Origin: an uncultured bacterium
Lineage (GTDB): Bacteria; Bdellovibrionota_C; UBA2361; SZUA-149; CALKYB01
Length of the DNA stretch: 29,667 bases
Assembly: GCA_938022485.1 (NCBI GenBank)
Contig: CALIEE010000181.1
Location: forward strand, 1 to 29,667
Direction of reading: 5' to 3'
Of this stretch, positions 1 to 29,667 are shown in pieces. The position numbers were made by a program, and so were the translations under genes. Under the pieces are notes generated by a model, which ran no database searches, was not told the DNA's origin, and saw only the letters and a program-made list of their open reading frames with translations. Within the stretch, counting starts at the first letter, position 1; every line of letters starts with the position of its first letter.

Positions 1-1183
1 TCATTGATCTAATAGCAATCATATCGTCAACCACCACAGGTCTCTTTTTAATAGCGCAAGTTGCAAGAATTGCTACCTGAGGTTGGTTGATTATTGGACA
101 GCCAATAATATTTCCGAAAACACCTGGGTTGGTTACAGTAAAAGTACCACCTTGGGTTTCATCAGGTTTTAATTTTTTGTTTCTAGCTCTTTCTGCGAGG
201 TCTTTTAGTTGTCGGGCTATGCCAGCTAAGCTTAGTTGATCGGCTCGTTTAATTACCGGCACAATCAAGCCCGTAGTGCCAAGCGCAACCGCTACACCTA
301 GGTTAATATCTTTCTTTAAAATAATATTCGTTCCGTCCACAGAAGAGTTAATCTGCGGATATTGGATTATACCTTTTACGGCGGCGAGAAGAAAAAACGG
401 GGTGAATGAAAGCTTAAAGCCTTCCCGAGCTACGAACGCTGCTTGATGTTTTTTTCGAGCGAGGGCAACGTTTGTTACGTCGACTTCAGCAACCGAGTAA
501 ACATGAGGACTTGTTTGTTTACTTTTTACCATGTGATCCGCAATCAGCTGTCTCATGCGATCCATTGGTTGAACCGTTATGCCATCCTCTCCGTAATTTC
601 GCTCTGAAACAGGCTCTGGGATGTTGGTCTTGGCTTGCCTCGGCGCAGCAGCCATAGAGTTCGAAGAGCGAGTTTCTAAATATGAGAGGAAGTCTTTCTT
701 GGTTACTCTCCCTCCAGAACCAGTGCCGGGGATGGCTGCTAGCTCAACAGGAGGAATGCTATGCTGCTCCGCCATGCTCCGAACCAAAGGAGAGTAGTAT
801 CTGTCTCCGCCAGTCGTACCATTGTTGTTGGCAATTGGCGCTGGAGTTGAAGAGGGCGCTGGAGTAGTAGCTTGAGGTGCAGCTTGGGGCTCTGGACTTT
901 TAGCCGGTGCAGGAGCTGCGGGTTTAGCATCTTCAGCAGCGGCAGCATCAGTTTCAATAACGGCAATGACAGTTTTTACTGCAACCGTGTCACCTTCTTG
1001 AGCCTTGAACTCTACTATAGTTCCGGTCTCAGGAGCAGGTATTTCTGAGTCTACTTTGTCTGTAGAAATTTCAAGAATTGTCTCATCTTTTTTGACTTGA
1101 TCACCTACGTTCTTCAACCACTTTAAAACCGTGGCTTCGGTAATCGACTCGCCCATTTGAGGCATCATCATTTCTACTTTCAT
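1..1183 (-). CDS. Dihydrolipoamide acyltransferase (E2) of a 2-oxoacid dehydrogenase complex, probably branched-chain type; 3' end runs off the window
   Basis: Translated by hand because it is absent from the ORF track. MKVEMMMPQMGESITEATVLKW...EISTDKVDSEIPAP is a single lipoyl domain with the DKV lipoyl-Lys. It is followed by an Ala/Pro linker, an E1/E3-binding domain (YYSPLVRSMA...IPGTGSGGRVTKKD) and the start of the catalytic domain (GGTFTVTNPGVFGNIIGCPIINQPQVAIL). Lies directly downstream of E1. Confidence 0.93.
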   Translation of the reverse strand, partial: MKVEMMMPQMGESITEATVLKWLKNVGDQVKKDETILEISTDKVDSEIPAPETGTIVEFKAQEGDTVAVKTVIAVIETDAAAAEDAKPAAPAPAKSPEPQAAPQATTPAPSSTPAPIANNNGTTGGDRYYSPLVRSMAEQHSIPPVELAAIPGTGSGGRVTKKDFLSYLETRSSNSMAAAPRQAKTNIPEPVSERNYGEDGITVQPMDRMRQLIADHMVKSKQTSPHVYSVAEVDVTNVALARKKHQAAFVAREGFKLSFTPFFLLAAVKGIIQYPQINSSVDGTNIILKKDINLGVAVALGTTGLIVPVIKRADQLSLAGIARQLKDLAERARNKKLKPDETQGGTFTVTNPGVFGNIIGCPIINQPQVAILATCAIKKRPVVVDDMIAIRSM

Positions 1184-1228
1184 CTTATATTCCGACTAAA
1201 ACGATGTTAAATAATCAAATCAAAACTA

Positions 1229-1252
1229 GGAGGCCAAATTATTAGGGCCTCC
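1229..1252 (-). terminator. Stem-loop between E1 and E2 (possible partial terminator or mRNA stabiliser)
   Basis: GGAGGCC-N10-GGCCTCC perfect 7-bp stem, followed on the minus strand by TAGTTTTGATTT. Confidence 0.5.
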
Positions 1253-1289
1253 GGAACGGGTAACTAGATAGCAGGATCTTTCAATGATG

Positions 1290-3314
1290 TCAGTAGGAGA
1301 GGAGGCGTGAGAGAGCTTCTATAACGCCCTCAGTCTGTGGAAGCACTACTTTTTCTAGGCAATTGGCATGAGGAACTGGAGATTCGGCTCCAGCTAGCCG
1401 GGCAACCGGGGCATCCAGGTATTCAAAGCCGTCACTGGCAATTTGAGCTGCAATCTCTGCCCCAAAGCCCATGAACTCGGTATCCTCGTGAGCAATCAAA
1501 ATTCTACCAGTTTTTTTGACGCTGCTGAGGATAGTTTCAATATCCAATGGTCTGATCGTTCTAATGTCAATAACTTCAACAGAGAAACCGTCTTCTTCAA
1601 GTTCCTTAGCTGCAAGAATGGATTTTTGAACCAAAGCGCCCCAAGTTACGATGGTTGCATCTTCCCCAGTTCTAATCACTTTTGCTTTTCCAATCGGGAT
1701 GAGATGTTCGCTGTCTCCTTCTGGCCCCTTGGCATAAGTTTGACGATACAGCCCTTTATGCTCAAGAAAAATTACTGGATTGTTGTCTCGAATTGCAGCT
1801 TTAAGAAGTCCTTTTCCATCTGTAGCATTAGATGGGTAAATAACTTTCAAACCAGGGTAGTGAGCAAATGTCGCCTCGATATTTTGAGAATGGTAAAGAG
1901 CCCCGTGGATATAACCACCAACTGCCACTCTGATCACCGCATTACAAGAGAAGTTTCCGTTCGAACGGTAGTGCATCATAGCCAATTCATTTCTGAGCTG
2001 CATCATCCCAGTCCAAATATAGTCCCCGAATTGAATTTCTACTACGGGTTTCATTCCGACTGTGGCCATTCCAATGGCGGTGCCACAAATCGAAGCCTCG
2101 GCTAAGGGTGCATTGAAAACTCTCTTTTCTCCGTATTTATCTGTTAAGCCACTAGTCACAGAAAAAACACCGCCTTTCCCGTAGGCAACATCCTGACCAT
2201 AGATAATCATATTCTGATCCCTGGACATTTCTTCATCCAGAGCATGGTTTAAAGAGTCTACTAGAAAAATACTTTCTCCAGTGGCTGGTTTCTCTTCGAA
2301 TTCAGCAATCGGGTTTTCGCTGTAAACGAATTTCAATGCAGTGGAGGGGTCTGGGCTTGCTTGTGCTTCTGCCCACTCAGCATCTTCGTCCACTTCTAGT
2401 TTGATTCCTTTGCGCATATTTTCAAGCTCATCTTCGGAGCAAACATTCTGTTCCAAAAGGTGTGCTGCAAAATGGAGAATAGGATCTTTCTCTTTGTCTG
2501 ACTCAATTTCTTCTAGACTTCTGTATTTTGCTTGATTGTCTGAAATGGAATGACTTTGTAGTCTAACAACATCCGCTACAACTACTGCCGGGCCTGCACC
2601 GCTTCTCGCACGTTTAACTAGGTCCGAGAACGTGTTGTAGGATTCAAAGTAATCCAGTCCATTTATTTTTCTAACTTCCAGGCTTTCATACCCACTGGAA
2701 ATATCAGCAACAGACTCGCCTGCTATTTGCTGCGAAATATGGACACTGATGGCAAACTGGTTATCTTGAACTAGAAATATTACTGGTAGTTTTTTTCTGG
2801 CTGCCCAGTTCAAAGCCTCGTGGTAGGCACCTTGAGCAGTAGTTCCTTCTCCAGAGGAAACGTAAACTACGCCGCCTGTTTTAAAAAACATTTGAGCTCT
2901 ACCAGCTCCAACGGCCTGTAGGTATTGTGTACCTGTGGGGGAGCTTTGAGAGACTATATTAAGACCTTGATGCCCGTAGTGATTAGGCATTTGTCGACCC
3001 CCAGAACTAGGGTCATCTGCCTTGTTTAAAATATTTAAAAATAATTCTCTGTTTGTTACACCCCATGCCGAACAAAAGGCCATGTCTCGGTAATAGGGAT
3101 AAGCCCAGTCCTCCCCAGGTTTCATGGCATTTGCTGCGGCTACCTGAACAGCTTCATGGCCGGCACAACCAATTTGAAAATGTGCTTTGTTCTGTTTGTA
3201 AAGAGTAATTGCTTTTTCATCGACAAGTCTGGCCCTTAACATAGACTGCCAAGCCTTAATCAGGCTTTGATCATCTAGGCCTTCAGGACGTTTGTTGCTG
3301 AGACTTTCGAGCAA
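1290..3314 (-). CDS. Fused E1 alpha+beta subunit, 2-oxoisovalerate (branched-chain 2-oxoacid) dehydrogenase type
   Basis: The alpha half resembles Bacillus BkdAA (PYYRD, DDPSSGGRQMPNHYG, TPP motif GEGTTAQGAYHE, HSISD loop). The beta half has GQDVAYGKGGVF, FNAPLAE, EIQFGDY, FLEHKGLY and EVIDIRTIRPLD. TTG start with an AGGAGA RBS. Confidence 0.93.
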   Translation of the reverse strand: MLESLSNKRPEGLDDQSLIKAWQSMLRARLVDEKAITLYKQNKAHFQIGCAGHEAVQVAAANAMKPGEDWAYPYYRDMAFCSAWGVTNRELFLNILNKADDPSSGGRQMPNHYGHQGLNIVSQSSPTGTQYLQAVGAGRAQMFFKTGGVVYVSSGEGTTAQGAYHEALNWAARKKLPVIFLVQDNQFAISVHISQQIAGESVADISSGYESLEVRKINGLDYFESYNTFSDLVKRARSGAGPAVVVADVVRLQSHSISDNQAKYRSLEEIESDKEKDPILHFAAHLLEQNVCSEDELENMRKGIKLEVDEDAEWAEAQASPDPSTALKFVYSENPIAEFEEKPATGESIFLVDSLNHALDEEMSRDQNMIIYGQDVAYGKGGVFSVTSGLTDKYGEKRVFNAPLAEASICGTAIGMATVGMKPVVEIQFGDYIWTGMMQLRNELAMMHYRSNGNFSCNAVIRVAVGGYIHGALYHSQNIEATFAHYPGLKVIYPSNATDGKGLLKAAIRDNNPVIFLEHKGLYRQTYAKGPEGDSEHLIPIGKAKVIRTGEDATIVTWGALVQKSILAAKELEEDGFSVEVIDIRTIRPLDIETILSSVKKTGRILIAHEDTEFMGFGAEIAAQIASDGFEYLDAPVARLAGAESPVPHANCLEKVVLPQTEGVIEALSRLLSY

Positions 3315-3388
3315 AATACTCTCCTATAAATATAAGTTATGTTGGGTCCAACCCTGGGGACTTCAATATCCCTAAAAGTAACTATTTG

Positions 3389-3407
3389 GCAGGGCTCTAC
3401 GCCCTGC
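3389..3407. other. GC-rich stem-loop in the lpdA-E1 intergenic region
   Basis: GCAGGGC-TCTAC-GCCCTGC perfect 7-bp stem with no adjacent U-tract. Confidence 0.5.
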
Positions 3408-3427
3408 TATTAGGATGATAGCTGAAG

Positions 3428-3455
3428 AAAAAGCGTTGCTAAAACCCAGCAAGCT
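3428..3455 (-). terminator. Weak candidate intrinsic terminator after lpdA
   Basis: Minus strand GC-TTGCT-GGGTTTT-AGCAA-C-GC followed by TTTTTT. Confidence 0.35.
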
Positions 3456-3514
3456 GTTTCGTGTCTTAGTCCAAGAAAAGCCCTAGAATAAGCACAAAGC
3501 TTAAAAGTCCATTC

Positions 3515-4903
3515 CTAAATATGGATTGGCCGTCCCAGAGCTGCCCCCATTGCTTCCATGACAGCCTCTGAAAGAGTCGGGTGAGCATGAATTGTTTCTA
3601 AAACACTGCTTGCCGTTGCTTCATGGGTTTTTGCCAAAGTAGCCTCTGCAATCAGCTCAGTAGCTTCAGCGTGGATAATATGGACGCCGAGTATTTCTTC
3701 GATGTCAGTATCAACTATTACTTTGACCATTCCCTCAGTCTCGGCAATGGCAACGGCCTTTCCGCTAGCGGTAAACGGGAAGTTGCCAGTTCTGACATTA
3801 CGTCCAGCTTCTTTAGCTGCTTTCTCTGTCATACCAACTGATGCAACTTGCGGTTGGCAATAGGTGCAACCAGGAATACTGGAGTAGTCTAAAGGATGGG
3901 GAGAGTGTCCAGCAGCATGCTCTGCGGCAATGATTCCCTCATGGCTAGCCACGTGGGCTAATAGAGGAGGTCCGGTGATATCTCCAATAGCGTAAATATT
4001 ATCGATTCCTGTCCGATAGAATTCATCAACCTCGATGAAGGATTTTTCAGGTTCGATACCAACTTTCTCAAGCCCCAGGCTTTCGATATTTCCTTGTACA
4101 CCTATAGCGACCAGCACTTTATCGCCTTCCCATTCCTCTACTTTGTCACCAGTTTTAATTGTTGCTTTCACCCCAGAACCGGAAGTATCTAGCTTTTCCA
4201 CCAAGGAGCCAGTTTTGACGTTTATCCCGGCTTTTGTGAGGCTTTTACCTAAAGCCTTGGAAATGTCTTCGTCTTCGATAGGGAGTAGACCATCCATCAA
4301 TTCTACGATTGTTACGTCTGTTTCAAAGGAGTTGAAGAAATAGGCAAATTCAACACCTATGGCGCCGGCTCCAACTACTAACATTCTCTCCGGCTTATCT
4401 TTCATCTCCAGAGCTTTTCGGTAGGTGATTACTTTCTTCTCATCTACCGGTAGAGAAGGAAGGGTCCTAGCTCTAGCACCAGTAGCTATGATCGCCTTAC
4501 CGAATTGATGTATAGAACTTTTTCCAGAAGAGTCTTTAACCTCAATTTCAGTTTTAGATTTGAGAGAGGCTTCCCCCATAATTAGATCGATTTTATTTTT
4601 TTTTAGGAGGAAGGAAACTCCCTTGGTCATTTGATCTACGACGCCTCGTGAGCGGTCTATAACATCAGAAAAATTGTAACCAATTCCTTCAGCTCTTAGG
4701 CCGAAGCTTTTAGCGTGTTTGAAAGTGTTAAACACTTCTGCACTTTTAAGTAGTGCCTTCGTTGGAATACATCCCCAGTTGAGACAAACGCCTCCAGGAT
4801 TTTCTTTTTCAATGACCGCAGTTTTAAGTCCGAGTTGAGCTGCTCGAATTGCTGCTACGTAGCCTCCAGGTCCTGCTCCAATTACAATACAGTCGTAAGC
4901 CAT
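3515..4903 (-). CDS. lpdA: Dihydrolipoyl dehydrogenase (E3)
   Basis: FAD motif GAGPGGYVAA, redox disulfide GGVCLNWGCIPTK, NAD motif GAGAIGVE, C-terminal HAHPTLSE. Confidence 0.97.
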   Translation of the reverse strand: MAYDCIVIGAGPGGYVAAIRAAQLGLKTAVIEKENPGGVCLNWGCIPTKALLKSAEVFNTFKHAKSFGLRAEGIGYNFSDVIDRSRGVVDQMTKGVSFLLKKNKIDLIMGEASLKSKTEIEVKDSSGKSSIHQFGKAIIATGARARTLPSLPVDEKKVITYRKALEMKDKPERMLVVGAGAIGVEFAYFFNSFETDVTIVELMDGLLPIEDEDISKALGKSLTKAGINVKTGSLVEKLDTSGSGVKATIKTGDKVEEWEGDKVLVAIGVQGNIESLGLEKVGIEPEKSFIEVDEFYRTGIDNIYAIGDITGPPLLAHVASHEGIIAAEHAAGHSPHPLDYSSIPGCTYCQPQVASVGMTEKAAKEAGRNVRTGNFPFTASGKAVAIAETEGMVKVIVDTDIEEILGVHIIHAEATELIAEATLAKTHEATASSVLETIHAHPTLSEAVMEAMGAALGRPIHI

Positions 4904-5072
4904 GAAAAATCCTCGTTGGTGTAAAGTTCCTTAAATCTGAGATGTTCTTTTAGGATAAATATCCTAGTTAAACAAGGTGAACCAGTCAGTTGAACAATAG
5001 ATTGGGTGGTTTTTACATAAACTTTGTATTAATTAGATAGCGAATTAATGTTTCCTCTCTTTCTTGATAGGT

Positions 5073-6062
5073 ATGAGTCTTAACTATATTTTAATATCAG
5101 CGGCTGTTTTTCTTTTGATACTTACACTTTGGATTTTGCTTCGCAGGAAAAAGAAGTTCAAAAACACCTCTCGTTTGGAATTGGATCCAGTAGGTCTATG
5201 GCGCTATCACTCAGATAGTGAGTTTGAGAAAAAACTTAGCTATGGCCTAGCGCGTGAGAATGAGAAGCCTGGCTCTAAAAATCCAAAACCTAGCAAAGAA
5301 AGCAAAGAAAAAAAGCCAGTAACTGTTTTAGAGTTTAATGGTGATATTCGAGCCAAGCAACATAGAGGATTTGCCTCTCTCGTCGATGAGGTTTGCGTTA
5401 ACAAAGATAAGGTTTCAGAAGTTGTGGTGGTGATTACATCGCCTGGTGGAATGGTTGCTCAGTATGGTCATGTATATAGTCAGATGGAAAGACTGCGAGA
5501 AGCGGTCAGTAAGTTGACGGTTTGCATTGATGTAGTCGCAGCTTCCGGAGGCTATCTAATGAGCCTTCCAGCGAATAAGATTATTGCGGCTCCGTTTTCT
5601 ATGGTTGGTTCTGTTGGTGTGGTGGCTTTTGTTCCGAATGCTAGGAAACTTTTAAACAAATTCGATATTGAACCCAGAACTTTTACTGCCGGAAATCTAA
5701 AGCGAACAGTAGGTTTATTTGATGAGGCCAGTAAAGAAGAGATTGAGCACTTCCAAGGGCAGTTGGAGACGATACATAATCAATTTTTAGCTGCAGTTAG
5801 AAAGTATAGACCCCAGGTAAGGTTTCAAGAGATTGAAACAGGAGCTCATTGGAGTGCGGAGGATTCAGTGAACAAGGAGCTAGGTCTCGTCGATGAAATA
5901 GGCTGTTCCGAGGATTATTTGATGACCTTAAATGAAAAAGAAGACTTGATTTTAATCAAGAAAAAGAAAGGTTCTTTTTTAGAAAATGGTATTCTGGGTT
6001 TGGCTGGGGCAATGGTAGACCGGGCATTTGACAATGTTCGAGGTGCAGGGGTCTTTCATTGA
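5073..6062 (+). CDS. sohB: S49 family inner-membrane peptidase, SohB-like
   Basis: N-terminal hydrophobic anchor; SPGG, DVVAASGGY (catalytic Ser region), AAPFSMVGSVGV, TAGNLKRT, GLVDEIG. ATG at 5073 preferred; alternative TTG at 5064. Confidence 0.85.
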   Translation: MSLNYILISAAVFLLILTLWILLRRKKKFKNTSRLELDPVGLWRYHSDSEFEKKLSYGLARENEKPGSKNPKPSKESKEKKPVTVLEFNGDIRAKQHRGFASLVDEVCVNKDKVSEVVVVITSPGGMVAQYGHVYSQMERLREAVSKLTVCIDVVAASGGYLMSLPANKIIAAPFSMVGSVGVVAFVPNARKLLNKFDIEPRTFTAGNLKRTVGLFDEASKEEIEHFQGQLETIHNQFLAAVRKYRPQVRFQEIETGAHWSAEDSVNKELGLVDEIGCSEDYLMTLNEKEDLILIKKKKGSFLENGILGLAGAMVDRAFDNVRGAGVFH

Positions 6063-6121
6063 TCTTTATTCCCTTTGAGCATCATGTTTTTGGTGGCCTC
6101 GCCGGAGAGAGATTTCTAAGC

Positions 6122-7207
6122 TTAGTTCAGCATCTGGACTAGGGTGTTAGCTAGAACCGTCTCGTCAGGCAATGGAGAGCCTTTGAGCTTAGTGTCCATC
6201 TCAGTCAATAGTTTTAACTGAGACTTTAGTTTTTTCTCTGATAGTTTATTTGCTGCTGGTCTTAGCCTTTTAGCAAACCAGGGGTTTGCTAAGTCCTTGC
6301 CCAGGTCGGAATTACTTGAAGCGCTCTTTAAAGCCAACATAATTCTAAATGACCGACCCAGGAAGCTGCTGATTTGCAATGGGTGCATTCCTTGAGCGAC
6401 CAACTCTTCACATTTTTTAATGGTTGCGAGAGAGTTGCGAGCTGAGATGGTATCTAGCAGTTCAAAGCTCTGTAGTTCAGGTGATTTGAAAACAATTTCT
6501 GAGGCGATGTCTCTTGTGATCAGTCCATCATCTTCAGTGAGCAGAGCTAGTTTGGAAATCACCTGAGAGAGAGAAAATAAATCAGATCCGTAAGAATCAA
6601 TTAATTGACGATTTACTGCAGTTTCAACACCAGCCTTAGCCCCGCACTGCCGAGCTTCTTTTTGAATCCAGCGAGCAAGCTTTTTCTCGTCTAGATTTTC
6701 TACTTGAACTACGGTTCCCACTTTAGAAAGATGATTGAGTAGTGGAGTTTGGGTATTAATTTTTTTGCCTTCAAGGATTACCAAAGAATCCGAATGCGGT
6801 TTAGACAGAGAGTCTATCAGGGGTTGTGCAACAGCACTTTTAATTTTATCCGCTTCATTAATAACAATAACTTTCTCAGTGCTGAATAGATCGAGATTGC
6901 CAAAGCTCATTGCCAACTCTTTGGCTTTTTTGGGACTTGTAAGGTCACCGGCAAAATAGCTATTGAATTGTGCTTTTAGAGAGCCATCTTCCTTAGCAAA
7001 ACAGATTTTTTTTACCCAGTCGATCAGGCGACGGGTTCTTAATGTCTCTTCTCCCACCACTATCAATGGCGAGTTAATGCCGAGCTTCTTCAAAGCAGTG
7101 ACTGGTGATTCAATTTCTTCGTCTTGCTCTACGAATAAAGGCTTGAGGAGAGAGGTGAACTTCTCAGTACTTAGGCCTATTGGAGCTTTGGTTGGTTTTT
7201 TAGGCAT
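6122..7207 (-). CDS. holA: DNA polymerase III delta subunit
   Basis: AAA+-like delta pattern: LFSTEKVIVINEAD, LARWIQKEA, FELLDTI, HPLQISSFLGRSFR, KLLTEMDTKLKG. About 361 aa from the ATG at 7207; the ORF-track start at 7282 is probably over-extended. Confidence 0.8.
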   Translation of the reverse strand: MPKKPTKAPIGLSTEKFTSLLKPLFVEQDEEIESPVTALKKLGINSPLIVVGEETLRTRRLIDWVKKICFAKEDGSLKAQFNSYFAGDLTSPKKAKELAMSFGNLDLFSTEKVIVINEADKIKSAVAQPLIDSLSKPHSDSLVILEGKKINTQTPLLNHLSKVGTVVQVENLDEKKLARWIQKEARQCGAKAGVETAVNRQLIDSYGSDLFSLSQVISKLALLTEDDGLITRDIASEIVFKSPELQSFELLDTISARNSLATIKKCEELVAQGMHPLQISSFLGRSFRIMLALKSASSNSDLGKDLANPWFAKRLRPAANKLSEKKLKSQLKLLTEMDTKLKGSPLPDETVLANTLVQMLN

Positions 7208-7476
7208 AGGGTTCCAAATTAGCAGGCTGGGGAAGGGGAGTAAATTTACAGGTTCCTTGGGGCGTCCGAGGTTTAGGGCCATACAAAGGATATGACAGGT
7301 CAGCAGCTTGATATCCGACCAAACTAGTGATAAAAGTGGCGATTGATAAACTTATCTCGCTCTCTATCTCAGTTAGATCTCGTCAATTTTTGAGTAGTAT
7401 TAATGGTTTAGACTCCACACTTGGGTCTGACCGCTGCTTTACCTAACTCGTCCTTTTTTCGTTTTTTTAGGAGGTT

Positions 7477-7893
7477 GTGATGGAAGCAACTCTAGTATTA
7501 ACGCTGTCGAATTTGGCTTCGAACTCAAGTGGATATTCTCTTGTACAGATGCCTTGCGAGACTAATTTTAGTCGAACTGAACTCTGGCTCGAAGAAAGTT
7601 CTCAAGAGAAAGGTCTCGAAAAATTTGCGGACCTTGTCAGGCCTGATTCCACACACAGGAAATGGCTCGAGAATGAGGAGCAAGATTTCATTGCTTATAA
7701 CAAGAGACTTTCTGAGCGGTTTGAAGGTCTATCAGATTTTGATTCTCGAAATAATCAAATCTTCTTTCGCCTCATTACCAAACGCTATCAAGATAAGTCA
7801 CAAAGAGAGTTGTACGGTTCTGGAGAAATTCTAGTGGATGCCAAAGAAAGATTCGGTAACTTAGAGTCAAGTTTTCTTGTGCTCACAACATGA
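7477..7893 (+). CDS. Hypothetical protein (137-138 aa), no family recognised
   Basis: Strong GGAGG RBS immediately before GTG-ATG; fills the gap between holA and tRNA-Phe. Confidence 0.65.
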   Translation: MMEATLVLTLSNLASNSSGYSLVQMPCETNFSRTELWLEESSQEKGLEKFADLVRPDSTHRKWLENEEQDFIAYNKRLSERFEGLSDFDSRNNQIFFRLITKRYQDKSQRELYGSGEILVDAKERFGNLESSFLVLTT

Positions 7894-8028
7894 TCCTACC
7901 ATTGATCATTGAGAGGTTTAGGAAGGGACTCTGATACAATCTGTATTGGGTCCCGTGGGTATTTGTAAAAGTAGCGATCAGGCTTTGGTTATTGATACGC
8001 ATTGAGCGGCGAAAATCCGCGAGGTGTG

Positions 8029-8300
<272 letters not shown>

Positions 8301-8495
8301 TGAGGTTGAGGCTATTCCATTTTTTCCATATTGGGAAAGGAATGGCTAAACATCAGCGCCCTTGTTTAGATCGTTTGGATTCTTCTGGCAATATTTTAGG
8401 GTGTTGAGGATAGCCAAATAGTTATTCACAGCCACATTTAGGCTGTAAATGACTCGAGTTTAGAAGTGGAGCTTTTTTTCTTGGGGTCTAGTGCC

Positions 8496-10436
8496 TTAGT
8501 CGGCTTTTAGCACAGACCAAGAAATCTTATCGTGAAGAGCTAATTTTTTCTTACCAAGAACTGGTAGCATGGACAGGCCACCAGTCAGTACGCAAGCTAA
8601 CTGACTAAGAGCTCTAAGGAATGCTCCCTGTGCGCCAACTGACTCACCTTTAAGACCACTGACCCTCAGACCGAATATTTTTTGGCCTATGGTTCTATCA
8701 TCAAAGGTAATTTTAAAAATGTTGTAAATTAGCCAGAAGCCACAAGCCACTATTCCTGCATTACCAAATAGTGTTGCTAGCTCAGAAAATTCAGCGTTCC
8801 CAGCCATTACGTCACCTAGTAAACCTGGGCGAGCGAAAATAAGTACTGTCAAACCAGATGCCACTCCAAGAGTAATAGCGCCGTCGATTAGAAATGCTCC
8901 TATTCTTTTGAATAGAGAAGCTCCGACCACTCCTTCCCATGGGCTGGATGTATCGATTTCGATTGATCGTTCATAAGCTTTTTGCTCGGCAATTTTGATT
9001 TCTTTAACTTGTTTTGAGAAAGCGTTTACCGCTTGCTTAACATCTTTGTTTACAACCTTCGCTTCGGTCGACTTATCAATTTTAGTCGCATATATTGATG
9101 CTTCCTCTGCTCCAGCTAACTCTTCTCTGACTACATGGAAAAGGAGATTTGTAGTGGCATTATTTTCAAATCCGGCTATGTCCGCCATCGAAAGTTCCAT
9201 GGCTGATTCGATATCTGCTTGATGAACAGCTGAAGCTGCAGCCAACCAAAGCGCTGGTTTTATATCGAAAGGGGAATTACCAGATGGTTTTTGAGAGATA
9301 TTTTCTTGAAGATCTGAACCAGGCTCTGAAGTATTTCCAACTTCGACTTCTAGCCCTGATAGTCCAATATCCTCGTAGTCTAAGTCTTGATTAGATGTTT
9401 TACCAGTTAGATCTATCTCGGAGTATGAACCTTCGGATAGACCTAGCTGCTCATTTTCACTGATATCTTGATCGAGGTCATCAGTAGCTAGATCTTCTTC
9501 GTCTAGATTACCTTCAGCGATCATTTCAGGGATTTGAAACTCTTCTTCGTCTAGCTCACTGGCTGTTTCTAGAGCGTCATTTTCTTCTTCATTTAGTTGC
9601 TCTTCGGAAGCTTCAAGGGTTTCAGATTGTTCTTCTTCGGACTGCTCCTCTTTAGAATCTGAGAGTTCTTCACTTTCTTCTGCACCTGCTAGAAGCTTTT
9701 CTAGTTCACTCTCTGCATCATAGTCTTCGCTAATTTCTTGAATTTCACTATGTTCTTCAGAAGCAACCTCTTCCTCTGACAAATTGCCGTCAGCAATCAT
9801 TTCCGGGATTTGAAACTCTTCTTCGTCTAGGTCACTGGCTGTTTCTAGAGCGTCAATTTTCTCTTCGATTTTTTGCTCTTCGGAAGCTTCAAGGGTTTCA
9901 GATTGTTCTTCTTCGGACTGCTCTTCTGTAGGATCTGAGAGATCTTCACTTTCCTCTTCGGCACTTGCAATTAGTTGTTCTAGTTCGTTCTCAGCATCAG
10001 CTTCAGGGGTAAATTCTTCCTCGGATTCAAAGTTCAAGGAGTCATTTGAGATCGCCTCCGACCCAAGCTGCTCAAGAATTTCATGGCTATGCTCTAGGGA
10101 ACTTAGAAGGGATTCTACCTCATTATCTGCTCCACTCAAATCATCAGAGCTGTATTCACTTGGAGATAGTTCAGACCCTTCCTTGCCCGATTCAGGCTCT
10201 TCTGAGTTTTGATCTATTTTTTCTTGAAGGGCAACTAGTGTTGAGTCTGCCTCTAAATTTTCAGATTGCTTGTCTTCTTCGCTATAGCCTAGTCGAATAA
10301 CACAATGACTTGAAGTATCTGCAATACCCTTATCAGATTCAAACCCAGAGTTGAGCATCTCAAGAATACTATCTTGAGCCGAGATTGGTTCAGAGTCCGA
10401 TGTTAAACTTGAAATTTCAGTAGGAGAATTTGACAA
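8496..10436 (-). CDS. Acidic low-complexity protein with C-terminal RDD membrane domain; probably the 3' part of a frameshifted gene together with 10535-13891
   Basis: C-terminal KRIGAFLIDG...TIGQKIFGLRV...FLRAL...LHDKIS is an RDD domain with three hydrophobic segments. The N-terminal ~450 aa are rich in E/D/S. The frame is open upstream to 10574 with no ATG or RBS-supported start. Confidence 0.8.
   Translation of the reverse strand: MSNSPTEISSLTSDSEPISAQDSILEMLNSGFESDKGIADTSSHCVIRLGYSEEDKQSENLEADSTLVALQEKIDQNSEEPESGKEGSELSPSEYSSDDLSGADNEVESLLSSLEHSHEILEQLGSEAISNDSLNFESEEEFTPEADAENELEQLIASAEEESEDLSDPTEEQSEEEQSETLEASEEQKIEEKIDALETASDLDEEEFQIPEMIADGNLSEEEVASEEHSEIQEISEDYDAESELEKLLAGAEESEELSDSKEEQSEEEQSETLEASEEQLNEEENDALETASELDEEEFQIPEMIAEGNLDEEDLATDDLDQDISENEQLGLSEGSYSEIDLTGKTSNQDLDYEDIGLSGLEVEVGNTSEPGSDLQENISQKPSGNSPFDIKPALWLAAASAVHQADIESAMELSMADIAGFENNATTNLLFHVVREELAGAEEASIYATKIDKSTEAKVVNKDVKQAVNAFSKQVKEIKIAEQKAYERSIEIDTSSPWEGVVGASLFKRIGAFLIDGAITLGVASGLTVLIFARPGLLGDVMAGNAEFSELATLFGNAGIVACGFWLIYNIFKITFDDRTIGQKIFGLRVSGLKGESVGAQGAFLRALSQLACVLTGGLSMLPVLGKKKLALHDKISWSVLKAD
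9505..9999 (-). repeat. Intragenic tandem duplication (~72-aa unit, period 276-279 nt) in the RDD ORF
   Basis: 9505-9720 vs 9781-9999; EEQSEEEQSETLEASEEQ...DALETAS(D/E)LDEEEFQIPEMIA(D/E)GNL occurs twice, with long identical DNA stretches. Confidence 0.92.
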
Positions 10437-10534
10437 TTGCTCTTCGAGGCAATCGTTTTCGAGATATTCAGTTGAATTTTTAGAATCAACTAGAAGAAAG
10501 TTAACTGCTTCTCCTTCATCAGGAGTAGATTGAG

Positions 10535-13500
10535 CTATCTGAGTATAATTTTCGGAGTTTTTTTTTCCGACAAATTATTTTCTTCCTCAGTAGAGCTATC
10601 GTCTATCTCTGGCTGTTCCTGTTGCTCTTCTAACAAGTCAGCTAATTGAGCTTCGTCGATTGCCAAGTCTAGGTTGGGTATAGCTTCCTGAACATTAATA
10701 ACTTCTTCTTCCGCTTGAGAGAAGTCCCATGTTTCAGCTTGCTCAATTTCTTGAGGAATTTCTTCTAAAGGTTGTTCTTGAATATCCCAATTTTGCGGAT
10801 GATCTTCTTCCGCTGCTTCTTGGATTAGCTCTTCAAGGCTAGTGCTTGTTAAAAGACTCCCAGGTGCTCCAGTAGTTTCATCAGATTCCCGAGTATCAGG
10901 CTCTAAAACATCAGAGGTCAGGTGCTCTAACTCAGATTCTGCTAGAAATCCTTCGTTACTGGTCTTAACTTCTGATTCCTCGGCAATAATTTCTCCAGCA
11001 AAACCATCGTGTGAAGGGCTTTGAACTTCGGCTTCCAGGAATACTTCAGAGGCCATTTCAAAAGAACTATTTTTTTCACTATCAGTTTGTTCTACTGCAT
11101 TACCATCGAAACCTTCTTGACTTTCGGATGACACTTCGGGCTGTGCTGTAATTTCTTCCTGCTTCTCTTCTTCTAGACCTTGCAAGGTATTCAAGTCGAA
11201 CAAATGATCGAAGGTCTTCATCAACTCAGGGCTGGCAGGTGCCTGAGCTTGAAGTGTTGAGCTGTTGTCAAAAATCCCTTCGTCGTGGATCTCTGAGATA
11301 GAGGCGCTATCCGTAGTGTTTAAAGCTGAATCTGTCTCGGAGCCAAAAGAAGCTTCTGCTTGTTCAAAACTATTAGTAGTTGCCTCTTCTTCACCGAGAA
11401 GGGGAGCTTGCTCTAAGATTTTATCAATATCATTCTTTAAAAATCCCGCAGACTCGCTAAGACCATCCACTGAATCTTTCAGAGGTTCAGGTATTTCACT
11501 GACAGTGTCATGCTCTGTCTCGGAAGGTTCTGGGTCTCCTATATCCAGAGGAGCGATGTCATCTAGAAGGCTGCTTAGATCCTCTTCTAATCCACTTGCA
11601 GCTTGAGTATTTACTACTTCTTCCGGAGCATGCATTGCTTGTTCCAGAGCGTTTAGAGTATCAAGTTCACTTGAGAGCTCTTCGATATTAGTAATTGGTT
11701 CTTGAGAAATATCTTCTTTCCCGATTTTGCCTGAAAGCTGCTCAAGGTCTTTCAACTCTTGATCTATGTTGACCTGTTGGCAATCTATGTCATCAACGCT
11801 AGCTACGCTTATTACATTCATACCGTCAGCAATTAGACCTTCCAGCTCTCCGTCAAGTTCTTGTTGAAGATTAGCTAGGGGATCGGGAGCTGCTGTGGCA
11901 CTCTCGTTATTCACAAGACTATCCACTAATGGATCTCCTGCGGCTTGGACAAAGGTGTTACCCATAGACATTAGCTCAGCTAATTCATCTTCAAGAGTTT
12001 GTCCAAGTGACAGAAGTGGATCGTCTTCGAGTATATCCTGAGGTGATACACCATATGCTTCAGCAAGTAGGGTTGAAAGTTGATGGATGAGTCGGTCTTT
12101 GGCTTCTAACTCAATCGCGATATCTTGATCGACTTGTTTTGCTTGAACTGTGGAAATAGTAGCTTCAATTTCCTTTTCAGAACTAGAGCTTAGTATTTCC
12201 ATGTCGAAATGAGCACCATCATCTTTTTCAGTTAGACTTTGGCGCTGCGGTGCGGAACCAATTTGCTCAAATGCTGAGACAAGACCACTCAGAAGATTTT
12301 CTCCTTTGGGTATTGATGCCTCCTCTTTTTTGGTCAGAACCGTTTGGCTTACCTCTACAGGTGCCTCTTCTTCTACTAAGTCTTCTTCATCCTCATACTC
12401 GCCTTCTACTTCAAATTCGATGCTTACTTCCATGTCATCGCCAAGTAGGAAGGAGTTACCAAGATCTGCTTGGGAGTATTGTTCAGTTTTTTCTACAGCT
12501 ACTGACTCAATGTCTAAACTCTCATCACCTAGCATTTGGTCAAGCTGATCTTCCCAATTTTCTGCACCATCTCCAAACTCCATTACTGCGGGTGCGACAA
12601 ATGGGCTGGCAGTAAGTTCTTCGCTATCTGTTTCGTTTAGCCCAAGAATAATATCATCTGATATATGTTCTTCAATCGAACTTTCCGGATTAGCAGCTTC
12701 AATTAGATTGCTTTGCCCCTCTTCTAACTGAGGATGAGGTTTTTGTTCAGTTTGTTGCGAGACAAACTCTTCTGGTCGAACTTCCGAGGAAGAAGGCTTT
12801 TGTGTGTTTGGAAGAAGTTCAGCTTGTGTACTCTCGAAAGAATCATTTAGAGCTTCAGCAGCAAGTCTTTCGAAATCCGAATCAGAAGATTCTAGAACTG
12901 GAGGGACAGTCTGTTCAGCCTGGATGTTACTTTTCTGTCTTATTGTTTCTACTATTTCGGCAGTTTTATTAGGCTCTAGACTTAGGTCAATATTAAAATC
13001 CTCGGCTAGGGCAAAATTAGATTCACCAGCTAGTTCTAATGGTTTCCAGTCTGAATTTTCTTTTTTATTTAGCTCCGCTTGTTTACTAATTTTTTCGTCC
13101 AAAGAGTCTCTAACTTTGAATGACTCAGGGGAGTCAGTTTTACTAGCAACAGTCTCTTCGTTATTTTCATTGGGTTCGGATGCTATCGTTGGCAAACTAA
13201 GGTAGCTGTCAGCAGTTAATTCAGACTCAAGCTGTTTAATTTTGTCTTCGGTGTCACCTAGTAAGTTTAGATTTTCCAAAGCATTTGGATCATTGGTCTC
13301 GTGAACTGGCTCTTGCGAGGTACTAGCTGAGTTCTCTACCTGACTAATGATCCCAGATATACTGGTCTCTTGAATTTCCTCAATCGTTGGTTCAGAGGGC
13401 TCAGGAGTTGGATTTTCACTTTGTTCTGCAGCTAGTATGAATAATTCAAAATCATCTATCTCTTTATCTAAGACTGAACCAGCGTCATCTTCTTCCGCTC

Positions 13501-13891
13501 GGTTAACAAAATTTTGAAGATCCTCGTTATTAGAGCTTAGAGTTTCGCTGATAGCGTCCATCGGGTCTGATGCTGTCCCTTCCGCTGGCGAAGATTCGAG
13601 TCCTAGTTCTGAAGAGGTCTGGGATTCGTCACTAGGGATCCTGGCTTCAGTTTGTCCTGCCTGGCTAGTTGAAGATTCATTAAGAAGTTCATTACTTGCT
13701 GATGATTTTCCTAAAATACTTTTCAAGAAACCACCTTTGTTGGAGTCTTGGTTGGAAGAGCTAGGTGATGAAACTTTTTTACCATTCTTGATCAGTGAGA
13801 GCGACTGACGACTGGACTTTAGGTTTAGTCCACATTTCGGACAGGCGACCTTTTTGTCTGAAACAACGAATTTACACTTGGGACATTTCAT
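10535..13891 (-). CDS. Giant acidic, probably disordered protein with N-terminal CxxC-x10-CxxC zinc ribbon; probably the 5' part of a zinc-ribbon-RDD gene
   Basis: MKCPKCKFVVSDKKVACPKCGLNL followed by ~1,090 aa rich in E/S/D with no recognisable folded domain; ends shortly after an A9 run. Confidence 0.8.
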   Translation of the reverse strand: MKCPKCKFVVSDKKVACPKCGLNLKSSRQSLSLIKNGKKVSSPSSSNQDSNKGGFLKSILGKSSASNELLNESSTSQAGQTEARIPSDESQTSSELGLESSPAEGTASDPMDAISETLSSNNEDLQNFVNRAEEDDAGSVLDKEIDDFELFILAAEQSENPTPEPSEPTIEEIQETSISGIISQVENSASTSQEPVHETNDPNALENLNLLGDTEDKIKQLESELTADSYLSLPTIASEPNENNEETVASKTDSPESFKVRDSLDEKISKQAELNKKENSDWKPLELAGESNFALAEDFNIDLSLEPNKTAEIVETIRQKSNIQAEQTVPPVLESSDSDFERLAAEALNDSFESTQAELLPNTQKPSSSEVRPEEFVSQQTEQKPHPQLEEGQSNLIEAANPESSIEEHISDDIILGLNETDSEELTASPFVAPAVMEFGDGAENWEDQLDQMLGDESLDIESVAVEKTEQYSQADLGNSFLLGDDMEVSIEFEVEGEYEDEEDLVEEEAPVEVSQTVLTKKEEASIPKGENLLSGLVSAFEQIGSAPQRQSLTEKDDGAHFDMEILSSSSEKEIEATISTVQAKQVDQDIAIELEAKDRLIHQLSTLLAEAYGVSPQDILEDDPLLSLGQTLEDELAELMSMGNTFVQAAGDPLVDSLVNNESATAAPDPLANLQQELDGELEGLIADGMNVISVASVDDIDCQQVNIDQELKDLEQLSGKIGKEDISQEPITNIEELSSELDTLNALEQAMHAPEEVVNTQAASGLEEDLSSLLDDIAPLDIGDPEPSETEHDTVSEIPEPLKDSVDGLSESAGFLKNDIDKILEQAPLLGEEEATTNSFEQAEASFGSETDSALNTTDSASISEIHDEGIFDNSSTLQAQAPASPELMKTFDHLFDLNTLQGLEEEKQEEITAQPEVSSESQEGFDGNAVEQTDSEKNSSFEMASEVFLEAEVQSPSHDGFAGEIIAEESEVKTSNEGFLAESELEHLTSDVLEPDTRESDETTGAPGSLLTSTSLEELIQEAAEEDHPQNWDIQEQPLEEIPQEIEQAETWDFSQAEEEVINVQEAIPNLDLAIDEAQLADLLEEQQEQPEIDDSSTEEENNLSEKKTPKIILR

Positions 13892-13935
13892 TTAGTCCAA
13901 TTCCAAAAATATAACCTTCCGAACAACCGCTTTTC

Positions 13936-14778
13936 CTAACTGCGCAGGCCCATTAAAATTACGCCCGAGGCTAAAGTAAAAGCGGTTTCCACCCTTAATA
14001 CACCGGCTCCGAGGGTTGCTGATTTAAAATGTCTGGACTGAGCAAAAGATTCTTCTGATTCAGACATTCCGCCCTCGGGACCAACTACTAAATAGTTTTC
14101 GGCACCTTGGGAATTATTCTCAACATGATTTTTTCGAAGCCTATCTTGGCAAGGTAAGCGCCTGTTATCGTTGATAAAAGTGCTCTTGCTGAGAGGATCT
14201 CCAGAGACGATTTGGAGAAGGTTTGGCATATTTTTTGTTTTTCTGGTGCTCAGAAAGATTTTGGACCCTTTATCGGAGAGGTGAGAATCCAGAGCGGATT
14301 CTAAACTTTCGCATATATAAATTAGGGGAAATATGACTTGTTTAGACTGTTTAAATGCTGATCTCGCAATTGATTCCAGGCGATCTGATTTCTTTTCTAT
14401 TGATTTTACAAAATTACCCTGAGAGCTACTACCTCTGAAAAAGATCAGCTTGCTTACTCCAAGCTCAACGGCTTTACTCACCAACTTTTCAGCTACTGCT
14501 GGTTCAGGAACTCCAACAAATACCACAAGTCTTGGACCAATTATTTTAGCTGGTATAATACTCTTTAGCTTTAGACTGACAGAGTTGTTTCCTATGGACT
14601 CCACTGTTCCACGAGCCAAGCTTTTGCAACAGATGTTGTAGACTTCGAGTTGGTCACCAATCTTAACACGTAGAGATTTTTTTAGATGTTTTGCCTCTTC
14701 CTCGAGGACTTCAACTTCAGCACCACGGCTGAAGTGTTCCTCGGCAACCTCGACAATTGTTCTGATCTGGGAACTCAC
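13936..14778 (-). CDS. rsmE: 16S rRNA m3U1498 methyltransferase (SPOUT)
   Basis: HLKKSLRVKIGD, KAVELGV, IARSAFKQS, LVVGPEGG, LGAGVLRVETA; GTG start. Confidence 0.93.
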   Translation of the reverse strand: MSSQIRTIVEVAEEHFSRGAEVEVLEEEAKHLKKSLRVKIGDQLEVYNICCKSLARGTVESIGNNSVSLKLKSIIPAKIIGPRLVVFVGVPEPAVAEKLVSKAVELGVSKLIFFRGSSSQGNFVKSIEKKSDRLESIARSAFKQSKQVIFPLIYICESLESALDSHLSDKGSKIFLSTRKTKNMPNLLQIVSGDPLSKSTFINDNRRLPCQDRLRKNHVENNSQGAENYLVVGPEGGMSESEESFAQSRHFKSATLGAGVLRVETAFTLASGVILMGLRS

Positions 14779-14801
14779 TTGAGGAAGCTTACCCAGGCAC
14801 T

Positions 14802-15407
14802 TTACTTGCGGTTGACCCCAAGCTCTAGCAGACGTTCTTCGGCCATGGCGATTCTATCAATTCCCTGAAAGCGTTCTTCTCCAATTAGAATAGTTGGGGT
14901 GTCAAATACCCCAAGCTTGCGGCCACGTTTAAAAATACCTTTAACTCTCTCACGAGTATCAGTACTGCTAATTCGGCCGGCAAATTCGTTAGGGTCAATA
15001 TCTAGGTCGTCACAAAGTTCAACAAAGAAGTCCTGCTGATTTGCATCTTCACCTTCACCCCACCAGCGGTGGAACATTTTAATATTGTATTCAAGGCTAA
15101 GGTCTAAGTCTCCAGCGACTACTGCTCCGCGAGTGCTTTTTTCGGGATCAAAGTCCTCTTCAGGCCATGATCCTTTCATAACCAAGGGTAATTCCATTGC
15201 CTTAGCTAGTCTCACAACATCTTCTCGAATGTAGCTCGCACGTTCTGGAGAAATTTGTTGTCCAGAGGTTTGTCCTGAAGCTTTACCTGAAAAGGGTTGC
15301 CACAAAACTTTAATATCAAACTTGCTTTCAATTTGTGCCAAGCGGTCAATCGCCAAATAGGAATAAGGGCATTGAAATGAATAGAAAATCTCGACAGTTT
15401 GAATCAT
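14802..15407 (-). CDS. DsbA-like thioredoxin / 2-hydroxychromene-2-carboxylate isomerase (kappa-GST-like) family protein
   Basis: EIFYSFQCPYSYLA N-terminal motif; C-terminal GVFDTPTILIGEERFQGIDRI. Confidence 0.8.
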   Translation of the reverse strand: MIQTVEIFYSFQCPYSYLAIDRLAQIESKFDIKVLWQPFSGKASGQTSGQQISPERASYIREDVVRLAKAMELPLVMKGSWPEEDFDPEKSTRGAVVAGDLDLSLEYNIKMFHRWWGEGEDANQQDFFVELCDDLDIDPNEFAGRISSTDTRERVKGIFKRGRKLGVFDTPTILIGEERFQGIDRIAMAEERLLELGVNRK

Positions 15408-15510
15408 CTTCTTTGGTCCTGATTTAGAGCCTTAAATCAATTGAATAGGCTCAGGTCATTAAAATGTTTGTTTCGCTGTAAATTCTGGGTCGAAAGCACG
15501 GCCCTGACCC

Positions 15511-15548
15511 TGGTCCATTAAACCATCGGTCCTTTAGCGGTCCGTTAG
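15511..15548. promoter_or_regulatory. Three direct repeats (consensus GGTCCnTTA) upstream of the DsbA-rsmE-RDD gene string; candidate operator or RNA-binding sites
   Basis: TGGTCCATTAA (15511-21), CGGTCCTTTAG (15527-37), CGGTCCGTTAG (15538-48); the last two form a tandem 11-bp repeat with 10/11 identity. Confidence 0.45.
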
Positions 15549-15674
15549 AGTAATTTTTCAGAGGTTTGGGTCTGATTCCCGACCAAGAGGAATCTAGCCT
15601 ATTATGACTCGAACTTCAATCTAATAAAAGCACTAAAATTACCAGAAATGCAGAGGTGTATTGAAAAGACGAAG

Positions 15675-15711
15675 TTTAAATTGGGCGGGGTATAACCCAG
15701 CCTAATTTAAA
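15675..15711 (-). terminator. Long stem-loop, candidate terminator downstream of the DUF4388-roadblock gene
   Basis: TTTAAATTGGGCGGG-GTATAA-CCCAGCCTAATTTAAA near-perfect inverted repeat, followed on the minus strand by CTTCGTCTTTT. Confidence 0.5.
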
Positions 15712-15780
15712 TGAGGCAGGGTTTTTATAGACCGTAAGCTAAACAAAAAAATATTCGACTAAGAAGGGGTAGGTTTGAGC

Positions 15781-16674
15781 TTAAAATAGGTCTTCGAGTG
15801 ATTCAACATAACTCCTAACAGCCACCATTGCCTGACCTGGATTCCCCGAAGTATCCTGTAATAAATAGAGGAGTTGCTCTCCTCCTTTAAGCATTCTCAA
15901 TAGAACGTACTCGTTAGTTCCCGTGATAAGTATCTCCTGAATAGGACTTAGGCCGCCGTCTTCAGCTTTACCAAGGGCAACCAAAGCATCTTGAGCTGAT
16001 TTACCAACGTCTCTGTAAAAAGCGCTCGCAGTATCTAAGTCGAGTTCTTCACCTGGGACATCAAAAGCAATCGGAGTGCCGGTTTCAATGTCTACCAGAG
16101 TGGCAGCTATATATCCTCCAATAGAGGATTTTAATTTCTCAAAAAAATCGTCGACACTTTCGATACTGGCTTCTTCTACTGCTGGGACTGGAGCTTTTGG
16201 AGAAGTTTCAGGTTGAGAAGCTCTTTCTGGGAAAAGTTCCCTGAGAGGAAATACAATCTGAGGCTCTTCGGAGTCTTCTTCACCATTTTTTAAAACCTGT
16301 ACGGTGCACTTACCCCATGAAGACATGTGTTTTAGAGCAGCTTCTGTATGTCTCTTAATAATTTCCTTTCTTGAGTCCTGATTTTCAACGCCAATGTCTA
16401 TTAGGATATCATCCAAATGCTTGCTTCCAGACTGGCGGGACTCTCTAATACTGGCCGTCAGTTCATCCTTTTGAACCTGAGCTTCGTTGATTAGTATATT
16501 CTGAAAATTTTCAACCTGACCCGTAGCGAACGCCCAGACTACATGACCCTGATGTAGGTACACCTTGCCGGTATTGGATTCATTCTTGAAGCGCAGCTCG
16601 CCAGAAGGAATCTGCCTGATTATGTTGTCCATAATGGAGAATACATCAGATTTTGCTCGAATAGTGTCTGTCAT
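15781..16674 (-). CDS. DUF4388/PatA-N-like domain fused to a C-terminal roadblock/LAMTOR2 (MglB-like) domain
   Basis: N-terminus SGELRF...GKVYLHQGHVVWA...ILI...LDDILIDIG...LKHMSSWG fits the DUF4388 pattern. C-terminus IGGYIAATLVDIETG...LDLDTASA...IQEILIT...YVLLRML...LLYLLQD..GNPGQA fits the roadblock/LC7 pattern. A Pro/Glu linker lies between them. Confidence 0.7.
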   Translation of the reverse strand: MTDTIRAKSDVFSIMDNIIRQIPSGELRFKNESNTGKVYLHQGHVVWAFATGQVENFQNILINEAQVQKDELTASIRESRQSGSKHLDDILIDIGVENQDSRKEIIKRHTEAALKHMSSWGKCTVQVLKNGEEDSEEPQIVFPLRELFPERASQPETSPKAPVPAVEEASIESVDDFFEKLKSSIGGYIAATLVDIETGTPIAFDVPGEELDLDTASAFYRDVGKSAQDALVALGKAEDGGLSPIQEILITGTNEYVLLRMLKGGEQLLYLLQDTSGNPGQAMVAVRSYVESLEDLF

Positions 16675-16916
16675 TTTACTTTCTAAATTCTAGCTTTCTA
16701 GCCATTTTGACTAAAATAATTGCCTCTAGATCCCTACGATTTAGGATGCGTTCGTTTTACCTTTGGTTTTATTATTGTCGGCAAGTTATAAGTTAAACTA
16801 AAGTGACTATCATTGCGGGCAAATACCCCTTTATTCGCAGGAAAAACGACGGTTTTTGCTTGCCCTAAAAAGTCCCTCTTAATATTTTTCGTGGAAAGCC
16901 CAAAAAGAGAGCCGAA

Positions 16917-18602
16917 TTGAGTTTTAGAATAAATATCCTCCGTAATCTGCTATCGTTGCTGATGGCTTTGCTCTGCCCTGTTGTAGTTGTCGCTCAACCT
17001 AAGCAGCCCAGTCGGACTGAAAGTGACTACTTAAAAGTCCAAAGAATATCGGGTATCAATAATCCAAGTATTCCAGAGCCACAAAATCCTGAGGGGCCGC
17101 TTGTTATTGACAAAGAGCGCATCAGCGATTTTTACGATTTACTTCTAGCTCCGATTGCTACTTGGGTCGATAAGGGTTGGATAACCGTTCGAGCTAGTTC
17201 ACGAACTGAGTTTGATTGGAGCTATGGTTCTCAGTGGGAGAGACTGAGTATTGCCAATAGCTCTAATCGGCTTGAAGGGGATGGCAGTTTGTATTCCGAT
17301 GATCTAGCTGATTACCAAGGGGGCTTCCCCTTTGGAAGATCTGATAGCCTAGATGACGTTTCTGATCCTGAGGAGAGGGCCCGGAAAATACTATGGAATA
17401 CAATTTCAACGGGGGCAGTCTCTGGAGACCTTTTGTATGGGGTAAACATATCTTGGTTGACTTATTCAGCTAGAAAAAGAAAAGCATCGGCCCTACTTTA
17501 TAGACAAACAGGTATTCCCCTGAAGGCAGGTCCGCAGGAGGATCCTCTTTTAGCCAGAGAGCTTTTTTTATTTTTAACTCCGCCTGTAGTTTTTGGTTAC
17601 AGTCAGGTTTTGACTCAGTATTTGAATTCAACTGATGACGAGATTTGGCATTATTCTCCCGTCGTGGGTAAGGGGAGAAAGATTTTTCCAGCAAATAGAG
17701 GTGATGGACTCATTGGTTCAGTGCTGACCCCAGACGATTTTTTTGTTTGGTCTGGAAAGGTGCAATCGGTGAAAGCTTCTGTTTTAGATAGTAAAAGATT
17801 ATTGATACCCGTACCTACTCTTAAAACCCATGGGGCAGATAGAGAACGTGTTGCTATTTCGGCTTCGAATTTTGTTAAACCTCTTTCTCTAGGAAACTTA
17901 GTTTTTGAATCTCAAGCTAGAACTAAATTTGAGGAGGTCGAGACAGTTCGCGGTAACTTAATTGACGAGAGGGGTAATGAGGTTTTTGTAAAGTTAAACG
18001 GGGACACCAGGGTTCTTAAGACGGGGGCTTCTTGGATGCCTTCGAGCGTTCAATTTATTCCTCGAGATACTTGGATAATAGAGATTGAATCCCAGAATCC
18101 ATATCGAGTTGGTGGTCGGGAGATACTGGTTGTGGACAAAGGATCGATGCTTCCGATTTATAAAATCGTATACGATCAAGCCGGGCAGTATTTGAGAACA
18201 GTTGTTGGTGTTTGGACACTTGGTCTAGGAACTGCGCAAAAAACTAAAAGATTTCCGTTCTTGGCTTCGGTTCTAGTTGTTGATGGGCGAAGTCGAGATG
18301 CAGCCCTGATTGAAACAACTTATGTTCAAACTTTTTACGGCAAACTGACAGAGGCTTCTCAACAGCTTAGATCTCTTCTGAATCCTAAACGCTTGGTCCA
18401 ACTGATTACTCCTGAAGAAAAAGAAGAGAAAGGTAATTTGCCTGGCAAAGCCAAAGAACCTCTTTCTGCATCAGCGTCCACGGTGCCTGCTGCTAAGAAA
18501 AAAGTTAAGCCGAAGGTTACTAACCCTACTCTCAATAAAAAAGAGATCGAGGAGAGATCGCCCAAGAAGCCTAAGTTGCCCTTATCAGATTTAGATTTTT
18601 GA
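16917..18602 (+). CDS. DUF1329-like exported (LolA-like fold) protein with Lys/Pro-rich C-terminal tail
   Basis: Signal-peptide-like N-terminus; ARKILWN, DDEIWHYSPVVGKGRKI...RGD..IGSVLTPDDF and RDTWIIE....PY....REILVVDK...PIYKIVYDQAGQYLR resemble DUF1329 motifs. Confidence 0.65.
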   Translation: MSFRINILRNLLSLLMALLCPVVVVAQPKQPSRTESDYLKVQRISGINNPSIPEPQNPEGPLVIDKERISDFYDLLLAPIATWVDKGWITVRASSRTEFDWSYGSQWERLSIANSSNRLEGDGSLYSDDLADYQGGFPFGRSDSLDDVSDPEERARKILWNTISTGAVSGDLLYGVNISWLTYSARKRKASALLYRQTGIPLKAGPQEDPLLARELFLFLTPPVVFGYSQVLTQYLNSTDDEIWHYSPVVGKGRKIFPANRGDGLIGSVLTPDDFFVWSGKVQSVKASVLDSKRLLIPVPTLKTHGADRERVAISASNFVKPLSLGNLVFESQARTKFEEVETVRGNLIDERGNEVFVKLNGDTRVLKTGASWMPSSVQFIPRDTWIIEIESQNPYRVGGREILVVDKGSMLPIYKIVYDQAGQYLRTVVGVWTLGLGTAQKTKRFPFLASVLVVDGRSRDAALIETTYVQTFYGKLTEASQQLRSLLNPKRLVQLITPEEKEEKGNLPGKAKEPLSASASTVPAAKKKVKPKVTNPTLNKKEIEERSPKKPKLPLSDLDF

Positions 18603-18610
18603 TAGCTAAT

Positions 18611-19873
18611 TCAGTGCTTACTAAAAAGCCGATCAAGTGTTATCGCAGCAGCAGCTCTCACTGAAAGATGATTATAGGGCACACAGCCATTGATAGGCGG
18701 TAGTTGAAAGTCTGCTTTTTCCATCACCTCATCAGCAAGGCCCCAACCTGTTCCAAAAAGAATCATCAAAGGTTTGTCTGAGGTTTTTGCAATTTCTCTC
18801 ATCTTCAAATAGCTAGTGTGATGCTTTCCAGGCTTGGCGCTTGTTGTAACCAAGGAAGGGACTTCTCCGAAGACTCTCTCAGCGTCTTCAAGTGCGTCTT
18901 TGAACTGTGGGAGGATACTTACCTGCTCCAGAGCCTCTCCTCTGTTAGGATTATACGAGGAGCCATATCCTGTGTTCCAGTGCTCACAGATTTTAAAAGC
19001 AAGTTTTCTTAGAGTCTCAGCTGGGTGAACAATATAAAACTTTTTTACACCAAAAGTTTTAACCGACCTTGCGATATCGGAGAGATCGAGGTTTGTTAGG
19101 GAGCTAGTTATAATTTTACCCTCTTTATTGAAGACGGGGTAGTGGATAAGAGCAATTGATACGTTACTGCCATCGAGGTCCAATCCTCTAGCTAGATCAG
19201 GCCGCCTTGTGAAAGTATCGCGTATAGCTTTTTCTTTTCTCCATTCATCAATTTTCTTGTGATTACCGGAGAGAAGTATCTTTGGAACAGCGAGTTCCTT
19301 CTCACCAGATTTAAAAACTTCTGGTCTGGTATATTGCGGATGTTCCAGTCTCATATTTTCAAAAGACTCCTCGCTTAGTGACTCCGGGTTGCCTAAGACG
19401 CCAGGCACCAATCTGGCTACGCTCTCCATGAAGGCCATAGCAGGGGTTTCTCCCCCCATGGTGATAAAATCCCCCATGCTTACTTGATAGTCACACAGTT
19501 CCTCTGCAATTCTTTCGTCAACACCTTCATAGCGACCACAAAGAATTGTCAACGCAGAGTTTTCGCTTACTATTTTTCTAGCTAATTTTTGAGACATTGG
19601 CTCGCCTCTTGGAGTCATTAAAACGACCTTGCTCTCAGGGCGTTGAGAACGCTCTTTCCTGATGGCTGCTTCTGCGGTTTCGATCCTAAGCACCATTCCG
19701 GAGCCGCCGCCGTACGGGGCGTCGTCAATTTGACCTTGAGAATTCACAGCATGCTCTCTCAGCTGGCTAGCACTAAAGCTAATCGCACCAGATTTCACTC
19801 CTTTCCCAAAAAGGCCAGTTTTCGAGAAACTTTCAAAGAGTTCAGGAAATATACTTAGAACCTCAAAATGCAA
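18611..19873 (-). CDS. trmD: tRNA (guanine37-N1)-methyltransferase TrmD fused to a C-terminal Tm1570-like SPOUT methyltransferase domain
   Basis: TrmD part: DDAPYGGGSGMV, CGRYEGVDERI, SMGDFITMGGE, HPQYTRP, LLSGNH, RRPDL. Second SPOUT part: IALIHYPVFNKEG...TNLDLSDIARS...FGTGWGL...YNHLSVRAAAAITLDRL. TTG start with GGAGGG RBS. Confidence 0.93.
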   Translation of the reverse strand: MHFEVLSIFPELFESFSKTGLFGKGVKSGAISFSASQLREHAVNSQGQIDDAPYGGGSGMVLRIETAEAAIRKERSQRPESKVVLMTPRGEPMSQKLARKIVSENSALTILCGRYEGVDERIAEELCDYQVSMGDFITMGGETPAMAFMESVARLVPGVLGNPESLSEESFENMRLEHPQYTRPEVFKSGEKELAVPKILLSGNHKKIDEWRKEKAIRDTFTRRPDLARGLDLDGSNVSIALIHYPVFNKEGKIITSSLTNLDLSDIARSVKTFGVKKFYIVHPAETLRKLAFKICEHWNTGYGSSYNPNRGEALEQVSILPQFKDALEDAERVFGEVPSLVTTSAKPGKHHTSYLKMREIAKTSDKPLMILFGTGWGLADEVMEKADFQLPPINGCVPYNHLSVRAAAAITLDRLFSKH

Positions 19874-20073
19874 GCGACTACCCTCCAGTTGGTTTAATTT
19901 GCCTCAGCAAGCGGTTTGGCAGGTCTTAGCATGGCCGTGGAAAATAGTCAGCCATTGTGATAGCTTCACCGCGCCTGTGAGGCCTCGTCTTTCTTGGCGT
20001 AGAATTAGATTTAAAGATAGAGTTAGAAGATAAATTTAGAAGATTGATTTGAAGATACTTGCCTGGAGGGGGA

Positions 20074-21297
20074 ATGGAAAAGGTAGTGCTTGCTTATAGC
20101 GGCGGTTTAGATACGAGCGTTATTCTGAAATGGCTTCAAGAAAAGGGCTACCAGGTAGTGGCTTATATTGCGGACGTGGGGCAAGAAGAAGATTTTGATG
20201 CAGCTTTGCAGAAAGCCAAAGAATGTGGAGCCGTTGAAGTATTTCTTGAAGATCTGAAGAAGGAGTTTGTTGAGGACTATATCGTTCCAGCCATGAAAGG
20301 CTCAGCTCTATATGAAGGTAGGTATTTATTAGGTACTTCACTTGCCAGGCCTATTATTGCTAAGCGACAAATAGAGATCGCCAGAAAGACGGGAGCAACT
20401 GCTGTCTCTCACGGGGCCACAGGAAAAGGGAACGATCAGGTTAGATTTGAGCTGGCTTATTTGGGCCTTGAACCTGGCATAAAGATTATTGCTCCATGGA
20501 AAGATCCAGAGTTCTTAGAGAAATTTAAAGGTAGAACTGATCTTTTGGAGTACGCCAAGAGTAAGGGAATTGATGTTGGTGCTAAAAAGAAGCCTCCATA
20601 CAGCATGGACGGTAATCTGATGCACATCAGTTATGAATCTGGGGTTTTGGAGGATCCGGAAGCCAAGCCTGATAAGGATATGTTCCAGCTTACCGTGGAT
20701 CCGAAAGATGCTCCCGACAAGGTGGTAGAGTTAACTATTGAATTCGAAAAAGGTAACCCAGTTCTACTTAAAAATTTGTCTACAGGAGACAGTTTTAATG
20801 AGCCGCTGGAAATTTTGGTAGAACTTAACAAAGTTGGTGGTGCCAACGGTGTCGGAAGAATTGATATAGTAGAGAATCGCTACGTTGGGATTAAATCCAG
20901 AGGCGTTTACGAAACTCCAGGAGGAACTATTCTGTGGGCTGCTCATCAGGATCTTGAAACTGCTTCAATTGACAGAGAGGTTTATAGGCTGAAGCAGAAG
21001 CTAGCAGGCCCATTTGCTGAGCTGATTTACAATGGTTTTTGGTTCTCTCCCGAAATGGAATTTTTGCTTCATGCTGTTGAGAAATCTCAAGAGCTTGTAA
21101 CTGGCTCTGTTAATCTCGAAATTTATAAAGGTAATGTTACCGTTACTGGACGAAACAGCAAAAGCGGTCTTTATGATTCTGAGCTTGCTAGCATGGATGT
21201 CGAAGGTGGTTATGACCAAGCAGACGCTGAAGGCTTTATTAGGGTTAATGCTGTAAGACTTAGAAACCATTATCTAGCCCAATCGAAAAAAAGCTAG
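20074..21297 (+). CDS. argG: Argininosuccinate synthase
   Basis: [48 protein letters not shown]; ATG at 20074 behind a GGAGG RBS. Confidence 0.97.
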
Positions 21298-21314
21298 CAG
21301 AAAAAGAAACAGAA

Positions 21315-22706
21315 ATGGCAGACGATAAAGGCAAGAGACTTTGGGATAAAGGCGAGGTCACCGAGCAAGGGGTGCTGGAGTTTACTGTGGGCGATGACCC
21401 CGTTCAGGACCAGCAGCTTGTTGGTTGGGACGCTATTGCTTCATCCGCTCATGCCAGAATGCTTTGTGAGATCGGAATTTTAGAGGAAGAGGAGGCGCTC
21501 AAGTTAATTGAGTCTCTTGAAGAAATCTTTCTTGAGGCAGAGCAGGGGAAGTTTGAGATTCCTTATGAATTGGAAGACTGTCATGGTGCTATTGAAGCGA
21601 GATTGGTTGAGAAAACTGGTCAGGCAGGAAAGAAAATTCACACTGGTAGGTCTAGGAATGATCAAGTTTTGGTTGCATCAAGACTTTACCTTAAGAACAG
21701 CTTAGTGCTGATCCTTGAGGAGCTTAGAACCTTTGCGGAAGTTGTTCTGGAAAGGGTGGAGAAAGATCAGTCCGTTGAAATGCCCGGGTATACTCACATG
21801 CAGCAAGCTATGCCTACTACCATAGGCGTTTGGCTGGGATCTTTTGCTGAGTGGAGTTTGGAACTGATTGAGCAGGGCGTTTCTCTATACCATAACATTG
21901 ACAGCAATCCCTTAGGTGCGGCTTCCGGTTTTGGTACTCCGCTAGGTTTGAATAGAAACCGAACAACCGACTTATTGGGCTTTGATAGAGTTCAAAGAAA
22001 CCCGGTGAATGTTCAAAATAGTAGAGGGCGAGCGGAACTGAAAGCTTTGCACTGGTGCTCAGACATTGGTCTGCTTCTGGAGAAGCTTTCCTGGGATCTG
22101 ATTTTATATTCGACTGCTGAATTTAATTTTTTCGCATTACCGGAATCTATAACTACTGGTTCATCTATTATGCCTCAAAAGCATAACCCTGATGTACTCG
22201 AGCTTATTAGAGCGAGAGTTGCGCGGATTAGAGGTGCTGCATCTGAACTTGAATGGGTGATTGGTAAGCTGCCTAGTAACTACCATAGAGATTTTCAGTA
22301 CACGAAGTCTCCAATGTTTAGAGGGATCAAGGACACTTTAGAGAGCATTAGGTTGATTGAGTTGGCCGTTAGGTCTTTTACGATTAATGAGCAAGTTCTC
22401 AACAACAGTAGAACTCCAGAGCTTTACGCCACCTACGCTGCTTTTAGAAAAGTCAAAGAAGGTAAGGCTTTTCGAGATGCTTATAAGGAAACGGCAGATG
22501 AGTTGAAGGCGGGTAAGGTTATACCTGAAGACTATGCTGATGACTTAAATGTAATCATAAAAGAGAATGAAAAAGAGCTAGGGGAAGCCAAGATTGAGTT
22601 GAATAGACTTTCTAAGAAAGTTGCTGCCAAGAAAGAAAAGTTTGAAAAGGTAAGAGCAGCCGCGTTTGAGAAAAAGTTTTCTTGGACCAAGAAGTTATTT
22701 GGATAA
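21315..22706 (+). CDS. argH: Argininosuccinate lyase
   Basis: RLWDKG, KIHTGRSRNDQV, MPGYTHMQQAMP, signature GSSIMPQKHNPD, YHRDFQ; 17 nt after argG. Confidence 0.95.
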   Translation: MADDKGKRLWDKGEVTEQGVLEFTVGDDPVQDQQLVGWDAIASSAHARMLCEIGILEEEEALKLIESLEEIFLEAEQGKFEIPYELEDCHGAIEARLVEKTGQAGKKIHTGRSRNDQVLVASRLYLKNSLVLILEELRTFAEVVLERVEKDQSVEMPGYTHMQQAMPTTIGVWLGSFAEWSLELIEQGVSLYHNIDSNPLGAASGFGTPLGLNRNRTTDLLGFDRVQRNPVNVQNSRGRAELKALHWCSDIGLLLEKLSWDLILYSTAEFNFFALPESITTGSSIMPQKHNPDVLELIRARVARIRGAASELEWVIGKLPSNYHRDFQYTKSPMFRGIKDTLESIRLIELAVRSFTINEQVLNNSRTPELYATYAAFRKVKEGKAFRDAYKETADELKAGKVIPEDYADDLNVIIKENEKELGEAKIELNRLSKKVAAKKEKFEKVRAAAFEKKFSWTKKLFG

Positions 22707-22724
22707 GGCACCCGACTAGACATT

Positions 22725-23444
22725 ATGGCAGAAAGTGACATTGCTTTGTTCCAGTTTGCGCCTTGCTTTGGTGTTCCAAATGCAAGTCCCTTCTGTTTGA
22801 AGGTAGAAACTTTTCTTAGACTTTCCGACCTTTCTTACGAAACCAAGGAAATCCAAAATCCTCGGACTGCGCCAAAAAGGAAACTGCCTTTTATCGAGCA
22901 TGGAAAAAGGAGAGTTAGCGACTCAACTTTAATTTTAGATTATCTAAGGAAGACTTTTCCTGAGGAGACTTCCTTAGTTCCTGTTATGAACTCAGCTTGC
23001 GAGTATGCCATTAAAATTATGCTCGAAGAGCATCTTCTTTGGATAGGACTTCGTTATCGCTGGTTAGATCCCGAACTCTGGCCAAAAGTAAAAGAAGCCT
23101 TTTTTGGTGGTATGCCTAGTCTGCCTAGGAAATTTGTTCCAGAACTTGTGCGCTTAAAGATGAAGCGTGATTTGCAGGGGCAGGGGATGGGACGTTTTTC
23201 TGAAGAAGAGTTGGTTAATTTGGCTAAGCGCGACATGAATGCCTTGGCCGAGTTCCTATCTGACCGGAAGTTTTTCTGCGGAGACAAGCCTGGAGAGCTA
23301 GATTGTTCAGCCTATGGGATGCTTGCAAATATTTACCATGTGCCTTCGGGTAGGGAATTTGAGGAGTTTGCCGATACCCTTAGTAATTTAAAGGATTACA
23401 CCCAAAGGATGTCGGAGAAAGTTTTCCCTGATTTTTTTAGTTAA
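22725..23444 (+). CDS. Glutathione S-transferase family protein, metaxin/FAX-like subgroup
   Basis: NASPFCLKVETFLRL, APKRKLPFIE, DSTLILDYL, ALAEFLSDRKFFCGDKP..LDCSAYGML. Confidence 0.82.
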   Translation: MAESDIALFQFAPCFGVPNASPFCLKVETFLRLSDLSYETKEIQNPRTAPKRKLPFIEHGKRRVSDSTLILDYLRKTFPEETSLVPVMNSACEYAIKIMLEEHLLWIGLRYRWLDPELWPKVKEAFFGGMPSLPRKFVPELVRLKMKRDLQGQGMGRFSEEELVNLAKRDMNALAEFLSDRKFFCGDKPGELDCSAYGMLANIYHVPSGREFEEFADTLSNLKDYTQRMSEKVFPDFFS

Positions 23445-23738
23445 CTCTTTTTTCACCATTACTTTAAGAATCGAGCTAAATCAGGAACTCATTTCTGCTA
23501 GCGCTTCAACAAACTTTCTAAAATTTAATTCGTTCACCTTTGTGCCAAGTGCTTTGCACTAGGAATAGACAGATTCGATCAGTTGCGATCAGATTTCATC
23601 ATGTGTGTGGGATAGTAATTGCTTTTGAGGGTGTAAAACGCCCAATTTTGCACACATTTTTAAATTAAATAGTTCTTTCCTGTAACTTCTGGGCCTACCT
23701 GTCGTATAGGCTAGGGACGTAACATTTTGGAGGGTTTT

Positions 23739-24377
23739 ATGAGTAGTGCCGCAGTTAAAATTAGAGATAGTAGAGATGAAGCAGGTAATATTAGTTTTGT
23801 TGAAAGCGACTCTCGGGACCAAGCTAAAGACGCTAGTTCGGTTGAAATTTCTGAAGAGACCCACCTTAAAAGAATGTTGTCGCGGGTTGATAATCACATT
23901 TCCTCGGAATCTTTTTCCAGAGAGTTCTCCGAAGCGCAATGTTCAGCTCAAAAAGCTATCGTTTTATCTATCGAAAAGCTTCTTACCAGCCAGGAAAGCT
24001 TTCTAAGCAATGATCTCCCTCAGGAAGTTAGACATTTGCCGGAGTGCATTGGCTATAGTCGAATGAGGGCAAGTCTATTCGCTGGCCTTATGGTGATTAG
24101 AGATGGTGTTAGGAAGGGGATTGAGCGAGAAGGAGAGCCCAGTCCCGCGAGAACAGCCCTTGCTCAATATTCCTTGGAATTGAGCCGAATTAGTAGCGAT
24201 AGTCTGGAAGCGAAAGCCTTGATGAAACTTTGCTTTATGACGAATAAAGAAATTTGTTTCCTTTGCCAAGGTCGATTTGAGGAATGCCTCCCAAAAACAA
24301 GCGGGCGAGAGTTGGTTCGATTCGCGGAGGAAATCTCTTACTGGGTGATGCAGGAGGTTTGGGCTCAGAACAGCTAA
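23739..24377 (+). CDS. Hypothetical protein (~212 aa), no family recognised
   Basis: GGAGGG RBS before the ATG at 23739; ends just before a bidirectional terminator. Confidence 0.65.
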   Translation: MSSAAVKIRDSRDEAGNISFVESDSRDQAKDASSVEISEETHLKRMLSRVDNHISSESFSREFSEAQCSAQKAIVLSIEKLLTSQESFLSNDLPQEVRHLPECIGYSRMRASLFAGLMVIRDGVRKGIEREGEPSPARTALAQYSLELSRISSDSLEAKALMKLCFMTNKEICFLCQGRFEECLPKTSGRELVRFAEEISYWVMQEVWAQNS

Positions 24378-24396
24378 CAGCAATACTTCGGTTAGC

Positions 24397-24426
24397 AAAA
24401 AAAAAGAGCCGAACAGGCTCTTTTTT
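24397..24426. terminator. Bidirectional Rho-independent terminator between the orphan ORF and rpsP
   Basis: A9-GAGCC-GAACA-GGCTC-T6; U-tract on both strands, between convergent genes. Confidence 0.85.
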
Positions 24427-24446
24427 GGTCGCAGGTTTTTTTTAAC

Positions 24447-24941
24447 CTATTCCGACTTTTCCTCGGCAGCAGCCTCTTCTTTAGGAGCTTCTTCAGTTGC
24501 AGCTTCTTTGGTCTCCTCAACTGGTGCTTCTTCCTCTTCGGCAGCTTTAACTGCTGGTTCAGGCTTTTCGCGGTCCTTTCTAGATTTTCTGCGAGCTTTA
24601 GCTTCGCTTTTATCTCTAGCCTTGCCTTTTCCTGCAGCTTTTCTTTTAGCTCGCTTGGAACGAATTTTATCTTTCTGTTCTTTTTCAAGTTCTTCAAGAA
24701 AGCCAGGGCAAACGCCATCGATGTAAGCAGCAACGGTGTCGGACGGCTGTGCGCCAACTCCAACCCAGTACTTAACTCTATCTTCTTTGAGATTTACTGC
24801 AGCCGGCTCTTTCAAGGGGTCTACAGTTCCAAGCATTTCAATAAAGCGACCATCTCGCTTCTTCTCTTTGTCGCAAACCACCACCCTGTAAAAAGGTTTC
24901 TTGTTTCTTCCGTGCCTAGCTAATCTAATTGCAGTTGCCAA
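24447..24941 (-). CDS. rpsP: 30S ribosomal protein S16 with long charged C-terminal extension
   Basis: IRLARHGRNKKPFYRVVV...RDGRFIEMLGTVDP...RVKYWVGVGAQPSDTV; directly downstream of ffh; TTG start. Confidence 0.96.
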   Translation of the reverse strand: MATAIRLARHGRNKKPFYRVVVCDKEKKRDGRFIEMLGTVDPLKEPAAVNLKEDRVKYWVGVGAQPSDTVAAYIDGVCPGFLEELEKEQKDKIRSKRAKRKAAGKGKARDKSEAKARRKSRKDREKPEPAVKAAEEEEAPVEETKEAATEEAPKEEAAAEEKSE

Positions 24942-24977
24942 TTTTCTATCTCTCTATTTAAACAATCACTACTAAAA

Positions 24978-26336
24978 CTATCTGAGTCCGCCTTTGTGTT
25001 TCAGGTTTTGAGCAAGATTAGCCATCCCCCTCATTCCTTTTCCACCTTTTGAAAACTTTTTCATCAGCTTCCGCATATCGTTGAACTGTTTGATCATTCG
25101 GTTGATTTCTTCGACCGAAGTACCACTTCCTTTTGCGATACGCTTTCGCCTGCTGCCATCAAGCAGCTCAGGTTCTTTTCGCTCAGCCGGGGTCATTGAA
25201 AGTATAATGGCCTCGATCTGGCTCATCTGCTTCTCAGCCACTTCGTCGTCAATCTGGCTGGCAGCAGAACCCATTCCAGGGATCATTTTCACCATGCCCC
25301 CAATTGAGCCCATACTTTTAATGCTTTGTAGCTGAGAATGGAAGTCTTCTAGGTTAAAATCTGCCTTTTTTATCTTTTTTTCTAGCTTTTTAGCCTCTTC
25401 TTCAGAGATTTGTTTACTGGCTTTCTCAATTAAGGTCAGAATATCCCCTTTACCCAGAATTCTTCCGGCCATTCGGTCGGGATGAAAGAGCTCGAGAGCG
25501 TCTGACTTCTCCCCAATTCCTATGAATTTAATAGGCTTATTAGTAACAGCTCGCATAGACAATGCTGCTCCACCGCGAGCATCACCATCCATTTTGGTTA
25601 GCACCAGGCCGTCGATTTCAAGAAGTTCATCAAAACCTTTAGCCACATTTACGGCTTCCTGACCTGTCATAGCGTCAGCGACTAACAGAATCTCGTGAGG
25701 ATCTATCGCCTCAACTATTTCAGCCAACTCACTCATCAATTCTTGGTCAATCTGTAGTCGTCCCGCTGTGTCTAGAATCATTACATCAAGGCCAGTGCTT
25801 TTTGCGTGGGCTTCACCGCGTTCCGCTATTTTTACTGGATCCTCATCTGGTGAAACATCGAGAACTTCTATGTCCAGATCTGCTCCAAGCTTTTTCAACT
25901 GCTCAATGGCCGCGGGCCGATAAACGTCAGCTGGAACGAGTAAAGGCCTTCTTTTCAGCTCATCACGAAGATATTTAGCTAGCTTTCCGCAAGAGGTCGT
26001 CTTTCCTGACCCTTGCAGGCCAACCAACATAATGACTACAGGAGGCGCATACTTTAAGTTAAGTGGCTCAAATTCACCCATCGCCTCTAGAAGAGAATCA
26101 TGAACGTATTTGATAACCATCTGGCCAGGGGTTAGGCTTTTGATGATTTCTTGACCAGAAGCCTTCTCTTTAACTCGAGAGCAAAAGTCTTTCGCCACTT
26201 GAAGGTTTACGTCAGCCTCTAACAGAGCGTCACGAATTTCACCAAGAGCTTGATCGATATCGCTCTCGGATAGCTTGCCTCGATTTCGAAGTCGTTTAAA
26301 GGTGCCTTCGAGTTTTCCTGTCAGTGATTCAAACAT
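24978..26336 (-). CDS. ffh: Signal recognition particle protein (SRP54)
   Basis: ALLEADV, GLQGSGKTT, DTAGRLQID, TKMDGDARGGAALS, M-domain IILSMTPAER..P.LLDGSRRKRIAKGSG; ATG at 26336 (MFESLTGKL). Confidence 0.97.
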   Translation of the reverse strand: MFESLTGKLEGTFKRLRNRGKLSESDIDQALGEIRDALLEADVNLQVAKDFCSRVKEKASGQEIIKSLTPGQMVIKYVHDSLLEAMGEFEPLNLKYAPPVVIMLVGLQGSGKTTSCGKLAKYLRDELKRRPLLVPADVYRPAAIEQLKKLGADLDIEVLDVSPDEDPVKIAERGEAHAKSTGLDVMILDTAGRLQIDQELMSELAEIVEAIDPHEILLVADAMTGQEAVNVAKGFDELLEIDGLVLTKMDGDARGGAALSMRAVTNKPIKFIGIGEKSDALELFHPDRMAGRILGKGDILTLIEKASKQISEEEAKKLEKKIKKADFNLEDFHSQLQSIKSMGSIGGMVKMIPGMGSAASQIDDEVAEKQMSQIEAIILSMTPAERKEPELLDGSRRKRIAKGSGTSVEEINRMIKQFNDMRKLMKKFSKGGKGMRGMANLAQNLKHKGGLR

Positions 26337-26483
26337 CAGGTTTGTATTTAGATAATTGAGTAAAAAGCCCTCGAAAGAAAGCAATCTTAGTTCCTCTTCT
26401 TTGGGGAACCTTCTATATCAGTGGAGACTCGCCCAGGCAAAGCTATCAGGAGACAAAACAGCTACGATAGGATAAAAATAGCT

Positions 26484-27479
26484 ATGGCTGCTCAAGAACT
26501 TCTCAAGCTCAAAGCCCTTAAACCCGGGGCAAAAATTGGTATCATCGCCCCAGCATCACCGGCCCATCCAGAGCTAGTTGAGAGGGGTGTGAACAAGTTG
26601 GAGAATCTTGGTTTTGAGTTGATCTCGCCTCTAGATCCCTCCAAGCGATTTGAGAACCTTGGCAAGAATTTATCCAGTGCCAGTGCAGCTGATCGAGCAG
26701 AAGCCTTTATGGGTTTAATTGAGCGAGAGGACTGCGCGATGATTCTTGCCGTTCGCGGTGGGTATGGAAGTGTAGAGATGTTGCCTCAGCTGGATTTTAA
26801 GAAAATCAGGCAGGCCAGAAAGCCTATAGCAGGCTATTCTGATATTACAGCATTGTTATCGGCTGTCTATAAGCATTCAGGAATTCCTACGATACACGGG
26901 CCAAGTTTGGCTGCAGAATTTGCCTGCGCAGCTCCGGCTAAAGACGGAGAGGATTTGGTTAGTTATGAGGCCCAGCGACAAGAGGCTCAGCTAAGTTGTG
27001 ACTCTCTGATTGATATGCTCCAAGGAAAGAAGACAGCACCTTACCCTCTTGAAACGGTAGTTGAGGGTGAAGCCGAGGGAAGGCTGATCGTCGGTAACTT
27101 ATCAATTTTTCAAACTCTGCTCGGAACTAACTGGGATCCAGATTTTACAGATTCGATCCTTTTGATTGAAGATGTTGGGGAGGCTCCCTATAGAATTCAT
27201 CGAATACTCACCCATCTTACTCAGGCTGGAAAGTTTTCTGCAATCCGCGGTCTGGTATATGGTCGCTTTAGTAAGTGCGTTGCCGAGCACGGGCCAGATG
27301 TAGATCAGGTGATGCAAGAAATATTTTCCCCCCATGGAATTCCTGTGGCTCGAACGAACTGTTTTGGTCACAACGGCCTTAATATGGCGCTTCCCTTAGG
27401 TTGTCAGGCACGTCTGGGCGGAGAAAGTCTGGAATTGCTTGAAGGCCCAGTCCAAGGTTCAGTGCAAGGGGAAGAGTGA
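26484..27479 (+). CDS. ldcA: LD-carboxypeptidase (peptidase S66, LdcA-like)
   Basis: RGGYGS, GYSD (Ser), LIEDVGE (Glu), FGH (His) catalytic triad motifs. ATG at 26484 preferred to the GTG at 26421. Confidence 0.85.
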   Translation: MAAQELLKLKALKPGAKIGIIAPASPAHPELVERGVNKLENLGFELISPLDPSKRFENLGKNLSSASAADRAEAFMGLIEREDCAMILAVRGGYGSVEMLPQLDFKKIRQARKPIAGYSDITALLSAVYKHSGIPTIHGPSLAAEFACAAPAKDGEDLVSYEAQRQEAQLSCDSLIDMLQGKKTAPYPLETVVEGEAEGRLIVGNLSIFQTLLGTNWDPDFTDSILLIEDVGEAPYRIHRILTHLTQAGKFSAIRGLVYGRFSKCVAEHGPDVDQVMQEIFSPHGIPVARTNCFGHNGLNMALPLGCQARLGGESLELLEGPVQGSVQGEE

Positions 27480-28660
27480 TGGTTGCGGCCGGACAAGATC
27501 CTATAGACTGGACGCGGCTTAGAAACCTTTTGAAGGCTGCGACTCACGATCCATCTAATTCAGAAATACATCCAGACTTAGTAGCGCCCGGTATGGAGCT
27601 AGTGATCTCTTCTGGAGGGCGAGTTATTTTCGATGAAGCATTTGGCTCTAGAACTCTTATTCCAGAGGTTGGAGAACTAAAAGCCGGAACTGTCTTTGAT
27701 GTAGCTTCTCTCAGCAAAGCTTTGGTTACTACTGTACTAGTTATGAAATTAGTGGAAAGTGGTCAATTAGATCTAGACCGCAAAGTCGGTAGTTATCTTT
27801 CTGCGTTTTCTTGCAATGGTAAGGGGCGAGTTAAGGTAAGAGACTTATTAACTCACAGCGCAGGTTTTGCCGATCACAAGAAATTTTACCAAGAGTTAGT
27901 AGAACTGAACTCAGGACCTAAGTCGGGTATTCTTTCCAGCAGGGGTGCTCATGATTACGTTATCAATCATTTACTTCGGGCTGAACCCGATTACCCACCT
28001 GGATCAAAAGCTGTATATAGCGACCTTGGTTTTATGGTCTTAGGGCATCTAATTGAGTCGCTAAATTGTGGACAGCAATTGGACAAGCTTGCCCAAAAGG
28101 AAATTTTCATTCCACTAGGTGTTGAGAATAGTGGCTTCGTTAATATTGAAACGATGAAGGTTCATAAAATTGAGCCAGTTACAGAGATAATTGCCGCAAC
28201 TGCAGACTGTCCATGGCGAAAGAAAATTATTATTGGTGAAGTTCATGATGACAACTGCTGGGCAATGGGAGGTATCGCGGGACATGCAGGACTTTTTTCA
28301 ACTGCTTTAGATGTTTTCAGAATTTCAAATACATTGCTGGATTGTTATCACGGTAAAAGCGACTTTATTTCTAAGGAAGTGATTCGTGAGTTTTGGTGTA
28401 AGGATGGTTCTGTTGAAGAATCTACTTGGGCCCTAGGATGGGATACTCCATCTAAAGAAAAAAGCTCAGCGGGGAATAATTTTTCGCCTTTGAGTGTAGG
28501 TCATTTAGGATATACTGGGTGTTCAATTTGGCTTGATCTTCCAGCTGATATTTCAATAATTTTGCTGAGCAACAGAGTTCACCCCACTCCAGAAAACAAG
28601 TCTATAAAAGATTTTAGACCAATCTTGCACGATATGGTGCGTGAGATTCTTGGTGTTTAG
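27476..28660 (+). CDS. Serine hydrolase, beta-lactamase/class C-like fold (AmiE/esterase-like)
   Basis: FDVASLSK (SxxK), LLTHSAG, YSDLGF, GHAGLFST, GHLGYTG, LLSNRVHP; GTGA overlap with the ldcA stop codon. Confidence 0.88.
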   Translation: MMVAAGQDPIDWTRLRNLLKAATHDPSNSEIHPDLVAPGMELVISSGGRVIFDEAFGSRTLIPEVGELKAGTVFDVASLSKALVTTVLVMKLVESGQLDLDRKVGSYLSAFSCNGKGRVKVRDLLTHSAGFADHKKFYQELVELNSGPKSGILSSRGAHDYVINHLLRAEPDYPPGSKAVYSDLGFMVLGHLIESLNCGQQLDKLAQKEIFIPLGVENSGFVNIETMKVHKIEPVTEIIAATADCPWRKKIIIGEVHDDNCWAMGGIAGHAGLFSTALDVFRISNTLLDCYHGKSDFISKEVIREFWCKDGSVEESTWALGWDTPSKEKSSAGNNFSPLSVGHLGYTGCSIWLDLPADISIILLSNRVHPTPENKSIKDFRPILHDMVREILGV

Positions 28661-28675
28661 GCACAGGTGTAAAAT

Positions 28676-29545
28676 TTATTCGACACTGTCTGGATAACAA
28701 ACTAAATTTTCTTGAAAGTTACTGTCCGCTGGATTAAATGGAGAGATATTTCCAGAGTTGTCGTATTTGTGAATTTTGTAATCCAGACCTTTGATTAGCT
28801 TGCCGAGAAGTTGCTCTGCAGAAGAACCTAGCTGCTTTAAATATTGGTCAGAGAGTTCAATGAAAATTACTGGCTTATCTCGCTGAAGTACTTTTTTGGC
28901 GCCATCAATTACCTGAGTCTCCGCTCCTTCCACATCGATCTTGATAGCTGATATTTTTTTATTTTCATTGCTGAAAATTTTGTCCAAAGGGAGAGCTTCA
29001 ACTTCAATAGATTTATTGATCTCAGATAAGTCCCTTACGCTACCCATGCCACTTTTGCCGATGGGTGCTAGGTTAAAAGTTAGAGTATCTTCTTTATTCC
29101 AAGCCGCAATTTCGTGTATATCTACTGAGTCAGTCCAACCATTCAACTCTAAGTTTTCCATCACTTGTGTGGCCATACTTGGATTAGCTTCCAACACTGA
29201 AACTTTACCTGTTGGTCCTACGATACTTCTAGCCAAGCAGGAGAAGTAGCCAATGTTGGAGCCTATATCCAGGAAATGATCCCCAGGGTTGAGGGTTTTC
29301 TTGATCAAACTACGTAGGCCTGGTTCATACATCCCTTCAAAGGCAATATGTGAAGGAATCTTCTCAGCCGGGTCTAATTTCATCTTAAAACCGTCAGTTA
29401 CGCTTTGAATTCGACTAGGGCAAGGTTTGACGATTGATTGAGCGAAAGATCTCAACTTTGGTTTTAGCCTCCAAGCCAATGGCTCAGGTAAAATCTTAGT
29501 AAGGGTTTTGATAACATCAAAAGCGAAAAATCGAGCTTGGTTCAT
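28676..29545 (-). CDS. FkbM family SAM-dependent methyltransferase
   Basis: FLDIGSNIGYFS, VLEANP, IKIDVEGAE..VIDGA, PVIFIE. Confidence 0.9.
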   Translation of the reverse strand: MNQARFFAFDVIKTLTKILPEPLAWRLKPKLRSFAQSIVKPCPSRIQSVTDGFKMKLDPAEKIPSHIAFEGMYEPGLRSLIKKTLNPGDHFLDIGSNIGYFSCLARSIVGPTGKVSVLEANPSMATQVMENLELNGWTDSVDIHEIAAWNKEDTLTFNLAPIGKSGMGSVRDLSEINKSIEVEALPLDKIFSNENKKISAIKIDVEGAETQVIDGAKKVLQRDKPVIFIELSDQYLKQLGSSAEQLLGKLIKGLDYKIHKYDNSGNISPFNPADSNFQENLVCYPDSVE

Positions 29546-29667
29546 TTGTTAAAGCTTAATTGTTTAAAGAGTTTCCAAAATTTGCTAAGAGCGGACTTTA
29601 GAATACCCATCCTGAATTAAATTTTGGCTTAGCATTTTCCTTGACTAGATGGGTATACGCAGTGCGT

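Follow-up and report, generated by a model that had tools for sequence, protein, structure and literature searches.

A conserved nine-adenine run as a probable recoding site in a giant zinc-ribbon/RDD gene of uncultured marine Bdellovibrionota

The window, a 29,667 nucleotide stretch of DNA from an uncultured bacterium (GenBank assembly GCA_938022485.1, contig CALIEE010000181.1), carries on its minus strand a giant gene in two reading frames that meet at a run of nine adenines, and this is most likely, on comparison with other genomes, a new example of a known phenomenon, slip-site recoding, in uncultured marine Bdellovibrio-like bacteria. The ancestral single gene would have encoded a zinc ribbon, a very long acidic disordered region, a helical module and an RDD membrane domain in linear arrangement, and in one marine Bdellovibrionota lineage it probably carries a fixed, conserved recoding site, read by polymerase slippage on the A9 run and/or by a -1 ribosomal shift on the heptamer A_AAA_AAA. 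Default decoding of A9 would yield a soluble acidic protein of 1118 aa ending (T/S)PKIILR, and a one-base slip would lead into the -1 frame and yield a form of 1798 aa anchored in the membrane by its RDD domain. Such a slip could arise either when RNA polymerase adds an A, giving an A10 mRNA, or when the ribosome shifts by -1 on A_AAA_AAA.

The open reading frame of the short form (ORF1, zero frame, 1118 aa, 13891..10535) begins with a zinc ribbon (MKCPKC...CPKC, 13820..13891), continues as an acidic, disordered region of ~1050 aa (25% D+E) and finishes in a basic/hydrophobic KKTPKIILR followed by TAG. On the minus strand it crosses the nine A's (10558..10566) as TCG GAA AAA AAA ACT, a frame 0 phasing of G GAA AAA AAA A that contains A_AAA_AAA, such that the proposed slip site presents both a run of at least nine A/T, as suits polymerase, and an in-phase X_XXY_YYZ heptamer, as suits the ribosome. 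The zero-frame tail T P K I I L R and its stop (10535..10558) overlap the first nine codons of the -1 frame, the TAG itself (10537-10535) lying seven codons past the run. The -1 frame opens at 10574, four codons ahead of A9 and directly behind a TAA (10575..10577), a layout also present in G002 and BBAY59 that confines productive shifting to ~40 nt, and it stays open for 692 codons without a stop to 8496 (8496..10574). Joining the two frames would give 1111+687 = 1798 aa, the C-terminal 687 aa being supplied by the -1 frame. The read-through of A9 to a stop seven codons later, the stop-free -1 frame reaching into the RDD ORF and the 1,798 aa fusion had all been put forward in the original prediction and are borne out by the sequence. 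That A9 sits in a short frame overlap is equally true, but this alone does not discriminate between explanations, as any single-nucleotide homopolymer indel would leave two frames overlapping in this way; the distinction comes from comparing genomes.

Beyond the run, the first TTG of the downstream frame is at 10436, 41 codons past A9, and a conserved in-frame ATG (10356..10358, motif ILEML) follows 67 codons past A9. The claim that no credible ATG or ribosome binding site exists here stands in part: the ATG indeed has no Shine-Dalgarno sequence upstream, but it is conserved in all relatives, and the missing binding site is a weak argument as many genes in this genome likewise have none. From the ORF1 stop to this ATG, 58 codons (10359..10534) behave as coding in the -1 frame. 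Further downstream the acidic region contains a tandem duplication of ~92 aa (9478..10018, two copies 276-279 nt apart), over which the word depth in the source run is doubled and in whose G002 counterpart the scaffold gap of that genome falls. The frame ends in a conserved C-terminal module (8499..9254), a helical pre-RDD segment and then the RDD membrane domain (~8520-8921).

The RDD domain (PF06271) is recognised over residues 552-685 of the -1 frame, scoring 52.9 bits (E 6e-14; cut-off 24.1), the AlphaFold model reaches a pLDDT of ~90 over this part, and hydrophobic segments are present only in the C-terminal module. The zinc ribbon matches PF13248 (Zn_ribbon_3) with 17.2 bits, under the Pfam cut-off of 27, and both CPxC pairs of its CPxC-x10-CPxC motif are nearly invariant in ten orthologues, split and single-ORF alike. 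A fold search of the C-terminal module against the PDB gave no match below E 0.3, the protein atlas returned for it only 'RDD family, Bdellovibrionota', and an NCBIfam scan found no family match. A polar hub of the FimV/HubP type was considered and rejected. The only likeness is an acidic, scaffold-like composition, whereas such hubs are defined by periplasmic LysM, a single TM helix and the FimV C-terminal motif; the Pfam and NCBIfam scans show only zinc ribbon and RDD, and the acidic region is positioned before, not after, the membrane domain.

Orthologues place the two frames in one gene. Split orthologues encode ORF1 counterparts of 1128 aa (G002) and 1193 aa (BBAY59) with the same ending, and in the distant orthologues the gene is one ORF, 1312-1789 aa long, with this CPxC...CPxC ribbon at its N-terminus and the RDD module at its C-terminus. 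Two examples are P0006 (1616 aa), which is syntenic, with PatA_N, DsbA and RsmE upstream and holA downstream, and P0007 (1788 aa), both from other Bdellovibrionota; both have the ribbon and the helical-plus-RDD ends seen here but, unlike the gene in the window, are uninterrupted. The proposal that zinc ribbon, disordered region and RDD constitute one gene is therefore sustained by single-ORF orthologues with the same ends, one of them in synteny, and single-gene ancestry is shown by this comparison. The alignment of the C-terminal module took in 13 orthologues, in which the nearest single-ORF protein has 35% identity. The disordered middle of the single-ORF orthologues cannot be aligned across the junction and provides no counterpart of the junction itself, and a search for an uninterrupted gene in a close relative found none. 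A divergent orthologue in the same genus (G001) leaves its contig before the junction. A further split orthologue (L029, 1429+204 aa) was set aside, as its break falls inside the conserved C-terminal module on a long-read contig of 2x coverage and is probably an error.

The junction TTGTCGG-A9-[C/G]TCCGAAAAT is shared by seven assemblies with exactly A9 in every one: the window, three from G002 (an NCBI metaSPAdes MAG, an ENA MEGAHIT contig and a Logan contig), an ENA NAPP22 contig and two JGI BBAY59 assemblies, whose contigs came from a protein search. Together they represent three well separated lineages and one close to G002, from at least four data sets. Not only the run but also the frame change and the tail (T/S)PKIILR-stop are common to all seven, from different samples and assemblers, and the site with its two-frame layout is thus conserved across diverged species. 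The comparison of relatives for split against fused states called for by the original prediction accordingly returned the A9 split in these seven assemblies and fusion in the distant orthologues. A scan of JGI metagenomes with a junction pattern permitting A8-A10 gave no matches, nor did one with the C-terminal module, and a single-protein scan of species-representative genomes returned only G002. In a codon alignment of the three lineages, the ten-codon window over A9 is the most conserved of the 1034 in ORF1, with 28/30 nucleotides and 10/10 third positions identical against an average of 27%. The gene prefers AAA (76%) and GAA (71%) codons, so that conservation of nine A's is, taken alone, only modestly surprising.

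Both frames bear the mark of selection. ORF1 has a dN/dS of 0.21 against G002, and the last 250 codons of the -1 frame have 0.02-0.09 at a dS of ~0.8 in the same comparison, from which it is clear that purifying selection acts strongly on the downstream frame and that the gene is not dead. The zero-frame tail has in the three lineages changed synonymously (ATA/ATC/ATT, CTC/CTT, AGA/CGA, TAG/TAA), with one conservative T/S replacement, a pattern resting on about seven substitutions, each of which alters the residue in the overlapping -1 frame. The -1 frame of the stretch 10359-10534 and its counterparts has zero stops in G000, G002 and BBAY59, against 2 and 7-11 in the other frames, and shuffling gives a stop-free stretch with a probability of 0.01-0.03 per lineage. 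Alignment gaps here are all multiples of three, dN/dS is 0.36-0.44 in the -1 frame and 0.6-1.1 in the others, and the interval from stop to ATG is 58-63 codons across the three lineages. An open stretch that evolves in frame ahead of the first ATG supports the view that translation of the downstream frame depends on the upstream one, though the conserved ATG could offer it a start of its own. The suggestion of a short soluble and a long membrane form gains support from the synonymous zero-frame tail and the constrained downstream frame, and the short form may well have a function of its own.

That the run slips, with what efficiency and by which machine we infer from features of the site. Bacterial RNA polymerase slips efficiently at nine A/T, as used by Thermus dnaX (PMC5009743), and a nine-A cassette in an E. 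coli reporter gave 40% frameshifting (PMC3711429). Neither a downstream hairpin or pseudoknot nor an upstream Shine-Dalgarno-like element, the stimulators of -1 ribosomal shifting, was detected: the downstream sequence folds no better than its shuffles (z -0.3 to +0.9), and alifold stems there show no covariation. This argues against a classical -1 frameshifting cassette, not against polymerase slippage, and given the length of the run, nine, and the missing downstream structure we favour RNA polymerase slippage as the main route. A 5-bp UCGGA/UCCGA stem that would place the A-run in its loop has been conserved, likewise without covariation, a conservation that dual coding would explain equally well. 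In a census of tRNA-Lys only the UUU anticodon was seen, which in a 70%-complete genome is uninformative.

Four other accounts of the split have to be weighed. Were the true sequence A10, and the gene an ordinary single ORF, the break would be a homopolymer sequencing or assembly error, and the source run indeed covers A9 only ~7-fold, seen as assembled contigs, though a second assembler recovers A9 from that run. But metaSPAdes, MEGAHIT, Logan and JGI assemblies, made from different samples and species, agree, and with exactly A9 in all seven an assembly error is effectively excluded as cause of the split. The genome contains five A/T runs of 10, and among the 34 runs of at least nine in the assembly ten are in frame within long ORFs and only 10558-10566 breaks a frame; the T9/A9 of lpdA (4596-4604) is in frame, as had been predicted. 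Moreover the tail substitutions respect frame 0, a pattern that would make no sense had that frame ended at the run. The error reading is in consequence close to refuted, and we accord it barely any probability. An A8 in another contig (C33) that resembled a second frameshift site in this genome was rejected, being two overlapping genes. Scarcely less improbable is phase variation, in which the run would change length at the DNA level within populations, A9 being off and A10 on, as the original prediction had entertained. Homopolymers this long are prone to replication slippage (PMC3711429), but a contingency locus is expected to differ in repeat length between strains, and A9 is found in 7/7 assemblies of different samples and lineages, with no A8 or A10 allele; the suggestion is left unsupported by this uniform run length.

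A quite unlikely, though more serious, contender is gene fission, in which an ancestral A10 lost one base and the halves became separate, the RDD half now starting at the ATG 10358 or re-initiating after the ORF1 stop. The ILEML ATG, conserved in all lineages, is where gene callers start the frame in the relatives, and no other codon is a candidate for independent initiation; 67 codons past A9, it would be an alternative start for a frame with a dN/dS of 0.02-0.09. Its missing Shine-Dalgarno sequence does not exclude such a start in a genome where many genes have none, and in the intervening stretch G000 and BBAY59 resemble each other at the protein level only marginally (p 0.03 and 0.18). Fission does not, however, readily account for 58-63 codons before the ATG whose -1 frame is stop-free across three lineages at saturated synonymous sites, a joint chance of ~5e-4 for the two most distant, nor for gaps that are all in frame and a dN/dS lowest in that frame. 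In addition, nowhere in the gene is the nucleotide sequence better conserved than at A9 with its flanks, unlike at a mere scar, and no promoter-like site above chance precedes the ATG. The remaining account shares its mechanism with our own and parts from it solely over the importance of the short form: a fixed A10-to-A9 deletion, which the gene survives only through polymerase infidelity that restores the frame in some transcripts, with the short form a functionless by-product. The review PMC5009743 gives the insect endosymbionts Buchnera and Blochmannia as such cases. Against this non-adaptive rescue, the tail and the position of its stop have been kept through synonymous changes alone (but for T/S) in three lineages, and A9 has persisted from dS >0.6 to saturation without reverting to A10, though a one-base homopolymer insertion is easy. 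We regard it as unlikely, and what probability it has is contained within that given to the recoding site as a whole.

The proposed recoding site has several known counterparts. E. coli dnaX, copA and carboxysomal csoS2, in which -1 ribosomal frameshifting makes two isoforms from each gene, resemble it in this dual output and in a correctly phased A_AAA_AAN heptamer. Their sites are A_AAA_AAG or similar with a downstream hairpin or pseudoknot, and in dnaX also an upstream Shine-Dalgarno-like element, and shifting yields the shorter form, whereas here it would yield the longer one and no stimulatory structure was detected. Closer is dnaX of Thermus thermophilus (tau/gamma, slippage on a 9-nt A/T run), likewise a chromosomal, non-mobile gene with a conserved nine-A coding run, and here too heterogeneous mRNAs would give two proteins of common N-terminus and differing C-terminus; in the two-ORF dnaX of Chlorobi (A10 runs), as would be the case here, only a slip leads to the longer product, a stop coming up in the zero frame just past the run (PMC5009743, PMC3711429). 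The present case is distinct from both in its unrelated family and in a predicted 687-aa extension that would add a membrane anchor. In Shigella flexneri mxiE and spa13 homopolymer slippage also joins overlapping frames and places a long C-terminal extension on a fraction of the product (PMC5009743). Those are, however, secretion-system genes of a virulence plasmid, whereas this gene is chromosomal, in a housekeeping neighbourhood of a free-living or predatory marine bacterium.

To our knowledge, few non-mobile genes on bacterial chromosomes carry a conserved recoding site, the usual examples being dnaX, prfB, copA, csoS2 and the Shigella secretion genes, and every new case shows how annotation pipelines wrongly take such genes for two ORFs or for pseudogenes. 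The locus provides a clean comparative signature of dual use, a synonymous zero-frame tail over drifting -1 codons. Its weight is limited in that the organisms are uncultured and the function of the protein is unknown, as is still the role of the RDD domain (PMC12419801). A more speculative extension, which we think decidedly doubtful, is that the slip is a tuned switch, with polymerase slippage setting the ratio of free (PKIILR-tailed) to membrane-tethered protein, a ratio that might follow the growth state of the cell, differing for instance between attack and growth phases if it lives as a predator. Soluble and RDD-anchored versions of a giant acidic scaffold would in that case come from a single gene. 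If the slip itself occurs, it would decide whether a ~120-kDa acidic zinc-ribbon protein stays in the cytoplasm or is tethered to the membrane through RDD.

The window comes from a marine metagenome-assembled genome, G000 (70% complete, 2.1 Mb, 332 contigs, ~43% G+C), and re-reading of its sequence bore out every coordinate in the original prediction for this minus-strand locus. ORF1 (13891..10535, 1118 aa) opens with an N-terminal CPxC...CPxC zinc ribbon followed by ~1050 acidic serine-rich residues, crosses the A9 run (10558-10566) in the phase TCG GAA AAA AAA ACT and ends seven codons past it (...KKTPKIILR-TAG). The -1 frame, closed ahead of the run by TAA at 10577-10575, is open for 692 codons from 10574 through the run to 8496, terminating in an RDD membrane domain (PF06271, E 6e-14), and a slip at the run gives a product of 1111+687 = 1798 aa. 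The acidic region is 24% D+E, and hydrophobic segments are confined to the RDD part; neither a solved structure nor an established role was found for the RDD domain, and no NCBIfam model matches. A FimV/HubP-like hub is not supported: it lacks the LysM and FimV motifs that define that family, and the likeness is one of composition only. Downstream of the run the acidic region holds a ~92-aa tandem duplication (9478-10018), its two copies spaced 276-279 nt apart and sharing 72-86% identity. Word depth in the source run doubles here, and the 100-N gap in the scaffold of G002, another species in the genus, falls in the same repeat, so relatives may vary in copy number or assemblies may have collapsed the repeat. 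A tRNA-Phe gene (8028-8101) lies directly downstream of the RDD gene.

Comparison with relatives indicates that ORF1 and the RDD frame were once a single gene, supporting the proposed zinc-ribbon/disordered/RDD architecture. In four genomes that belong to the order but to other families, single ORFs of 1312-1789 aa have the same zinc-ribbon start and RDD-module end, and searching exhaustively, without a profile, for matches to the 300 C-terminal residues recovers about twenty further proteins (1100-1800 aa) with the module at their extreme end, the closest among these matches being P0006 (1616 aa), whose neighbourhood resembles that of the window. N- and C-terminal alignments confirm the common ends of split and single-ORF genes; the disordered middle cannot be aligned between them, so no counterpart of the junction is found in the single ORFs. 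Against G002, ORF1 has dS 0.61 and dN/dS 0.21, and the -1 frame has dS ~0.8 and dN/dS 0.02-0.09 over its final 250 codons. These low ratios indicate that both halves have been selectively retained since the A9-sharing lineages split, and that the gene carrying the run is not dead. One more distant orthologue, considered as a second recoding site (L029 7740-7790, ENA ERZ25072999 ctg239455_2x_l), is broken within the conserved pre-RDD module into parts of 1429 and 204 aa, probably by sequencing error, its contig name suggesting 2x long-read coverage.

An artefactual frame break caused by homopolymer error is close to excluded. The Logan assembly of the source run again has A9, in a 4.3-kb contig with zero differences (the same data, at only ~7-fold depth), and stronger evidence comes from other genomes. 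The G002 MAG shares the junction: nine A's precisely, the TAA ahead of them and the short tail, its ORF1 protein being unchanged in the metaSPAdes MAG, a MEGAHIT contig and a Logan contig. The junction is also present in the closely related ENA contig NAPP22 (dS from G002 ~0.05) and in two JGI assemblies of the Botany Bay sample BBAY59, where identity falls to 42% in ORF1 and 57% in the C-terminal module and the gene neighbours still match (PatA_N, DsbA and RsmE upstream; holA, S49 peptidase and lpdA downstream). A general homopolymer problem in G000 is countered by its 34 A/T runs of at least nine, ten of which stay in frame within long ORFs, including that in lpdA, as claimed; only the one at 10558-10566 separates two long frames. 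Phase variation in run length is likewise unsupported, every assembly having exactly A9. The one other frameshift-like hit in G000, an A8 (contig C33, 11527-11534), proved on inspection to be an ordinary gene overlap: the run falls close to the end of a glycosyltransferase-like gene, and the stop codon of that gene lies across the start region of a 759-codon membrane-protein frame. The window's third A9 does not concern a coding frame, being one arm of an intergenic hairpin (24397-24440; A-run, GAGCC, loop, GGCTC, T-run) between convergent genes beside rpsP, with the look of a bidirectional terminator. The adjacent ribosomal protein S16 gene (24447-24953) apparently has a long lysine/glutamate/alanine-rich C-terminal extension, which brings the whole protein to ~168 aa.

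Several features suggest that the A9 site is used. In a codon alignment of ORF1 from three lineages (1043 gap-free columns), just 27% of third positions agree throughout. Of its 1034 ten-codon windows, the one with A9 at its centre ranks first (28/30 bases and 10/10 third positions identical), and the runners-up in third-position identity (9/10) overlap it; this is supportive, not decisive, because AAA and GAA are preferred codons in the gene. Over the 58-63 codons that lead from the ORF1 stop to the first conserved ATG, the -1 frame has zero stops in G000, G002 and BBAY59, compared with 2 and 7-11 in the other frames, a chance of 0.01-0.03 per lineage in shuffles, G000 and BBAY59 being nearly independent here. 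All nucleotide-alignment gaps in this stretch are multiples of three, and its dN/dS is lower in the -1 frame (0.36-0.44) than in the others (0.6-1.1). Ribosomes therefore seem to read the stretch, which they could enter only at the A9 run. In the eight codons past the run the lineages differ by ~seven substitutions (ATA/ATC/ATT, CTC/CTT, AGA/CGA, TAG/TAA and ACT/AGT, T/S). Read in frame 0 these are synonymous or, for T/S, conservative, and each of them alters a -1-frame residue. Such a pattern, based here on those ~seven changes, is what one would expect if the short form, with its basic and hydrophobic tail, is important.

These observations bear on two further explanations. Gene fission, with the RDD half initiated independently at the ILEML methionine, is improbable given the conserved A9 run and the open, in-frame evolution of the sequence upstream of that codon. 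The original prediction saw no credible ATG or ribosome-binding site here; this ATG (10358-10356, 67 codons past the run) does exist and is kept in relatives, and while a Shine-Dalgarno motif is indeed absent, that says little, as many other G000 genes have none. In a variant of the recoding reading itself, slippage would be a non-adaptive rescue that merely compensates a fixed deletion, the short form being a by-product; this shares the recoding mechanism and is somewhat unlikely, given the conserved zero-frame tail and long persistence without reversion.

Bacterial RNA polymerase slips efficiently on nine A's, as exploited by Thermus thermophilus dnaX, and a 9-A cassette in an E. coli reporter gave 40% frameshifting (PMC5009743, PMC3711429). 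The run here, like that of dnaX, is nine long, sufficient for such slippage. A ten-A mRNA would be read as ...SEKK-NSENY... and on to the RDD domain; an eight-A mRNA would enter the third frame and, reading from the sequence, stop after 16 codons. A -1 ribosomal shift could act instead, as A_AAA_AAA lies within the run in the required phase. However, no stimulatory structure downstream of the run was better than shuffled controls, and there was no covariation, so polymerase slippage is ranked higher. UCGGA and UCCGA on either side of the run (10552-10570) could pair into a 5-bp stem that leaves the run in the loop, and this pairing is conserved in all lineages with covariation absent; dual coding may explain the conservation equally well, and the geometry matches no known slippage stimulator.

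The comparisons thus indicate a real, conserved frame change at A9 in a marine Bdellovibrionota gene of zinc-ribbon/disordered/RDD layout, probably a new instance of the already known mechanism of recoding at an A9 run. The conserved run, coding-like stretch and constrained tail make the reading first proposed the most likely one, that the run is probably a recoding site from which the gene would yield a short soluble protein as well as a long one anchored in the membrane.
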